64,000 bases of DNA from Marinobacter sp. (GTDB taxonomy: Bacteria > Pseudomonadota > Gammaproteobacteria > Pseudomonadales > Oleiphilaceae): NCBI GenBank assembly GCA_046260345.1, contig JBHEPI010000135.1:190-64189 (forward strand), in the 5' to 3' direction. Below the pieces are notes generated by a model that was not told where the DNA came from, ran no database searches, and was given only the letters and a program-made list of their open reading frames with translations. A program made the position numbers and the translations under genes. Shown piece by piece: positions 1 to 64,000 of the stretch. Within the stretch, counting starts at the first letter, position 1, and every line of letters starts with the position of its first letter.

Positions 1-26
1 GGAATGTCGAGCTCGCCGCTGCCAGC

Positions 27-695
27 TCAGGCAAAATCGTACTTCCCGCCCTTTTCGAGCGCCTTTTTATAAGCCGGTCTGGCGTGGACTCGTTCCACCC
101 AGGCGGTGATATGGGGCCGGTTCTTACCCGTGATACCTCTTGCTACTGAGGCTTCCAGTGGGAAGCTCATCTGAATGTCCGCCGCGCTGAGATTATCCCC
201 GAGAAACCAGGTGTTCTGTGCCAGGTGGGATTCGACAAAATCCAGATGCGTCTTGATCATCGGGCCGATGAAGGTTTCATTGGTTTTGTCGGAAATGCCT
301 TTTGCCACTGGCTTGATGAAGAATGGCATCGGGCTGGTTTTTACCTTTTCAAACACCAGGCGCAACACCAGCGGGGGCATCAGGGAGCCTTCGGCGTAAT
401 GCAGCCAGTAGGTGTAATCAAGCCAGGCCTGGCCGCCTGCCTCAGGCAGCATGGTGTCTTTGCCATAGGTGTGGGCAAGGTATTCGACAATGGCGCCGGA
501 CTCCGCTACCACCAGATCGCCGTCGGTTATCACCGGTGATTTACCCAGGGGGTGTACCTTTTTGAGGCTCTCAGGCGCCAGCATGGTTTTGGAGTCGCGC
601 TCGTAACGCTGGATCTCGTAGGGCACGCCCAGCTCTTCAAGCATCCAGAGAACGCGCTGTGAGCGGGAATTGTTTAGGTGGTGAACTGTGATCAT
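27..695 (-). CDS. Glutathione S-transferase family protein
   Basis: N-terminal HHLNNSRSQRVLWMLEEL, HPLGKSPVI and ESGAI GST motifs; C-terminal SAADIQM. Confidence 0.93.
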   Translation of the reverse strand: MITVHHLNNSRSQRVLWMLEELGVPYEIQRYERDSKTMLAPESLKKVHPLGKSPVITDGDLVVAESGAIVEYLAHTYGKDTMLPEAGGQAWLDYTYWLHYAEGSLMPPLVLRLVFEKVKTSPMPFFIKPVAKGISDKTNETFIGPMIKTHLDFVESHLAQNTWFLGDNLSAADIQMSFPLEASVARGITGKNRPHITAWVERVHARPAYKKALEKGGKYDFA

Positions 696-783
696 GCAGA
701 AACTCCGTTCGCTTCAGAAAATAAGCAGGTATTGAGAGTAGGCCTTAAAGGGCTTTTTGGTTCACCGCTACCCGTGCGCTGCG

Positions 784-1680
784 TCACTGGTTTCGTTTGC
801 GGGCCGTAAAAGAGTGGTGTTTAAGGTCTTTGATAATCTCGGGTACCTTGAGGGGCAGTAACTTTCCGCCCGCTTTTATAAGGCTGATCACGGCATTCAT
901 CCGCTTGTACCAAAGCACCTGGCGAATCTTTGCCTTCATGGGGCGGTAGCCTTCCTGATAAAGCTCATCCACGCAGTCAGCATTGTTGGTAAGGCTATAA
1001 CGGCTTAAATCCAGCGCCACCGGGATGTCTGCCTTTTTTAACTGCTTGCGGGTGTTGAAGTCGATACCGATGTTGATGGCGTTGCTAATCACATCCAGCG
1101 TATTTTCCGGTTTCGGGTACCGGCCCACATGGCTCAGATCAACGGCCACGGTGATACCCGCTCCCATTTTTGCCAGCGGTGAGATCGGGACATTCTCAAC
1201 CAGGCCACCGTCTACCAGAATGCGACCGTCGATCTCCACCGGCACAAACAGACCGGGTACGGCCATAGACGCACAGACAGCATCCGCCAGATTTCCTTCC
1301 CTGAAAATCAGTTGCTCACCCGTTTCGATATCCGTTGTGCAAATGGCCAGAGGAATGTCGGCATCTTCGATCCGGCAATCACCCAGGTCCCGATGGATCA
1401 TCTCCCGAATGTTGTCGGTGCTGAACAGGCCTCCGCGCTCAAAGGTGAAATTTATAATCTTCGACAGATTGAGCGTTGAGCAGACGGAGAGTATGGACTC
1501 TGCCGGACGGCCGAAGGCATGATAACTGGCGATCAGTGCCCCCGCACTGGTGCCCGAGATACAATGAATCCTGATTTGCTCTTCTTCGAAGGCCTTCAAA
1601 ACGCCGATATGGGCAATGCCCTTGGCAGCACCGCCCCCGAGGGCGAGGCCTATGTGGGTGTTAAAGGGATTGAGTTTCAT
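784..1680 (-). CDS. Patatin-like phospholipase (RssA/NTE family)
   Basis: GGGAAKG oxyanion loop, GTSAG nucleophile, DGG motif; start placed at ATG 1680. Confidence 0.92.
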   Translation of the reverse strand: MKLNPFNTHIGLALGGGAAKGIAHIGVLKAFEEEQIRIHCISGTSAGALIASYHAFGRPAESILSVCSTLNLSKIINFTFERGGLFSTDNIREMIHRDLGDCRIEDADIPLAICTTDIETGEQLIFREGNLADAVCASMAVPGLFVPVEIDGRILVDGGLVENVPISPLAKMGAGITVAVDLSHVGRYPKPENTLDVISNAINIGIDFNTRKQLKKADIPVALDLSRYSLTNNADCVDELYQEGYRPMKAKIRQVLWYKRMNAVISLIKAGGKLLPLKVPEIIKDLKHHSFTARKRNQ

Positions 1681-1741
1681 GCTGGGGGCCTGATGATGGT
1701 ACAAAGGGAATACTTTATATTAATGTTAACAGAGGTCGATT

Positions 1742-2197
1742 ATGGCGGAACCATCACTCAAGGAAAAATTGGGCAACGCAGTGAAGAACGCGATGCGGAG
1801 CAAGGATAAAAGCCGGCTTGTCACTTTGCGTATGGCCCAGTCGGCGGTCAAGCAGATCGAGATTGATGAGCGCCGTGAGCTGTCGGACGAGGATGTTCTG
1901 AAGGTGCTCGACAAAATGCTCAAGCAGCGACGCGATGCCGCCAGCCAATACGATGAGGCCGGTCGCCAGGAACTGGGCGACAAGGAGCGGGCGGAAATGG
2001 TAATTATCGAGGAATTCATGCCCGCTGCCCTGACCGAGGATGATTTCGACGCACTGATTCGGCTGACCATCAGCGCAACCGACGCTCAGGGAATGCAGGA
2101 TATGGGGCGCGTGATGAACGAACTGAAACCCCAGGTGCTTGGCCGGGTCGACATGGGCCACCTGAGCAAGAAGGTAAGGGCGGCGCTGGCGAGCTGA
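1742..2197 (+). CDS. GatB/YqeY domain protein
   Basis: KQRRDAASQY...GRQEL and MQDMGRVM..LKPQVLGRVD YqeY signatures. Confidence 0.93.
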   Translation: MAEPSLKEKLGNAVKNAMRSKDKSRLVTLRMAQSAVKQIEIDERRELSDEDVLKVLDKMLKQRRDAASQYDEAGRQELGDKERAEMVIIEEFMPAALTEDDFDALIRLTISATDAQGMQDMGRVMNELKPQVLGRVDMGHLSKKVRAALAS

Positions 2198-2290
2198 CAG
2201 GTATTTCGGTGTTCCCTGCCTTGAATAGTTGGTGTGATGCACTCAGCTATAGGACATATTCGAGCGAAACAGCCAATCAGGAGATCCGCC

Positions 2291-2956
2291 ATGCATGTGT
2301 TTATCGCGGGAGCCAACGGACAAATCGGGCAACACCTGTTGCAGGAAATGGCAGACAGTGATCATGAGGCGCGGGCCTTGATCCGTCACCCTGATCAAGG
2401 CCCGGAATTGCAGCAGATGGGAGCTACCGAAACAGTGCTCGGCGACCTGGAGCAGGACTGTAGCGAGGCTATGAAAGGCTGCGATGCGGTTATTTTTACA
2501 GCGGGCTCCGGCCCTCACACCGGGCCGGATAAGACCGTTGATGTGGACCAGGACGGTGCTATCCGGCTGGTGGATACTGCCAGGGCTATGGGGATCACGC
2601 GGTTTATCATGGTCAGCAGTATGCGGGCTGAGGAGCCGGAGAAGGGGCCGGAAAAACTCCGCCATTACCTTCTGGCCAAGCGCAACGCCGATGAGCACCT
2701 GAAGAACAGCGGCCTTAATTACACCATTGTTCGTCCGGGCCAGCTGACTAACGATGAAGGCACGGGCAAAGTGATGCTGAGCGAGAAGCTGGAGGGGTTC
2801 GGTAAGATTCCGCGGCAGGATGTTGCCCGGGTTCTGCTGGCGGTGCTGGATTCTGATAATACCGGCAATCGTGTTTTCGATGTGGTGTCCGGTGACACGC
2901 CGGTGTCTGAGGCGCTGGCCAAGCTGTCAGTCCCCGGTGCTGTGCGCTCTGGATAA
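2291..2956 (+). CDS. Atypical SDR / NAD(P)H-binding oxidoreductase (YhfK-like)
   Basis: GANGQIG Rossmann motif, FTAGSG, YxxxK (YLLAK), IVRPG; GGAG RBS before ATG 2291. Confidence 0.9.
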   Translation: MHVFIAGANGQIGQHLLQEMADSDHEARALIRHPDQGPELQQMGATETVLGDLEQDCSEAMKGCDAVIFTAGSGPHTGPDKTVDVDQDGAIRLVDTARAMGITRFIMVSSMRAEEPEKGPEKLRHYLLAKRNADEHLKNSGLNYTIVRPGQLTNDEGTGKVMLSEKLEGFGKIPRQDVARVLLAVLDSDNTGNRVFDVVSGDTPVSEALAKLSVPGAVRSG

Positions 2957-2964
2957 CGACTGAT

Positions 2965-3849
2965 CTACCAGCCGAGCCTGATGCTCCCCAGAAGCTCGTC
3001 GCCCAAACGTAAGTCCAGGGTGCCTGAGTCCAGGTCCTGATATCGGACCCGGGTATCCACACTCGCACCAAGCCCCAGAGCCACTGATGGCCATAGCCTC
3101 TCACCCGAGCTGATGTAGTATCTCAGCTCGGCTCTCCACTCGCGCAGATAGAGAGTGCTTTCGACTTCCCGGGCCGCATCAAGCGTGGCCCAGCGGTCAC
3201 CTTTGCGCTCGAGTTTCAGTTCCCAGCGCTCACCGGGGCTTTGCCAACGTAGCAGGACCGGCAAATCCATTAGCCAGCGGCCGTTGGCACCTGTGTACTC
3301 CCAGCGAATCCTGGGTAGCCAGCGAAACGAACCGAAGCGATGGTCGCCGCCGACCCCCAGACTCACGGGTGAGCCCGCACCCAACGCGCGGAATATTGCC
3401 ACGCGGCCATTCACGACATCCTTATGGAAGGTCTGGTACTTGAACATATTGGAGGTGCCGGCAACGCTCGTCTGCGCTTCCATGCGGTAGAGTTGGTGCT
3501 GCCAGTGGCCCCCGAAGGTCAACCGGTGCAAATGGCCGTTGTGCGCCGGTTTGCCGCTGCGTATGCGCAGAGGCTGGTAATCGTAATCAACGCCAATTGC
3601 GGCCTCAGTGCTTTCGCGACGCCAGCCCAGCCCAAGCTGGGAACGGCTCACTTCGTTTGCCGACGGCACATCTTCAGGCCAGCCGTAAGGCTGCCACTGC
3701 CGGTACAGCAGGTAGAAATCACTTGAGGCCTGAACAGAGCGCGGCAGGGTGGAGGTAATGACAAGAAGAGCCACCAGAGGAAACAGCCACGATGCCGCAA
3801 GACCTGTGTTGTGGCCGAACATTTGCTTGAACACGGTGCTTGTCCTCAA
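2965..3849 (-). CDS. Hypothetical exported protein, probable outer-membrane beta-barrel
   Basis: Signal-peptide-like N-terminus (VQA|S), alternating aromatic/hydrophobic strands, C-terminal Trp. Confidence 0.55.
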   Translation of the reverse strand: MRTSTVFKQMFGHNTGLAASWLFPLVALLVITSTLPRSVQASSDFYLLYRQWQPYGWPEDVPSANEVSRSQLGLGWRRESTEAAIGVDYDYQPLRIRSGKPAHNGHLHRLTFGGHWQHQLYRMEAQTSVAGTSNMFKYQTFHKDVVNGRVAIFRALGAGSPVSLGVGGDHRFGSFRWLPRIRWEYTGANGRWLMDLPVLLRWQSPGERWELKLERKGDRWATLDAAREVESTLYLREWRAELRYYISSGERLWPSVALGLGASVDTRVRYQDLDSGTLDLRLGDELLGSIRLGW

Positions 3850-4058
3850 TCATTTCCTTGCCTGATTAAGAACTGTAGGCCAATTCACATCTGCCTGCCG
3901 ATTAACTCCGACGGCGTGAAGAGCCTGTTCATGCTATTTTCCCTTTTTGTGAAAAAGCTGTTTATGGTGGCCGCGTTTGCTCTGTTATTCGGTACCGTGC
4001 TGTTGCGGCCCGGAACTCTGAGGGCGCGCTTGCAGTTAACGTATGGAGGTTAATGGTT

Positions 4059-4238
4059 ATGGAAACGCTGCTGATAATTCTCGCTGTTCTTTTTCTGGCA
4101 TTGATTGTCATTATTCCGCTGGTGGAAAAATACGCCCCCAAGGGTGAGCTTAAGAGCTTTGGCAATATCACCCGTTGGATAATTCCGCTGATGGTGCTGG
4201 TTCTTGTGTTGCAATTGCTTCGGCAATACTTCATGTGA
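4059..4238 (+). CDS. Small two-TM hypothetical membrane protein
   Basis: GGAGG RBS at 4045-4049; two hydrophobic helices (alternative ATG at 4053). Confidence 0.7.
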   Translation: METLLIILAVLFLALIVIIPLVEKYAPKGELKSFGNITRWIIPLMVLVLVLQLLRQYFM

Positions 4239-4274
4239 GGTGAAAGCCCCGGGAGTTTTGGCCGGAATTGCCGG

Positions 4275-4733
4275 TTAATCGTGAATCTCCTCCGAGATCT
4301 CCAGCAGGACCGGGTCCATCAACCGGTAAACCCAGGCTGATTCGCCATTTTGAAGCGTCAGTTTTACCCGCTCATAGCGCACACCCAGCCGTTCGTATCG
4401 ATCCAGTGCCCTGAGCTCCTCGGCGTTTACGGTGATGACTTGTCCTTCGGTGACTGCTTCGGAATCCGGCCTGATGTCCAGCCTCTCCTTGCGATAACCG
4501 GGTAGCTTGGCAGATTCACTGCCGCCGGCTCTTCCTGTCACCAGCCAGCGTACCCAGGGTTTTGTCAGGGTGCCGAACACAAAGACTGAATAGGTGGTGC
4601 CTTCATCTATGGCGGGCAGGTTGTCTGGCGGGTTGTAGCCGAAGGGGCTGGCAAAGGTCAGCCAAAGATAGCCGATCACCAGGGTGAGCGCGGTTGAAAC
4701 GCCAACCAGGGTATACCGGATTGTTTTTCTCAC
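4275..4733 (-). CDS. Gamma-glutamylcyclotransferase (GGCT/AIG2-like) with N-terminal membrane anchor
   Basis: VFVFGTL, ALDRYE, YER, AWVY motifs; GTG start overlaps the upstream TGA. Confidence 0.82.
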   Translation of the reverse strand: MRKTIRYTLVGVSTALTLVIGYLWLTFASPFGYNPPDNLPAIDEGTTYSVFVFGTLTKPWVRWLVTGRAGGSESAKLPGYRKERLDIRPDSEAVTEGQVITVNAEELRALDRYERLGVRYERVKLTLQNGESAWVYRLMDPVLLEISEEIHD

Positions 4734-5041
4734 AGACCTGCGTTTCTGGTCAGTGCGAAACTCAGCAACCATCGATTTCCGCGTTCAATCCTTGAAACCC
4801 GGTGCTGATAAAGATCCGGACGGAACAGGTATAAGCGCCCGAACAAGTTAAAAATCGTTTTCTCACAGATAAACTCGCCACCGGCTTTCGGGCTGACCAG
4901 AACACAATTAAATTTGTAGAGCCGGCCCGCTGAAATCATGTCCACGTGGGGCACCACCTTGTGGCCCTCGGGATACCGGACCAGATAGACGTTCAGGCGT
5001 TTTGAATGGAACAGTATCCGGGTTTTTACGTTTGCTGACAT
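4730..5041 (-). CDS. Small 2OG-Fe(II) oxygenase superfamily protein
   Basis: HVD...GGEF...H.V...R pattern (HxD...H triad plus 2OG-binding Arg). Confidence 0.8.
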   Translation of the reverse strand: MSANVKTRILFHSKRLNVYLVRYPEGHKVVPHVDMISAGRLYKFNCVLVSPKAGGEFICEKTIFNLFGRLYLFRPDLYQHRVSRIERGNRWLLSFALTRNAGL

Positions 5042-5107
5042 TGGATATGTGTCCGCTTGCGACAAATCTTGACTGTGAGTCTGCGTGGTGTGTCGGGTGT
5101 AGGTCAA

Positions 5108-5569
5108 CTATGGACGCTGGCCAGAACCCGGGTTGAGGGCTTTCAGATAGGTCTGGGTCCATTCCTCAATGCGTTCGGTCTGTTGTATCTCAGAGAAAAT
5201 CCGGTCGAACTCGGAAATCAGCGCCCGCGCGTTACGCCGTGTTTTCGGCACCATCATGTGGAGAGAAACCCTTTCAACAAGGAAAGGCAGGGCCCTGATA
5301 TTGTCTGCAGACACATCAATCTGGTGAATGACGTAGTTGGCCACATAATGATTGATCTTGATGAAGTCGACGCGACCTGCCATCAGCATTTTGAAGCAGC
5401 TTTTCAGATTCGGGCCGGTGACCAGTATAATCGGTTCTTTTAGCGCCAGTGTTTCTGCCTTGACCAATGCTGTTGTCAGAAGTAGAACTGAAAGACACAA
5501 CGCCCGTGCGGCACGGTGAGCTATCGCTTGCCACGGCATGTTTTGTTGTTCCATCGTCACGTTTGCCAT
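5108..5569 (-). pseudogene. Internally deleted family-3 (PBPb-type) periplasmic solute-binding protein
   Basis: Signal peptide and first strand (IILVTG) join directly to the C-terminal lobe motif CFKMLMAGRVDF; 153 aa versus about 250 typical. Confidence 0.6.
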
Positions 5570-5730
5570 TCTATCCAGGCAATAGATGTTTCATAACAAG
5601 TATGCTGTGCCGGCCGGTCATGCGCAATGTTGGCCGTTCTCTGTTGCGGTTCCACTCTTTGTTGCCTTGGCCTCCGCCTCCGGGACGGGACTGGTCGACA
5701 TTCAGCATGCTCATGCAGCATGATGTTTAG

Positions 5731-6594
5731 TCAGGGTGTAACGGTAACCGGAAGGCTGAGTGCGGCCAGTAGTTGCTCTGCGCCGGGTTCATTGAAAAGC
5801 GCGCACTCCCGGCTGACGACCAGTTGCGAGGCCCGCTCCTCCCGGAGCACCCGGGCTACGGTCAGCGGATTTGAATCAGGCATAACCCGCAACCGGATGC
5901 CGGCCCCGAGTACGTCAAGGTCTTGCCTGATCGCGTCGAGCCGGCCGTCGGTTGGCTTGACGTCGGCACCGAGGATAATTGTCACCGGCTGGTGATGGTG
6001 CCTGGAGATCTCGGCGGCTGCCAATGCCGCCCGGTGATTTGCTTCATCATGGTCATTCAGGAAAACAACCACCCGGTTCTGGTGTGGCAGCGTCTTTTCA
6101 CACCATAGCAACACCCGCCCCGGTGACTGCCGAACCAGCCGCCGTGCGGTGGAGCCCAAACGAGCGCCTGCCGGAGAAGACCAGCCGGCCCTGCCGAGCA
6201 CAAGCAGATCGTCCGGGCCTGCCAGTGCCAGCACCTCCTCAACGACACGACCGCGGGCAATACTGAGCTCGGCGTTGCCTCCGTGCTGCTTTACAGCCCT
6301 CGCCAGTGCTACACGCGCCTGGTTTGCCAGCCGTTGCATGCGCTGCTGCAGAATGCCGGGGTCCAGTGGCCGGCTGATCCCGGAAGCCGTGCCAACCTCC
6401 CTTGAGAAACCATACCCGGCGCTGCGCAACAGATTCAGTTCCTCCACATACACGCCCAGAATCTCGGCACCGCGTTTGCCGGCAATATCGGCGGCGGCCT
6501 CCAGCGCCTCGTAGCTCAACCGTGAGCCGTCGATAAGCACCAGTATGCGCCCTTGTGCAGAAGCCGGCGCGTCGGACTTTTCAGTATTAATCAC
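5731..6594 (-). CDS. Universal stress protein (tandem Usp domains)
   Basis: RILVLIDGS, DLLVLG...RLGSTA; GTG 6594 with GGAG RBS, coupled to the Lon stop. Confidence 0.85.
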   Translation of the reverse strand: MINTEKSDAPASAQGRILVLIDGSRLSYEALEAAADIAGKRGAEILGVYVEELNLLRSAGYGFSREVGTASGISRPLDPGILQQRMQRLANQARVALARAVKQHGGNAELSIARGRVVEEVLALAGPDDLLVLGRAGWSSPAGARLGSTARRLVRQSPGRVLLWCEKTLPHQNRVVVFLNDHDEANHRAALAAAEISRHHHQPVTIILGADVKPTDGRLDAIRQDLDVLGAGIRLRVMPDSNPLTVARVLREERASQLVVSRECALFNEPGAEQLLAALSLPVTVTP

Positions 6595-8989
6595 GGCTCG
6601 CGTCTCCGCTGCTGTCGCGGCTTTCTTCGCCGTCATCGTGCTTCTTGCTGATTTCGGCAAACCGGGACAGGCGCTCGGCAATTACCCGGTTGAAGGATGC
6701 CTCGGGGAATTCGCCTTTTTCGTCCGGTTCGCCGGCTTCCATACCCGTTAAAAGTTCAATCGCCTGATTGATATGCGACACCGGGTAGATACTGAAGTCG
6801 CCATCGGCAATGGCCTGGCGAACATTTGAGTTGAGCATCAGATGTTCGACATTGCTGGCCGGTAGAATGACACCGTGGCCGCGAAACTTTCCGGCTTCAC
6901 GACAGACATCGAAAAAACCTTCAATTTTTTCGTTCACACCGCCCACTGCCTGAACCTCACCATGCTGGTTCATTGAGCCGGTGACAGCGAAGCCCTGGCG
7001 CAATGGCAAACGGCTGATAGCCGACAGCAAAACACAGGTTTCGGCAACGGAAGCGGAATCGCCCTCCACGCCCCCGTAAGACTGCTCGAAAGCCAGGCTC
7101 GCTGACAGGGACAGCTCGCCATCACCCGCGTACTGGCTGGCCAGAAAGCGGGAGAGAATCATCACCGCCTTGCTGTGAATCGGGCCGCCCAGCTTTGCTT
7201 CACGTTCGATGTCCACAACCTGGCCCTTTCCTGGGCGGGCGGTGGCCGTGATCCGGGTAGGCTGGCCAAACATTGAAGCCCCGAGTTTGAGTACCGAGAG
7301 CCCGTTCACCTGGCCTACGGTCTCTCCCTCGGTCGCAATCATCACGATGCCGCGGGCGATCTGCTCATGACTTCGCTCGCGAATCCGGCTGGCGCGGAAT
7401 TCCCGTTCATCAATCGCCTGTTGGACATGCGGCTGCTCAATGGTGGCCATGCCTGCCCGAGCCGCCCAGTGGTCGGCCTCGCTGACGAGATCCCTCAGTA
7501 CCCGGTCGTGCGCCGTCAGCTTGCGCTGATCCATCGCCAGCCGGCTTGCCTGTTCGATCAGCCTGGCCACCGCAGCCCGGTCCAGTGGCCTGCACTTCAG
7601 CGTCCGTGCCATTGTGGCGATCATGCGCGCATAGAGTCCGTAGCTCTCGTCATCCCGATCAAGATCGTCCTCAAAATCGGCCTCAACTTTAAACAGATCT
7701 AGGAAGTCAGGGTCATAGTGGGACAGCAGGTAATACAGCATGCGGTCGCCCAGCAATACGACTTTAACAGAGACCGGAATGGGCTCTGGCTGCAGGCTGA
7801 TGGTGCTCGCCAGCCCATACAGTCGTTCCAGGGATTCGATCCGGATCTCGCCTGAAAACAGGATGCGTTTCAGGCTTTCCCAGGCCATCGGCTGGCTCAG
7901 TATCCGGCGGGCATCAATGATCAGGTAACCACCGTTAGCCCGGTGAACAGAGCCGCCCTTTATCAGCGTGAAATCGGTGTACAGTGTACCCTGGCGGGCC
8001 CGGTGTTCAATCTGGCCTGCCAGGTGCTGGTGATTCGGCAGGTCCTCATAGATGACCGGTGCCCCTGTTGTCTCTGAATTATCCACCAGTAAATTGACTT
8101 TGTACCGGCCCAGCAGTCCGCTGGGTGGCCCATTTTCGCTGTCCTGAAACGCTTCGGCGTGCTCCACTACATCTTCGCGTATGGCGTCCAGGTAATCGAC
8201 GACTGCGGACAGGTGCCGCCATTTCTCGCGCAGTTCCCCGATCGGGCCGCCGAGAGTGAGCTGAACCATTTCTTCATTAAGCGCATGAACCCGTTCCCGG
8301 ACTTCCTTGCGCAAGCGCGGAATCTGTTGAATGGTCTGCTGCAGTTTTTTCTGAAGATCTTCGACCTTGGATTCAACAAGTGCTTTTTCTTCATCCGAGA
8401 AATTTTTGTATTCCTCTGGATCAATTACTTCGCCGTTGCGCATCGGAGCAAAGGTAAAGCCGGCCGGCGTCGTTATCATGGCGATGTTATTGGCGTTGGC
8501 CTCTTCCTGAATTTCAAACAAACCCTGTTGCTGGCGCTTTGCCACTTCCTCCTGGAGTTCCTGCAGGCGCGCCTGATACTCCTCACTCTCAAAGGTTGCC
8601 GGGATGGCTGTGCGCAGCTCCCCGGAAAGGTCGTTGATGTCTTTCTTGAACTGCCGCCCTTCACCAGCCGGCAGGCGTATGGAGGTGGGCCGGTCCGCGA
8701 ACTCAAAGTTGTGGACATGGCACCAATCCGACGGCACGGGTTGCTCTTCGGCATGTTTGGAGAGGAAACGCTCCACCAGTTCGTGCTTGCCCGCGCCTGA
8801 GGGACCCAGAACAAACAGGTTGAATCCGTTCGCCTGCATGCTGGCCCCGAATTCCAGAGCCCGGATTACACGGGCCTGGCCGCAGGGCAGTTCCAGGTCC
8901 TCCAGGGAATCGGTGGTGTCGAACTCGAGCTGCTCCAGCGGGCACTGGTGATAAACCTGTTCTGCGGTCAACGGCGAGGGTAATGTCAT
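6587..8989 (-). CDS. Lon-family (LonB/LonC-like, AAA_32 + Lon_C) protease
   Basis: GPSGAGK Walker A, ANGGYL, EGDSAS catalytic Ser, GGVNEKIEGF catalytic Lys. Confidence 0.93.
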   Translation of the reverse strand: MTLPSPLTAEQVYHQCPLEQLEFDTTDSLEDLELPCGQARVIRALEFGASMQANGFNLFVLGPSGAGKHELVERFLSKHAEEQPVPSDWCHVHNFEFADRPTSIRLPAGEGRQFKKDINDLSGELRTAIPATFESEEYQARLQELQEEVAKRQQQGLFEIQEEANANNIAMITTPAGFTFAPMRNGEVIDPEEYKNFSDEEKALVESKVEDLQKKLQQTIQQIPRLRKEVRERVHALNEEMVQLTLGGPIGELREKWRHLSAVVDYLDAIREDVVEHAEAFQDSENGPPSGLLGRYKVNLLVDNSETTGAPVIYEDLPNHQHLAGQIEHRARQGTLYTDFTLIKGGSVHRANGGYLIIDARRILSQPMAWESLKRILFSGEIRIESLERLYGLASTISLQPEPIPVSVKVVLLGDRMLYYLLSHYDPDFLDLFKVEADFEDDLDRDDESYGLYARMIATMARTLKCRPLDRAAVARLIEQASRLAMDQRKLTAHDRVLRDLVSEADHWAARAGMATIEQPHVQQAIDEREFRASRIRERSHEQIARGIVMIATEGETVGQVNGLSVLKLGASMFGQPTRITATARPGKGQVVDIEREAKLGGPIHSKAVMILSRFLASQYAGDGELSLSASLAFEQSYGGVEGDSASVAETCVLLSAISRLPLRQGFAVTGSMNQHGEVQAVGGVNEKIEGFFDVCREAGKFRGHGVILPASNVEHLMLNSNVRQAIADGDFSIYPVSHINQAIELLTGMEAGEPDEKGEFPEASFNRVIAERLSRFAEISKKHDDGEESRDSSGDASRD

Positions 8990-9177
8990 CAACATCCTCC
9001 GGATGAGTGGCTGGCAGGTCTGGAAACTGCGGGAAACTTCACACAAGGATAGACCACCACGACGATTTGTTGTTGTGCCTGCACCGCGAAATTCCAGCTT
9101 GATTGTGAGCGCTCCGGGGTGATCTGAAAGAGGGGGTTGGTTAAACTGTCCGTTTTACTAGTCGAGCGATCGCAACC

Positions 9178-9657
9178 ATGTCTCTTTTTCCAGCCGACAG
9201 CGGCGAGAACGATCTTTTCATTTCACGCTCCGATCCAGAGAGCTCTTTTGGTACTTACGCCGCCTTCAGTTTTGAGTTGGAGGGCAAGGTCTGGCCAACG
9301 GTTGAGCACTACTTCCAGGGTATGAAGTTTACTGACCAAACCTGGCAGGAAAAGATAAGAGCTGCGGCTACACCCGCGCAGGCAAGAAAACTGGGCCGCA
9401 AGCGACACAAGAGCCTGCGGCGGGACTGGAAACAGGTGCGTGAAACCGTCATGACACGAGGGGTGTATGTGCGCTGCCGTACCTACTCCCAGCTGGCGGA
9501 AGAACTGCTTGATACCGGCGACCAGAAGATTGTAGAAAACAGCAACTTCGATTACTTCTGGGGTTGTGGCCGTGATCGCCGGGGCGACAACCGGTATGGG
9601 CACGTGCTGATGAATGTCCGCGCCAAGCTTCGGGAAGAGCGGGCTGATAGTATTTGA
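9178..9657 (+). CDS. NADAR family N-glycosidase (YbiA-like)
   Basis: WPTVEHYFQ, ARKLGR, E....DYFWGCG, G.N..G..LM.VR motifs. Confidence 0.9.
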   Translation: MSLFPADSGENDLFISRSDPESSFGTYAAFSFELEGKVWPTVEHYFQGMKFTDQTWQEKIRAAATPAQARKLGRKRHKSLRRDWKQVRETVMTRGVYVRCRTYSQLAEELLDTGDQKIVENSNFDYFWGCGRDRRGDNRYGHVLMNVRAKLREERADSI

Positions 9658-9722
9658 CGGCGGTGAATACAGGCGTCAATCTTGTGCTCAATTGACAATC
9701 CACACTGTAGAGAGAGAGCTCG

Positions 9723-10325
9723 ATGGGTGAGGAAACTAGTGGCCCCAAGTACGATCCGAACCGGCGAACAAGCCCGGCGGCTTTTTTTCGCGGATTTCTG
9801 CAGAAACCGAGCCAGGTAGGCTCTATTATCCCCAGCTCACGATTCCTGGAGCAAAAAATTATCGAGGCATCGGGCCTCGCCTCCGCCAACAATGTGGTGG
9901 AACTTGGGCCCGGCACGGGCGGTACCACGCGAACATTTCTGCGACATATGGGGCGGGGTTCGCGGCTGCTTTCAATTGAGTTGAGCTCTTACTTCCACGA
10001 ACTGCTTGGCGAAATTACAGACCCGCGCTTCACCAACCACATGGGTAGCGCGGAGGATCTCGCCGAGATTCTGGCGTTAAACCGTATGGAGAAACCGGAT
10101 GTGGTCATCTCCGGCATACCCTTCTCGAAAATGCCGGAAGCGGTGGGTACACGAGTGGCGCAGGCGGTGAAAGACAACCTCGCCGAGGGCGGGCGCTTTA
10201 TTGCCTACCAGTTCCGTGGGGATGTCGCCCGGATTACCAACCCGGTCATGGGGGCACCTGCCAGCTGCACGCTGGAGATGCGGAACATTCCGCCGATGCG
10301 GGTTTATTGCTGGTACAAGACCTGA
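9723..10325 (+). CDS. Class I SAM methyltransferase, PmtA-like lipid N-methyltransferase family
   Basis: VGSIIPSS, VVELGPGTG, VISGIPF, FIAYQF, NIPP motifs. Confidence 0.8.
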   Translation: MGEETSGPKYDPNRRTSPAAFFRGFLQKPSQVGSIIPSSRFLEQKIIEASGLASANNVVELGPGTGGTTRTFLRHMGRGSRLLSIELSSYFHELLGEITDPRFTNHMGSAEDLAEILALNRMEKPDVVISGIPFSKMPEAVGTRVAQAVKDNLAEGGRFIAYQFRGDVARITNPVMGAPASCTLEMRNIPPMRVYCWYKT

Positions 10326-10408
10326 CGGCGGCCTTGTGAGGGCAATTTCGGGTTTCCTGTCGTGCTGGTTTCGCTGGTAGATCGGGAACGTCAGTGGTTC
10401 AGAGGGAT

Positions 10409-11383
10409 TCAGCTTTCGGCACTCAGGCAGGTCAGGGATAAATCCTTCTCCAGACGGTAGCTATCGAAATCCCGGGCCAGGAACAGTTTGCCCCGGTAAT
10501 GCTGCAGGGCCTCTGCCGCCAGTTGATTGATATGGGGAGTGCCGCCCGGCCCGAACTGATAGCGTGAGCTGATGTGGGTCAGCACCAGGCTGGGCAGGTG
10601 TACCTTTTGGGCAAACCGGGCCACCTGTTCGGCGGAGCTGTGTTGTGGCCAGGGGCCGACCCGGTCCGCGATGTCCTGGGTGTAGGTGGCTTCGTGGATA
10701 AGCACATGGCAGCCTTGACAGGCATCTTTCAGCAGTGCCGGATTGTCGTTGTCCCCGGCTACGATCAGACGGCGGGCGGCGCGGGGAATCTTTGTGTATT
10801 CTTCACTCCTGAGCAGGCGGCCGTCCTCCAGCATTACGTCATGGCCTTTCTGTAGCTCACCCCACCCGGGCCCGGGTTCCACGCCGTCGGCTGTCAGCTT
10901 GTCCTGCAGCAGTTGCCGCTCCAGATTCCTTTCATTGAACACGTAGGCGCGGCAGGAAACACGATGCGATAGCGCCACGGCAGTAACGGAAATGAGTTCA
11001 TCCTGCCAGTGGAACGCCGCTGTCTCGGAATCGATGAAGTTTACGGGATAGCTGAGGCTGGAGTCGGTGTTTTCGATCGCTGCATCAATCAAGCGGTGTA
11101 CCTGGACGGGCGCAATGACGTCCAGAGGTTCTGTGCGGCCGAGCATGGAGGCACTCGTCAGTAGCCCTGGAAGACCGAAGGTGTGGTCGCCGTGTATATG
11201 CGTGATAAATATGGCCCGCAACTGCATCACCGAATAGCGGGTGCGCAACAGTTGGTGCTGGGTCCCTTCGCCACAGTCTACCAGGTACCAGGGTTTGGGG
11301 CCGGTGTGGCACAGAGCCAGGCCGGTCACGTTACGCGACCGGGTCGGAGTGCCTGCAGATGTGCCCAGGAAGGTGAATTCCAT
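10409..11383 (-). CDS. rnz: Ribonuclease Z / BN (MBL fold)
   Basis: FLGTSAG.PT..RN, DCGEGTQ, THIHGDH, HEAT, HSS, THISSRY. Confidence 0.92.
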   Translation of the reverse strand: MEFTFLGTSAGTPTRSRNVTGLALCHTGPKPWYLVDCGEGTQHQLLRTRYSVMQLRAIFITHIHGDHTFGLPGLLTSASMLGRTEPLDVIAPVQVHRLIDAAIENTDSSLSYPVNFIDSETAAFHWQDELISVTAVALSHRVSCRAYVFNERNLERQLLQDKLTADGVEPGPGWGELQKGHDVMLEDGRLLRSEEYTKIPRAARRLIVAGDNDNPALLKDACQGCHVLIHEATYTQDIADRVGPWPQHSSAEQVARFAQKVHLPSLVLTHISSRYQFGPGGTPHINQLAAEALQHYRGKLFLARDFDSYRLEKDLSLTCLSAES

Positions 11384-11624
11384 CGTTCCCCGCTTTGCGA
11401 TCAGATCAGCCAGTAGGTCTTTTGGCTGAATAATGACCTCTGCGCCACTGTTTATCCAGTCTGGCCCGGCCCTTATATAGCTCGTGAACAGCGTCAGACT
11501 TTTTTACCACTTGCGGTTGCCCGAATGTTCCGATCGTATACTGCCCTCTACTTCCCTTGTATATTCAGGTTTCTGGAATGAATTTCGCTTCGGTAGATCA
11601 GGCTTTCAGGGAGGAGGTAGCACG

Positions 11625-13121
11625 GTGGTACAGGATAACGTTTACCCGATTATTTATGTCCGTGGATACGCGATGACGCCAGGAGAGGTGGCGGATGCAG
11701 TTGATAAGCCGCACATGGGATTCAACCTCGGGGCAACCCGCGCCAGGCAGTCATGGGATGGTAAGGTTCGCAAGCAGATCTTCGAGTCGCCCCTGGTCCG
11801 CTTGATGAAGGACTACGGTTATACCGATGCTTTCTCCGAGGGCGCGGAGCTGGATCGTCCCATCGGCCTGAAAACCGTTGTTATCTATCGCTATTACGAT
11901 CAGGCAGACAAGGAGTTCGGCGACGGAGATGCCCTTTCCATCATGGCGGCAGCCAGGCGGCTGGGAAAACTTGTCGAGAATGTCCGCAAGAACCTGGTGG
12001 ACAATCAGATCGTCAGCGACAGCGAGTTTCGGGTACATCTTGTTGCCCACTCCATGGGTGGTTTGATTGTCCGCTGTCTTCTGCAAAATGAAAGCGTTGC
12101 CAGTGCCGGAGTGCGGGCTTCCGTCGCCAGGGTGTTTACCTATGCAACACCGCACAATGGCATCGAAATGGTGGGCCTGAACGTGCCCGCCTTTCTGAGT
12201 TTCTGGGACATCAATAATTTTAACCGCAAGGTAATGGCCCAGTATCTTGGTATAAGCGACGCGTCCAGGCATGTTAATTCACTGGAGGGCAAGTTTGATC
12301 CGGATAATTTTTTCTGCCTGGTAGGTACCAATCACAGGGATTATGAAGCTGCGGGCGGGCTGTCGCGTCGATTGGCGGGTGAAATGAGTGATGGCTTGGT
12401 GGCCATAGCGAATGCGACTGTGAAGAGAGCTCCCCGCGCTTTTGTCTATCGCAGCCACAGTGGCCCCTACGGGATAGTGAATTCAGAAGAGGGCTACCAG
12501 AACCTGGTTCGCTTTCTGTTCGGGGATGTTCGCGTTGACGGCATTCTGGAGGTGGAAGAGCTTCCTCTTCCGAAGAAGGTACAAGAGGCGAGGGAGGCGG
12601 GTAAACAGATTCGCGCTTCCTACTACTTCGAATCTGTGGTTTCGCCGCGTGGGGCAGGTGATTACCGGCTTACCGAAAGGCGCAGAGAAACCTTCAGCGC
12701 GGTGCTGCGCAAGTTTGACGAGATGTTCAGGCCAAATGAGCTTGGCATCAGTGCCCCCCGGTCACCCGTCTTGTTTTCAACCTTCCTGGACAGCTCACGC
12801 ATAACGGTGGAACGGGGCCGCACTCTGGTCATGGCCGTAGAGCTGGCGGTTTCACCCACTGACTACCTGATTGATGGCAAGCTGTGGTTCGAGGACAGGA
12901 TACCTGGCGAGTACCTGTTCCGGGACACCATCGTGCTTCGGGTAACTCCCCAGACCGATGGGAGTTGGTCAGTCAGGTATGTACTTGCAGACGAGAACCA
13001 GGGTGACGGGGACGGCCGTAAAGCCGATCTCGACGGGGACAGCCATTCTATCCCCGTGTCCTCGCGAAAAGGTTTCAAGGCAAAGCTTGAACTGAAGTTG
13101 TCCCGGCGTGACCGGGGCTGA
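11625..13121 (+). CDS. Alpha/beta hydrolase (PGAP1-like esterase/lipase) with uncharacterised C-terminal domain
   Basis: AHSMGG nucleophile elbow, ATPHNG, SDGLV, RSHSG; GGAGG RBS before GTG 11625. Confidence 0.8.
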   Translation: MVQDNVYPIIYVRGYAMTPGEVADAVDKPHMGFNLGATRARQSWDGKVRKQIFESPLVRLMKDYGYTDAFSEGAELDRPIGLKTVVIYRYYDQADKEFGDGDALSIMAAARRLGKLVENVRKNLVDNQIVSDSEFRVHLVAHSMGGLIVRCLLQNESVASAGVRASVARVFTYATPHNGIEMVGLNVPAFLSFWDINNFNRKVMAQYLGISDASRHVNSLEGKFDPDNFFCLVGTNHRDYEAAGGLSRRLAGEMSDGLVAIANATVKRAPRAFVYRSHSGPYGIVNSEEGYQNLVRFLFGDVRVDGILEVEELPLPKKVQEAREAGKQIRASYYFESVVSPRGAGDYRLTERRRETFSAVLRKFDEMFRPNELGISAPRSPVLFSTFLDSSRITVERGRTLVMAVELAVSPTDYLIDGKLWFEDRIPGEYLFRDTIVLRVTPQTDGSWSVRYVLADENQGDGDGRKADLDGDSHSIPVSSRKGFKAKLELKLSRRDRG

Positions 13122-13147
13122 GGCCTTCCCCGGCCAGTGATACCGCT

Positions 13148-14581
13148 TTATATCTGCTTGTGCACAACCTCGGACAGCCGGCTCCGATTGCCGTCGGTAT
13201 CAAGGGTGCGGATGGCGAAGTACCAGTTGCCTTCTGTAAGCTCATCCACCAGCAGTTCGTCGATCGAGGCATCACCAATGGCGAGGTTCCGGTCCAGGGT
13301 TTCTTCGCTTTTACCGTAGACCACCTCAAAGCCGGCGATTTCACCCATGGACAGGCTTTCGCCATTTTCACGGGTGAGCGGTGCAGTCCAGCTCAGTAGT
13401 GCAGTGTTGGCTGGAATGATGTCTTCAGGAGAAGTTTCCGTTGCCGGTGGCTCGCTGGCTTCAGTTTCCGTGTCGGCGACGGTGTCTCCGGTGTTGCCGT
13501 CGACAGTTGTGGTATCTTCGGTCTCATCAGCCAGTTCGGTGTCGCCGGTGTTGTCACCCGTCGTATCCTCTGTGGGGTCGGAAGCTGTGCTGTCTGTGTC
13601 TGCCAGGCTGGTATCGCTGTCTTGGTAAACGTCTGCAAGGGTCTTGAAACGTTGCACGTTGCGGTGCTCAACCACCGCAAGTCGCTGGCTGATGATGCTC
13701 GAATCGACGGTGGCCTGAAGTTCGGACGCCTGCACCGCTGCCGCGGTAACGAGATCTGCCAGAGCTATGTTCACTCCATCCCCCATCAGGCTGATCCGCC
13801 CGGTTTCACTTGCCTGCATGGCCAGGTTATTCAATACATCGGAAATGGTGTCCCATTGGGCATTGTCGTTCACCAGTGCGAGGAAAGCGGCATTGGCAAT
13901 AGCAACATGCAAGGCGTCTGCAGACACACTGCCGGATTCATCCAGCCGGGTCAGGTCCGGTGGGGCCAGTCGCAGGGAGCCGGCTGTCAGGCCAAACCAG
14001 TCCTCTACCGTTTCATAGGCTTTGGAGATAGCTTTGGGAGAAAGCCCGTTGGGGGTGCGTTCAGCGAGGTTTACGGCCAGGTGGGTCAGCGGGGTCAGGT
14101 TGACGGTTTCCATTTGTAGGTCGCCTGCGCCGCGCAGCCTGAAACTACTGTCCAGCCCCATTGGGTGGCCGAAGGCAATCGGCTCGGCGTCCCTCTGTAT
14201 GCATTGGGGGACCACGTCGCAAATCATGCGGGTGTTCCCGTCTGCCCGAAGCTCTACCAGGGCCCAGCTATCTGCCTTCCCGCGCAGCTGCCACGTGTAA
14301 CTACCGTTGTCGTCGGTCAATACCGGCTTTGCAGCCTGTCTTTGTGGGGTGTAGTTGCCGTCTTTGTCGGCAGTCAGTCGGTTGGCTGTTACCAGCCCCT
14401 GTTGAATCACCCCTTTCATGGCAGCGCCGGCAATCTCAACGGTCGGCTCATTTGGGCCCTCAGACTGCGCCACTGTGCTGTTGTCGTTGGAAGTAATGTC
14501 CAGACCGCAGCCCGAGAGCAGGGTCACCGCAGAAATCATCAGCAGTCCAAGCTTCGATATTTTATGGCCGCAATATGACAT
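13148..14581 (-). CDS. Lipoprotein with acidic Thr/Asp-rich linker and C-terminal fibronectin type III domain
   Basis: LLSGC lipobox; LSWTAP..RENG, G.WYFAIRT.D..G..S..S FN3 motifs. Confidence 0.82.
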   Translation of the reverse strand: MSYCGHKISKLGLLMISAVTLLSGCGLDITSNDNSTVAQSEGPNEPTVEIAGAAMKGVIQQGLVTANRLTADKDGNYTPQRQAAKPVLTDDNGSYTWQLRGKADSWALVELRADGNTRMICDVVPQCIQRDAEPIAFGHPMGLDSSFRLRGAGDLQMETVNLTPLTHLAVNLAERTPNGLSPKAISKAYETVEDWFGLTAGSLRLAPPDLTRLDESGSVSADALHVAIANAAFLALVNDNAQWDTISDVLNNLAMQASETGRISLMGDGVNIALADLVTAAAVQASELQATVDSSIISQRLAVVEHRNVQRFKTLADVYQDSDTSLADTDSTASDPTEDTTGDNTGDTELADETEDTTTVDGNTGDTVADTETEASEPPATETSPEDIIPANTALLSWTAPLTRENGESLSMGEIAGFEVVYGKSEETLDRNLAIGDASIDELLVDELTEGNWYFAIRTLDTDGNRSRLSEVVHKQI

Positions 14582-14941
14582 TTTTTGCACCAATTTTTTG
14601 ACGAATTTGAGCAAATCATACAGTGGCGGTTTTGGGTTATATGAGGTCTGGATCTGGTTTTAAAGACAGGTTTCGTCAGTAAACTGGCGTTTACGGAAGG
14701 AAACATGTTGAGATAGAAACTTACGTGCTTCGTACTCTCGGTACGCTTTTTAATCTATTGTTTTTATAGGGTTTATTGGATCTGTGGTGAGTGGTGGCCA
14801 GGTGCCCGGACGGTGCAATAGCGAAGAGGAATTACAAATTTATACACGCCTGAAAAGCTGACAGAGACAAAAACTCCTGTATCGCTGGCGTCCGCCTTCC
14901 CAGGAGAGGGGCGAGGGTCAGTTGGGGTTGTCGCCTGGCCG

Positions 14942-15475
14942 TCACCGGTTGGTGGCGTAGTAGTTGGGTATGCCGGCACGCTGCCATTGCTCGAATGGTA
15001 TGAATCTCCCCGGCCAGGCAATGGCCTTGAAGGGCCAGTCAGTGCTTATCCAGTCAATAACCTCATCTTCTATCAGTTGCGCACGCTCTGCATCAAGGTC
15101 AATGTGCGTCCATAGATAGGCTTCGGCATCGTGTCTGATGCTGGCTGAAGGGTAGAGGTACAGGCACCCTAGGCACCGTTGCTGATCGTGACTCAGCAGG
15201 TGATAGGCGAATGAGCGGCGGGTTTCGAATTCCCGGGCATGCCATGCAAGGTCAGCTTCATCCATTTCCAGGTTTAGATTCTCCGGTGGCCATGGGTCCT
15301 CTGGCCCGAAGAAGTGCCGAAGCTTGTCTTGGCTTTCGATAACAGCCGCATAGTCCAGTTCAACCCACTCCGGGCCGGCAGGAACCAGCAGAGCCCGCAT
15401 GCCCCGCCACTGTGTCGGCACAGCAAAACCATCAATGGGTAGCGAGTGAAAGTCCTTTTCTGAACTAGGCCGCAT
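14942..15475 (-). CDS. GNAT-like N-acetyltransferase family protein
   Basis: DYAAV, WP, DL.WH..EF..R.SFAY, GCLYLYP, WPF pattern; start overlaps the ATPase stop. Confidence 0.6.
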   Translation of the reverse strand: MRPSSEKDFHSLPIDGFAVPTQWRGMRALLVPAGPEWVELDYAAVIESQDKLRHFFGPEDPWPPENLNLEMDEADLAWHAREFETRRSFAYHLLSHDQQRCLGCLYLYPSASIRHDAEAYLWTHIDLDAERAQLIEDEVIDWISTDWPFKAIAWPGRFIPFEQWQRAGIPNYYATNR

Positions 15476-16256
15476 CGCGCCCTTCGTCTCGCATCAGCCG
15501 GCGAATATGAATCTCCAGTCGCCGATAGTCGTCGGATTGCAGGAATGCCTCACGGTCGTTCTGTGGCAGCCCGGCTTTGAAATCGGTGTAAATGGTTTCC
15601 TTCAGCCGCCCCGGGTGGCGGGACAGGAAGAAAACAACGTCGCCCAGGTACAGTGCTTCTTCGATATCATGAGATACGGCCATGACGGTGGTGCGCTCCT
15701 TGCGAACCACGTTCAACAGAAGGTCCTGCATCTGCCAACGGGTTTCCGGGTCCAGGGCGCCGAAAGGTTCGTCCATGAGGAGCAAGTCCGGATAATTGGC
15801 GAGGGTTCGCGCAATGGCCACTCGCTGTCGCATGCCTCCGGAAAGCTGATGGGGGTAGGCGTCTGCGAATTTTTCCAGGCCAACAGCGCGGATGAAGTGA
15901 TCAACGGAGCCTTCGTTGAGCGCGCTGCTGTCACCATTGATTTTGAGGCCATAGGCGACGTTGTCGCGCACGGTCAGCCACGGAAACGAGGTGTAGTCCT
16001 GAAACACCATGCCCCGGTCACGGCCAGGCTGATCGACCGCCCGGCCATTGAGGCTGATGTCGCCCTCCGAGGGTTTCTCCAGTCCGGCCACCATGCGCAA
16101 CAGGGTGGATTTGCCGCAGCCGGAGGGGCCGAGCAAAACACCCACCTTGCCTGCGGGCAGTGACAGCGAAATGTCATCCAGCGCCAGAATGGTGCGACCA
16201 CCAGACCGGAAGGTTTTGCTGATGCCGGACACCGAGAGACCCTTGGTGGAAAGCAT
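15465..16256 (-). CDS. NitT/TauT-family ABC transporter ATP-binding protein
   Basis: GPSGCGKST, LSGGMRQR, LLMDEPFGALD. Confidence 0.95.
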   Translation of the reverse strand: MLSTKGLSVSGISKTFRSGGRTILALDDISLSLPAGKVGVLLGPSGCGKSTLLRMVAGLEKPSEGDISLNGRAVDQPGRDRGMVFQDYTSFPWLTVRDNVAYGLKINGDSSALNEGSVDHFIRAVGLEKFADAYPHQLSGGMRQRVAIARTLANYPDLLLMDEPFGALDPETRWQMQDLLLNVVRKERTTVMAVSHDIEEALYLGDVVFFLSRHPGRLKETIYTDFKAGLPQNDREAFLQSDDYRRLEIHIRRLMRDEGRDAA

Positions 16257-16270
16257 GGCGATGACTCCTT

Positions 16271-17305
16271 TTACTGACCGGACTCAAGGATGGTTTTCAG
16301 CGGTGTCATATCCACCCCTGCTTCCATCGGATGACGTTGCTCAATGAGTCCGAATTTTAGCCACCAGTCGGTAACCGTTTCCCAGTTTTCCGTAACCTGG
16401 CCATTGGGCAGGCCCAGGGGCAGCTCACCGGGCACCAGGCCCATATATTTCGCAGCCTGAGTCTTGTCGAATATCCAGATGCCGCCCTTGTGGATTTCAC
16501 CAGTTGAGCCGATGACTTTTTCAACATCAGACACCGGAAATCTCAGCGCCTTGGCAATGATTTCGTTGGCCTCGGCGGGGTTTTCCTTCCAGAAGTCCAC
16601 GGCATCGAAGTAGGCCTGCATCGTCTTGGCAGCGATTTCAGGCTTGTTTTCCAGAAACGTGTCACTCATGTACATGGCATCACCCAGCAGGGCCGTTTCA
16701 ATCCAGCCGGGCTCTTCCGAGGAGGCGGCAACAGTGGAACCAGGCAGTGCGTCCAGCGCCTGGGAGCCAAACGGTTCCCAGAATTCAGCGGCGCTGACAT
16801 CACCACCAACCAGTGCACCCACGGCATCGTCCATAATCAGGTTGGTGAATTCGACTTCGTCGATGCCAACACCGTTTTCTTCCAGCCATATGCCCATGAA
16901 AATCTGGGTCAGGCCGCCTTCGAGTACTGCGACGGATTCGCCCCGGAGGTCCTCAGCGCTCTCGATTCCGGGCGCAAGCACGATTTTGTCAGTGCCATAG
17001 GACGGATTGGTATAGGTGACCATCTTGATCGGGACGCCTTTGTCTGCCGCGATCGGAGCGTATTCTGCGGTGCTGGACGTGACATCCAGTGCATCTGCAG
17101 ACATCAGTGCGAAACTCTCGTAAGGGTCTTCGATAATGGTGATTTCAAAGTCGAGATCCGGTGCCAGGTTTTTTTCCTGAGCGATAAACCAGAAACCATA
17201 GCCCGGCCATGAAAACAGCGACAGGCGCACCGTTTCTGCCGACAGGGCATTTCCCGAAATCAGGGCAAGCATAGCTATACAGAGACCACGTTTAAGCCAG
17301 TCCAT
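16271..17305 (-). CDS. NitT/TauT-family (SsuA/NMT1-like) ABC substrate-binding protein
   Basis: Signal peptide, WPGYG, S.G.D, EDLRG..VAV, WEPF. Confidence 0.9.
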   Translation of the reverse strand: MDWLKRGLCIAMLALISGNALSAETVRLSLFSWPGYGFWFIAQEKNLAPDLDFEITIIEDPYESFALMSADALDVTSSTAEYAPIAADKGVPIKMVTYTNPSYGTDKIVLAPGIESAEDLRGESVAVLEGGLTQIFMGIWLEENGVGIDEVEFTNLIMDDAVGALVGGDVSAAEFWEPFGSQALDALPGSTVAASSEEPGWIETALLGDAMYMSDTFLENKPEIAAKTMQAYFDAVDFWKENPAEANEIIAKALRFPVSDVEKVIGSTGEIHKGGIWIFDKTQAAKYMGLVPGELPLGLPNGQVTENWETVTDWWLKFGLIEQRHPMEAGVDMTPLKTILESGQ

Positions 17306-17353
17306 TTTGTATTACCTCTTGGGTTGGAAAATACATCTGGTCGAGCGCCCTCA

Positions 17354-18229
17354 TCAGGAGTGCCCTCGGCCGAGATAGGGAAAGCATTTGCGGTAAACCA
17401 GCCTGAACAGAACGTCGAACAGTAGGCCGAGTACGCCGATGGTGACGATGCCCGCCATGATGTCGTCTACATGCACAAAGCGTTTGGCCCGCATCATCAT
17501 GGCCCCGATGCCGTCGGTTGCGGCGACAATTTCAGCGATCACCAGGTAAGTCCAGCTTACTGCCAGCATCTGCCGGCAGGTATCCACATAACCGGGGAGT
17601 GAGTGACGAAAGAGCACAGTCCACAGAATAATGCGGCGCCCGCCACCCAGCGTTTTAGCGGTTTCGATCAATACCTTTGGCGTTTGTCGGGTGACATCGG
17701 CAAGCATGATGACCAGGAAGAACACCACGCCCATCAATAGCAGCGTTATCTTCTGGGTATCTCCGGTGCCCAGCCACATCAGCAGCAGCGGAATAAAGGC
17801 CGGCGCCGGCAGATAACGCCAGGCACCAAGCAGCGGATTGAGCACACCGTCTACCCGGGCAAACGAACCCATCAACAGCCCAATAGGCAGAGCGATCAGG
17901 ATAGCGATGCCAAAGCTGATCACGATACGGGTGACACTCGATATCACGTCGCTGAAAAAGTCTTTCTCGAGGAATAACTCCTGCAGTGAACTGAAAACAG
18001 CCATGGGTCCGGGATACAGGCGATCCGGCGCCAGGCCCATCTGCGAGGTAATCTGCCAGAGCAGAAGAAAGGCAATCCAGCCCATGGCGCCCAGGACCAG
18101 ACGCTGAATACCCGGAATCGACTGATTGAAATCGAACCAGTAATCCGACCGTTTCTGCGCCTTATTAGCAGTGGCTTTTTCCGTGGCCATCGCTTGTGGT
18201 GTCGCTTTGTCCGAGAGCTTTGCGGTCAT
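17354..18229 (-). CDS. NitT/TauT-family ABC transporter permease
   Basis: Six TM helices, RYLPAPAFIPL, EAA-like ETAKTLGG, WTYLVIAE. Confidence 0.93.
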   Translation of the reverse strand: MTAKLSDKATPQAMATEKATANKAQKRSDYWFDFNQSIPGIQRLVLGAMGWIAFLLLWQITSQMGLAPDRLYPGPMAVFSSLQELFLEKDFFSDVISSVTRIVISFGIAILIALPIGLLMGSFARVDGVLNPLLGAWRYLPAPAFIPLLLMWLGTGDTQKITLLLMGVVFFLVIMLADVTRQTPKVLIETAKTLGGGRRIILWTVLFRHSLPGYVDTCRQMLAVSWTYLVIAEIVAATDGIGAMMMRAKRFVHVDDIMAGIVTIGVLGLLFDVLFRLVYRKCFPYLGRGHS

Positions 18230-18239
18230 TGGTTTAACC

Positions 18240-19256
18240 TCAGAAAGCCGTCAGGAAGCTGAGCCCGTAAACCGGAACGGCTTTGCCATCATGCAATGCT
18301 TCGGGTACCTCAACCTGCCCGTAGGTTTCTGCGTAGATGCCGTCGAGACGGTTGCGGTGATAGCTCCTGAGCTGTCCTTTCATGCCGACAGTGCGGGTGT
18401 AGGCGTTGCCAAACAGTTCGTTATGCAGCGCCGGCAGTTTGTACCAGGGCATCGTGGGCTTGGCATGGTGCGCATTGTGGTAGCAGAAATTGAGCACCAG
18501 TAGATTCAGGACGGGCCAGCGGCGTGAAATCAGATTGCTGTAGGTGTTGTCCTGTTCGTATTCGCGGTCGCCTTTCCGGGGCAATTCCGCGTCCGGGGCT
18601 TTCAGGTTGACCACGATTTCATAGTTGTGCTGATAGGCATCAAAGAATCGCAGCACCATGAGCATCAGCAGATAGGCGAGGGCGTACAACAGAACGGCTT
18701 TCATACTCCAGATAGCCAGCGCCACGAGCACCGCTACACGGGTCAGCAGAACAGCTACAAGGCGTTTTCTCAGCGAGCTTGTGCCAATGCGCGTAAAAGG
18801 TGCCACCATCAGCACGGCGTGCATCAGAATGTCGACGGCCGGGATGTAGCACCACTCCAGGGCAAAAACGATTTTTTCGGTTCCGGGATGGGCCTTCAGC
18901 CATTCGCGGTAATCGAATGAAATCGGATCGGCGTTGTCCACATGATGTCGCATGTGCTTGTACCGCAGATCTTCGTAGGTGCCATAGCTGCCACCCGTTA
19001 TCCAGTTAAGCAGTCTGCCCAGGCGGGTATTGTGTTCGGTCTTTTTAAAGATGGCATTGTGGGCGCAGTCATGCACAAGGTAAGCAGCGATTACCATGCC
19101 GTGGGCGCAGGCGAGCACGCCGAATGCCGGCAGTAAAAATCCCGGCTGGGCCATCAATAGCCAGCCGCCAATGTATGTCGTGAGAATGTAGGCCAGGACA
19201 AGCGTCAGCGGCCATACACCGTCCGAATGGCGAAGATGCTGAGTAATGTTGGGCAT
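18240..19256 (-). CDS. Membrane di-iron fatty-acid-desaturase-superfamily enzyme
   Basis: Three His boxes HDCAH, HMRHH, HNAHH plus TM segments; AGGAG RBS before ATG 19256. Confidence 0.9.
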   Translation of the reverse strand: MPNITQHLRHSDGVWPLTLVLAYILTTYIGGWLLMAQPGFLLPAFGVLACAHGMVIAAYLVHDCAHNAIFKKTEHNTRLGRLLNWITGGSYGTYEDLRYKHMRHHVDNADPISFDYREWLKAHPGTEKIVFALEWCYIPAVDILMHAVLMVAPFTRIGTSSLRKRLVAVLLTRVAVLVALAIWSMKAVLLYALAYLLMLMVLRFFDAYQHNYEIVVNLKAPDAELPRKGDREYEQDNTYSNLISRRWPVLNLLVLNFCYHNAHHAKPTMPWYKLPALHNELFGNAYTRTVGMKGQLRSYHRNRLDGIYAETYGQVEVPEALHDGKAVPVYGLSFLTAF

Positions 19257-19294
19257 GGTCCTGTTGTCTCCTGTAGATTCTGGACGATAAAGCG

Positions 19295-20167
19295 TCAGGC
19301 GATTTTCGAAGATTGGGCAGCTGAGGATTGCCAGCGCTTGAAGTGCGACAGTTCCTCTTCCCCGATCCATCGATTGAGAGACCAGAGATCGGCAATGGGT
19401 GCCTGGGTGAACGGCAGCAGGTGCAGGTAGCCATCGGTTCCGAATTCGGGAGTCATGTAGCTGTATTCCAGTCCCCGTTCGGACTGTGATTGCCACACCG
19501 CTTCCCAGCAGGCCTGGTGCGAGGCCAGCGCCTCGGCGTACTCGGGTGCGGCCGGGTGTGGTACCTGTGGGCCCTGGTCGTAGCCAACGCGGGAGTGAAT
19601 GTGGCGCGCCTGCTCAGCCGTTCTCACTATGCAGTCCCACTCGATGTGTGGCAGGCGTTCGCTGACCACTGCCCAGTGGCTGAAATCACAGGTGACGTCG
19701 ATGTGGGGCACTTTCTCCAGAATGGCGACCGTGTTCCATGGGCTGAAAAAACTGCGGCCCCGGTGGGTTTCGAAACTGACCGGAATGCCGAGCCTGTCAG
19801 CAATGTTCTGGGCTTCGGAGAAAAAGCGTATTGAGTCATCGATGGGCCATGCGTCACAGCCGCCCATTACATTGACAAATTCCGGCTTCAGGCCGGTTCT
19901 GGTAGCGCTCAGCAGCTTGGTTTCGAAATCTTCCAGATGTTCTGTGATGCTGGCATTGCGTCGCGGGACGTAGCTCCCGGTGGTACAGACTTCCTGAACC
20001 CACAGGAGTTTGTTCGCGGTCAGAGTCTCACCAAAGGCATGAGCCGCCTGGGCGGTTCCAGGCACAGGCGCCTCGATACCATCAAATCCGGCCTCGTTGA
20101 CCTGATCAACGGCTTGCGCCAATGAGCCTTCATGTCCCCATAAAGTTTTGAAGCGTTTCAGGTGCAC
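19295..20167 (-). CDS. Xylose-isomerase-like TIM barrel (sugar phosphate isomerase/epimerase family)
   Basis: AGFDGIE, ETHRGR, DFSHW, HIHSRVG, TPEFG metal-site motifs; GTG 20167 with GAGGGAG RBS. Confidence 0.85.
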   Translation of the reverse strand: MHLKRFKTLWGHEGSLAQAVDQVNEAGFDGIEAPVPGTAQAAHAFGETLTANKLLWVQEVCTTGSYVPRRNASITEHLEDFETKLLSATRTGLKPEFVNVMGGCDAWPIDDSIRFFSEAQNIADRLGIPVSFETHRGRSFFSPWNTVAILEKVPHIDVTCDFSHWAVVSERLPHIEWDCIVRTAEQARHIHSRVGYDQGPQVPHPAAPEYAEALASHQACWEAVWQSQSERGLEYSYMTPEFGTDGYLHLLPFTQAPIADLWSLNRWIGEEELSHFKRWQSSAAQSSKIA

Positions 20168-20210
20168 GGATGACTCCCTCATAGTTTTGCTGGATATATG
20201 GAGTCTTGGT

Positions 20211-20226
20211 TGCAACCGTTGTGCCA
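20211..20226 (-). promoter_or_regulatory. Sigma54 (-24/-12) promoter of the 14942-20167 operon
   Basis: Minus strand reads TGGCACAACGGTTGCA, an exact TGGCAC-N5-TTGCA match, 43 nt upstream of the GTG start. Confidence 0.85.
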
Positions 20227-20249
20227 TATGCCTGGAAACGCTTTAAATA

Positions 20250-20265
20250 TACATGCTGACATGTA
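20250..20265. promoter_or_regulatory. Palindromic putative operator TACATG-N4-CATGTA
   Basis: Perfect 6-bp inverted repeat between the sigma54 promoter and the enhancer-like sites. Confidence 0.4.
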
Positions 20266-20303
20266 AAAGGTGGGCGGTCAGGGTCGTTTTTTGGCGGGTT
20301 TTG

Positions 20304-20339
20304 TGTTGGTGATTGGTGCAGCTGCACATGGGTGGTGCG
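20304..20339. promoter_or_regulatory. NtrC-like upstream activator sites
   Basis: TGCACA-TGGGT-GGTGCG (20323-20339) versus consensus TGCACC-N5-GGTGCA; adjacent perfect half-site GGTGCA (20315-20320); about 100 bp upstream of the -24 element. Confidence 0.6.
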
Positions 20340-20551
20340 CCTGGACCTTCATTACCACATACATCGCGATGGTGCTGATTACGTCATTCACTCTGGTGGC
20401 CGGCAGAGCCGGGAAGAGACCGGAAAACCTGCTCGAAAGCCTTCAGGCTTGTGCCTTGCGTACTGATTGAGCGATGCTGGCAAAATTTACCATGTCTTTC
20501 ATGGCGTGCATGTGTGGTTGACGATCAGCGCCTGTTTGCGAGGAATACAGT

Positions 20552-21451
20552 ATGAGATCGGTTGTACTTCTGGATGGTGGCCTTGGCCAGGAAATCTATC
20601 GGAGGGCTCGCAGTGTCAGTTCTCCACTATGGTCCGTGGCGGTGATGCTGGAGCAACCCGAGGTTGTCACGGCGGTGCATGCGGATTTTATCCGTGCCGG
20701 GGCCAGGACCCTGTCGCTGAATACCTACGCGGCGACACCAACCCGCTTGCGTGAGCAGGGGATGCACGAACAGATGGCGGAGGTTCATCAGCAAGCCTTT
20801 GATGCCCTCGAGCGTGCTATCACTGAGACCGGCGCAGAGGTGGATATTGCAGGTTGTCTGGGCCCACTGACCGGCAGCTATCGGGGCCAGCCTGACCGCG
20901 CCTTTAAAGATCTGAGAAACGAATATTCCACACTGGTCCGGTTGCAGGCCGACGCCGATGTGTTCCTGATCGAAACCATGACCAACAGCCTGGAAGCCCG
21001 CGCTGCGTGTGCCGCAGCGAGCGAGGCAGGTAAGCCCTATGGCGTGGCCTTTCGTCTTGAGGAGGATGGCAGGCTGAAATCCGGTGAATCGCTGGCCGAA
21101 GCGGTCTCATCAGTGAAAAGCTACGCGCCCACCGCTATTATGCTGAACTGCTGCGACCCCGAAGTGTTGACTGCCAGCATGCCCGAACTGGCTGGGCTTT
21201 ATCCGTGTGTGGGCGGTTATGCCAATGCTTTCAAGTCGGTACAGGCGATGGCCGATGGCGGTCTGGCTGATGCTCTGGAGGCGCGGGCGGATATTTCACC
21301 GAGTGCCTATGCTGCGCATGTGCAGCGTTGGCTGGCGGAGGGTGCAAGCGTTGTTGGTGGCTGTTGCGAAATTACGCCCGGGCACATTCGCCATCTAGCC
21401 GATACGCTTGCAGATGAGTTCGAGTCTGTCCGTTTTTCTGAGCTGGTTTAG
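20552..21451 (+). CDS. Homocysteine S-methyltransferase family protein (MmuM/BHMT-like)
   Basis: LLDGGLGQE, PLWS, FIRAGA, IETM, LNC and GGCC Zn ligands. Confidence 0.92.
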   Translation: MRSVVLLDGGLGQEIYRRARSVSSPLWSVAVMLEQPEVVTAVHADFIRAGARTLSLNTYAATPTRLREQGMHEQMAEVHQQAFDALERAITETGAEVDIAGCLGPLTGSYRGQPDRAFKDLRNEYSTLVRLQADADVFLIETMTNSLEARAACAAASEAGKPYGVAFRLEEDGRLKSGESLAEAVSSVKSYAPTAIMLNCCDPEVLTASMPELAGLYPCVGGYANAFKSVQAMADGGLADALEARADISPSAYAAHVQRWLAEGASVVGGCCEITPGHIRHLADTLADEFESVRFSELV

Positions 21452-21462
21452 ATAGGAAAGGC

Positions 21463-22032
21463 TCAGACCGGCGCCACACCAAAAAGCCATTGGTGCGCCC
21501 AGATCACCATGACCACATACACCGCAAGTCCGCCGATCACGGCGATGGCGTCATTCGCTCTGGATGCTGGCAGGGTGGGGATGGGCCGCTGGGTTCTGCG
21601 CTTCATGGAAATCCGGTCAACTACCGCCCACGCCAGGAAGGAGCCGAACAAGAGCAGGTCGTGCACCATGCCATTGGCCAGAAGGTGAGCGAGTGCCCAG
21701 AGCTTGACCGCGACGAGCATCGGGTGCCCCACCTTTGCCTTGATCTTGCCCGGAAAGTAAGTGGCGAACAGTAGCGGAAAGACCGGGACCAGAAGCAGAA
21801 AGGACAGGTGCTTAAGCCAGCCCGGTGGTACATAGACCACGGTCGGATCCATGCGCGCAGCACCGTAGCCCCAGATGATCAGTACCAGGCCGACGAGGGA
21901 AACCAGTCCGTAGAGCCCCTTGAAGGGGAGCTCGCCCAGAGAGTCGTGCAGGCGATTGCGAAACGGTTCGTTGACGATGGACAGTGAGTGCACGCCGAGA
22001 AACAGAACCAGGCCGACGATCAGTGTGGTCAT
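21463..22032 (-). CDS. NnrU family membrane protein
   Basis: LFLGVHS, HPML.AVKLWALAHLLANG signature. Confidence 0.92.
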   Translation of the reverse strand: MTTLIVGLVLFLGVHSLSIVNEPFRNRLHDSLGELPFKGLYGLVSLVGLVLIIWGYGAARMDPTVVYVPPGWLKHLSFLLLVPVFPLLFATYFPGKIKAKVGHPMLVAVKLWALAHLLANGMVHDLLLFGSFLAWAVVDRISMKRRTQRPIPTLPASRANDAIAVIGGLAVYVVMVIWAHQWLFGVAPV

Positions 22033-22183
22033 GTGCCAAACTCCTTGTTGTATAGGGGGTGGGCCTTTGTCCATGAGTGGCCCTGAGGTGAAAATCCCAG
22101 TCAGTATAGCCGCGCAAACCGAGACAGCACACTCCCGAGTGTTTATCATCCATAGCCGGTTTCACCGGATTAAAAAGGCGCCC

Positions 22184-22558
22184 ATGAAGCTTCCCAAGGT
22201 CACCATTGTACTGGTATCCGCATCCCTGCTGTTTGTTCTCTGGGAGCAAACCCGGGAACAACCGGAACCTGTTGATGCCAGTCGTTTTACCAATCTTGCC
22301 GCAAATCCGGTTGAGCGCAGTGTTGCTGTGGACTGGGTGATTACTCAGGTTCCGGCCCTGTGTGAGGATGCAGCCGGGCAGAGCCGCCGCTCAGAAGCCC
22401 ATTCAGAATGCGTCAGCAAAAGCGAGGCCCGCACATCTTCCTGCCGGCGGGCGCTCTATGACAGGTTCCCGAGTGTGATAGCCTCCGACGACGTGTTCCG
22501 GGATCTGTCCATCACGGCGATGAATTGTCTGGTTCCCCGATCAGGAGTGGTTGAATAG
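22184..22558 (+). CDS. Hypothetical membrane-anchored/exported Cys-containing protein
   Basis: N-terminal hydrophobic segment, four Cys, abuts the next gene. Confidence 0.6.
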   Translation: MKLPKVTIVLVSASLLFVLWEQTREQPEPVDASRFTNLAANPVERSVAVDWVITQVPALCEDAAGQSRRSEAHSECVSKSEARTSSCRRALYDRFPSVIASDDVFRDLSITAMNCLVPRSGVVE

Positions 22559-22559
22559 T

Positions 22560-22883
22560 ATGTCTGAAGATCCGTTGAAAGCCTTGTCCGACATGGCCAG
22601 TGATGCCCATGCCCGCATACAGGCGACCCATCAGCATATCAATCCGGTAGTGGAAGTGCGCCGCGGCATGCGTGATTCGGGCATTCCCGCCGATGTGATG
22701 ACCATCGACTGCCTGCGCACACGCCGGCGTATAACCCTCATCCTGCATGATGAGCAGCCGGGCGTGCTGCTCTACCAGTTTGTGACCATCGAAGATGAGG
22801 TGGGTGACGATTTCAAACAGATGGCGTTGTCGGATGTAGACACAACAACACTGTTTGACTGGATACAGGACTACTTTGGCTGA
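22560..22883 (+). CDS. Hypothetical protein
   Basis: Protein-like acidic ORF starting right after the upstream stop. Confidence 0.65.
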   Translation: MSEDPLKALSDMASDAHARIQATHQHINPVVEVRRGMRDSGIPADVMTIDCLRTRRRITLILHDEQPGVLLYQFVTIEDEVGDDFKQMALSDVDTTTLFDWIQDYFG

Positions 22884-22900
22884 CCCGGCCGCCCGTGCCT

Positions 22901-23560
22901 TTACCGTTTGAAGAACCTGGGGTTACGTTCGATGAACGAATCGATCCAGCGCTCCAGGAACGACCGTTCGTCGGGATTCTTGAGATAACGCCAGCCCAAC
23001 AGGGAAATGACCAGGGCACCAACGCCGTCGACGATCAGGTCCCACATGGTGTCGGTCAGCCCTGACGGGTCGCCCAGCATGGGTTTCTGCATATTCATGC
23101 CGAAAAAAGAGTCCATGGTGAACTCGAAGATCTCCCACAACGCCCCCACACCCAATGCAAACATGAAAGCAAAGAAGGCGACGAAACCGGGTTTCATGTG
23201 CACGTGGATCTTCTCGGTTTCGTTCATGATGTGGACGAGCAGAAAACCGAGAATGCCCAGCAAAAAGCCGGACATGGTATGCAGTGCCATGTCCCACCAC
23301 CAGAAGCGGGTGTAGTAATCCCGTATCTCGCCCAGAAACAGGGACGCAAACACGAATGCGATAGCAGCAAGCTGCAGTTCTGGCGGAATGTGGATCCGGA
23401 AACGGCGCTCAAACAGCAGCGGGAAAAAAGTGATCGCTATGATCATTGCGGTCAGGAACGCGGTAAACCAGCGTTGGCCCCAGATTGCAAATGCCGTTTC
23501 GGCCAACAGTATCAACTGCAACGCAATAGTAATTCTTTGGTGGGTGATACGAATGCGCAT
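22901..23560 (-). CDS. Integral membrane protein (DUF2238/YjdF-like)
   Basis: WWWD..LH..SG, WEIFEF..D, DTMWDL motifs. Confidence 0.75.
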   Translation of the reverse strand: MRIRITHQRITIALQLILLAETAFAIWGQRWFTAFLTAMIIAITFFPLLFERRFRIHIPPELQLAAIAFVFASLFLGEIRDYYTRFWWWDMALHTMSGFLLGILGFLLVHIMNETEKIHVHMKPGFVAFFAFMFALGVGALWEIFEFTMDSFFGMNMQKPMLGDPSGLTDTMWDLIVDGVGALVISLLGWRYLKNPDERSFLERWIDSFIERNPRFFKR

Positions 23561-23756
23561 GGGTCTGAGGCTCGCGAAATCAGTGTGTTAACCCTATCAC
23601 ATCATGATTGATGGTGGCTGTTGGTATCTCCAATGGTCCTGATTTCTGATTTGTTGTTCAAAACCCATCGTAAATAGAAATCAGGTTCCGAAAGAATTTT
23701 CAATCCAGACTTGGGCACGGAATGTTCAGGCCTGGCCCGGAGGTGTTCGCTTGACC

Positions 23757-24869
23757 ATGGATTCTGATTCATCACATCGTGTTGCCAGTGCACTCAAGAC
23801 CCAGTTCATTGCCGATGCCTTGGCAATGCCGGTGCACTGGTATTACAACCCGATGGACATCGAGAAAGCCTTTCCCGGGGGTGTTCAGCGGTTTGAGGCC
23901 GCGCCGGATTTTCACCCTTCCTCTATCATGTCGCTGCATTCGACCAGCAGCGGAGGCCGCCGTTCAGTGCGGAGCGCGACAAATGAGAGGGCGCCCCGAA
24001 TTGTGGGTGACGTCATTCTGAAGGGCAAGGCCCAGTACTGGAACGTGCCGAACGTTCATTATCATCAGGGGATGGGGCCGGGAGAGAATACCCTGAACGC
24101 CCACTGTGCCCGTGTTCTTATGCGTTCGCTGGTTGATGGGAAAGGGCATTATGATCAGCAGGCATTTCTGTCGGCTTATATCGGCTTTATGACGGCAGAC
24201 CCTCCCGCGCACACGGATACTTACGCCGAGTCTTACCATCGGGGTTTTTTTGCCAACCTGCAGCGGGGCCTCCCTCCGGAAAAATGCGCGATGACAACCC
24301 ACGATACGCCGTCAGTTGGCGGGTTGGCGACAATTGCCCCGCTGGTATTCTCGCAACGACTCAGGGGTGCCGGCGTGCCCGCGATACAGGCATTGTGCCG
24401 CGAACATGTGGCACTGACCCATCCGGATGAGTCTTTGATGAAGGTCTGTGACCGCTATGTAAGCCTGCTCTGCGGGTTGATGGAGAGGCCGGGTGAAGAG
24501 GATGTGAAGTCGCTTCTGGCGGAAGCCGGCAAAGGCGGGGCTGGTCTCGATATCGCTGGTCTGGTGAAGCGCAATCTGCCCGATCTGCAGGTTGTCGGCC
24601 GGCTGTACTCGCCGGCCTGCTATATTTCCGATTCGTGGCCGGTTGTCCTGTATCTGGCTTACAAGTACCACAGGGACCCCTGGCTCGCGCTTCGCGTGAA
24701 CACCAATCTGGGTGGTGATAATGTTCACCGGGGCATGGTGCTTGGCGCACTGATGGGACTGTTGACTGACGAAATAGCCACCAGCTGGTTTGAGCAGCTG
24801 GTGGCAAGCAAGGCGATTGATCAGGAGGTCGACGCGCTGATCAGCGCGGCAACCGCTCCCAGACAGTAA
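23757..24869 (+). CDS. ADP-ribosylglycohydrolase (DraG/ARH) family protein
   Basis: ADALAMPVHWYY, LTH, N.NLGGDNVHRG..LGAL.G. Confidence 0.85.
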   Translation: MDSDSSHRVASALKTQFIADALAMPVHWYYNPMDIEKAFPGGVQRFEAAPDFHPSSIMSLHSTSSGGRRSVRSATNERAPRIVGDVILKGKAQYWNVPNVHYHQGMGPGENTLNAHCARVLMRSLVDGKGHYDQQAFLSAYIGFMTADPPAHTDTYAESYHRGFFANLQRGLPPEKCAMTTHDTPSVGGLATIAPLVFSQRLRGAGVPAIQALCREHVALTHPDESLMKVCDRYVSLLCGLMERPGEEDVKSLLAEAGKGGAGLDIAGLVKRNLPDLQVVGRLYSPACYISDSWPVVLYLAYKYHRDPWLALRVNTNLGGDNVHRGMVLGALMGLLTDEIATSWFEQLVASKAIDQEVDALISAATAPRQ

Positions 24870-27003
24870 CTTCAGAAAGCGTGTGCTGGAATTTGTGTTG
24901 GGTTTCGCGAATCACAAACGGCACTTTTCTCGGCTCACTCACCAAACGGAAGTTCCGGGAAAGACAGTCTTTCAGGCCATCCAGTGTGGTGTAATTTTCA
25001 CCATCCTTTTTGAAACCGCCAATCCACTCTTCCTTCGGCGTGTGCTCTTCCAGCCACGTGTAGGGTGAGGCGATGATCAGCAACCCACCGTCATTGATCC
25101 GTTCATGGATGCTGTCCAGAAAACGCTTTGGCCGGTAAAGCCGGTCAATCAGATTGGCCGCCAATATCAGATCGTAGCCCGCATAGTGCGGCTTGAGGTT
25201 GCAGGCATCGCCCTGATGGAAACTTACTTTACCGGCGCAGTCTTCAAGCCCCAGCTCTTTGAGGGTCCGGGTGTGATAACTGACCAGCTCTCCTTCTTCG
25301 GCAAGCGAGTAACGAACGGAGCCTTGCTCGGCCATTTCCACCCCGAGCCGGATAAAGTTGGCCGAGAAGTCTACGCCCTCCACTTCGCTGAACTGTCTCG
25401 CCAACTCGAAGCTTGAGCGACCGCAGGCGCAGCCGAGATCCAGGGCTTTTCCGGTGGGCTTGCCTTCCATGGACGCCAATGCCAGGTCCGCCAGGGCCTT
25501 CGGGAAGTTCTCAACGCCGAACCAGGTATCGCCAAAGTGAAACTCTGCGTACTCGGTCAGCAGCCGGTCGCTTTCGTAGTAGCCATTGGGTTGGGTCGCC
25601 TCATGCTCAGAGGCGATGTAGCGAAAACCGGCATGCTGAAAGAAGTGACGTCTGAAGGCATAGCGTGCTGCCAGCCTTGCTTCGTTGCCACAGGAAATCC
25701 AGGAGCCACCCTTGATCAGGTTGTGTTGCCCGTCGAAGGTGGGCGTTGTGAAATCATCGTAGAGCGGATGCACCTTGAAGTTGTCAAACGGGTAAGTGGG
25801 TGTTTCTGTCCACTGCCAGACATTCCCGACAACATCGAACCACTCGCCGTGACGGAACCGGGTAACCGGGCAGGAAGATGCGCCATGGTCCAGATGGAGG
25901 TTGGCATTGGCAGGGTCCGTTCCGATTTCCTCTATGCCAGCCTCCGAGCACAAGCGGTACCACTCGTCCTCGGTTGGCAGGCGGATCGGCAGTCCGGTTT
26001 GTTCCTGCTTCCACTCACAGAAGGCCTTGGCTTCGTGGTAGTTCACCTCCACTGGCCAATCCCAGGGCATTTCAATTTCTTCGGTCATCAGACGCAGGTG
26101 CCAGCCATTGTGCCAGCGCCAGAACGTCGGGTGCTTCGCTTTGGCAAACCGGCGCCAAGAGCCTCCCTCTTCGCTCCAGTAGCTGTCCTGCTCATAGCCA
26201 CCAGCCTCTACAAATTCCAGGAACTCCTGGTTGCTCACCAGATACTGGCTGGCGTTGAACTTCTCAACGCTCGCGTCGTGTTCTCCGTACTCATTGTCCC
26301 ATCCGTAGTAGGTATCGTCGAAAGATTTGCCGATCTGAACAGTGCCGGCAGGAACACTGATGAGGGTATTCTCTGGTGCGTCCCCGGTTTCGCGTATGGG
26401 TGCCCACGCCGGCTGCGATTTTACCCTGGCCAGATCATGCTGGCGGATGAGCACGGATGACGTTTCCAGGTGAATGCGCTCGTGCTCGATGCCCATAATG
26501 ATCGGCCACCAGGGGTTTTCCCAGTTGACGGGCAGATTCAGAGGCAGGGTTTCAATCAGCTCAAGCACGCTGGCGCGTACCTTGGCGCGGTAATCCATCA
26601 CGGCAGAAACACTGGGCCATTCGTAGTGATCATCGTTCAGGTCGTCCCAGCTCATTTCATCCACACCTACGGCGAAAACGGATTCCATGTGCGGGTCAAT
26701 GCGCTCTGGCAATAGCTTTGCCAGTATCAGTTTGTTGACGAAAAAAGTCGCGGTATGGCCGAGATAGAAAATGAGCGGGTGTCTCAGTGAAATGGACTTT
26801 CTGTAATAGCCCGCATCATCGGCCAGACAGTCGAATAACCGTGTGTAGGTGTCGAAGGTATTGGTGAAATAAAGCGCAATCTCGTTGCGCTTATCATCGA
26901 CACCACCCTCTGCAAGGTTGGGGGTTCTGCGCAGTGCTGGTCGGTTTTGCATCGATTCAAGGCGGTTGGCAGCGGATGATTGTTCCTGAACTGGCAATGT
27001 CAT
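24841..27003 (-). CDS. ovoA: 5-histidylcysteine sulfoxide synthase / methyltransferase OvoA (ovothiol biosynthesis)
   Basis: LRHPLIFYLGHT, GVDEMSWDD, HERIHLE (HX3HXE), FGE-like domain with RYAFRRHFFQHAGFRY, C-terminal DLGCACG methyltransferase. Confidence 0.95.
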   Translation of the reverse strand: MTLPVQEQSSAANRLESMQNRPALRRTPNLAEGGVDDKRNEIALYFTNTFDTYTRLFDCLADDAGYYRKSISLRHPLIFYLGHTATFFVNKLILAKLLPERIDPHMESVFAVGVDEMSWDDLNDDHYEWPSVSAVMDYRAKVRASVLELIETLPLNLPVNWENPWWPIIMGIEHERIHLETSSVLIRQHDLARVKSQPAWAPIRETGDAPENTLISVPAGTVQIGKSFDDTYYGWDNEYGEHDASVEKFNASQYLVSNQEFLEFVEAGGYEQDSYWSEEGGSWRRFAKAKHPTFWRWHNGWHLRLMTEEIEMPWDWPVEVNYHEAKAFCEWKQEQTGLPIRLPTEDEWYRLCSEAGIEEIGTDPANANLHLDHGASSCPVTRFRHGEWFDVVGNVWQWTETPTYPFDNFKVHPLYDDFTTPTFDGQHNLIKGGSWISCGNEARLAARYAFRRHFFQHAGFRYIASEHEATQPNGYYESDRLLTEYAEFHFGDTWFGVENFPKALADLALASMEGKPTGKALDLGCACGRSSFELARQFSEVEGVDFSANFIRLGVEMAEQGSVRYSLAEEGELVSYHTRTLKELGLEDCAGKVSFHQGDACNLKPHYAGYDLILAANLIDRLYRPKRFLDSIHERINDGGLLIIASPYTWLEEHTPKEEWIGGFKKDGENYTTLDGLKDCLSRNFRLVSEPRKVPFVIRETQHKFQHTLSEVTVWERLPR

Positions 27004-27212
27004 GGTCAAACACGTCCTTTTTGGTATTAACTCCCAATCCAATACGTTGCACCACAGACTCATGGTTCAATAATTTTCGACGAAACAGTACAAGCGTGCC
27101 TGTTTTGTTTTTTTTGATGCTCTTCCCTCCCGTGCGTAGCTTCCATTTCGTGCGTGCATAGTCATGACATTTCCTGTAGCCTGCGCGGCTTTTTCTTCGA
27201 GAGACCGATCTT

Positions 27213-28769
27213 ATGACCGCGAAATCTCCGTCCGCCCCGAGGGCAAAATCCAGTGCTCTGGCTGACAGCGATCCGGTAGTGCTGGTGCTTACTATCGGCT
27301 TTATTCTGCTGTTCGTTGGCGCCTCGATTATGAACAGCAATTACGTCGCTGACCTCATCGGCAGTGGCTTTGCCTGGACAGCGACCTATCTGGGGACCTT
27401 CTTCCAGCTTTTGCTGTTACTGACATTTTTCATCGCAATTGGCACGGCGCTCAGCCGCGCAGGAGCAGCACGAATCGGCGATCTTGACCGACCGGAAATC
27501 GGACGGTTCCGCTGGCTGTCGATGATCATGTGCACCCTGCTGGCAGGAGGCGGTGTGTTTTTTGCCGCGGGCGAGCCGGTTTATCATTTCGTGGTGACGC
27601 CACCGGCCTTTGATACCGAGGCAGGCACCGCGGCTGCCGTAGCGCCAGCCATGGCCCAGTCGTTCACCCACTGGGGATTCCTCGCCTGGGCGGTGTTAGG
27701 GTCTTTGACGGCCCTCGTGCTCACCCGGGCCCATTACGGCCAGGGCAAGCCTCTTCAGCCACGAACTTTGTTGTACCCGGTGTTTGGTGAGAAGGTGATT
27801 CAGGGCCGCCTTGGCGGGGTGATCGATGCTTTCTGTGTGATTGCGGTGGTGGCAGGCACCGTTGGCCCGATCGGATTCCTGGCGACCCAGATGAGTTTTG
27901 GTTTGCATGAGCTGTTTGGCGTGTCTGATGGCTACGGTACACAACTGACGGTGCTGGTCATTCTTGCTGGTGTTTACATGACATCCGCCATGACGGGATT
28001 GCACAAAGGGATTCAGCTTCTCAGCCGCTTTAACGTGCTGTTGGCGTTGGCTATTGCAGCCGTGATTTTCATTTTTGGCCCAACGTTGTTCCTGGCCAAT
28101 ACTTACATCCAGTCCATGGGTGAATATGCAACCTCCTTTTTTGCCATGGCGACCATGACGGCCGAGATTGCGCCTGAATGGTGGATGAAATGGTGGACGG
28201 TGTTTTTCTTTGCCTGGTTTATTGGTTACACGCCTCTGATGGCAGTCTTCGTCTCACGGATTTCCCGTGGGCGGACGGTGCGGGAAATGATTCTGGCGGT
28301 GGCCCTGCTGGCACCGATAGCCACCACTATCTGGTTTACCCTGCTCGGTGGTTCCGGCATTTACCATCAGCTGGCGGGCACATTCGACCTTACCGACGCA
28401 CTGAACAATTTCCGTTTTGACGTTGCCACTCTGACGGTGGCTCAGGCACTGCCTGGTGGTACCTGGATGGCGGCGGCGATTCTGCTGCTTACAACCATAT
28501 TCGTTGCCACCACGGGCGACTCCATGAGTTATGCCATTGCCATGGTTGGTGCCGGCCACGATGAGCCAAGCCCCTGGATTCGGGTATTCTGGGGTGGTGC
28601 CATGGCACTGATGGCGGCCATTCTTCTTTATATGGGAGCGGGGCAGATCGGGGTGTTGCAGCAATTCATTGTAATGACGGCGATACCCGTATCGCTGATT
28701 ATCCTGCCTTCACTCTGGACGGGGCCCAAAGCGGCCATGGCAATGGCACGGGAACAGGGGCTGGTGTAG
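27213..28769 (+). CDS. BCCT family transporter
   Basis: HWGFLAW, WWTVFFFAWFIGY.P, RISRGRTVRE motifs; about 12 TM segments. Confidence 0.93.
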   Translation: MTAKSPSAPRAKSSALADSDPVVLVLTIGFILLFVGASIMNSNYVADLIGSGFAWTATYLGTFFQLLLLLTFFIAIGTALSRAGAARIGDLDRPEIGRFRWLSMIMCTLLAGGGVFFAAGEPVYHFVVTPPAFDTEAGTAAAVAPAMAQSFTHWGFLAWAVLGSLTALVLTRAHYGQGKPLQPRTLLYPVFGEKVIQGRLGGVIDAFCVIAVVAGTVGPIGFLATQMSFGLHELFGVSDGYGTQLTVLVILAGVYMTSAMTGLHKGIQLLSRFNVLLALAIAAVIFIFGPTLFLANTYIQSMGEYATSFFAMATMTAEIAPEWWMKWWTVFFFAWFIGYTPLMAVFVSRISRGRTVREMILAVALLAPIATTIWFTLLGGSGIYHQLAGTFDLTDALNNFRFDVATLTVAQALPGGTWMAAAILLLTTIFVATTGDSMSYAIAMVGAGHDEPSPWIRVFWGGAMALMAAILLYMGAGQIGVLQQFIVMTAIPVSLIILPSLWTGPKAAMAMAREQGLV

Positions 28770-28824
28770 TCTCTTTGTCAGACTGTTTGCCAATACAATC
28801 TGACACTTCAAGGATATATCGGGT

Positions 28825-28914
28825 ATGCCCATACAAACCGTTTGGATTGCGGGAGCGTCCGCCGGCATCGGCGAGGTGTGCGAGGATATTGCTGGCGGCA
28901 TGGGTTTAGTGTGA
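28825..28914 (+). pseudogene. Remnant of an SDR oxidoreductase gene (N-terminus only)
   Basis: MPIQTVWIAGASAGIGE matches the SDR start TVWITGASSGIG, then a stop after 29 aa. Confidence 0.55.
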
Positions 28915-28920
28915 TCAATC

Positions 28921-30693
28921 ATGATTCGCACCGCGATGTTGGAAAGCAGCGTGTCATCCGGGGTGTTCTCGCGCAGGCCGCGTTGCGGTTCGGGAGCTTT
29001 CAGGTGGCTGCTTCTCGTTAGTGGATTATTCCTGGTCAGCCCGGCTGCAGGTGCCGAACCAAGTACGGATCAATGTATCGCCAGCAACGTTCAGCCAGAA
29101 TCTATCGACCTTGACCAGCCCCGGGACCAGTTGGCACGCCAGAGTGACCTGGTAATCCCTGAGGGGGCCCGCATTGGCCGGGTCCGCATTGTTCGTCGCC
29201 CCATTTTTGATGTCAGTGATCCGGAACAGGACAATTTTCTCTATCGCACCCTGAATGCGCTGAATACGCCCACCTGGGCGTCGGCTTTGCGTGCCCAACT
29301 GGTGTTCAACGAAGGGGATCCCTACGACCCGGCCCTGATTGCCGAGTCCGAGCGCGTCCTACGCCAGCGCGAGTACCTGACGGCCGCCTGGGTCGGCGTG
29401 ACGCGTGTCTGTGGGGATGAATTGGAGGTGAGCGTTCTGGCGCGGGACACCTGGACGCTGCTGCCCACTGTCGGGGGATCGCGGTCCGGTGGCGAGAACA
29501 CCACCAACACCGGCCTTTCCGACCCGAATTTTCTGGGCTCCGGAAAAAGCGCAGGTATTTCCTACACGAAAGATCCCGACCGCTCCGAAACCAGTGTCTA
29601 TTATGACGACCCTAATGTCCTTGGGTCCCATTGGCAGAGCGGATTTGCCTACGATGACCGCAGCGATGGGCGTGGCCGCAGCGCTTACCTGGAGCGCCCG
29701 TTTTTCAGCCAAAGTGCTGACTGGCGGTTTGGATTGAGCGGCATAGACGACGTGCGTGAACAATCCCGTTTTGTGGGTGCTGAGGCCATCGCTGATTACC
29801 GTCGTAGCCAGAAGTTTGTTGGGGTTGATGCAGGATGGCGGCTGTTGGAACGCAATGACCGGCTGTTTCGGCTGCTTGCCGGCTACCGTTTCGATGCCCT
29901 GGAGTTTGAACGCCTGCCGGATGAGCCAGATCTTGATTTGCTGCCAGAGGACCGGACGTTGAGTTATCCATGGATCGGCTTTGACTATCGCGAAAACCGC
30001 TTCCGGGAGATGACAAACCTGACCCAGTTGCAGCGGGTAGAGGATGTCCGGGATGGGTCTGTGTGGCGTACCGAACTTGGTTATTCATCGTCTGGTCTGG
30101 GCGCCACAGAAGATCGCGTGGTGCTGAATATGGAGTTTCAGGATGCGCTACTGGCCACCGCAACCAATTACGCCCGATACGGCATCAGCCAGAGCGGGAA
30201 CTATCGGCTGGACGATAACCGCTTCGAAAATCTTCAGGGAACACTCAGTCTGGAGTACTTTCATGGCGGGTCGGTGCGCTGGAATAGTTGGTACACCAAT
30301 CTGTCCGTCACCGCAGCCCATAACCTGACCGTCGACCAGCAACTTTTGATTGGCGGTGAGAATGGCCTCCGAGGTTATCCGAGCGAATACCAGCAGGGTA
30401 ACCGGCGGGCGCTATGGACGCTGGAGCGCCGATTTTTCCCGGACTGGCACCCATACAAACTATTTCGGCTGGGTGGGGTGATATTCACTGATGTGGGACG
30501 AGCCTGGTTCGACGATGGCCGCAACAATGGACCGGACGATGGGGTGCTGAAAGATATAGGATTCGGCCTGAGGCTGGCCTCAAGCCGGATTGAAGTGCAG
30601 CGGATGCTCCACCTGGACTTCGCTTTCCCGCTGGATGGTGATGACAGTATTGATCAGGTGCAGGTGTTGTTGCGGGGACGATCGAATTTCTAG
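28921..30693 (+). CDS. Omp85/BamA-TamA superfamily outer-membrane protein
   Basis: Signal peptide, POTRA-like ESERVLR, DPNFLGSG, GLRGY, F.DVG, G.GLR, C-terminal Phe. Confidence 0.85.
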   Translation: MIRTAMLESSVSSGVFSRRPRCGSGAFRWLLLVSGLFLVSPAAGAEPSTDQCIASNVQPESIDLDQPRDQLARQSDLVIPEGARIGRVRIVRRPIFDVSDPEQDNFLYRTLNALNTPTWASALRAQLVFNEGDPYDPALIAESERVLRQREYLTAAWVGVTRVCGDELEVSVLARDTWTLLPTVGGSRSGGENTTNTGLSDPNFLGSGKSAGISYTKDPDRSETSVYYDDPNVLGSHWQSGFAYDDRSDGRGRSAYLERPFFSQSADWRFGLSGIDDVREQSRFVGAEAIADYRRSQKFVGVDAGWRLLERNDRLFRLLAGYRFDALEFERLPDEPDLDLLPEDRTLSYPWIGFDYRENRFREMTNLTQLQRVEDVRDGSVWRTELGYSSSGLGATEDRVVLNMEFQDALLATATNYARYGISQSGNYRLDDNRFENLQGTLSLEYFHGGSVRWNSWYTNLSVTAAHNLTVDQQLLIGGENGLRGYPSEYQQGNRRALWTLERRFFPDWHPYKLFRLGGVIFTDVGRAWFDDGRNNGPDDGVLKDIGFGLRLASSRIEVQRMLHLDFAFPLDGDDSIDQVQVLLRGRSNF

Positions 30694-30747
30694 CAAATGA
30701 TATTCCCGCAACGAGCAAGAGGGTTTCCCGGTCGCGAATTTTGAGCC

Positions 30748-30891
30748 CTAGAAGGAATGCCCCAGCAATCCCAGAACACCGAGGATGATCAGGTAGCCCG
30801 CTACGATGTAATTGAGCAGTTTTGGAAATATCAGTATGCCAATGCCTGCGCCCAGGCTGATCAGAGGTGCAAGTTCAAGATGAAGTGTCAT
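30748..30891 (-). CDS. DUF3096 small membrane protein (47 aa, absent from ORF track)
   Basis: Hand translation MTLHLELAPLISLGAGIGILIFPKLLNYIVAGYLIILGVLGLLGHSF; GGAG RBS. Confidence 0.88.
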   Translation of the reverse strand: MTLHLELAPLISLGAGIGILIFPKLLNYIVAGYLIILGVLGLLGHSF

Positions 30892-31040
30892 ACGGCGGGT
30901 CTCCATTAATGATTACCGATTTCCTGCAGAGCGCGTTTATGGAATCATACTCCGCGGCTCATATAAGAACTTTGAGTACGAGAGTTTAGCAGGTAAGCGT
31001 GGCGCACAACCTTTCTGAAGTATGAACGTTGGTGAATACG

Positions 31041-31424
31041 ATGAACAATGACGAATTGAGCCAGATCCTCGAACTGGATGGCGAGGAGCGATATGACTAC
31101 TTTCTGAGCCTTGTTGGCGAGGAGCGGGAAATCTGGATTCTGGTAAATGCGGATAACCGTTTCCTGAAAATCGAGTCGGAAAATGGCGATATTGCTCATT
31201 TACCTGTTTGGCCCGGCTCGGCCTTTGCTGCCGAGTATGCAAAGGACTCGGATGATCTATCGCCGAAAAGCATCTCGCTGCCCGACTTTTTCAGGAAATG
31301 GGTGCCGGGCCTCACCAAAGACGGCTTGCAGGTGGGGGTGTTCCCGGGGCGCGATGACACCCTGTGGATCACCGAGCCGGAGGAATTGAAGCGCGACTTG
31401 CAGGACGAGATGTCGAACTTTTGA
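31041..31424 (+). CDS. DUF2750 domain protein
   Basis: ERYDYF, IWIL, PVWP...FA, F...WVPGL..DG..VGVFP. Confidence 0.85.
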   Translation: MNNDELSQILELDGEERYDYFLSLVGEEREIWILVNADNRFLKIESENGDIAHLPVWPGSAFAAEYAKDSDDLSPKSISLPDFFRKWVPGLTKDGLQVGVFPGRDDTLWITEPEELKRDLQDEMSNF

Positions 31425-31523
31425 GCAGGGATAAGCACGGCGAGCTCAAGAGGGTGGCTAGTTCGGGTAGAAGGTGGCAAAGTTCACCACCTCAAAAGAC
31501 AACTTCAGCAAGAGGATGTTCCG

Positions 31524-32222
31524 GTGACGGACCTTGTAAATTACCAATTGGAAGATGGCGTAGCCACGATCACTATCAGTAACGGCAAGGCCAATGCGCT
31601 CAGCCACGACGTGTTTGAGGCGTTGGATCACGCCCTGGACCGCGCTGAGGAAGACAAGGCCGTGGTCATCCTGACCGGGCAGCCGGGTATTTTCTCCGGT
31701 GGCTATGACCTGAAAGAAATGCAGAAAGGTCCGAAGGAGGCCTCTGCGCTGGTCACCGTCGGGTCAAAGTTTACGCGTCGTCTGGCTGCATTTCCGCTGC
31801 CAGTCATTGGTGCCTGCAGCGGGCATGCAATTGCCAAGGGAGCCTTTATCCTGCTGTCGGTGGATTACCGCATCGGCATTGAAGGAGATTTCAAACTGGG
31901 CCTCAACGAGGTGGCCATCGGTATGACCATGCACCATGCCGGTATCGAGATCGCCCGTCATCGTCTGTCGCCTGGTCACTTCTATCGCTCCGTGGTTAAT
32001 GCGGAAATCTTTAACCCGGCTGATGCGGTTCAGGCCGGCTTCCTGGATGAAATTGCTGCACCTGAGCAGCTCAGGGCACGGGCGAATGAAGTGGCGCAGC
32101 AGTTCAGGAAACTCAACATGACGGCCCACAAACAAACCAAGCGCAAGGCCAAGGCCGAATATCTGGAACTGCTGGATGACTGTATCCTTAAGGATGCGGA
32201 GCATCTTGGTCTGATGGCGTAA
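31524..32222 (+). CDS. Crotonase/enoyl-CoA hydratase family protein
   Basis: GKANALS, FSGGYDL, GHAIAKG, LNEVAIG. Confidence 0.9.
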   Translation: MTDLVNYQLEDGVATITISNGKANALSHDVFEALDHALDRAEEDKAVVILTGQPGIFSGGYDLKEMQKGPKEASALVTVGSKFTRRLAAFPLPVIGACSGHAIAKGAFILLSVDYRIGIEGDFKLGLNEVAIGMTMHHAGIEIARHRLSPGHFYRSVVNAEIFNPADAVQAGFLDEIAAPEQLRARANEVAQQFRKLNMTAHKQTKRKAKAEYLELLDDCILKDAEHLGLMA

Positions 32223-32279
32223 TCACTCAGGGCCTGATTAACCGTTTATATTTCACTTTTTGTCACGGAATCAGAAGCA

Positions 32280-32846
32280 ATGCCAAAAGCAGGTGAAATC
32301 AAGAAGAATTCGGCGGTTGAGTACGAAGGTAGCGTGTACTTCGTAAAGGATATCGAGCGGTCAGTTCCGCAGGGGCGGGCCGGTGGCAGCCTCTATCGCA
32401 TGCGCCTTTACGATGTTGTGACCGGGTACAAGATCGACCAGACGTTCAAGGATTCGGACATGCTGAACCTTGCGGATCTGGTACGCCGGCCCGCAAGCTT
32501 TTCCTATTCCGATGGCGACGAATACGTCTTCATGGATACCGAGGACTACACCCAGTACAGTCTGAATCGTGAAGCCATTGCGGAAGAACTCTTGTTCATT
32601 GACGAGGAAACCCAGGGCTTGATGGTGATATTGGTCAGCGACGCGCCAGTGGCTCTCGACCTGCCCCCGACGGTGGATCTTGTCATTGAGGAAACCGATC
32701 CCTCCGTCAAAGGCGGCTCTGCAACTGCAAGAACCAAGCCTGCCAGGTTTGCTACAGGGCTGGTTATCCAGGTTCCGGAGCATATTTCCACAGGTGATCG
32801 CATCAAGATCAATGTGGAAGAGCGACGGTTTCTGGGGCGGGCCTGA
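32280..32846 (+). CDS. yeiP: Elongation factor P-like protein EfpL/YeiP
   Basis: EF-P architecture with an Arg loop (PQGRAG), [17 protein letters not shown]. Confidence 0.92.
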
Positions 32847-32855
32847 CCCGCAGAT

Positions 32856-33794
32856 TCACCGGAAGGTTTTCAGAAATTGCCGGTGCTTTCGCAGCGCGCT
32901 GTCGATACCGGCAGCTCTCAGTCGCACGGTCTGTCCCGGCATGCATTGAGCAAGTCGACTGGCAGCCAGAGGTGTCAGATTACCCAGTCGCGGGTAGCCG
33001 CCAATGGTCTGCCGGTCATTCAGTAGCGCAATGGGCTGGCCATCCGGCGGCACCTGAACAGCGCCCAGTGAAATGCCTTCCGATACCATGGACGTTATGC
33101 TGCAATGCAATGTCGGGCCGGTCAGCCTGACCCCCATGCGGTCTGCGCGCTGATCCACCTGCCATTCGGCATTGAAGGCATTGAACAGGCTTTTGCCGGT
33201 GAAGGCGGCAACCTGGGCACCGGGGATCAGGTCCAGCGTTACCGCAGCCCGGTAATCCGGTTGGTCTGATTCAGGTGCGGCCTGCTCCGCTGGCTGTGGC
33301 GCATTGTCTCCGATGTCCAACACATCGTTTTCCCGAACACTGTTGCCCCGGCCATCGAATCCTCCGAGTTGCTCCCTCGCCACGCAGGCCACACTGCCCA
33401 GTACCGAATCTGTGCTGAAGCCGCCGGCCACAGCGAGATAGGCGCGCAGACCATTGGCGGGCGTGCCGAAGGTCAGTGTATCGCCTGCCGACAGGGTCAG
33501 GGTTTGCCAGCGGGGCACTGCCTGTCGGTTGAGCCTGGTGCCGAGATCGGCGCCGGTGACAGCAATGACCATATCCCGTTCCGCCACCAGCACCAGACCG
33601 CCAAAGGTAATCTCCAGTGCCGGAGCACCCCAGGTATTGCCTGCCAGATGATTGGCCCAGGCCCAGGCGTGAAGGTCGGCGGGGCCGCCCTGGGTGACGC
33701 CAAGATGGCGAACCCCGAAGCGTCCGGAATCCTGCAACAGTGCCAGCGGACCGGCGCGGGTTACGCGAAATCCGGGCGTTGGCGCAGAGATCAT
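32856..33794 (-). CDS. pxpC: 5-oxoprolinase subunit C
   Basis: QDSGRFG, ALEITFGG, RAYLAVAGG, DRMGVRL, QVPPDGQPI, QTIGGYP. Confidence 0.92.
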   Translation of the reverse strand: MISAPTPGFRVTRAGPLALLQDSGRFGVRHLGVTQGGPADLHAWAWANHLAGNTWGAPALEITFGGLVLVAERDMVIAVTGADLGTRLNRQAVPRWQTLTLSAGDTLTFGTPANGLRAYLAVAGGFSTDSVLGSVACVAREQLGGFDGRGNSVRENDVLDIGDNAPQPAEQAAPESDQPDYRAAVTLDLIPGAQVAAFTGKSLFNAFNAEWQVDQRADRMGVRLTGPTLHCSITSMVSEGISLGAVQVPPDGQPIALLNDRQTIGGYPRLGNLTPLAASRLAQCMPGQTVRLRAAGIDSALRKHRQFLKTFR

Positions 33795-34516
33795 TCTGAT
33801 TTCTCCCTTGCTACAGGCGCAGGATCACCGCCCTGATCTTCGAAGGTTGCCTTGTCCACCGCCACAAACTGCACCCGGTCGCCCATTTTCAGCAGACTGA
33901 ATCCGTCACGGTTGCGGTAGAACAGGCGGGCGGCGGTCCGTCCTATCAGATTCCATCCGCCAGGCGTGACCACCGGGTAAGCTGCGGTCTGCTGGCCGGC
34001 GATAGCAACGCTGCCAGCGGGTACCCTGGCGCGTGGGGTGTCCATGCGGGGGCAGACCAGTTTTTCATCAAGCAGCCCCATAAAGGCAAACCCCGGGGCA
34101 AAGCCCAGCGCGAATACCCGGTATTGGTGGTAACTGTGACTGTCGATAACCGCCTGCTCTGTGATGCCAGACAACTCCGCCACCCGCCTCAGGTCGGGGC
34201 CAACGCTGGCGTCGTACCAGGTTGGCAGTTCGTGGAGATCACCTTCGGCACCACTGTCCACCGGGGTGAGACGCGCCAGCACCCCGGTCAGTCGGTTGCG
34301 GGCCTCACAGGGGGTCATCCGGGCCGGATCAAAAACCACCATCAAAGTAGTGTAGGAGGGCACCATATCCACCAGCGCGTCGCCAAAGGCGAACTCGCAA
34401 TCGTGTGTGAGGGCTGTCAGCCACAGCAGGTTTTTCTCCTCTATGGTGTCGAACAGCCTTACCATCCAGGCATCCAGACCCGCACGTTCCAGCGCGGGCA
34501 ACGGCGAGTAGTTCAT
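33791..34516 (-). CDS. pxpB: 5-oxoprolinase subunit B
   Basis: [39 protein letters not shown]. Confidence 0.93.
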
Positions 34517-35268
34517 GAGGCCTCTTTCAATGCTGTCAGCATCTGGCGAATCGCGCGAACTGACGCCACCGACTCCTCGTTATCCCCGTGCACGCACAGG
34601 GTGTCGGCGGTCAGGATCAGCTCACTGCCATCGCTGGCCGCCAGTGGCTGGCCGGTGGCGATGCGTTTGGCCTGATCAATGATGGTGGCGGGGTCGTGGT
34701 GAACGGCGCCCGGCTGAGAGCGGGAGACGAGCCGCCCTTCACTGTCGTAAGCGCGATCGGCAAAGGCTTCAAACCAGAGGGTGATGCCATGCCGCTCTGC
34801 CAACTCGCTCATGGCTGAGGTGTCCCGTGTTGCCAGCGTCATCAACGGCAGGTCTGGTTTGTATGCCAGAATCGCACGGGCAACCGCGGTAAAGATCTCC
34901 GGGTGACGGGCCATATCGTTGTACAGTGCGCCGTGGGGCTTCACGTAGCGGAGTTCGATGCCCTCGGCGTGACACATGGCAGCGAGAGCTCCCACCTGAT
35001 AGAGCACCAGGTTTTCGATTTCTTCCGCTGAGCAGGCCACAGAGCGACGACCAAAGCCGACCAGATCCGGGTAGGCAGGATGCGCGCCAATACCCACGGA
35101 ATGTTCCGCTGCCATTCGCACGGTGCGGCGCATGACATCCGGATCGGAGGCATGAAAGCCACAGGCGATGTTGGCAAGATCCACGTGTGGCATTACCTGG
35201 TGATCCAGCCCCATTACCCAGGGGCCAAAGCTTTCGCCCATGTCCGCATTTAATAGTAAAGAAGTCAT
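34513..35268 (-). CDS. pxpA: 5-oxoprolinase subunit A (LamB/YcsF)
   Basis: [40 protein letters not shown]. Confidence 0.95.
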
Positions 35269-35307
35269 GATGTCCTCTCTGTCATGGCTAATGACATGTG
35301 TTCTGGC

Positions 35308-36474
35308 TCAAAAAATGTTTGAGCGCTCATACTGCTTGGGCCACTCGACATTTTCGGCTTTCAGCGCTGCGGCCGCACGCAATGGCCACGCCGGGTCCGA
35401 CAGCAGTGCGCGCCCCAGAATCACCAGATCGGCCTGGCCGTTGGCAATAACGGACTCGGCAAGATCGGGGCTGTGGATGAGGCCGACTGCGCCGGTGGCA
35501 ATGTCCGCGCGCGAACGTACCGACTGTGCAAGCGGTATCTGGTATCCCGGGTGAATCGGGATTTGCTGGCGGGGGTCATTGCCTCCTGACGAACAGTCTA
35601 TCAGGTCCACATCGCCCTGGAATCGAAGCAGGGTCGCCAGCCGCACCGTGTCGTCGAGGGTCCAGCCGCCTTCGACCCAATCTGTGCAGGACAGCCGCAG
35701 GAACAGTGGCAGGTCGTCTGGCCACTCCTCTCGGACCACTGAAATGGATTCCTGCAGGAAGCGAATACGATTTTCAAAGGAGCCGCCGTATGCATCAGTG
35801 CGCTGGTTGCTCAGCGGAGACAGGAACTGGTGAATCAGATAGCCATGGGCACCGTGTAGTTCCAGCGCCCGGAATCCGGCTTCCCGTGCACGGCGGGTGG
35901 CGGATTTCAGCGACTGCAGGGATTCGGAGATCTCGCCGCACGACATCGCTGCCGGTACTTGCCAGCCATTGGCGTAGGGGAGGGCTGATGCGGATACCAG
36001 GTCTTCCCAGCCGCCGGTGTCTGCCCGCAGGGGATGGGACCCTTCCCAGGGGCGGCCAACCGACGCTTTGCGTCCGGCATGGCCGAGTTGAATGCCGGCT
36101 ACGGCACCCTGGCCCGAGACGTAATGGGCAATACGCGCCAGCCGGTCTCGCTGCTCATCATTCCACAGGCCAAGGCAATGCGGGGTGATTCGCCCCCGGG
36201 GTTCGATGTGCACGGCTTCGGTAAACACCCAGCCCGCGCCACCGGCTGCTCGTGCACCCAGGTGAACAAAGTGCCAGTCATTGGCGAGCCCGTCCTCACC
36301 GGAATACTGGCACATGGGTGAGAGCATGATGCGGTTGCGCGCCTCGACCGAACGGAAACGGATCGGCCGGAACATGTGCGGATTCGGGTCGCGACGGAGA
36401 ATGCGGCGGGCGTTTTCCCCTCCGGAACGGGAATCGCTAATGGATGCGTCCGACATTGTGTTTTCTTCAGTCAC
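35308..36474 (-). CDS. NADH:flavin oxidoreductase, Old Yellow Enzyme (YqjM/XenA-like)
   Basis: SPMCQYS, QLGHAGRKAS, HGAHGYL, R.D.YGGS.ENR; start GTG 36474 or ATG 36456. Confidence 0.93.
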   Translation of the reverse strand: MTEENTMSDASISDSRSGGENARRILRRDPNPHMFRPIRFRSVEARNRIMLSPMCQYSGEDGLANDWHFVHLGARAAGGAGWVFTEAVHIEPRGRITPHCLGLWNDEQRDRLARIAHYVSGQGAVAGIQLGHAGRKASVGRPWEGSHPLRADTGGWEDLVSASALPYANGWQVPAAMSCGEISESLQSLKSATRRAREAGFRALELHGAHGYLIHQFLSPLSNQRTDAYGGSFENRIRFLQESISVVREEWPDDLPLFLRLSCTDWVEGGWTLDDTVRLATLLRFQGDVDLIDCSSGGNDPRQQIPIHPGYQIPLAQSVRSRADIATGAVGLIHSPDLAESVIANGQADLVILGRALLSDPAWPLRAAAALKAENVEWPKQYERSNIF

Positions 36475-37304
36475 GGGTGTGATTTCCTCTTGTTGTCGAC
36501 TGGAGCGTCAAGCAAGTGGCCGTAGGTGCGGTGAAGACGCCACTGGCTGACCATGAACAGAGTCGCGCTGACAGCAATGGATGCCAACAGAGCGAAGACA
36601 AACGTGATCATCGGTGGTACGTGGTCGACCAGAACCGACGTTGCCACGGCAAAGGCGACAAGGCTGAGCATGCCTTGCTGTGCTGCAGCTACGGTGGCTC
36701 GTGCTACATCGGCTCCATAACGGTCATGCAGGGTCCACCCGATGGTGAACAGGCCGACGGGAAAGCCCACCAGAATGCCCGAAAGCATGGGGCCAGCGCG
36801 GGCTGCCACTGTAGTGGCGACTGCAACCAGCACACCGGCGAGAAGGCCCCGCAGCACCAGGTCAAACCAACCGGATACGGCCACCACTCTGGGCTGTTTC
36901 AGGGCCAGCATGCGCCTGGTGATGTCCGCTGCGAGTAACACCACGCCATAGATCACCACGGCGGCGGCAACGCCGCCGGGAATGAACGAAAACAGATAGG
37001 CGCCGGGAACCCATATCAGGGTAGCCAGTCCCAGGCTCATGAGGGCGCCCAGTCGTTTGGCGGTCAGTACGAAGCTGATGCTGAACAGCAGGGTGGCAAT
37101 CAGCGCATGGAGAGTGGCCAGTGCTGCGGCCTGGATAAATTCCGCTGGCCACTCCTGCAACATGAAAAAATAGCCCGGGCCGAGAATAATTGGTGTTCCG
37201 GCAATGATGCCGCCCAGCCTCGGCCCCAGTTTGCCAACCGAAACCGACACCAGAATCACCACGACTGCGGTGGCTATGAGCTTGGTCATCAGAACGGTCA
37301 GCAT
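36471..37304 (-). CDS. Uncharacterised polytopic membrane protein with two internal repeats
   Basis: Repeated GPRLGGIIAGTP / GPMLSGILVGFP motif; many TM segments. Confidence 0.75.
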   Translation of the reverse strand: MLTVLMTKLIATAVVVILVSVSVGKLGPRLGGIIAGTPIILGPGYFFMLQEWPAEFIQAAALATLHALIATLLFSISFVLTAKRLGALMSLGLATLIWVPGAYLFSFIPGGVAAAVVIYGVVLLAADITRRMLALKQPRVVAVSGWFDLVLRGLLAGVLVAVATTVAARAGPMLSGILVGFPVGLFTIGWTLHDRYGADVARATVAAAQQGMLSLVAFAVATSVLVDHVPPMITFVFALLASIAVSATLFMVSQWRLHRTYGHLLDAPVDNKRKSHP

Positions 37305-37309
37305 GGTGT

Positions 37310-38641
37310 TTACAACACGCCTTCGATGGCTTGCGCCTGTCGCAATAGGGTTTCATCCGTGCCGTTGCGGCCGATCAGCATCAGCCCGCTCGGCAACTCG
37401 TTGGCCGCGTGGTTGGGCAGGCTGATGGCACAAAGGTCCAGCAGATTGGCAACGGTAGGGTTGCGCAGGATCAGCAGATTCAGGCGGGCGTATTCGTCAT
37501 CAGCTGCAAGGTCCTCTAGCAGCGGCGGCACCACCGGCACAGTGGGTGCCAGCAGGCCATCGAAGTCCTGCAGCCATTCGTCAGCCTGTTGTTTCCGGTG
37601 CAGCCGGCGCCGGCAGAGTTCCAGGTAATCGGCCGCAGAGATGGCTGCGCCGCGTTCGATCCGGCTGCGTACCCGAGGATCGTATTTATCACCATGTTCC
37701 GCCATTGCCTGGCGGTGCACGAAATAGCTTTCGGCTGCCGTCAAACCGCCACCCTCCATGAGTTCTGGCAGTGCGGTGAGCACCGGGCATGACGCTTCAA
37801 TAATAATGGCGCCCTGGTCCCGGAGCATCGTCAGGCTGTGGGAGAATGCCTTTGCCACCGAATCGTCCAGCCCGTCCAGCATGAGGTTGGTTGGTACTAC
37901 AAACCGGCGCCCCCTGAGGCTGGCGGGTTTCAGGGGGTGGTAACGGCGACCGGTCAGAACTGCATCCAGCCGCGCGCAACAGTCAACGCTGCGGGCAATC
38001 GGGCCGATGGAGTCCAGGCTGTCCGAGAGCGGAAAGGTGCCGTCGCGGGGTATGCGGAACTGGGATGGTTTAAATCCGACCAGGCCACAGAATGCCGCCG
38101 GAATGCGAACCGAGCCGCCGGTATCAGTGCCGATGGCTGCGGCAGCCATGTTCTGTGCCACCGCGACCGCTGCACCTGAGGAAGATCCGCCGGGAATGCG
38201 ACCCGGCGCCAGCGGGTTGTCCGGTGTGCCGTAATGGGGGTTAAGTCCTACCCCCGAATAGGCGAATTCCGTCATGTTGGTGTGGCCGGTGATCACCGCG
38301 CCTTCACGCCGCAAACGGGACACGATGAGCGCGTCAGTTTGCGCTGGCGCCTGCCAGCTGCGGGAGCCAGCGTGGGTTATTTCACCGGCCACATCAAACA
38401 GCGCTTTCAGCGCGACCGGCAGCCCGGCCAGTTGACCGCCCTGAACACCGGCTGCACGCAACTGGTCACTGGCCCGTGCCTCCGCTCGCGCGGTGTGATC
38501 AAATCGTTTGGTATAGATCTGCGCGTTGGGATTGTCGTGATCGTCTATGCGGGCAAGGCAGCTATTCAGCAGCTCCGTGGCCTGCTGTTTGCCTATGGCC
38601 ATTTGGTCCAGCAGCCGGGCCAGCGTGGTTTCCTGGTTCAT
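37310..38641 (-). CDS. Amidase-signature family enzyme
   Basis: K.LFD, GGSSSG, GTDTGGSVRIPA (Ser-cisSer-Lys triad). Confidence 0.93.
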   Translation of the reverse strand: MNQETTLARLLDQMAIGKQQATELLNSCLARIDDHDNPNAQIYTKRFDHTARAEARASDQLRAAGVQGGQLAGLPVALKALFDVAGEITHAGSRSWQAPAQTDALIVSRLRREGAVITGHTNMTEFAYSGVGLNPHYGTPDNPLAPGRIPGGSSSGAAVAVAQNMAAAAIGTDTGGSVRIPAAFCGLVGFKPSQFRIPRDGTFPLSDSLDSIGPIARSVDCCARLDAVLTGRRYHPLKPASLRGRRFVVPTNLMLDGLDDSVAKAFSHSLTMLRDQGAIIIEASCPVLTALPELMEGGGLTAAESYFVHRQAMAEHGDKYDPRVRSRIERGAAISAADYLELCRRRLHRKQQADEWLQDFDGLLAPTVPVVPPLLEDLAADDEYARLNLLILRNPTVANLLDLCAISLPNHAANELPSGLMLIGRNGTDETLLRQAQAIEGVL

Positions 38642-39315
38642 GCGATCACCGGCAAGGTCTGAATCTCGTACCGGTGCTGAAGTTCGCGGCCGGTGACCGG
38701 ATCTTTCAGCACCATGCGAAAAGCCTGTGCCGGGCGTAGTTCACCGATCACCGGCAGCGTGCCGCACAGCATGGCCTGTCCCGGGGCCAGTTCGGCGTTG
38801 TCCAGCCCGAATCGCCGTAGCAGTTCCGCAGGATGCAGCAGGCCAGTGACCGGACCTTCCTGGTACAACGCTTCTTCGCCGTCGATGGTGGCGTAGGATG
38901 CCATCTGCAGTTCATCCCAGTGGTCGATCACACTGTCCAGCCGCCACAACTGAAAACTGACGGGTTTGGCGCAGACCTGTTTGGAATGGGCCACGGACCA
39001 GGCTTCTGCTTCACGGTCGGTGTGATCCGAACCAATACCCACCAGCGTGCCCTGATGAGTACCGATCAGCACCACTTCCACTTCACCGCTGGAGGCTTCT
39101 CCCAGCACCTGAATGTCCGGGGCGATGGTGAGCTGATCCGCAGCCACACGGTAGAATAACGGGGTGTTGGAAGGTGGGGTTACGCCAATCTCTTTAAGCT
39201 CTTCTATATGCTCGTCGATGGCAGACTGAACCCGCCCTGCCCAGCCTGCAATCACCAGCTGGTAAACATCTACATCAATGGTTTCCGCGGTATCAGCGAT
39301 CTGGAATGTTGTCAT
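38638..39315 (-). CDS. DUF2848 protein (FAH-like fold)
   Basis: IAGWAGR, HIEEL..IGV.PP, SSGEVE, GSDHTDR..E, SKQ.C.KP. Confidence 0.88.
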   Translation of the reverse strand: MTTFQIADTAETIDVDVYQLVIAGWAGRVQSAIDEHIEELKEIGVTPPSNTPLFYRVAADQLTIAPDIQVLGEASSGEVEVVLIGTHQGTLVGIGSDHTDREAEAWSVAHSKQVCAKPVSFQLWRLDSVIDHWDELQMASYATIDGEEALYQEGPVTGLLHPAELLRRFGLDNAELAPGQAMLCGTLPVIGELRPAQAFRMVLKDPVTGRELQHRYEIQTLPVIA

Positions 39316-39347
39316 TAAGTCTCTCCGGTCATCGGGTTCGTGGCTGA

Positions 39348-40631
39348 TTACTTCATCAGCTCGGGAAGGAATGTGGCCACCTGCGGGAACAGCACCAGCA
39401 CTATCGCCATCAGGAACATGATGCCAACGTAGGGCATGGCGCCTTTCATCACGTCGCTGAACGGTCCACCTTTCCGGACCCCTTGCACCACATAGAGATT
39501 GAGCCCCACCGGTGGTGTGATCAGCGCCATTTCAATCAGCAGAATGATCAGGATGCCAAGCCACACCGGATCAAAGCCCATGGCAATAATGATCGGGGCA
39601 ACGATGGGAATGGTGATCACCATTAAAGACAGGGTTTCAATGAAGAAACCGAGAACGATGTAAAGCAGGATGGCCAGCATCAGCGTGGAATAGGGCCCAA
39701 GCCCTGCATTCTCCAGGAACGAGGTCAACTCCCGGGTTACTCCGGCTGAGGCCAGCACAAAGTTCAGGAAGTAGGAGGCAATGATAATCAGCATAATCAT
39801 GCCGGTGGTTTTCATAGTGCCGTCCAGCGCCTGGGTAATAACACTCACGGACAGCTTTCCCATAAAGGCTGCAATCACCAGGGCGCCAAGCACACCCAGG
39901 GAGGCCGCTTCGGTCGGTGTTGCTACGCCAGCATAGATAGACCCGACCACGATGCCGAACAGCGTCAATACCGGCACCAAGTGTTTCAGGCCGGAAAAAC
40001 GATCGCCCCAGCTGTGCGACACGCTGGGCCCTCCAAGGCTCGGCTTCCAGATGCAGATTAGAGCGGTGCCGACAATGAACATCAGAGCCAGCAGCAGGCC
40101 GGGTATCAGGCCGGCAGCAAACAGCTGTGGAATTGAGGTTTCGGTCAGGAATCCATAAACAATCAGGTTGATCGACGGTGGAATCATGATTCCGAGGGTG
40201 CCGCCGGCGGCAATTGAACCGGTGAACAGTTTGGGGTCGTACCCCATTTCTTTACCTTGCGGGAGTGCTACGGTGCCAATGGTGGCAGCCGTGGCAACAC
40301 TGGAACCGGAGGTGGCCGAGAACAGAGTTGCGGTACCAATGTTGGCGTGCAGCAGACCACCAGGCAGCCAGGACATCCAGCTCTCCAGGGAACGGTAGGT
40401 GCCGCGGGCAATGCCGGTGCGCACCAGAATCTCTCCCAGCAGTATAAACAGTGGTATGGCGATCAGCAGGTACTTGTCAGATGCTGACCAGAGCACATCT
40501 CCCATCGCATTGATCAGCGGGAAGGGGGAAAACAGCTCTGCCAGCAGCAACGCCAGTGCAATCAGCGTGGCCGCGACGGGCACGCTCATTAACAGAAGAA
40601 CCATCAGAATGACCAGTGCGGTAATGATCAT
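39348..40631 (-). CDS. dctM: TRAP transporter large permease
   Basis: AIPLFIL.G, SGSSVAT, GTLGIMIPPS, TPTEAA, ITPPVGLNL. Confidence 0.95.
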   Translation of the reverse strand: MIITALVILMVLLLMSVPVAATLIALALLLAELFSPFPLINAMGDVLWSASDKYLLIAIPLFILLGEILVRTGIARGTYRSLESWMSWLPGGLLHANIGTATLFSATSGSSVATAATIGTVALPQGKEMGYDPKLFTGSIAAGGTLGIMIPPSINLIVYGFLTETSIPQLFAAGLIPGLLLALMFIVGTALICIWKPSLGGPSVSHSWGDRFSGLKHLVPVLTLFGIVVGSIYAGVATPTEAASLGVLGALVIAAFMGKLSVSVITQALDGTMKTTGMIMLIIIASYFLNFVLASAGVTRELTSFLENAGLGPYSTLMLAILLYIVLGFFIETLSLMVITIPIVAPIIIAMGFDPVWLGILIILLIEMALITPPVGLNLYVVQGVRKGGPFSDVMKGAMPYVGIMFLMAIVLVLFPQVATFLPELMK

Positions 40632-41224
40632 GAGCGTGCTTCCATATTTTCTTCTTCAATTTGTTCGTCCAGCGTCGGACTGCCAGCCAGTTTCTGAACG
40701 GCTTCGGTGTCGCCGCTGAGCAGCCCGACAAAGGCTCGCAGGGAAACCACGCAAACGGCAAAGCCAAACCAGACCAGGCCCACAAGCCAAAGCATCTGTG
40801 GCATCCACAAGGGTGTGCCCAGTGGCGTGTTGGCGGTGGACCCACCGCTGTAGGAGTCGCTGAGCACTTGGAAAACTGCGTCGACCACCAGGATAGAGAA
40901 CATGGCCAATGCCAGTAAGGCGATCAGATCAAGCACACCGCGTACTTTCATGGGAAATGTCAGGTACAGCGCATCAATGCGAATGTGCGCCTTGCACATC
41001 AATGTGTAGGCAAAGGACCAGCTCGCGCTGATGGCCATGATGTAGCCGGTCAGTTCGGTGGCGTGGACAGCTGAGCGGCCCATAAAAATCCGTGAGGCGA
41101 CTTCGATGGTAACGAGAATGACGGTCAGAAGTATCATGACGCCAGCTGCGCGGGCCATCCACAGCGAGCCGACCTGAACGCCGGTCAGCACCTGGTCAAG
41201 AACGGTGTTCACCCGTTGTAACAT
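40628..41224 (-). CDS. dctQ: TRAP transporter small permease
   Basis: Four TM segments, EL..Y and HIRID motifs. Confidence 0.92.
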   Translation of the reverse strand: MLQRVNTVLDQVLTGVQVGSLWMARAAGVMILLTVILVTIEVASRIFMGRSAVHATELTGYIMAISASWSFAYTLMCKAHIRIDALYLTFPMKVRGVLDLIALLALAMFSILVVDAVFQVLSDSYSGGSTANTPLGTPLWMPQMLWLVGLVWFGFAVCVVSLRAFVGLLSGDTEAVQKLAGSPTLDEQIEEENMEARS

Positions 41225-41236
41225 GTTGTTCTCCCG

Positions 41237-41267
41237 AGCGACGGGCCGATGGGTTCGGCCCGTCGCT
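41237..41267. terminator. Perfect 13-bp GC-rich stem-loop between dctP and dctQ
   Basis: AGCGACGGGCCGA-TGGGT-TCGGCCCGTCGCT; no U-tract, so more likely an mRNA stabiliser than an intrinsic terminator. Confidence 0.65.
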
Positions 41268-41285
41268 GTTACGGTTATATGGCTG

Positions 41286-42350
41286 TTACTGGGACGCTTT
41301 CAGGTCTGTTACCGCACCAATGGTTTCGTTCCAGCGATCCACCCATTCCTGGTCAACGCGCTGTGCCCAGTTCGGCAACAGTGTTTCTTCCAGATGGCGG
41401 GAGGCCTCAGTGAAGTCGTTGTCGGTGGCTTCTACAAGCACCATGTCGCCGGCATCGCCACGGGAACATTCGCCATTACCGGTCAGGCAGGCGATGCCTT
41501 CTTTCGTCTCTTCAACCGCAGAGTCCCAGACCGGATCTTCATAGTTTTCTTTCAGCTCCGCGGTCAGCCACTCCTGGGTTGCCGCTGAAAGTGAGTTCCA
41601 TTTTTTGCCATTCATGGCTGTAACCACGTGATCCCAGCCACCGACCGGCAGTGGGTAGAGATGGGTGGAGACTTCGTGCCAGCCAGAGCTGTAACCAGAC
41701 AGGGAACCGGTCACCGCACAGTCAATAACGCCACGCTGCAGTGCGCCGGGCACTTCACTGAAGTTCAGTGTGATGCCTTCGGCCCCCAGGGCTTCCAGGA
41801 ATTCGGCCGTGGTCCGACCGCTGGCGCGGACCTTCATGCCTTTGAGATCACTCAGCCCGTCAATGTCGGCATTGCAGAACACCATTTGCGAGGGGTAGGG
41901 GACAACCGCAAGCAGTTGCGCACCCTCGTAGCGCTCCTTGAATGCATCGGCGAGTACCGGGCGATAGGCTTCCGCCACTTTACGGGCGGTCTCCACATCG
42001 GGAGCAATCATTGGCATGTCCAGGCCTTCCAGTTCTGGTGCGTCTTCCACCGCGTAATCCGCCACCGTGGAGGCAACCTCCACCACATCGCGGCCCATCA
42101 GGCGGTAAACTTCGCCGCCGCCAAGCCCCATCTGATCAAAGGTTGTCACTTCAGTGGTGATCTGGTCATCGGATGCGTCCGGGACATGTTTTTCCCAGAA
42201 CGGGCGCTCGAAGTTCTGGTAGAGGGACAGACTGCTCCAGCTACCGACATAGTTGATGCTGGTTTTGTCCAGATCCTGTGCCATTACCTGCGAGCCTGCG
42301 AATGCCAGGCTGATCAGGGTGGCTTTTGTGAAGTTTTTTCTTGTAGTCAT
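41286..42350 (-). CDS. dctP: TRAP transporter substrate-binding protein
   Basis: Signal peptide, DLKGMKVR, ALGA, EV..ALQRGVID; ATG 42350. Confidence 0.93.
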   Translation of the reverse strand: MTTRKNFTKATLISLAFAGSQVMAQDLDKTSINYVGSWSSLSLYQNFERPFWEKHVPDASDDQITTEVTTFDQMGLGGGEVYRLMGRDVVEVASTVADYAVEDAPELEGLDMPMIAPDVETARKVAEAYRPVLADAFKERYEGAQLLAVVPYPSQMVFCNADIDGLSDLKGMKVRASGRTTAEFLEALGAEGITLNFSEVPGALQRGVIDCAVTGSLSGYSSGWHEVSTHLYPLPVGGWDHVVTAMNGKKWNSLSAATQEWLTAELKENYEDPVWDSAVEETKEGIACLTGNGECSRGDAGDMVLVEATDNDFTEASRHLEETLLPNWAQRVDQEWVDRWNETIGAVTDLKASQ

Positions 42351-42387
42351 AAGGGTTTCCTCTCTGTGGTCTTCGGGGTAGTGCCTG

Positions 42388-43191
42388 TCAGAACAGGGCC
42401 AGGCTGCTGTCGGGAATGTCTGTGACCAGCATATGCCCTGGGCTGTGGGTGATTGCGAACTCAATGCCGGCATCGATAAGAACCTGCTGCGGAGTGACGC
42501 CGCAGGCCCAGAAAACCGGAATCTCATCCCTGCCCACGGAAACGGAGTCGCCATAATCCGGATGGCTCAGATCAGAAATTCCGATCAGCGATGGATCTCC
42601 CAGGTGCACGGGGGAGCCGTGAACCTGCGGATAGCGCGTGGTGATCTGGACGGCCCGAATCGCATCGGCGGCTGAGAACGGCCGCATGGACACCACCAGG
42701 TTGCCGCCGAATCCGCCGGCGGAGGTCAGTGGTACGGATGTATTGAACATTGGCACGTTCCGCGATTCTTCTATGTGCCTGATTGTCAGGCCGGCCTCAA
42801 TCAATGCGTGTTCGAAGGTAAATGAGCAGCCAAGCGCGAACGTGACCAGGTCATCCCGCCAGTCATCACTGACATCGTATCGGGTATCGCTGACTTCGCC
42901 GTATCGGTAGATGCGGTAAGCGGGCACATCTCTGGCGATGTCCAGCTCTCTGCCCAGCAGAGTGCAGGTGCGCGAGCCGGGCTCGCTGACGGCCAGCAGA
43001 GGGCAGGGTTTGGGGTTGGCCTGGCAGAAACGCAGAAAACCCGCTGCCTGGGATTCTGGCAGAATGACCAGGTTGACCTGGACATGCCCATTGGCAAGCC
43101 CGGAGGTGGGGCCTGTAAGGCTGCCATTCCGCGCGGCCATTCGAACAGTCTGGGGGGTGGAGCGTGCGTTCAGGTGAGCGATGGTTGCCAT
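42388..43191 (-). CDS. DUF1445 / YcsI putative hydro-lyase (D-glutamate cyclase family)
   Basis: [49 protein letters not shown]. Confidence 0.92.
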
Positions 43192-43269
43192 GATTCTGCC
43201 TGATAGATGAGTTTATAACATTTAAGGCAGAGGCAATGATTAACGCAAATCGAAAATAAGGATCAGGTT

Positions 43270-43288
43270 TGATAGAAAAAATGAATCA
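43270..43288. promoter_or_regulatory. Putative LysR recognition box
   Basis: TGAT-N11-ATCA palindrome (T-N11-A) about 80 bp upstream of the DUF1445 start. Confidence 0.5.
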
Positions 43289-43314
43289 GTCCTGAGTTTC
43301 AATATGTTGCGTGG

Positions 43315-44208
43315 TTAATCTGTTGTCGAATCGCGTTCTGTTGTGATGGCCATGGCAAGTTCCGCAATGGCGTGAACCACACTGCTGCTTGGTGCAGCAC
43401 GGTATGAGACGTTGAATTTGAGGTCAGGTACGGTTGCGTCAACCTTGAACTGGCGAAGAGCACCGGCGTCCAGCTCCCGTTGCAGAATTTCCTGTGGAAG
43501 TGCGCTGACGCCGAGGCCATCCACGGTCATACGGATAATGGTAGACAGTGAAGAACAGGAATGAACCCGCGTGGAGTGGTTCATTGGATCTACGAGCGAA
43601 CGGATCGCAATGTAGGGCTCACTTTGTCTGGGGTAGGTAACGATGGGCCATGAGGCGAGCTCGGCCAATGACATGGTTTGGTCGGGAATATCAAGCTGCG
43701 GGCTGGCAACCCAGACCAGGGAATACTGGCACAGATTCCGGTTGATGATGCCGGGCTGGTTGACGCCACCCATCAGAAAGGCAATGTCGATCTCGTGGTT
43801 CTTGAGTTTCTCCGCCAGGTTGACAGAAATATCTACGTCCAGTTCGAGGTTGATGGCAGGGTAGGCTTCACTCACGCGCTCCAGCAACTGGGGAAGCCAG
43901 GTGTGGGCAATGGTTTCAGATACGGCCAGTCGAATGGTTCCCTTGATAGATGCAGGCCTGGCAACAGCCTGAAGCATTTCTCCGTGCAAGCTCAGCATTT
44001 TCTCGGCATAGACCAGAAACTCCCGGCCTCTGGCCGTAAGCGTAATCTTCTTGCCGGAGCGGTCAAACAGTTCCACGCCAAGCTGGTCTTCAAGGCCTGC
44101 AATGCGAGCGGACACCGATGGTTGTGAAGCATAGACTCTGCTGGCAGCGGCACGAAAACTTCCGAGCCGGGCAATCCAGACAAAGGTTTCCAGGGTGCGG
44201 ATATTCAT
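43315..44208 (-). CDS. LysR-family transcriptional regulator
   Basis: GSFRAAA...SQPSVSARI..LE..LGV.LF.R helix-turn-helix. Confidence 0.95.
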   Translation of the reverse strand: MNIRTLETFVWIARLGSFRAAASRVYASQPSVSARIAGLEDQLGVELFDRSGKKITLTARGREFLVYAEKMLSLHGEMLQAVARPASIKGTIRLAVSETIAHTWLPQLLERVSEAYPAINLELDVDISVNLAEKLKNHEIDIAFLMGGVNQPGIINRNLCQYSLVWVASPQLDIPDQTMSLAELASWPIVTYPRQSEPYIAIRSLVDPMNHSTRVHSCSSLSTIIRMTVDGLGVSALPQEILQRELDAGALRQFKVDATVPDLKFNVSYRAAPSSSVVHAIAELAMAITTERDSTTD

Positions 44209-44660
44209 GCTATTCCCGCATCCTTAACATTTTCCATCACTACAAAGGTACTGGTCTGAAGTACGTGGGGCAGAGCGGAGATCTGTTCTCCCAATACCTG
44301 CCGATACTCCGCCATGTTGCGAGTGCGCACTTTCAGCAGGTAATCGAAGTTGCCTGCGATCATGTGGCATTGCTCTACCGCTGAGATCTGCTTTACTGCC
44401 TTATTGAAGGCAGCCAGTGCGCCGCTGCTGGTATCGTTCAGGGTCACCTGGGCAAATGCAACGTGGCTTTGCCCGAGTTTGGTCTGGTTAACCAGCGCGG
44501 TATAGCCGGTTATGTAGCCCTGCTCCTCAAGGCGCCGCATGCGCACCTGGCAGGGTGTTTTCGACAGTCCCACCCGGGATGCAAGTTCAGTTACTGTGAT
44601 TCGCGCATGCTTCTGCAGTTCCCGGATGATGGAGTGATCGATTCTGTCCAGTTCGACCAT
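44205..44660 (-). CDS. putR: Lrp/AsnC regulator, PutR-like
   Basis: LDRID..I..ELQ, VGLSKTPC..R, G.FDYLLKV; divergent from gdh-putA. Confidence 0.8.
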   Translation of the reverse strand: MVELDRIDHSIIRELQKHARITVTELASRVGLSKTPCQVRMRRLEEQGYITGYTALVNQTKLGQSHVAFAQVTLNDTSSGALAAFNKAVKQISAVEQCHMIAGNFDYLLKVRTRNMAEYRQVLGEQISALPHVLQTSTFVVMENVKDAGIA

Positions 44661-44818
44661 AGAATGTTTTCCTGGCTTATTTAACGGCTAATTGTGGCCA
44701 CGAATATAATCAAAATACCTGCACTTTAAAACTATATGGGCAAAGAGCCTCCGGGGAGTTGGCTATACTGGAGGTATTCAGCCATACATGCACCCGTTGA
44801 TAGCCCCGGAGACCCCTG

Positions 44819-47800
44819 ATGCCCCAGCCCGAATCCCGACAACAACAAACTTTGCTGGAACAAATTTCAGAAGCCCTGGAAGGGGAAGATTACGATTCTG
44901 ACGACTCGCGAAACCTGCGAGACATTGTTGCCGCGATGATGGAAGAATCCCGGTCGTGGGATGAAGCATTGCTGCTTCGGCTGGAAGAGTTTTTGGGGAA
45001 AGGCCCCGGAAAACAGTCTGCCGGCATGTTCAGTGGCGGTTTTCCATCCAGCTATCGGTCGAAGTTTTCCGTTGAAGAGGCGGTTGAGGATGTTCAGCAA
45101 ATCCAGTCCATAGCCCTGAGTTCTGATGTGCCCATGCGCTTTTACCAGCCAGCCGAGCATAGCGACCAGGAACTGAATTTCAAGCTGTACAGCCAGGGAA
45201 AATCAGTGATCCTGTCGGATGTGATTCCAATTCTGGAAAACCTGGGCATGCGAGTATTGGGAGAGCATCCCTACCGCATCCGCAGGCGCGACGGGGAACA
45301 GTTCGGAGTCAGTGATTTTACCGTACAGTTTCATTCCCGTTGCCGGGGCGCTGATGTTGAAAAAGCCAAACCCCTGCTGCAGGAGGGATTTCGCGAGATC
45401 TGGAATGGCTTTGCGGAGAACGATGACTTCAATCAGCTTATGATGGCTGCGAGCCTGGGCTGGCGAGAGGTCAGCGTTTTACGAGCCTATTCCCGTTATG
45501 TAAAGCAATTGCGTTTCGGGTTCAGTCAGCCGTTTATCGCCGACACCCTTGCGCGACACCTGGATATTACCTCGCGCCTGGTTGCCCTTTTCAATGCCCG
45601 ATTCAATCCTGACGCTTCAGTAGCGAAAAACCGGGAAGTGGTTGTTGCCGGTATTGAAACCGAGATTCTTGATGCCCTTGAGGCAGTGACAAGTCTGGAT
45701 GATGACCGGATTCTCAGACGGTTTTATATACTCATCAAGGCGACCCTGAGAACCAATTATTTCCAGCGCCAGGATACCGGCGAGTTCATAGGATACCTGT
45801 CGCTCAAGCTTGATCCCTCATCCATTCCCGATATTCCCAAACCCTGTCCGCATTTTGAGGTGTTCGTGTGCTCACCCAGGGTTGAAGGTGTTCACCTGAG
45901 GGCTGGCCCGGTGGCTCGGGGTGGGTTGCGCTGGTCTGATCGCAGTGAGGACTATCGCACTGAAATTCTCGGGCTGGTAAAGGCTCAGCAGGTGAAGAAT
46001 TCAGTGATCGTGCCTGTTGGTGCCAAGGGTGGCTTTATTGTTAAAAGGCCGCCGGAAGACGGCTCCCGGGAAGCCTTCAGGGAGGAAGGCATTAACTGCT
46101 ATCAAACGTTCATCCGGGGCCTGCTTGATCTGACCGACAACCTGAGTGAGGGCGAAGTGGTGCCGCCGGCCAATGTGGTTCGCTACGATGGCGATGACAC
46201 CTACCTGGTTGTTGCTGCGGACAAAGGTACAGCAACCTTCTCTGACATTGCCAATCAACTGGCCCGGGAGTATGGCTTCTGGCTGGGAGACGCGTTCGCC
46301 TCCGGGGGCAGCGAGGGCTATGACCACAAGAAGATGGGAATTACGGCGCGGGGAGCCTGGGAGTCGGTCAAACGACACTTTCTGGAGAGAGGCATTGATA
46401 CCCAGACCGAAGAGTTCACCGTGGTCGGTATCGGCGACATGGCGGGAGATGTATTCGGCAACGGCATGCTGTTGTCGGATCGTATTCGCCTGATTGGTGC
46501 GTTCAATCATCTGCATGTTTTCGTTGACCCTGAGCCGGACGCGGCGGCTGCGTTTGCGGAGCGCAAGCGTCTGTTCGAGTTGCCGGGCTCAAGCTGGGCG
46601 GACTATGACGAGCAAAAGATCAGCACGGGTGGCGGGGTGTTTTCCCGGGCTGCAAAGTGGATTCCGATATCTGAACAGATGCAGGCCCGCCTGGGCGTTG
46701 ACGCGGCCAGACTGCCGCCTAACGAGCTGATCAAGGCGCTGCTGAAGGCGCCGGTGGACATGCTCTGGAACGGTGGCATCGGCACCTACATGAAGGCGCC
46801 GACCGAATCCCACGAGGACGTTGGTGACAAATCCAATGATGCCGTGAGGGTCGATAGCCACGAATTACGCTGCAGCGTGCTTGGTGAGGGCGGTAACCTT
46901 GGCTTTACCCAACTCGGCCGAATTGGCTTCGCCCGAGCAGGCGGGGCGGCTAACACCGACTTTATTGATAATGCGGGAGGAGTGGATTGCTCGGACCATG
47001 AGGTCAATATCAAAATTCTTCTGAATGAGCAGGTGCGGCGTGGGCAGATGGCACTTGAGCAGCGGAACCAGATGTTAAGGGCAATGACGGCAGAGGTGTC
47101 GGAACTGGTGCTACGCAACAATTACCGCCAGGCGATGGCACTATGCCTGGCCCAGAACAGTGCGGTTGCCAGCATGGATGAATACGAGCGCCTGATGCGG
47201 CGGCTGGAGGCCGAAGGCAAGCTCGACCGGGCTCTTGAATTCCTGCCTGATGATGATGAGCTGAAGGAGCGGCGTGGAATCTCCTCTGGCCTCACCCGCC
47301 CGGAACTGTCAGTGCTGATTTCCTACGCCAAGATCGAACTCAAGCAGGCGTTGCTGAACACGCGTATTGTTCACGATGATCGCTTTGCCCGGGCGCTGTA
47401 CTCAGCCTTCCCGGCATCGTTGCTGGAACACTTCCCCGAAGCGATTGACGCGCATCCGTTGCGGGCAGAGATTTCAGCCACCCAGATCGCCAATGATATG
47501 GTGAATCGCATGGGTATCAGCTGGGCGGACAAGCTCCGGAATGCCACTGGCGCTGATAGTGGCCGGATAGCTGCAGCCTACCTGATCTCCCTCCAGATCC
47601 ATGACGTAGAGTCTCAGTGGACAGCCATAGAGGAACTGGATGGACGGATCAGCCCCGACATTCAGGCGGAGTTATTCACAGACGTGATTCGTCTGGTCAC
47701 GCGCAGTACCAGTTGGTTGCTGCATAATCGTCGAAGGGATCTGGATCCGACCTCTTGCGTTTCGTCTTATCAGCAGCCTCTTGCTGAGGTATTGGTCTCC

Positions 47801-48331
47801 CAGGAGCGTCTGGGATCGGTGATCCCTGCAAGTCGCTGGCAGGAACGCTATGATAAGTACTGTAAGCAGACAGTTCCGGAAGGGCTGGCGGCTTATGGGG
47901 CGTCTGCAGAAAGCCGGTACTGGTTGATGGACATCATCGAGATCGGTCGCCAGTTGGGGCAGGCTCTGGAGTCTGTGGCCTGGGTTTATTTCAGTCTGGG
48001 GGAAGGTCTTAACCTGACCTGGCTGGATCGGCAAATGCTGGCCTTCAGGGCGCGTGGTCACTGGCAGGTGCTGGCGATGCTGCATTACCGTGATGAGCTG
48101 GATCATCAATTGCGGAACCTCACTTCGAGTGTGTTTTCCGTAGCACCCGGAGAGGCAGGCAAAGGGGCTTCGCCAGAGCAAATGCTTGAAACCTGGCGCA
48201 ACGATAAGCACTTGCTCCTGGCCCGTTGGCATCGGATGCTCGGAGATATGCAGGCCGCGAATGACGTGGACTGCGCCGTTTTTTCGGTGGCTCACAGCGT
48301 GCTTCGGGAGCTCGCCGCAAAGGCAAACTGA
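44819..48331 (+). CDS. gdhB: Large-type NAD-glutamate dehydrogenase, N-terminally shortened (1170 aa)
   Basis: RGGLRWSDR, KAQQVKN, VGAKGGF, AADKGTATFSD, GDAFASGGS.GYDHK, GIGDMAGDVFGNG, DNAGGVDCSDHEVNIKI. Confidence 0.9.
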   Translation: MPQPESRQQQTLLEQISEALEGEDYDSDDSRNLRDIVAAMMEESRSWDEALLLRLEEFLGKGPGKQSAGMFSGGFPSSYRSKFSVEEAVEDVQQIQSIALSSDVPMRFYQPAEHSDQELNFKLYSQGKSVILSDVIPILENLGMRVLGEHPYRIRRRDGEQFGVSDFTVQFHSRCRGADVEKAKPLLQEGFREIWNGFAENDDFNQLMMAASLGWREVSVLRAYSRYVKQLRFGFSQPFIADTLARHLDITSRLVALFNARFNPDASVAKNREVVVAGIETEILDALEAVTSLDDDRILRRFYILIKATLRTNYFQRQDTGEFIGYLSLKLDPSSIPDIPKPCPHFEVFVCSPRVEGVHLRAGPVARGGLRWSDRSEDYRTEILGLVKAQQVKNSVIVPVGAKGGFIVKRPPEDGSREAFREEGINCYQTFIRGLLDLTDNLSEGEVVPPANVVRYDGDDTYLVVAADKGTATFSDIANQLAREYGFWLGDAFASGGSEGYDHKKMGITARGAWESVKRHFLERGIDTQTEEFTVVGIGDMAGDVFGNGMLLSDRIRLIGAFNHLHVFVDPEPDAAAAFAERKRLFELPGSSWADYDEQKISTGGGVFSRAAKWIPISEQMQARLGVDAARLPPNELIKALLKAPVDMLWNGGIGTYMKAPTESHEDVGDKSNDAVRVDSHELRCSVLGEGGNLGFTQLGRIGFARAGGAANTDFIDNAGGVDCSDHEVNIKILLNEQVRRGQMALEQRNQMLRAMTAEVSELVLRNNYRQAMALCLAQNSAVASMDEYERLMRRLEAEGKLDRALEFLPDDDELKERRGISSGLTRPELSVLISYAKIELKQALLNTRIVHDDRFARALYSAFPASLLEHFPEAIDAHPLRAEISATQIANDMVNRMGISWADKLRNATGADSGRIAAAYLISLQIHDVESQWTAIEELDGRISPDIQAELFTDVIRLVTRSTSWLLHNRRRDLDPTSCVSSYQQPLAEVLVSQERLGSVIPASRWQERYDKYCKQTVPEGLAAYGASAESRYWLMDIIEIGRQLGQALESVAWVYFSLGEGLNLTWLDRQMLAFRARGHWQVLAMLHYRDELDHQLRNLTSSVFSVAPGEAGKGASPEQMLETWRNDKHLLLARWHRMLGDMQAANDVDCAVFSVAHSVLRELAAKAN

Positions 48332-48500
48332 TTTTTCAGGTCAGTAAATTCGCCTGAATACTAACCATAAGACAGTCTGAACATAAAATTATGTTCATGA
48401 AAAAAGCCTAATTAAAGCGTCTGTCTGGTTTTTACAGTCAAATAGACTTTATTGTTCCCGGTAGAATGCGGGGAAGACAAATAACTGAGAGGGTTCAACT

Positions 48501-51500
48501 ATGAGACCACAGCAATCAGAAACGCCTGAGCTCGTTGATAGCAGGCAGGCCGTTCGTGATTACTACCTGGCCGATGAATACACAGTCATCAGTGAGATGA
48601 TTGCTGGCGCTCAGTTGACTCAGGAAGAAAGGCAAGCAATTTCCGCCCGTGCAGCAGAACTGGTGCGCAATGTCCGTAGAAACGCCAAGTCCACGATTAT
48701 GGAGAAGTTTCTGGCCGAGTACGGGCTGACCACCAAAGAAGGTGTGGCTCTAATGTGTCTGGCCGAGGCGCTTTTGCGGGTGCCGGACAGCACAACCATC
48801 AACGACCTGATCGAGGACAAGATCACTTCTGGTGAATGGGGTGACCACCGGGGCAAGGCCGCCTCTTCACTAATCAATACAGCGACTATCGCCCTGCTGA
48901 TGACGAGTAACCTGCTCAAGGATTCCGAGCGTCAGGGCGTGGGTGAAACCCTCCGTAAACTGCTCAAACGGATGGGCGAACCGGTGATTCGTGTGGTTGC
49001 GGGTCAGGCCATGAAAGAAATGGGGCGGCAATTTGTGCTCGGGCGCGACATCAAAGAAGCCCAGAAAGCCGGTGAAGACTACATGAAGAAGGGCTACACC
49101 TATTCCTATGACATGCTCGGGGAGGCGGCCCGCACGGATCACGATGCCCAGCGTTACTACAATTCCTACTCCGACGCTATCGATAGTATCGCCAGGCATT
49201 GCAGTGGTGACGTTCGCAAGAACCCGGGCATTTCCGTCAAGCTCTCTGCGCTGCTTGCAAGGTATGAATATGGCAACAAAGAGCGGGTAATGAAGGAGCT
49301 CGTGCCAAGAGCAAAACGGCTGGTCAAGAAAGCCGCGGCTGCCAATATGGGCTTTAATATCGATGCCGAAGAGCAGGACCGGCTGGACCTCTCAATGGAC
49401 ATCATCGAGGTTCTGCTGAGTGACCCGGAACTGGCAGGCTGGAATGGTTTTGGCGTGGTCGTTCAGGCGTACGGCAAGCGTGCGTCATTCATGCTGGACT
49501 GGCTATACGGGCTGGCTGAAAAATACGACCGTCGCATCATGGTGCGGCTGGTTAAAGGTGCCTACTGGGACGCTGAAATCAAGCGCGCCCAGGTGATGGG
49601 CCTGGACGGATTCCCTGTGTTCACTCGCAAGGCCTGCAGTGATGTGTCTTTCCTGTCCTGTTCCACCAAACTGTTGAACATGACCGATCGAATTTATCCG
49701 CAGTTCGCGACTCACAATGCGCACTCCGTGTCGGCTATTCTGGAGCTGGCCAGGGTACGTGGTGAAGCCAACTACGAGTTCCAGCGCCTGCACGGAATGG
49801 GTGAGTCCCTGCATGCCCAGGTAATGAAAGAGAGCGGTGTACCCTGCCGGATCTATGCGCCGGTTGGCCCTCATCGCGAACTGCTGGCGTATCTGGTGCG
49901 CCGTCTGCTGGAAAACGGTGCTAACAGTTCCTTCGTGAACCAGATTGTGGACACCAGTATTACCCCAGAACAGATTGCGAAAGACCCGATCGACTCGGTC
50001 AGGGAAATGGGCAAAAACATTTCCAGCGACGCAATTGTGCATCCGTTCAGGATCTTTGGTGAGAATCGTCGCAACTCCAAAGGCTGGGACATCACTGATC
50101 CGGTGGCGATAGAGGCCATTGAAAAGGGCCGTGGTGCGTACAAGGAGCATCACTGGAAAGGTGGGCCACTGATTGCCGGTAAAGTATCGGGTACCGAAGT
50201 ACAGGTGGTGCGCAACCCGGCCAACCCGGATGACCTGGTTGGCCACGTGACATGGGCCGACGAGGCGGATGTTGACACCGCCATCACGGCGGCCAACAAA
50301 GGCTTTGAATCCTGGTCGCAGGTCCCTGTGGAAGAGCGTGCAGCCATGCTGAGAAAGGTGGCGGATCTCTACGAGGAGAACACCTACGAGCTGTTTGCAC
50401 TGACCTGTCGCGAGGCAGGCAAGTCGTTGTCGGACGCCGTGGCTGAGATTCGGGAAGCGGTGGACTTTGCGCACTTCTACGCCAATGAAGGTGTTCGCTA
50501 CAAGGACAGTGGTGAGGCTCGCGGAGCCATCGTCTGTATCTCGCCCTGGAACTTTCCGCTGGCTATCTTCACCGGCCAGATTCTGGCCAACCTCGTGGCG
50601 GGGAATACGGTGCTGGCCAAACCCGCAGAACAGACATCACTGCTGGCGGTGAGAGCTGTCGAACTGATGCATCAGGCCGGTATCCCCAAGGATGTCATAC
50701 AGTTGGTGCCGGGCACCGGCGCCACCGTAGGTGCAGGACTGACCTCGGATTCCCGCGTATCCGGGGTCTGTTTCACCGGTTCCACCATGACGGCCAAGGT
50801 CATCGACAGGGCCATGACAGAAAATATGGAGCCGGATGCGGTGATGGTGGCAGAAACCGGTGGTCTGAACGCCATGATCGTGGATTCCACCGCACTGCCG
50901 GAGCAGGTTGTCCGGGATGTGCTGGCCTCTTCATTCCAAAGCGCTGGTCAGCGGTGCTCGGCGCTGCGCATGCTGTACGTGCAGAAAGATATTGCCGATA
51001 GCCTGCTGAACATGCTTTATGGCGCGATGGAAGAATTGGGCATTGGTGATCCCTGGCTACTGTCGACGGATGTCGGCCCGGTCATCGACGATCCATCGGC
51101 AAAGAAAATCATCGATCACTGCAAGAAGTTTGAGAACAAGGGCCAGCTGCTGAAGAAGCTGTCGATACCCCACACGGGCAACTTTGTGTCTCCTGCGGTG
51201 CTCAGGGTGAACGGCATTGAGGATATGGAAGAAGAGATTTTCGGCCCGGTACTGCATGTGGCGACCTTTGATGCGAAAGATATTGATAAGGTTGTGGACG
51301 ACATTAATGCCAAGGGCTACGGCCTGACATTCGGTATTCACAGCCGGGTTGACCGCCGGGTTGATCGCATCGCCAGTCGCATCAAGGTGGGTAATACCTA
51401 CGTTAACCGGAACCAGATCGGAGCCATCGTCGGTTCCCAGCCGTTCGGCGGCGAAGGTCTGTCAGGTACCGGTCCGAAAGCGGGCGGTCCCCAGTACGTG

Positions 51501-52130
51501 CGTCGATTTATGAAAGGCGAAGCAGATCAGCGTACGACGGAATCCGGCGGTGAAAAGGTGGATGCCAAGAAGCTGAAGAACCTGATTGGCAAGCTTGACA
51601 AAATGAACACCCAGGAGCCGAAAGTGCGGATCGAGACCATGAAGAAGGTCTTTGACTCGGTCCCGGAGCCACTGGACGCTCAGGCTGAGGAAATGCCGGG
51701 GCCAACCGGTGAGAGCAACATTCTGACCAACCACGCCCGCGGCACGGTGCTGTGTCTTGGCCCGGATAAGGAAACAGCCGTCGAGCAGATGGCCATGGCT
51801 CTTGCACAGGGCAACAAGGCGGTGGTGATTGCGCTGGATGTCAGTGACATGGTGGATCGCGCCGCCAGGGCGGGCTTACCGGTGGTCGGTATGGAAGGCC
51901 GCCTGGAAGCGGATGCCGTTGAAACGGTTGACGGTTTCGAGGCTATTGTCAGCTGTGCCAAGCCGACGTTCCTGAAACCCTACCGCCTGGCGCTGATGAA
52001 GCGTGACGGAGCGCTGCTGCCGCTGATCACAGAGCACAAACTGGATCAGCGGTACGTGATCGAGCGTCACCTCTGTGTGGATACTACCGCAGCCGGTGGT
52101 AACGCCAGCCTGATCGCGGCCTCCGAATAG
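48501..52130 (+). CDS. putA: Bifunctional proline dehydrogenase / P5C dehydrogenase
   Basis: SYDMLGE, IDAEE, RLVKGAYWD, FATHN, RRLLENGAN, ETGG, GQRCSA, EEIFGP; no N-terminal RHH domain. Confidence 0.97.
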   Translation: MRPQQSETPELVDSRQAVRDYYLADEYTVISEMIAGAQLTQEERQAISARAAELVRNVRRNAKSTIMEKFLAEYGLTTKEGVALMCLAEALLRVPDSTTINDLIEDKITSGEWGDHRGKAASSLINTATIALLMTSNLLKDSERQGVGETLRKLLKRMGEPVIRVVAGQAMKEMGRQFVLGRDIKEAQKAGEDYMKKGYTYSYDMLGEAARTDHDAQRYYNSYSDAIDSIARHCSGDVRKNPGISVKLSALLARYEYGNKERVMKELVPRAKRLVKKAAAANMGFNIDAEEQDRLDLSMDIIEVLLSDPELAGWNGFGVVVQAYGKRASFMLDWLYGLAEKYDRRIMVRLVKGAYWDAEIKRAQVMGLDGFPVFTRKACSDVSFLSCSTKLLNMTDRIYPQFATHNAHSVSAILELARVRGEANYEFQRLHGMGESLHAQVMKESGVPCRIYAPVGPHRELLAYLVRRLLENGANSSFVNQIVDTSITPEQIAKDPIDSVREMGKNISSDAIVHPFRIFGENRRNSKGWDITDPVAIEAIEKGRGAYKEHHWKGGPLIAGKVSGTEVQVVRNPANPDDLVGHVTWADEADVDTAITAANKGFESWSQVPVEERAAMLRKVADLYEENTYELFALTCREAGKSLSDAVAEIREAVDFAHFYANEGVRYKDSGEARGAIVCISPWNFPLAIFTGQILANLVAGNTVLAKPAEQTSLLAVRAVELMHQAGIPKDVIQLVPGTGATVGAGLTSDSRVSGVCFTGSTMTAKVIDRAMTENMEPDAVMVAETGGLNAMIVDSTALPEQVVRDVLASSFQSAGQRCSALRMLYVQKDIADSLLNMLYGAMEELGIGDPWLLSTDVGPVIDDPSAKKIIDHCKKFENKGQLLKKLSIPHTGNFVSPAVLRVNGIEDMEEEIFGPVLHVATFDAKDIDKVVDDINAKGYGLTFGIHSRVDRRVDRIASRIKVGNTYVNRNQIGAIVGSQPFGGEGLSGTGPKAGGPQYVRRFMKGEADQRTTESGGEKVDAKKLKNLIGKLDKMNTQEPKVRIETMKKVFDSVPEPLDAQAEEMPGPTGESNILTNHARGTVLCLGPDKETAVEQMAMALAQGNKAVVIALDVSDMVDRAARAGLPVVGMEGRLEADAVETVDGFEAIVSCAKPTFLKPYRLALMKRDGALLPLITEHKLDQRYVIERHLCVDTTAAGGNASLIAASE

Positions 52131-52242
52131 CGATTGATTGGCCGGATCGCCCTCAGGGAAGAGGGTGGTTGAGATGACGGACTTCGTCCTCATTGCGGCT
52201 GTCCTCGCGGTTCCGAGTGGCGGTACAAGTTTATTGTCGTCT

Positions 52243-53589
52243 TCAGGTTTGCTGGGATACAGGCTCTTCAGTCAGGCGCTTACCTGACCAGTTTTCCATA
52301 AGCCGGCAGGTAACAAGATCGCCGGTAACGTTAATAGCCGTGCGACACATATCCAGAATCCGATCCACGCCCATGATCAAGGCAATGCCGCTGGGCGGAA
52401 TGCCAACGGTCTGCAGCACCATTGCCAGAATGACGATGCCCACGCCCGGTGTGGCAGGTGAGCCGATGGAGGCGCCCACAGCCATGGCCACGACCAGTGC
52501 CATACTGCCCATGCTGAGATCAATGCCGTAGACCTGTGCCAGGAAAACCGTCGCTACAGCCTGATACAGCGCCGTGCCATTCATGTTGATGGTTGCGCCG
52601 AGGGGAATCACGAACTGGGAGACCGAGGGCCGCACCCCAAGCTTGTCTTCAGCAGTACGAATTGACAGCGGCATCACCGCTGCAGAGCTTGAGGTTGAAA
52701 ACGCGAGTAGCAAAACGTCGCGGCTGTCCTTGATGAACTGCACAGGGGGTTGGCCAGCCAGAAGCTTCAGGATCAGCATGTACAGCCCAAGCAAAAGCAG
52801 TAAACCCACCAGAACGGTTACAACATAAGAAGCCATGCCCATCATGGCCTGGAAGCCAATAGTGGTAGTGAGCTGTGCCATAAGCCCGAACACCGCATAG
52901 GGCGCCAGCCGCATGGCCCAGCGCACTACCGTCATGCAGACCTGTTGCAGGGAGTCCAGCAGGTCCAGCAAGGGGCGGGATTTCTCCGGAGCCATACTGA
53001 CCAGAGCAATGCCGACAATGATGGAGAAAATCACCACCTGCAGCATCTGGCCCTCGACCATGGCGTCCAGCGGATTACCGGGAAGCAGGCCAATCAGGGT
53101 TCTGGGAAGTTCGTCCACACTCGGCATGGTTGCTGCGGCGTTTGTACCTTCTCCGGCCGGGACAGTGTTTGCGAGGCCAGTCATCATGCTGCCGGGATTC
53201 ATCAGGCTGCCAACCCAGAGCCCGATGGATGCGGCGATGGCGGTGGTGATGACGAAGAAGCCGGTCACCCGCAGCCCCATTTTCCGGAGCTGATCCAGAT
53301 CCTCGCTGGCGGCGAGCCCACGGACGACGGAGGCGATGACCAGGGGAATCACGATCATCTGGATGGTGGCCAGGAACAGCTGGCCCGGGAACGCCAGCCA
53401 GTTGCCTATGAGAGTGCCCGTTTCGGGCTCCACCAGACCAACTGAGGGCCCCAGTAAAGTGCCCGTGACCAGGCCCAGGAACATTCCCACCAATACTTTC
53501 AGCCAGAGTCGTCCCTGTACAAGCCCGGACAGGTAACTGCTCAGATGCCGTAGCGGTCTGGGGTAATAGTTCGAGCTGTTTTCAGTCAT
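52243..53589 (-). CDS. Dicarboxylate/amino acid:cation symporter (DAACS)
   Basis: AFSTSSS, PLGATINMNGT, VDRILDMCRT..NV.GD. Confidence 0.93.
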   Translation of the reverse strand: MTENSSNYYPRPLRHLSSYLSGLVQGRLWLKVLVGMFLGLVTGTLLGPSVGLVEPETGTLIGNWLAFPGQLFLATIQMIVIPLVIASVVRGLAASEDLDQLRKMGLRVTGFFVITTAIAASIGLWVGSLMNPGSMMTGLANTVPAGEGTNAAATMPSVDELPRTLIGLLPGNPLDAMVEGQMLQVVIFSIIVGIALVSMAPEKSRPLLDLLDSLQQVCMTVVRWAMRLAPYAVFGLMAQLTTTIGFQAMMGMASYVVTVLVGLLLLLGLYMLILKLLAGQPPVQFIKDSRDVLLLAFSTSSSAAVMPLSIRTAEDKLGVRPSVSQFVIPLGATINMNGTALYQAVATVFLAQVYGIDLSMGSMALVVAMAVGASIGSPATPGVGIVILAMVLQTVGIPPSGIALIMGVDRILDMCRTAINVTGDLVTCRLMENWSGKRLTEEPVSQQT

Positions 53590-53602
53590 GGTCAGGCCTT
53601 TA

Positions 53603-54295
53603 TCAGACGGAGTTGATCTCCGTTTCTGTCAGCAGGCGGCTGGCGCCGGGTGTCAGGCTGTCATCAAGGCAAATATTGCCCATACTCTCTCTGTGAAGTG
53701 TAGTTACTCGATTGCCGACCGCATGAAACATGCGCTTCACCTGGTGATACCGGCCCTCGTAAATCGTAATTCTCGCCTCCCGCTCACCAAGCAGTTCGAG
53801 CCCGGCGGGTGACGTTCTGAGCTGCTCGAACTGGAACCAGATGCCTTCCGTGAACCGCTCTGCAGTCTCCGGTGTGATCGCACTGGCGGTGGCGACCCTG
53901 TACACCTTGGGTATCCTGATTTCCGGCTCGGTCAGCCGGCGCGACCAGGTGCCATTATTGGTGAGAATTAATAAGCCGGTGCTTGCCCGGTCCAGCCGCC
54001 CGGCAATATGAAGGCCGTTGTGGAGGCTCGGGTCGATCAGCTCCATTACGGTTTTGTGAACCTTATCCGCTGTGGCGCTGAGGTATCCCGCGGGCTTGTG
54101 CAGCATGAGATAGCAGGCCTGCTCACTCGGCTGGATGACGCGACTATCGCAGGTTACCGTCGAAAAACGGTCCACTTCACGCGCTGCTTCCCTGCAGGTC
54201 ACGCCATCCACGGTTACTGCCGCTGCGGCGATCAGCGCATTGGCCTGCTTGCGGCTGACATCGTTTTGATTACTGAGAATTCGGGAAAGCTTCAT
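53603..54295 (-). CDS. rsuA: RsuA-family pseudouridine synthase
   Basis: S4 domain, HKPAGY, GRLD, EGRYHQVKRMF. Confidence 0.85.
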   Translation of the reverse strand: MKLSRILSNQNDVSRKQANALIAAAAVTVDGVTCREAAREVDRFSTVTCDSRVIQPSEQACYLMLHKPAGYLSATADKVHKTVMELIDPSLHNGLHIAGRLDRASTGLLILTNNGTWSRRLTEPEIRIPKVYRVATASAITPETAERFTEGIWFQFEQLRTSPAGLELLGEREARITIYEGRYHQVKRMFHAVGNRVTTLHRESMGNICLDDSLTPGASRLLTETEINSV

Positions 54296-54369
54296 AGGGT
54301 CAATGGTATAGTCTTGTCAGACCTTCTGCGTTTAAACGACGATATCCATAATCGGTTGATGATAGCACT

Positions 54370-55071
54370 GTGGCTCGACATTCTTTGATCCGAACATCTC
54401 TGAGAGCGTTTGCCTGGGCCCTGGTGGGGCTTTTGTTGCTGGTAATCGCAGCGATTCTGCTTTTTCGGTTCGTCAATCCGTCCACATCCGCTTTTATGCT
54501 CGGCCACCTGCTGTCCGGCTCTGGCCAGGAAATGAGGCAGGAATGGGTCAGCCTGGATGATATCTCACCCTGGGTGCCGCTGGCGGTAGTGGCCAGTGAA
54601 GATCAGCGTTTTCCGCACCACCACGGTGTCGATTTTGGGGCTATTCGTAAAGCTTTGTCGGAGTACCAGGCGGGGCACGGTTTGCGGGGCGCCAGTACGA
54701 TCACACAACAGACTGCGAAAAACCTGTTTCTGTGGAACGGGCGCAGCTTTCTGCGCAAGGCGCTGGAGGCGGGGCTGGCTTTGGGCATTGATGGGCTCTG
54801 GCCCAAGCGGCGGATTATCGAGGTGTATCTGAATATCGCCGAGTTTGGCCACGGAGTCTATGGCGTTGAGGCTGCCAGCCGACTTTATTTCGGCATTCCT
54901 GCCGGTCAGTTGTCTCAAACCCAGTCGGCCCGGCTTGCAGCAGTCCTTCCCAACCCCAAAGCGCTCAGTGCCGCTAACCCCTCGGCCTACGTTTGGGAGC
55001 GGGTGGCGTGGATCCGTGGGCAGATGGCACAGCTCTCGGGGTTGCGTTATCTGCATGGCCTGTATAATTGA
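54370..55071 (+). CDS. mtgA: Monofunctional peptidoglycan transglycosylase
   Basis: EDQRF..H.G, GASTITQQTAKNL, RK.LE, KRRIIEVYLN. Confidence 0.95.
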   Translation: MARHSLIRTSLRAFAWALVGLLLLVIAAILLFRFVNPSTSAFMLGHLLSGSGQEMRQEWVSLDDISPWVPLAVVASEDQRFPHHHGVDFGAIRKALSEYQAGHGLRGASTITQQTAKNLFLWNGRSFLRKALEAGLALGIDGLWPKRRIIEVYLNIAEFGHGVYGVEAASRLYFGIPAGQLSQTQSARLAAVLPNPKALSAANPSAYVWERVAWIRGQMAQLSGLRYLHGLYN

Positions 55072-55104
55072 GCGCTTTGGTCCCTTCAACGTGAGATTAC
55101 GTCT

Positions 55105-55734
55105 GTGTTGTCATTGAACCTGGCCCTGTTGTCTGCCTTTATCCCGACGTTTTTCGTGGTGTCCATTACCCCGGGAATGTGTATGACCCTGGCGCTGTCT
55201 CTGGGCATTACCATCGGGGTGAAGCGTGCACTGTGGATGATGGCGGGCGAACTCGCTGGGGTTGCTCTGGTTGCCACGGCCGCGGCAGTGGGTGTGGCAA
55301 CTTTCATGCTGAAATACCCGACAGCCTTTGCAGTGTTCAAGTACGCCGGAGGTGCCTACCTGGCATGGCTCGGCATCCAGATGTGGTTGTCCAGGGGTAA
55401 AATGGCAATGCCGGACGAAAACTCGGAGCCGGTTGAAAGCTCACGTCTGCAATTGGCGCTCCAGGGGTTTGTGACGGCGATTGCCAACCCCAAGGGCTGG
55501 GCTTTTTTTATCGCACTGCTGCCTCCGTTTATCGACAGCAAACTGCCGATGGCGCCGCAACTGACAGCGCTGATCCTGATTATCCTGGGCCTTGAATTTT
55601 TCTGCCTGCAGCTCTATGCCCACGGAGGCAAGACGTTGCGCAAGGCCTTGAAACAGGGCGGGGGCGTTCGCACGGTCAACCGGGTGGCTGGCAGCCTGAT
55701 GGTAGTGGTGGGAGCGTGGCTGGCGTTTGGTTAG
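55105..55734 (+). CDS. LysE/RhtB family exporter
   Basis: TPG, GGAYL.WLG, NPKG..FF..LLP.F. Confidence 0.92.
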   Translation: MLSLNLALLSAFIPTFFVVSITPGMCMTLALSLGITIGVKRALWMMAGELAGVALVATAAAVGVATFMLKYPTAFAVFKYAGGAYLAWLGIQMWLSRGKMAMPDENSEPVESSRLQLALQGFVTAIANPKGWAFFIALLPPFIDSKLPMAPQLTALILIILGLEFFCLQLYAHGGKTLRKALKQGGGVRTVNRVAGSLMVVVGAWLAFG

Positions 55735-56432
55735 TTGCGGGCATATCGCTCATGAAGAATACCAACCCGCTCCACATAAGCGCGGGTTTCGGCATAGGGC
55801 GGTATGCCACCATGGCGCCCGACCGCGCCCGGACCGGCATTGTAGGCAGCCGTCGCCAGTTTGATATCTCCGTCAAAGCGTCTGAGCATGCGGGCCAGGT
55901 AATTGACGCCGCCGCGGATGTTTTCCGGGGCAGCCATGGCATTGCGGACACCCAGTTCTCTGGCTGTGGCAGGCATTAACTGCATCAGGCCCTGGGCGCC
56001 TTTGGGAGAAAGCGCCTTTGCGTTAAAGGCAGACTCGGCATGAATGACCGCCCGTACCAGAGCCGGATCCACTTCAAACTCATTGGCGGCGAATCTTATT
56101 TCTTTACGGTAGGGTTTCAGATAGAGAGGGGTTTTGCGCCAGTCAATGTTGGAATCCGGGTCGCAGGCGTAGCATTCGAAGCGGATAACATCGAAGTCCG
56201 CACTGGACGGTTGAATGCCACTGTAGGTGGCCACGCCATTATCGTCCTTGTAACGGTATACCACTTCATCCTTTGTCGAGGCTCTCTTCTGGCCGCTGTC
56301 GTTTACGTTGGTGTACTCGACGGTTCCATCCGGGTGAACGATGCGTTTGACATCATCTGCTACGACGGGGCCATTAATGGCTATCAGCAGAAGTGCCAGC
56401 GATGAGGTTAAAAAAATTGTACCGCTTGTCAT
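55731..56432 (-). CDS. SLT lytic transglycosylase with DUF4124-like N-terminal domain
   Basis: AVIHAES, GAQGLMQLMP, AAYNAG, ETRAYV. Confidence 0.92.
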   Translation of the reverse strand: MTSGTIFLTSSLALLLIAINGPVVADDVKRIVHPDGTVEYTNVNDSGQKRASTKDEVVYRYKDDNGVATYSGIQPSSADFDVIRFECYACDPDSNIDWRKTPLYLKPYRKEIRFAANEFEVDPALVRAVIHAESAFNAKALSPKGAQGLMQLMPATARELGVRNAMAAPENIRGGVNYLARMLRRFDGDIKLATAAYNAGPGAVGRHGGIPPYAETRAYVERVGILHERYARN

Positions 56433-56460
56433 TGTTCACTCTTTGCGTGATTGATACGGG

Positions 56461-56718
56461 ATGGCTACCCTTCACCCAGCTATTCTGCTTGGAATTATAC
56501 GTGCTAGTGCCTCTGAAAAAAGCGCCCGGTTTGTCGGAAAAATGTTACTTTTCGAGTATTGCCTTCCAGTTCTCATTTGCCAATGCTGTCTTGCTTGCGT
56601 CAACGCTGGAAAGCACCTGATCAGGCAGTCCCGGTATCAGTACATGGCACTGCGCCGGGGTTTCATGGGTCTGGAAACCTGGCTCGCATGGGCGGATCAA
56701 GTACAGGATATGCTTTGA
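56461..56718 (+). pseudogene. Degenerate PadR/AphA-family regulator remnant
   Basis: C-terminus RYQYMALRRGFMGLETWLAWADQV resembles the AphA-type C-terminal helix; N-terminus MATLHPAILL weakly resembles a PadR start; winged HTH core absent. Confidence 0.45.
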
Positions 56719-56761
56719 AAGTGAATTCTATCGATTCCCTCGGATGCATACGGAGGCATGC

Positions 56762-57298
56762 ATGCCATTCAAGTTTCCCGGCAGTACTATTAATATTGTA
56801 CTTATCGGTATGCCGGGCAGTGGCAAAAGCACAGTGGGCGTTTTACTGGCCAAGCGGCTTGGGTTGGGCTTTACCGATACGGATCTGCTTATTCAGCAGG
56901 AAGCTGGCCGCAACCTGCAGGACATTGTTGATGGTGAAGGCTATCAGGCGCTCCGGCGAATAGAAGAGCGGGTGCTGCTCAGGCTGGATGTGCGCTGTCA
57001 GGTGATATCTACGGGTGGCAGTGCTGTGTACAGTGAACCGGCAATGCGTCATTTGAAGGCCACGGGGATTGTTGTGTTTCTTGATATCCCGCTGGAGGAG
57101 GTGCTTGAGCGTATTGGGGATTACAGTGCGCGAGGTATTTCAAGGCGTCCGGACCAGTCGCTGGAGGAGTTGTTCAGTGAGCGACTCAAACTCTATTCCC
57201 GGTTTGCTGATATAACAATAAAGTGTGTTGGCAGAAATCAGGAAGAGGTTTGTGATGCAACAGTGAAGGCGGTGGTAAAGGCCCGGAAAACACGTTGA
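56762..57298 (+). CDS. Shikimate-kinase-family kinase
   Basis: IGMPGSGKST, DTD, STGGS motifs. Confidence 0.88.
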   Translation: MPFKFPGSTINIVLIGMPGSGKSTVGVLLAKRLGLGFTDTDLLIQQEAGRNLQDIVDGEGYQALRRIEERVLLRLDVRCQVISTGGSAVYSEPAMRHLKATGIVVFLDIPLEEVLERIGDYSARGISRRPDQSLEELFSERLKLYSRFADITIKCVGRNQEEVCDATVKAVVKARKTR

Positions 57299-57326
57299 CC
57301 TCTGGTGCTTCCGGGCATGCCTGTTC

Positions 57327-57503
57327 CTACAGTTTTGGACCCCTGCCTCGAACCGCGCCGGAAACCAGCGATACAACAAGCAGAACGAGGAAGATAAAGA
57401 ACAGAATCTTTGCAAACCCTGCGGCTGTTCCTGCGATACCGCCAAATCCGAGTACACCGGCGATAACCGCGACAATCAGGCATACTATCGACCAATAAAG
57501 CAT
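57327..57503 (-). CDS. DUF1328 (UPF0391/YtjA) small membrane protein (58 aa, absent from ORF track)
   Basis: Hand translation [58 protein letters not shown]; GGAG RBS. Confidence 0.93.
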
Positions 57504-57667
57504 ATTTTTCTCCCGTTATCTGGCTACCTGTTCAACGTGGCACATGCCTTGTGAAGGTACAAACAGTAGAAGTCTGCATGTGTTCTGAACGTGGCGCGCC
57601 GATAAATTAAAGATCTGATTTACAGGAATAAAAATTTCATTTTGAGTTGATTAAGGTTTGCTAACGT

Positions 57668-58564
57668 ATGGTCCTGCCCCCGGTGTTCTACTCGTTTTTT
57701 GTCCCCGCTCTGTTCGTCTGGTTGTGGAGTACCGGCTTCATCGGCGCCAAATACGGTTTGCCGTTTGCCGAGCCTTTTACGCTACTGCTGATACGCATGC
57801 TGTTCACGCTGGTATTACTCAGCGTGCTTGCCTGGTTCATGAAAACCCGCTGGCCGGGGTGGCGCGGTGCAGGGCACCTGGCGGTGACGGGATTGCTGGT
57901 GCATGGCTGCTATCTGGGTGGTGTGTATTATGCCATTCAGGGGGGCATGCCGTCGGGAATTATCTCCCTCATTGTTGGCCTGCAACCGCTGGTGACATCG
58001 GCGGTGGCTATTCTGGTACTCAAGGAGAGTGTCTCGGCTCGCCAATGGCTGGGGCTGACGCTTGGCCTGGTCGGGGTAACCTTGGTGCTGCTCGAGAAAT
58101 TCGGGGGTGGCCCATCCACCACGGACTTCCCGCTATGGACATTGATCTGGGCGGCGCTCTCGCTGGGCGGCATATCCCTGGGTACTGTATACCAGAAGCG
58201 TCATGGCACCCAGGCGGATCTTGTCGCCGGCACGTTCATCCAGTACAGCGCTGCGGCAACGTTTTTTGCCGTCGGTGCTTTTGCCTTTGAAACCCGCGAG
58301 GTGGAGTGGGCCCTGCCGCTGATATGGTCCATGGTCTGGCTGGTACTGGGCGTCTCGATCGGCGCAATTCTGCTACTGATGTGGTTGATTCGTCGTGGTG
58401 CTGCCTCGCAAGTGGCAAGTCTTTTCTATCTTGTGCCACCGGTGACCGCACTGGAGGCTTACTGGCTGTTTGATGAACGGCTGGGCGTGCTCGCAATGAT
58501 CGGTGGTGCTGTGTCCATTACCGGGGTCGCCCTTGTGGTAACCCAGCGAAAACGAGCGACTTAA
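57668..58564 (+). CDS. DMT/EamA family transporter
   Basis: LWSTGFIGAK, LQPL, GTVYQK, SLFYLVPP. Confidence 0.92.
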   Translation: MVLPPVFYSFFVPALFVWLWSTGFIGAKYGLPFAEPFTLLLIRMLFTLVLLSVLAWFMKTRWPGWRGAGHLAVTGLLVHGCYLGGVYYAIQGGMPSGIISLIVGLQPLVTSAVAILVLKESVSARQWLGLTLGLVGVTLVLLEKFGGGPSTTDFPLWTLIWAALSLGGISLGTVYQKRHGTQADLVAGTFIQYSAAATFFAVGAFAFETREVEWALPLIWSMVWLVLGVSIGAILLLMWLIRRGAASQVASLFYLVPPVTALEAYWLFDERLGVLAMIGGAVSITGVALVVTQRKRAT

Positions 58565-59092
58565 TCCCAGGGGGTCACCCTGAACAGGGTGCCAAGGCCC
58601 TGCTGAGGTGTAAGCTTTCCGCATAACCTCAGTCCCTCCCAGAAACTGACCTGATTGGCCGTCAGCACAGGCTTGCCTGCTGCGGCCTCCAGGTCCTCCA
58701 GCCAGGCGGCGCTGTGCAGAGCGGTATCGGGCACCAACAACGCATCGGCATCAGGGTGGTTGTTATCGGTTGCGAATCGCAGCACGGCCTCTTTTTCCAG
58801 AGTGCCCACTTCTGCAGCGGTGATAATGCCATGGCTGGTCATTTGCACCACTTCGATATCAAAGTGCTCCAGGAACGCCTTGAATAGCAAAGCAACGTCC
58901 TCTGGGTAGGTGGCGGCGATGGCAACGCGTTTGGCGTTGAGCGCCGCTATGGCCCGGGCGAATGCCATTGCGGTAGTGGATGCAGGAATGTGAAGCAGGT
59001 TCTCCAGCGTTTCAATCTGTTCCCTGATACCGTTCAATGCCTCTGACAAAACTGGCGCTGGTGGAGGTCCAGAGCACCGCCTCCGGATAGTT
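58561..59092 (-). pseudogene. 5'-truncated, frameshifted maleate cis-trans isomerase family gene embedded at the DGC 3' end
   Basis: PEAVLWTSTSASFVRGI lies in a different frame from GIREQIE...; one extra base near 59033. Confidence 0.75.
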
Positions 59093-60963
59093 TCTGCGTC
59101 GTTCAGTGTAACCCGGTTGCGACCTTCCTGCTTGGACCGGTAAAGCGCCTGGTCTGCCTGTTGCAGAAAACTGTCGGGAGTTTCGTGAGCTGATGGTGTG
59201 GCTGCGTAGACGCCCACACTGATGGTTAGTTTCAGTGCCCCGATACGGGTTGGCACCGGCTTGGAAATCACACTCTCTCGAATACGCTGTCCTATCGTCA
59301 TCGCTGTATGTTGGTCGGTATCCGGCAATACAACACAAAACTCCTCGCCACCGTAACGGGCAACCATATCCGCCGGCCAGCGGGAGCTTGCCTGGATGCG
59401 TTCGGCAATAACCTTGAGGCAGTCATCTCCAACCTGGTGTCCATGGATGTCGTTGACGGGTTTGAAGTGATCAACATCAATCATCAGCACAGCGACTGAC
59501 TTCCCGCCCACTGATGCCCGTTCGAAAGTGTGTGCGAGATAGCGGTCCAGCGATCGGCGGTTGCTGATGTTGGTGAGCTGATCGGTATCACTGAGCTGTT
59601 GTAGCTTGTGGTTGGCTTTTCTGAGCTCCTCAGTGCGCGCCCGGACAGTTTGCTCCAGGGTTTCGTTGGCCCTGCGCTGGATCTCCAGGGTCCTAGCCTG
59701 AGCCTGTTGTGCCTCCTGCTGCAGCTGGATGCGTTGCCTGTTTTCGGTGCTGATGCGGTCGGCAATGGCCAGTGACAGGAAAATGGCCTCAATTGCCGCG
59801 CCGATCTGCCAGCTATGCTCTGTAAAGGTGTTGCTGGGAACCAGCCCCCAGGACTTCAGACTGTATGTCAGCCCACCAATAATCAACATGGCCCAGGCGA
59901 TGAGGAAGTACCGCGCTGCCGGGTGGCCCTTGCGCAGGCTGCTCCAGCCAACGATCCACAGAGTCAGTGCCGTCACTGAGCCAAGTGGATTGGCGAGACG
60001 GATGGAAAAGTAGTAGTCCGCGAACAGACTTACTCCGGTAATGAAAAGTGCAGCGTACTGGATAAGTACGATCAGTCGGTCAAGTTGAGGCTGTTGCTCC
60101 GTGGTTGCCAGCAAAACCCGGGTAAACTGCATGATCATCCACATCGTCAGGGCGACGAGCACTGACATGGCCTCACGGGACCACCAGGGATTTTCCAGCC
60201 CGAAGTATTGATAGCCAAGACCGTTGAACAGGGTAAAGAACAGACCCTGATGCACCACGATGACCCCGATGTAGTAGCCGTAGACCCGGTCCCGTAGCGT
60301 CACCAGCAAGAAAAGGCTGAACACAGTCATGGTGACGATCAAGCCCTGGTAGAACGTCAGCCAGGAGCGGCTGGTCAGCTCGGTTTGTTGGAGCCCGTTA
60401 TCGGTGTGCAGGTACAGCGGAATAGTGAGGGTATCGGCACTCTCGGCATACAGGTAGTAGTAAGCATCAGTGTCTGGTGGCAGTGTGATTGGGAAAACAA
60501 AGTGTCTTGATTGGTAGGGGCGCTCTGGCGGTGCTACCAGCCGCCCGGATTCAATTTTCTCGTACTCATCCTGTTCCCGGGGTTGATAGAGATTCAAATG
60601 GTCGACGAAACGAGACCGGAACTCCAGGTAACGTGTCAGGGGTTCGGTGCCTGTATTCTGGAGTCGGAAGCGCACCCAGTGGCCGGCGCTGGTGTAACCG
60701 ATGTTGAGCACCTCCCCGGTGTGGGAGCTGAAGCGCTCGCCCAGGGCCCGGACATCATCCAGTTCCAGGGCGCGTTCAGGATCCTCAAGGTGCTCCATGT
60801 AGGGCCCAAGTGCTACGGTGTCTTCTGCCAGTGCAGCCGTATCCTGGGCCGATGCTGTCGCGAAGGGCGCGACAGCCATCAGCAACCACAAAAGCGCTCC
60901 GAGCCGGCAAATTACTGCTGGTGAAGTTTGCAGGATTGGCTGGTATCCGGTAACACGTTGCAA
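58561..60963 (-). CDS. 7TMR-DISMED2/7TM diguanylate cyclase fused in frame to the C-terminal part of a maleate-isomerase (Asp/Glu racemase family) protein
   Basis: Signal peptide, IGYT...HWVR, 7TM block, D.LT...NRR, DVDHFK..ND..GH..GD, RYGGEEF, GRNRV; then RVAIAATYP, PDTALH, GKPVLTANQ, GLGTLF. Confidence 0.85.
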   Translation of the reverse strand: MQRVTGYQPILQTSPAVICRLGALLWLLMAVAPFATASAQDTAALAEDTVALGPYMEHLEDPERALELDDVRALGERFSSHTGEVLNIGYTSAGHWVRFRLQNTGTEPLTRYLEFRSRFVDHLNLYQPREQDEYEKIESGRLVAPPERPYQSRHFVFPITLPPDTDAYYYLYAESADTLTIPLYLHTDNGLQQTELTSRSWLTFYQGLIVTMTVFSLFLLVTLRDRVYGYYIGVIVVHQGLFFTLFNGLGYQYFGLENPWWSREAMSVLVALTMWMIMQFTRVLLATTEQQPQLDRLIVLIQYAALFITGVSLFADYYFSIRLANPLGSVTALTLWIVGWSSLRKGHPAARYFLIAWAMLIIGGLTYSLKSWGLVPSNTFTEHSWQIGAAIEAIFLSLAIADRISTENRQRIQLQQEAQQAQARTLEIQRRANETLEQTVRARTEELRKANHKLQQLSDTDQLTNISNRRSLDRYLAHTFERASVGGKSVAVLMIDVDHFKPVNDIHGHQVGDDCLKVIAERIQASSRWPADMVARYGGEEFCVVLPDTDQHTAMTIGQRIRESVISKPVPTRIGALKLTISVGVYAATPSAHETPDSFLQQADQALYRSKQEGRNRVTLNDAETIRRRCSGPPPAPVLSEALNGIREQIETLENLLHIPASTTAMAFARAIAALNAKRVAIAATYPEDVALLFKAFLEHFDIEVVQMTSHGIITAAEVGTLEKEAVLRFATDNNHPDADALLVPDTALHSAAWLEDLEAAAGKPVLTANQVSFWEGLRLCGKLTPQQGLGTLFRVTPWD

Positions 60964-61121
60964 TGGTTATTCTCAGGCTTTTCGCTGGAACCTGGTAACA
61001 ATTTTAGACGTTTGTCGCGTAATTTGGGTTCTAAACAGTATTCGAAGTGTAGGTTTTATGTAGCCAGAAGGTATACGACGGCACGGGTCCGAAGGGCTGA
61101 CGCAACCTGCCAGAAAGCAAC

Positions 61122-61168
61122 TGAATGACGCTCAAGCAGTAGCGCTCTGATTCAGAATCCGTCATTCA
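61122..61168. repeat. 9-bp inverted repeat with an inner palindrome
   Basis: TGAATGACG (61122-61130) and CGTCATTCA (61160-61168); inner TCTGA-T-TCAGA. Confidence 0.45.
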
Positions 61169-61192
61169 CAACACAGGGAAACGGATCACACA

Positions 61193-61392
61193 ATGCTCAA
61201 CGGAATCTGGTTAGGCTTTTTCTGGTGGCCACCCGGCGCAGGGCCACATCACCATGAATTTCGCTGCCAATATCCCGGGGCTGAATAACGCCGCCACGCC
61301 CATCGGAATCAAGGCCGTGCATTCACTGCAGGAGCTGAATCCAAGCCGGGATGCTGACGGCGATTCTGGTGTGCTACTGGTTTTTTGGCTAA
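61193..61392 (+). pseudogene. Collapsed SpmA/SpmB (nucleoside-recognition Gate domain) membrane protein gene
   Basis: Three colinear fragments in shifting frames: MLNGIWLGFF; GHPAQGHITMNFAANIPGLNNAATPIGIKAVHSLQELNP; AGMLTAILVCYWFFG*. Confidence 0.8.
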
Positions 61393-63272
61393 AAGGTGGT
61401 GTCCAGCACGGTGCCCATCTTTTGCTGCCCCAGTGACTCATCGAAGTCAGTTCCATGCCACGCTGGATGGCCGGCAATCATCACCAGGGGCACTACGCCG
61501 TCGGTGCGGTTGACCAGTTGCTCGTGGCGGAACTCCTCCCGGTACTGACGCTTTACCGTGTTGTTGTGGTCCATGCGACGCAGAGCGGACGGGTTGACCA
61601 GGATCAGGTCGGCCTGATCGCCCACCTCGATGCTGCCTCCCTTGACGCCAAATACCCGGGCAGGGTCGCGGGTAAGGCGGCGGACCATGTAGGCGACGTC
61701 CATATCGCCGCCGTCTGATGCCAGTTTCAGTGCCCTCAGGTTGCCATCGTAGAATGCCATATTGGTGAGGTGAGCACCGCTGTCATTGAAGCCGGGCAGT
61801 AGCTGGCGGTCCATCAGCAGGTCGCGCACGACGCGCTCATCGCGGTTGGCGGAGATGGTGGACCAGCTCAGGTCACGGTCAAAGGCCCGCAGCATGGCCA
61901 GTACGAAGTCACCCTCATCTCTCACCCGGGCAAAGTGCTCATTCAGCAGGGCCTGTTCCGCAGTACTGGTTTCAAGAGGCTTTGCTGCGTTGAAGGTTCT
62001 GACGCGAGCAAAGGCCTCGGCAAAGGTTTTACCCTGCCAGTCCTTCAGGGGGCAGACATCGATGGTCATATCCCCGAGCGTTCGGTTAAAAGCGTAATCT
62101 TCAAGGCGAACGAGTCGTTTCAGGCGTTTGAGCCCAAAGCCGGTCTTGCCGCTCATCCACATGGCCTTGAATTGCCGGATGTAGTCAGGATCGTTGAGGA
62201 TTTTCAGTCTACCCTCGCGATCCTCAAGTTCCGTTTCATTGAGAGTGCGCAGCTCTTCGATCTCTTCCGAGAGCGGGGTTACCGCGCCATCGGACCATAC
62301 CTTGAAGGGTGCCGCCAGTGCCTGCAGGTGGAAGTCCCCCTTCATCAGGCGGGAATTGAGTACCCTGGCCAGCAGGCGTGCAAGGCGCACAATCTTGCGG
62401 TTGCTGTGCACATCGAGGGCGGCCACCACAGTGGTCTTCAGGGGTTTGCCATGGAGTCGGCCACAACTAAGCAGGAAGGTCTTTATGGTCCCAATGGTGC
62501 TGTCTTTCGGCGGCGTAGCCTGCCAGACACCACCCTTGCGACGAACCACATCGGTCAGCCGTTTAATTTCCGGGTATTTGGCGAACTGGGTAGGTATGGT
62601 TTTGCGGGTGTTGGGCTGGTTGGCCAGGTAGTGGAACGGCAGGGCATCGGTGGAGAAGCCCGCATAGCCGTCGTCCAGTGCCTGCTCCAGCAAGGACTCC
62701 ATAGCCTGGAGTTCGTCCTCGGTAGGGTCGCGGGAGATACTTGCTTCAAACCCCATCACTTCGATGCGCAGCATGGAATGCGGAACCAGGGTGACCAGAT
62801 TGGGTCCAAGGCTGAGCTTGTTCAGATGCCGGATGTATTCCTTCGGGGTCTGCCAGTCTACCCGGTCGGCGGTGGCCCGGAGTACATTCTTGGGGATGTT
62901 TTCCACGCGCGCGTAGCAGTCCACGATCGGGTCTGCACCGTCTTTGCGCTGGGAGCCGAAAGCCAGCCCCAGGCTGCAGTTGGCGATCACTACCGTGGTG
63001 GTGCCGTGGCGCACGGACTCCGGTAAACCAGGGGCCACTTCCAGTTCCAGATCATAGTGGGTGTGGATGTCGAACAGCCCCGGCATGGCCCAGCGTTCGC
63101 TGCCATCGAGAACCTTGCGCGCTTTTTGCGGGTCGAGGTTCGCCCCCCGTGCGGCGATCTTTCCATCGGCAACGGCGATATCTTCGTACGCGGGCAGTTC
63201 GCCGCTGCCATCGAAGACTTTGGCGCCCTGAATCAAGTAATCCCAGGCGATATCCGTTTTTGCATCGGTCAT
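61389..63272 (-). CDS. N-acyl-D-amino-acid deacylase family amidohydrolase
   Basis: VFDGSG, PGLFDIHTHYD, HGTTTVVIANCS, DSGAH, G.I.VG..ADL. Confidence 0.88.
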   Translation of the reverse strand: MTDAKTDIAWDYLIQGAKVFDGSGELPAYEDIAVADGKIAARGANLDPQKARKVLDGSERWAMPGLFDIHTHYDLELEVAPGLPESVRHGTTTVVIANCSLGLAFGSQRKDGADPIVDCYARVENIPKNVLRATADRVDWQTPKEYIRHLNKLSLGPNLVTLVPHSMLRIEVMGFEASISRDPTEDELQAMESLLEQALDDGYAGFSTDALPFHYLANQPNTRKTIPTQFAKYPEIKRLTDVVRRKGGVWQATPPKDSTIGTIKTFLLSCGRLHGKPLKTTVVAALDVHSNRKIVRLARLLARVLNSRLMKGDFHLQALAAPFKVWSDGAVTPLSEEIEELRTLNETELEDREGRLKILNDPDYIRQFKAMWMSGKTGFGLKRLKRLVRLEDYAFNRTLGDMTIDVCPLKDWQGKTFAEAFARVRTFNAAKPLETSTAEQALLNEHFARVRDEGDFVLAMLRAFDRDLSWSTISANRDERVVRDLLMDRQLLPGFNDSGAHLTNMAFYDGNLRALKLASDGGDMDVAYMVRRLTRDPARVFGVKGGSIEVGDQADLILVNPSALRRMDHNNTVKRQYREEFRHEQLVNRTDGVVPLVMIAGHPAWHGTDFDESLGQQKMGTVLDTTF

Positions 63273-63354
63273 GATGTCTTACCTGTTGTTATTCTGGTTA
63301 TTCAATTAGGCCGCCGGTGTTTGCGTGCCCGTTTCCATCAATACCGCATTTTCT

Positions 63355-63573
63355 TTAAGGTGTAATTTCGGTGGTGTCGCCGGCCGGGTTGGCGGGGTCA
63401 TCCCTGGCGATAATGTTGATTGCGCCAACTACTATGACCAGAGCAGCCAGAAGCACAGTGGCAGCTCCCAGAACCATTTTGAGTTTTGAGGTTTGAAGGT
63501 TGCCGCATTCCGGGCATTTTTTGCTGCCGGGTGGAATGTCCGTCCCACAATTGGAGCAAATGTTCTTCGCCAT
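63355..63573 (-). CDS. Small zinc-ribbon membrane protein
   Basis: CSNCG...CPECG followed by one TM helix; AAGGGA RBS. Confidence 0.8.
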   Translation of the reverse strand: MAKNICSNCGTDIPPGSKKCPECGNLQTSKLKMVLGAATVLLAALVIVVGAINIIARDDPANPAGDTTEITP

Positions 63574-63658
63574 AGTGGTTGTCCCTTCAATCGTTCAATG
63601 TACCTGATTGAAGGTTAAGCCCTGGGGCTTCCAGGCACAAATCCGTAGTGATCACGAC

Positions 63659-64000
63659 TCATAGGGCCAATAGCACCACAAGGGCCGTCAGCGCGGAGAG
63701 AATGCCTATAATGACCAGAAGCGGTTTCCAGGGAAATACCGGTTTGGGCTGCTCTGTTTGAAGTTCGGCTTCCAGGTAATCACGCAACAGTTGGGCATTG
63801 CGGGCGTTGGCCTTCCAGGCGAAGTCGAAGGCATCGCCGACGACAGGAATAAGACCGCCGAAAAAGTCGATCAACATATTCCGCACCATCTGCCCTTTGA
63901 CGCGTGTGCTGGCTCCGGCCCGATGTGCTTCCAGCAGTACATAACAGGACATGATCAGGCCGGCGAAATCACCAAGCACGGGAACCAGCCCGATAATGGG
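63659..64000 (-). CDS. DUF4112 protein (5' end outside window)
   Basis: IIGLVPVLGD, N..ID...G.IPVVGD.FD..WKAN.RN..LL. Confidence 0.88.
   Translation of the reverse strand, partial: PIIGLVPVLGDFAGLIMSCYVLLEAHRAGASTRVKGQMVRNMLIDFFGGLIPVVGDAFDFAWKANARNAQLLRDYLEAELQTEQPKPVFPWKPLLVIIGILSALTALVVLLAL

Follow-up and report, generated by a model that had tools for sequence, protein, structure and literature searches.

Methylguanidine is demethylated in Vreelandella (Halomonas) boliviensis by the hydroxylase MgdH and the lyase MgdL, which are encoded within a gca operon, and the stability of N-(hydroxymethyl)guanidine is such that the lyase is required (Sinn et al., Nat Commun 2025, PMC12508155). Guanidine carboxylase operons encode Gca, CgdAB (DUF1989), allophanate hydrolase and an importer of the NitT/TauT family, and are controlled by Guanidine-I or Guanidine-II riboswitches. 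Guanidine is also released by 2OG oxygenases, namely the ethylene-forming enzyme and plant homoarginine-6-hydroxylases; the ethylene-forming enzyme family hydroxylates arginine next to the guanidino nitrogen, and to our knowledge these oxygenases need no second protein. GntB, an L-arginine gamma-hydroxylase, and MocD, a proposed rhizopine demethylase, show that the FA_desaturase superfamily is not restricted to lipids, and MocD is encoded beside the TIM-barrel protein MocC, as pointed out in the original prediction for the locus described here.

The locus lies in a 64,000-nucleotide stretch of DNA from a Marinobacter sp. (the window) and resembles each of these systems in part. MgdH and MgdL are a functional precedent that would be analogous and not homologous to the enzyme pair in the window: the two-enzyme logic, an oxygenase with a dedicated enzyme for the second step, would be the same, as would nitrogen assimilation via free guanidine, the end use proposed here. 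However, MgdH is a soluble 2OG dioxygenase, whereas the window encodes a membrane di-iron protein of family PF00487 (DES) and not a 2OG oxygenase, and MgdL is a 250-aa beta-barrel, whereas the second protein here is a metal TIM barrel of 290 aa. Furthermore, the copy in the window is predicted to be under sigma54/NtrC-type control, has no riboswitch and is unlinked to gca. The operon has its importer family in common with the guanidine carboxylase operons but contains none of the enzymes of that pathway. Its proposed chemistry, hydroxylation at a carbon bonded to a guanidino nitrogen and subsequent release of guanidine, would be that of the guanidine-releasing 2OG oxygenases, which belong to a different enzyme family. 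With GntB and MocD, DES shares the superfamily and its eight-histidine motif; the likeness to the MocC/MocD pair is one of description, and the genomic context differs, the sugar-type binding protein, Rieske ferredoxin and reductase of the moc cluster all being missing from the operon. As had been stated in the original prediction, no characterized pathway with this gene set was found in the literature searched.

Gene organization of the locus

Six co-oriented genes are located on the minus strand at 14942-20167, downstream of a sigma54 promoter and NtrC-type sites. All of the genes named in the original prediction exist on this strand and their common orientation was confirmed, but their number is six and not five. 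The gene closest to the promoter encodes a xylose-isomerase-like TIM-barrel protein (19295-20167; PF01261, 31.6 bits with a cut-off of 31.1), which starts with a conserved GTG at 20167 and not with an ATG at 20227, which is inside the promoter. It is followed by the genes for DES (338 aa, start MPNITQ; 18240-19256), a NitT/TauT-family ABC permease (17354-18229; BPD_transp_1, PF00528), a periplasmic binding protein of the NMT1/SsuA family (16271-17305; PF09084 and PF13379), an ABC ATPase (15465-16256; PF00005, TauB-, SaoA- and NrtCD-like) and an accessory GNAT-fold protein of 177 aa (14942-15475; fold-level match), the gene for the last of these sharing 11 nt with that of the ATPase.

Binding protein, permease and ATPase are encoded together, as is the case for NitT/TauT importers. 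The best NCBIfam matches of the permease were TauC, SaoP and SsuC, all under their cut-offs, and the binding protein, whose N-terminus is signal peptide-like, matched SsuA_fam (4.5e-30) below the cut-off and had TauA as its closest solved structure (E 3e-6). All substrate-specific equivalog models (taurine, sulfonate, nitrate and the 'urea' model uca) were under cut-off for the importer. The nearest named relatives of the binding protein bind sulfonates, an observation that speaks against a guanidine substrate, and the protein has an identity of only ~30% with its counterparts from the riboswitch-controlled guanidine operons.

The description of the sixth protein as GNAT-like holds at the level of the fold, its AlphaFold model (pLDDT 96) resembling GNATs of the RimJ/RimL/MccE type with a TM of ~0.5, but not at the level of Pfam, where the protein itself had no match and PF13302 was matched by 7 of its 40 relatives. 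Its proposed place in the system was not upheld. The gene is full-length only in loci L002, L003 and L010, is fragmentary in L001/L060 and L004, as it is in the closest complete relative, and is absent from all examined loci outside Marinobacter. It is outside the conserved core, as is a divergent homocysteine methyltransferase gene.

Promoter and upstream regulatory sites

The sigma54 promoter TGGCACAACGGTTGCA (20211-20226, minus strand) is an exact match to the -24/-12 consensus TGGCAC-N5-TTGCA, in which the GG and GC doublets of TGGCAC-N5-TTGCW are spaced by 10 nt, and is located 44 nt upstream of the start codon of the TIM-barrel gene. The exact sequence occurs once in the whole window, and the looser TGGCAY-N5-TTGCW occurs at 11 sites in the 3.39-Mb assembly, the promoter in the window among them. 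By itself, the motif is not significant when up to one mismatch is allowed, with 2.1 occurrences expected per window. The promoter was found at the same position in 15/15 of the related loci fetched first, including those of Halopseudomonas, Halieaceae and Methylophaga, and upstream of the TIM-barrel gene in 23 of all 33 loci examined. The exact promoter described in the original prediction is present, and both its position and its sequence are kept in relatives.

Two putative NtrC-type activator sites are arranged in tandem upstream of the promoter on the minus strand (20304-20339), at about -113 and -94, and agree with the NtrC-like boxes previously noted at enhancer distance. Site 1 (20323-20339, CGCACCACCCATGTGCA) is a GCAC-N9-GTGC dyad with 2 mismatches to TGCACC-N5-GGTGCA. 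Site 2 (20304-20320, beginning TGCACCAATCACC) has a TGCACCA half-site and a degenerate second half; its TGCAC is near-invariant in the Marinobacter alignment, and its counterpart in locus L006 is a full dyad, TGCACCAAACGATTGCA. Across 13 Marinobacter-type loci, the positions of the sites and their half-sites are conserved and the spacers are variable. The genome encodes ntrC (765 bits with a curated cut-off of 558.6) and rpoN. The conserved promoter together with the conserved upstream sites supports the predicted sigma54/NtrC-type control, and the operon is likely to be NtrC-dependent, judging from its sequence.

Conservation in the intergenic alignment is highest in an element between the NtrC-type sites and the promoter (20241-20268), which contains a palindrome and the A/T-rich TATATTTAAAG. 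The palindrome, TACATG-N4-CATGTA at 20250-20265, occurs only once in the 3.39-Mb assembly. The half-sites TTTACATGC/GCATGTAAA were also found in the Halopseudomonas, Methylophaga and G176 loci and were not found in the Halieaceae loci. This element may be a DNA-bending site or a site for a second regulator.

Conservation of the cassette

The conserved unit consists of five genes, those for the TIM barrel, DES, permease, binding protein and ATPase, and is kept in Marinobacter, Halopseudomonas, Halieaceae, Methylophaga and Alloalcanivorax, although the sequences on either side of it are unrelated. Gene-neighbourhood analysis, which the original prediction had suggested as a check, thus showed that the synteny of the DES and TIM-barrel homologs is conserved across genera. 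Genes for Type-III GS-like and creatininase-family proteins recur beside the DES/TIM pair.

The two enzymes

DES is a clear member of its superfamily (PF00487, 134 bits with a cut-off of 29.7), with the histidine boxes HDCAH (62), HMRHH (101) and HNAHH (260) invariant in 27 homologs and four hydrophobic spans within about 17-63 and 136-208. Its Pfam and database names, fatty acid desaturase or delta-12 desaturase, would suit an enzyme that desaturates or hydroxylates lipids to remodel the membrane under nitrogen starvation, encoded next to unrelated genes. We consider a lipid enzyme very unlikely, in agreement with the original prediction. Every lipid-desaturase NCBIfam model was far below its cut-off, the best being DesA (37.6 bits vs. 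a cut-off of 500), and no curated lipid-desaturase match was found; a weak full-length match was obtained to GntB (E 1e-6, 28 bits vs. a cut-off of 380). Moreover, the genomic context is non-lipid (importer, TIM barrel and guanidine genes): DES is tightly linked to the TIM barrel and the ABC importer across genera, and in Halieaceae the reading frames even overlap; in a sister clade a soluble 2OG oxygenase takes its place, and its homologs in other genomes are under guanidine riboswitch control. DES is proposed instead to be a hydroxylase of the imported substrate.

The AlphaFold model of the TIM-barrel protein (pLDDT 88) was matched by Foldseek to ketose 3-epimerases, UlaE, IolE and AsbF (TM ~0.6, 10-17% identity), with a probability of 1.0 for the epimerases, IolE and AsbF. 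E133, H135, D161, H164, H189 and E241 do not vary among 33 homologs, and four of them, E133, D161, H189 and E241, make up a Glu-Asp-His-Glu metal site; the active-site residues of this protein and the histidine boxes of DES are kept in all three genomic contexts. The TIM barrel is proposed to be the second-step enzyme, a lyase or an enzyme that otherwise processes the hydroxylated intermediate. It shares no MgdL motifs, as judged by motif search and inspection, and when the genome and all fetched loci were translated in six frames, the MgdL core motif (WHADxRxP, with catalytic D49/R51) was not found. Because the protein looks unrelated to MgdL in sequence, a lyase role would be by analogy only. 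The TIM barrels of the sigma54 cassettes form a clade of their own, with a support of only 86/68, and thus they may have drifted in substrate specificity away from the members linked to riboswitches.

Linkage to guanidine metabolism and proposed function

In deeper-branching relatives (40-50% identity), the DES/TIM pair is found inside guanidine carboxylase operons. In L026, a Guanidine-I riboswitch is followed by an ABC importer, a creatininase-family gene, a GSIII-like gene, a Guanidine-II riboswitch and the DES-TIM pair, and then by another Guanidine-I riboswitch, DUF1989 genes (cgdA/B), the carboxylase and allophanate hydrolase. In L029, a Guanidine-II riboswitch precedes the DES start by 9-12 nt and TIM follows, so that this riboswitch stands directly before DES homologs in two unrelated genomes; in L028, the pair adjoins a Guanidine-I-controlled importer and cgdAB. 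These three loci resemble those of MgdH/MgdL, with the pair beside a NitT/TauT-type importer and gca genes under guanidine riboswitches. In the sister clade, the TIM barrel is paired with a 2OG oxygenase that, among solved structures, is closest to an ethylene-forming enzyme (E 6e-56). This oxygenase is thus an alternative partner of the TIM-barrel family, and an agmatinase-family ureohydrolase adjoins the two.

Rfam gave no match in the window, and its operon has no riboswitch. Its genome contains two Guanidine-I riboswitches, one of them directly before a DUF1989 (cgdA-type) gene, and in the closest complete relative (TIM barrel 95% identical) the order riboswitch-cgdA-cgdB-gca is intact, ~440 kb from the cassette. 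DUF1989 of the cgdA/B type was present in 10/10 TIM-positive vs. 48/391 (12%) TIM-negative genomes of a class sample (Fisher p = 2e-9; 1e-7 when G000 was left out and each genus was represented by a single genome), and 7/7 further carriers of true TIM homologs bring this to 17/17 genomes; part of the co-occurrence could stem from a common preference for marine habitats poor in nitrogen, and genomes of relatives are not independent of one another.

Since the same enzyme pair is found in guanidine-sensing and guanidine-degrading operons elsewhere, a substituted guanidine that is stripped to guanidine is the most likely substrate, and we consider it just about probable that the operon imports such a compound and dealkylates it oxidatively to free guanidine for scavenging under nitrogen starvation. 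Methylguanidine or a close relative is our leading guess. The gene content, the synteny, the conservation of the regulatory signals, the linkage of relatives to riboswitches and the joint occurrence with the guanidine pathway were observed; the substrate class, the two reaction steps, the direction of flux and NtrC dependence we infer. After uptake by the NitT/TauT importer, DES would hydroxylate the carbon bonded to the guanidino nitrogen with an electron donor encoded elsewhere, no gene for one being found nearby, and the metal-dependent TIM barrel would process the hydroxylated intermediate, most simply by hemiaminal cleavage, to free guanidine and an aldehyde. The guanidine would then induce the cgdAB-gca genes, which lie at another place in the genome under Guanidine-I riboswitches and whose products, with allophanate hydrolase, would convert it to ammonium. 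The original prediction of a nitrogen-scavenging system was thus partly supported: it had not recognized the link to guanidine, and the deaminase that it listed as missing most likely corresponds to the guanidine carboxylase pathway, whose genes lie outside the operon and are controlled by Guanidine-I riboswitches.

Alternatively, the association with guanidine might reflect a general clustering of nitrogen-scavenging modules, the di-iron enzyme hydroxylating another compound next to its nitrogen (for instance an alkylamine, N-methyltaurine or another taurine derivative, a creatinine-type lactam or a quaternary amine) with release of ammonia or a small amine. The taurine/sulfonate systems that are the transporter's closest named relatives, the absence of a riboswitch from the operon and the recurrent GS-like and creatininase-family neighbours, which would be expected for amine or amide routes, are in keeping with this explanation. 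We nevertheless regard it as unlikely, in view of the Guanidine-II riboswitch directly 5' of DES in two unrelated genomes, DUF1989 in all 17 carriers, the position of the L026 pair between a riboswitch and cgdAB, and the ethylene-forming enzyme-like and agmatinase-family partners in the sister clade, which point to guanidino chemistry.

It is also conceivable, if improbable, that free guanidine is itself the substrate of the pair, which might oxygenate it, for instance, as an alternative or auxiliary route of degradation or detoxification. The genes under guanidine riboswitches are usually ones that deal with guanidine directly, and a Guanidine-II riboswitch precedes DES. However, feeder enzymes such as MgdH/MgdL are also placed under guanidine riboswitches, and a separate transporter under Guanidine-I control is present in the Marinobacter lineage. 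The known chemistry of the di-iron family is C-H hydroxylation, and free guanidine lacks a hydrogen bound to carbon. Furthermore, the pair always accompanies and never replaces Gca/CgdAB or a ureohydrolase, as expected for a step that feeds substituted guanidines into the guanidine pathway.

Gene content and conservation of the operon

The window derives from a Marinobacter metagenome-assembled genome (3.39 Mb in 224 contigs, 86.6% complete), whose closest named relative is Marinobacter sp. ATCH36, and it contains an operon of six genes on the minus strand (14942-20167). The first gene encodes a xylose-isomerase-like TIM-barrel protein (19295-20167), and an alignment of orthologous loci indicated that its GTG start codon at 20167 is conserved. 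It is followed, all on the same strand, by genes for a 338-aa FA_desaturase-family protein, here called the oxygenase (18240-19256), which was assigned an internal ATG start giving MPNITQ on the basis of the same kind of alignment; a NitT/TauT-type permease (17354-18229); a binding protein of the NMT1/SsuA family (16271-17305); an ABC ATPase (15465-16256); and a 177-aa protein with a GNAT fold and no Pfam match of its own (14942-15475). A scan for a minus-strand terminator downstream of the operon found none. The neighboring 488-aa protein (13148-14614, minus strand), which is syntenic 3' of the operon in several Marinobacter (loci L001-L004), had no family match with PADLOC or Pfam.

The first five genes, from the TIM barrel to the ATPase, form a conserved unit that keeps its order amid unrelated flanks in Marinobacter, Halopseudomonas, Halieaceae, Methylophaga, Alloalcanivorax, and uncultured Gammaproteobacteria, with integrases adjoining it in one case. 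The gene-neighborhood analysis of the desaturase and TIM-barrel homologs bears out the expected synteny across genera. The original prediction also counted the GNAT-like protein as part of the system; however, its gene is intact in only a few Marinobacter, and in the closest complete relative (G613, TIM barrel 95% identical) it is reduced to two short fragments (L060:6508-6805). The divergent homocysteine S-methyltransferase gene (20552-21451) shifts its position among Marinobacter, lying 3' of the operon in G613 and not 5' as in the window, and is absent from the loci of other genera. Therefore, both genes are accessory, and neither was retained as a component of the system.

The TIM-barrel family is sparse, being found in 10 of 401 genomes in a class sample and 9 of 401 in a phylum sample; public data contain approximately 2,500 members of the family, the majority of them from marine Gammaproteobacteria. 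A 6.4-kb contig labelled as a Candidatus Fonsibacter ubiquis metagenome-assembled genome (CAXPUI010000551.1, L010) carries a Marinobacter-type cassette with 81-86% protein identity and clusters with Marinobacter sp. F3R08 in the tree; it is probably a mis-binned Marinobacter contig.

Sigma54 promoter and NtrC-type sites

An exact sigma54 consensus, TGGCACAACGGTTGCA, is located at 20211-20226, 44 nt 5' of the start codon. It is the sole such site in the window and one of only 11 TGGCAY-N5-TTGCW sites in the whole assembly. This sigma54 motif also lies 51-73 nt 5' of the TIM-barrel gene in all 15 of the related loci fetched first, including those of Halopseudomonas, Halieaceae, and Methylophaga, and upstream of this gene in 23 of 33 over all loci examined. 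Two tandem NtrC-type sites lie further 5', at 20323-20339 (approximately 113 nt from the promoter) and 20304-20320 (approximately 94 nt). The 13 Marinobacter-type loci share the GCAC/GTGC half-sites but differ in the spacers, the pattern that marks a dyad bound by a protein. Since the promoter is exact, unique in the window, and kept across loci, and bona fide ntrC and rpoN genes are both encoded in the genome, the proposed sigma54 promoter and NtrC-like boxes are confirmed well beyond chance. The most conserved block of the region (20241-20268) lies between the enhancer and the promoter and contains the palindrome TACATG-N4-CATGTA (20250-20265), which occurs once only in the genome. Its TTTACATGC half-sites are common to some other genera, but not to Halieaceae, and a search for the TTACATG element near other nitrogen or guanidine genes returned only single matches, at chance level.

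Association with guanidine genes

Every one of the 10 TIM-positive genomes in the class sample carried DUF1989 genes, the family of cgdA and cgdB, versus 48 of the 391 TIM-negative genomes (Fisher p = 2e-9). The association was retained when the window's genome was left out and each genus was represented by one genome (p = 1e-7), and dropping one unpublished genome (G039) from the 48 background DUF1989 genomes made no material change. Paired DUF1989 genes were also found in all seven further carriers of true homologs in the phylum sample, and were lacking in a genome with only a 31%-identical TIM outlier. The cgdAB genes are still present in Marinobacter genomes without the cassette, and therefore the cassette is an add-on to an existing guanidine pathway. 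That the oxygenase/TIM pair acts on guanidine itself is improbable, because it occurs only alongside the guanidine-disposal enzymes, never in their place; furthermore, free guanidine has no C-H bond.

The window's genome contains two Guanidine-I riboswitches. One is located directly 5' of a DUF1989 gene, where contig C199 breaks off. The other precedes a NitT/TauT permease and ATPase without an adjoining binding-protein gene (contig C28:22500-28600; L053:8357-13750), an arrangement also found at L059:900-5300. An alpha/beta hydrolase gene, a divergent gene similar to type-III glutamine synthetase (GS), and a TetR gene lie 5' of this riboswitch, and the same unit flanks the cassette in Halieaceae. 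The region is intact in the closest complete relative, where it comprises the riboswitch-permease-ATPase genes, the GS-like gene, and a riboswitch followed by cgdA, cgdB, and the carboxylase gene. At C187:8000-21946 (L052), where no riboswitch was found, the window's genome encodes an allophanate hydrolase and a biotin carboxylase/carboxyltransferase of full length (1210 aa). An adjoining gene, divergently oriented, encodes a periplasmic binding protein of the Urt type (Peripla_BP_5), and four further ORFs fit urtBCDE by size, from which the rest of the transporter is inferred. The C187 genes were therefore set aside as candidates for the guanidine carboxylase; they probably encode a separate enzyme, a urea amidolyase.

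Distant homologs (40-50% identity) were fetched and scanned with Pfam and Rfam. The locus L026 contains, in order, a Guanidine-I riboswitch, an ABC importer, a creatininase-family gene, and a type-III GS-like gene; a Guanidine-II riboswitch followed by the oxygenase and the TIM barrel; and another Guanidine-I riboswitch followed by DUF1989 (CgdA/B family), carboxylase, and allophanate hydrolase genes. The oxygenase gene of L029 starts 9-12 nt 3' of the end of a canonical Guanidine-II riboswitch, which contains two GGGACGACCC hairpins, and the TIM-barrel gene follows. The oxygenase/TIM pair adjoins a Guanidine-I-controlled importer and cgdAB at L028. At L030 it shares a contig with cgdAB, approximately 7 kb away, and is accompanied by genes for two creatininase-family proteins, a GS-like protein, and a glutamine amidotransferase.

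Properties of the oxygenase and the TIM-barrel protein

The oxygenase keeps three His boxes (HDCAH, HMRHH, and HNAHH) and further invariant histidines, and has four hydrophobic spans. It showed a weak full-length match to GntB, an L-arginine gamma-hydroxylase, and scored far below the cut-off of all curated lipid-desaturase models. A role of this protein in lipid metabolism, as its family name would imply, is contradicted by the genomic context and is highly improbable.

In a sister clade (L027 and L041-L045), the TIM barrel has no desaturase-family partner and is instead followed by a 2OG/Fe(II) oxygenase; among solved structures, the best match to this oxygenase is an ethylene-forming enzyme (E = 6e-56). 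An agmatinase-family ureohydrolase gene accompanies the TIM barrel in L027 and L044, and other neighbors encode a Lys/Arg/Orn-type binding protein, a class II aldolase, and a GhrA-like dehydrogenase. Because a membrane di-iron oxygenase is thus swapped for a soluble 2OG oxygenase, there is strong evidence that the "desaturase" acts as an oxygenase on a small soluble molecule and that the TIM barrel handles its product.

The TIM barrel gave a confident model (pLDDT 88) that is far from all solved structures (TM ~0.6, with 10-17% identity to ketose epimerases, UlaE, IolE, and AsbF). When the TIM barrel, the oxygenase, and the 177-aa protein were searched by sequence against solved structures, none of the three had an informative relative. 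The Glu-Asp-His-Glu metal ligands of the TIM barrel, together with many acidic and tryptophan residues, are invariant over all three genomic contexts, which suggests that its chemistry is conserved across them. In the midpoint-rooted tree, the members from sigma54 cassettes cluster together with moderate support (86/68), those partnered with a 2OG oxygenase make up a second group, and the riboswitch/gca-linked members fall outside both. Given this separate position of the sigma54 clade and its lack of a riboswitch, its substrate could be something other than a guanidine, which we regard as unlikely.

Predicted function

In the mechanism that we propose, nitrogen starvation would turn on the operon through NtrC and sigma54, and the importer would take up a small substituted guanidine. 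The membrane di-iron enzyme would hydroxylate a carbon bonded to a guanidino nitrogen, and the TIM-barrel enzyme would process the hydroxylated intermediate to free guanidine and an aldehyde. The guanidine would then induce the riboswitch-controlled cgdAB-gca genes and be converted to ammonium. The substrate would most simply be methylguanidine or another small alkylguanidine; taurocyamine, guanidinoacetate, and creatine-type compounds are also in play, because the transporter family is sulfonate-like and creatininase genes are among the neighbors. An NCBIfam match to SaoX/SaoP was rejected as a lead to the transporter, this being an unrelated, selenoprotein-associated system.

There is a precedent for such a feeder step. 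In Vreelandella boliviensis, the 2OG dioxygenase MgdH hydroxylates methylguanidine, and a dedicated lyase, MgdL, cleaves the unexpectedly stable N-(hydroxymethyl)guanidine, with both genes located within a riboswitch-controlled gca operon (PMC12508155). The oxygenase/TIM pair resembles this system in function and not by descent: MgdL, a beta-barrel protein of 250 aa, has no visible sequence likeness to the TIM barrel, and its catalytic motif was absent from the window's genome and the fetched loci in a motif scan, so that homology was rejected. By analogy, the operon is predicted to be a non-homologous counterpart of the MgdH/MgdL step under a different regulatory regime. We tentatively suggest, as a reading with somewhat less than even chances, that the pair is a second, non-homologous, and more widespread system for freeing guanidine from substituted guanidines, which in the ocean is wired to the general nitrogen-starvation response and not to guanidine sensing.

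In the literature searched, no paper was found linking the oxygenase and TIM-barrel families to guanidine or to each other, and none relevant on the desaturase/xylose-isomerase gene set with NtrC, nitrogen limitation, or Marinobacter. It was only by way of riboswitches that bacterial guanidine metabolism came to be recognized, and where guanidine and methylguanidines come from in nature is, to our knowledge, still largely unknown. If our suggestion is correct, the operon would offer a testable entry point; alkyl- or otherwise substituted guanidines would be a real, actively harvested share of marine dissolved organic nitrogen, and a starvation nitrogen source for Marinobacter, Halieaceae, Alcanivoracaceae, and Methylophaga. 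Two families whose annotation goes no further than "fatty acid desaturase" and "sugar phosphate isomerase" would acquire a function, correcting several thousand database entries, with membrane di-iron oxygenases extended to small polar nitrogen compounds and the xylose-isomerase-like TIM barrel to a new hemiaminal-lyase-type activity.

The window's genome also encodes, on another contig (C214:11100-16800), a homolog of the ethylene-forming-enzyme-like 2OG oxygenases that is 37% identical to the TIM-partnered ones and has two sigma54 consensus promoters and a gene for an ABC ATPase in its vicinity; this region may be another nitrogen-scavenging unit.
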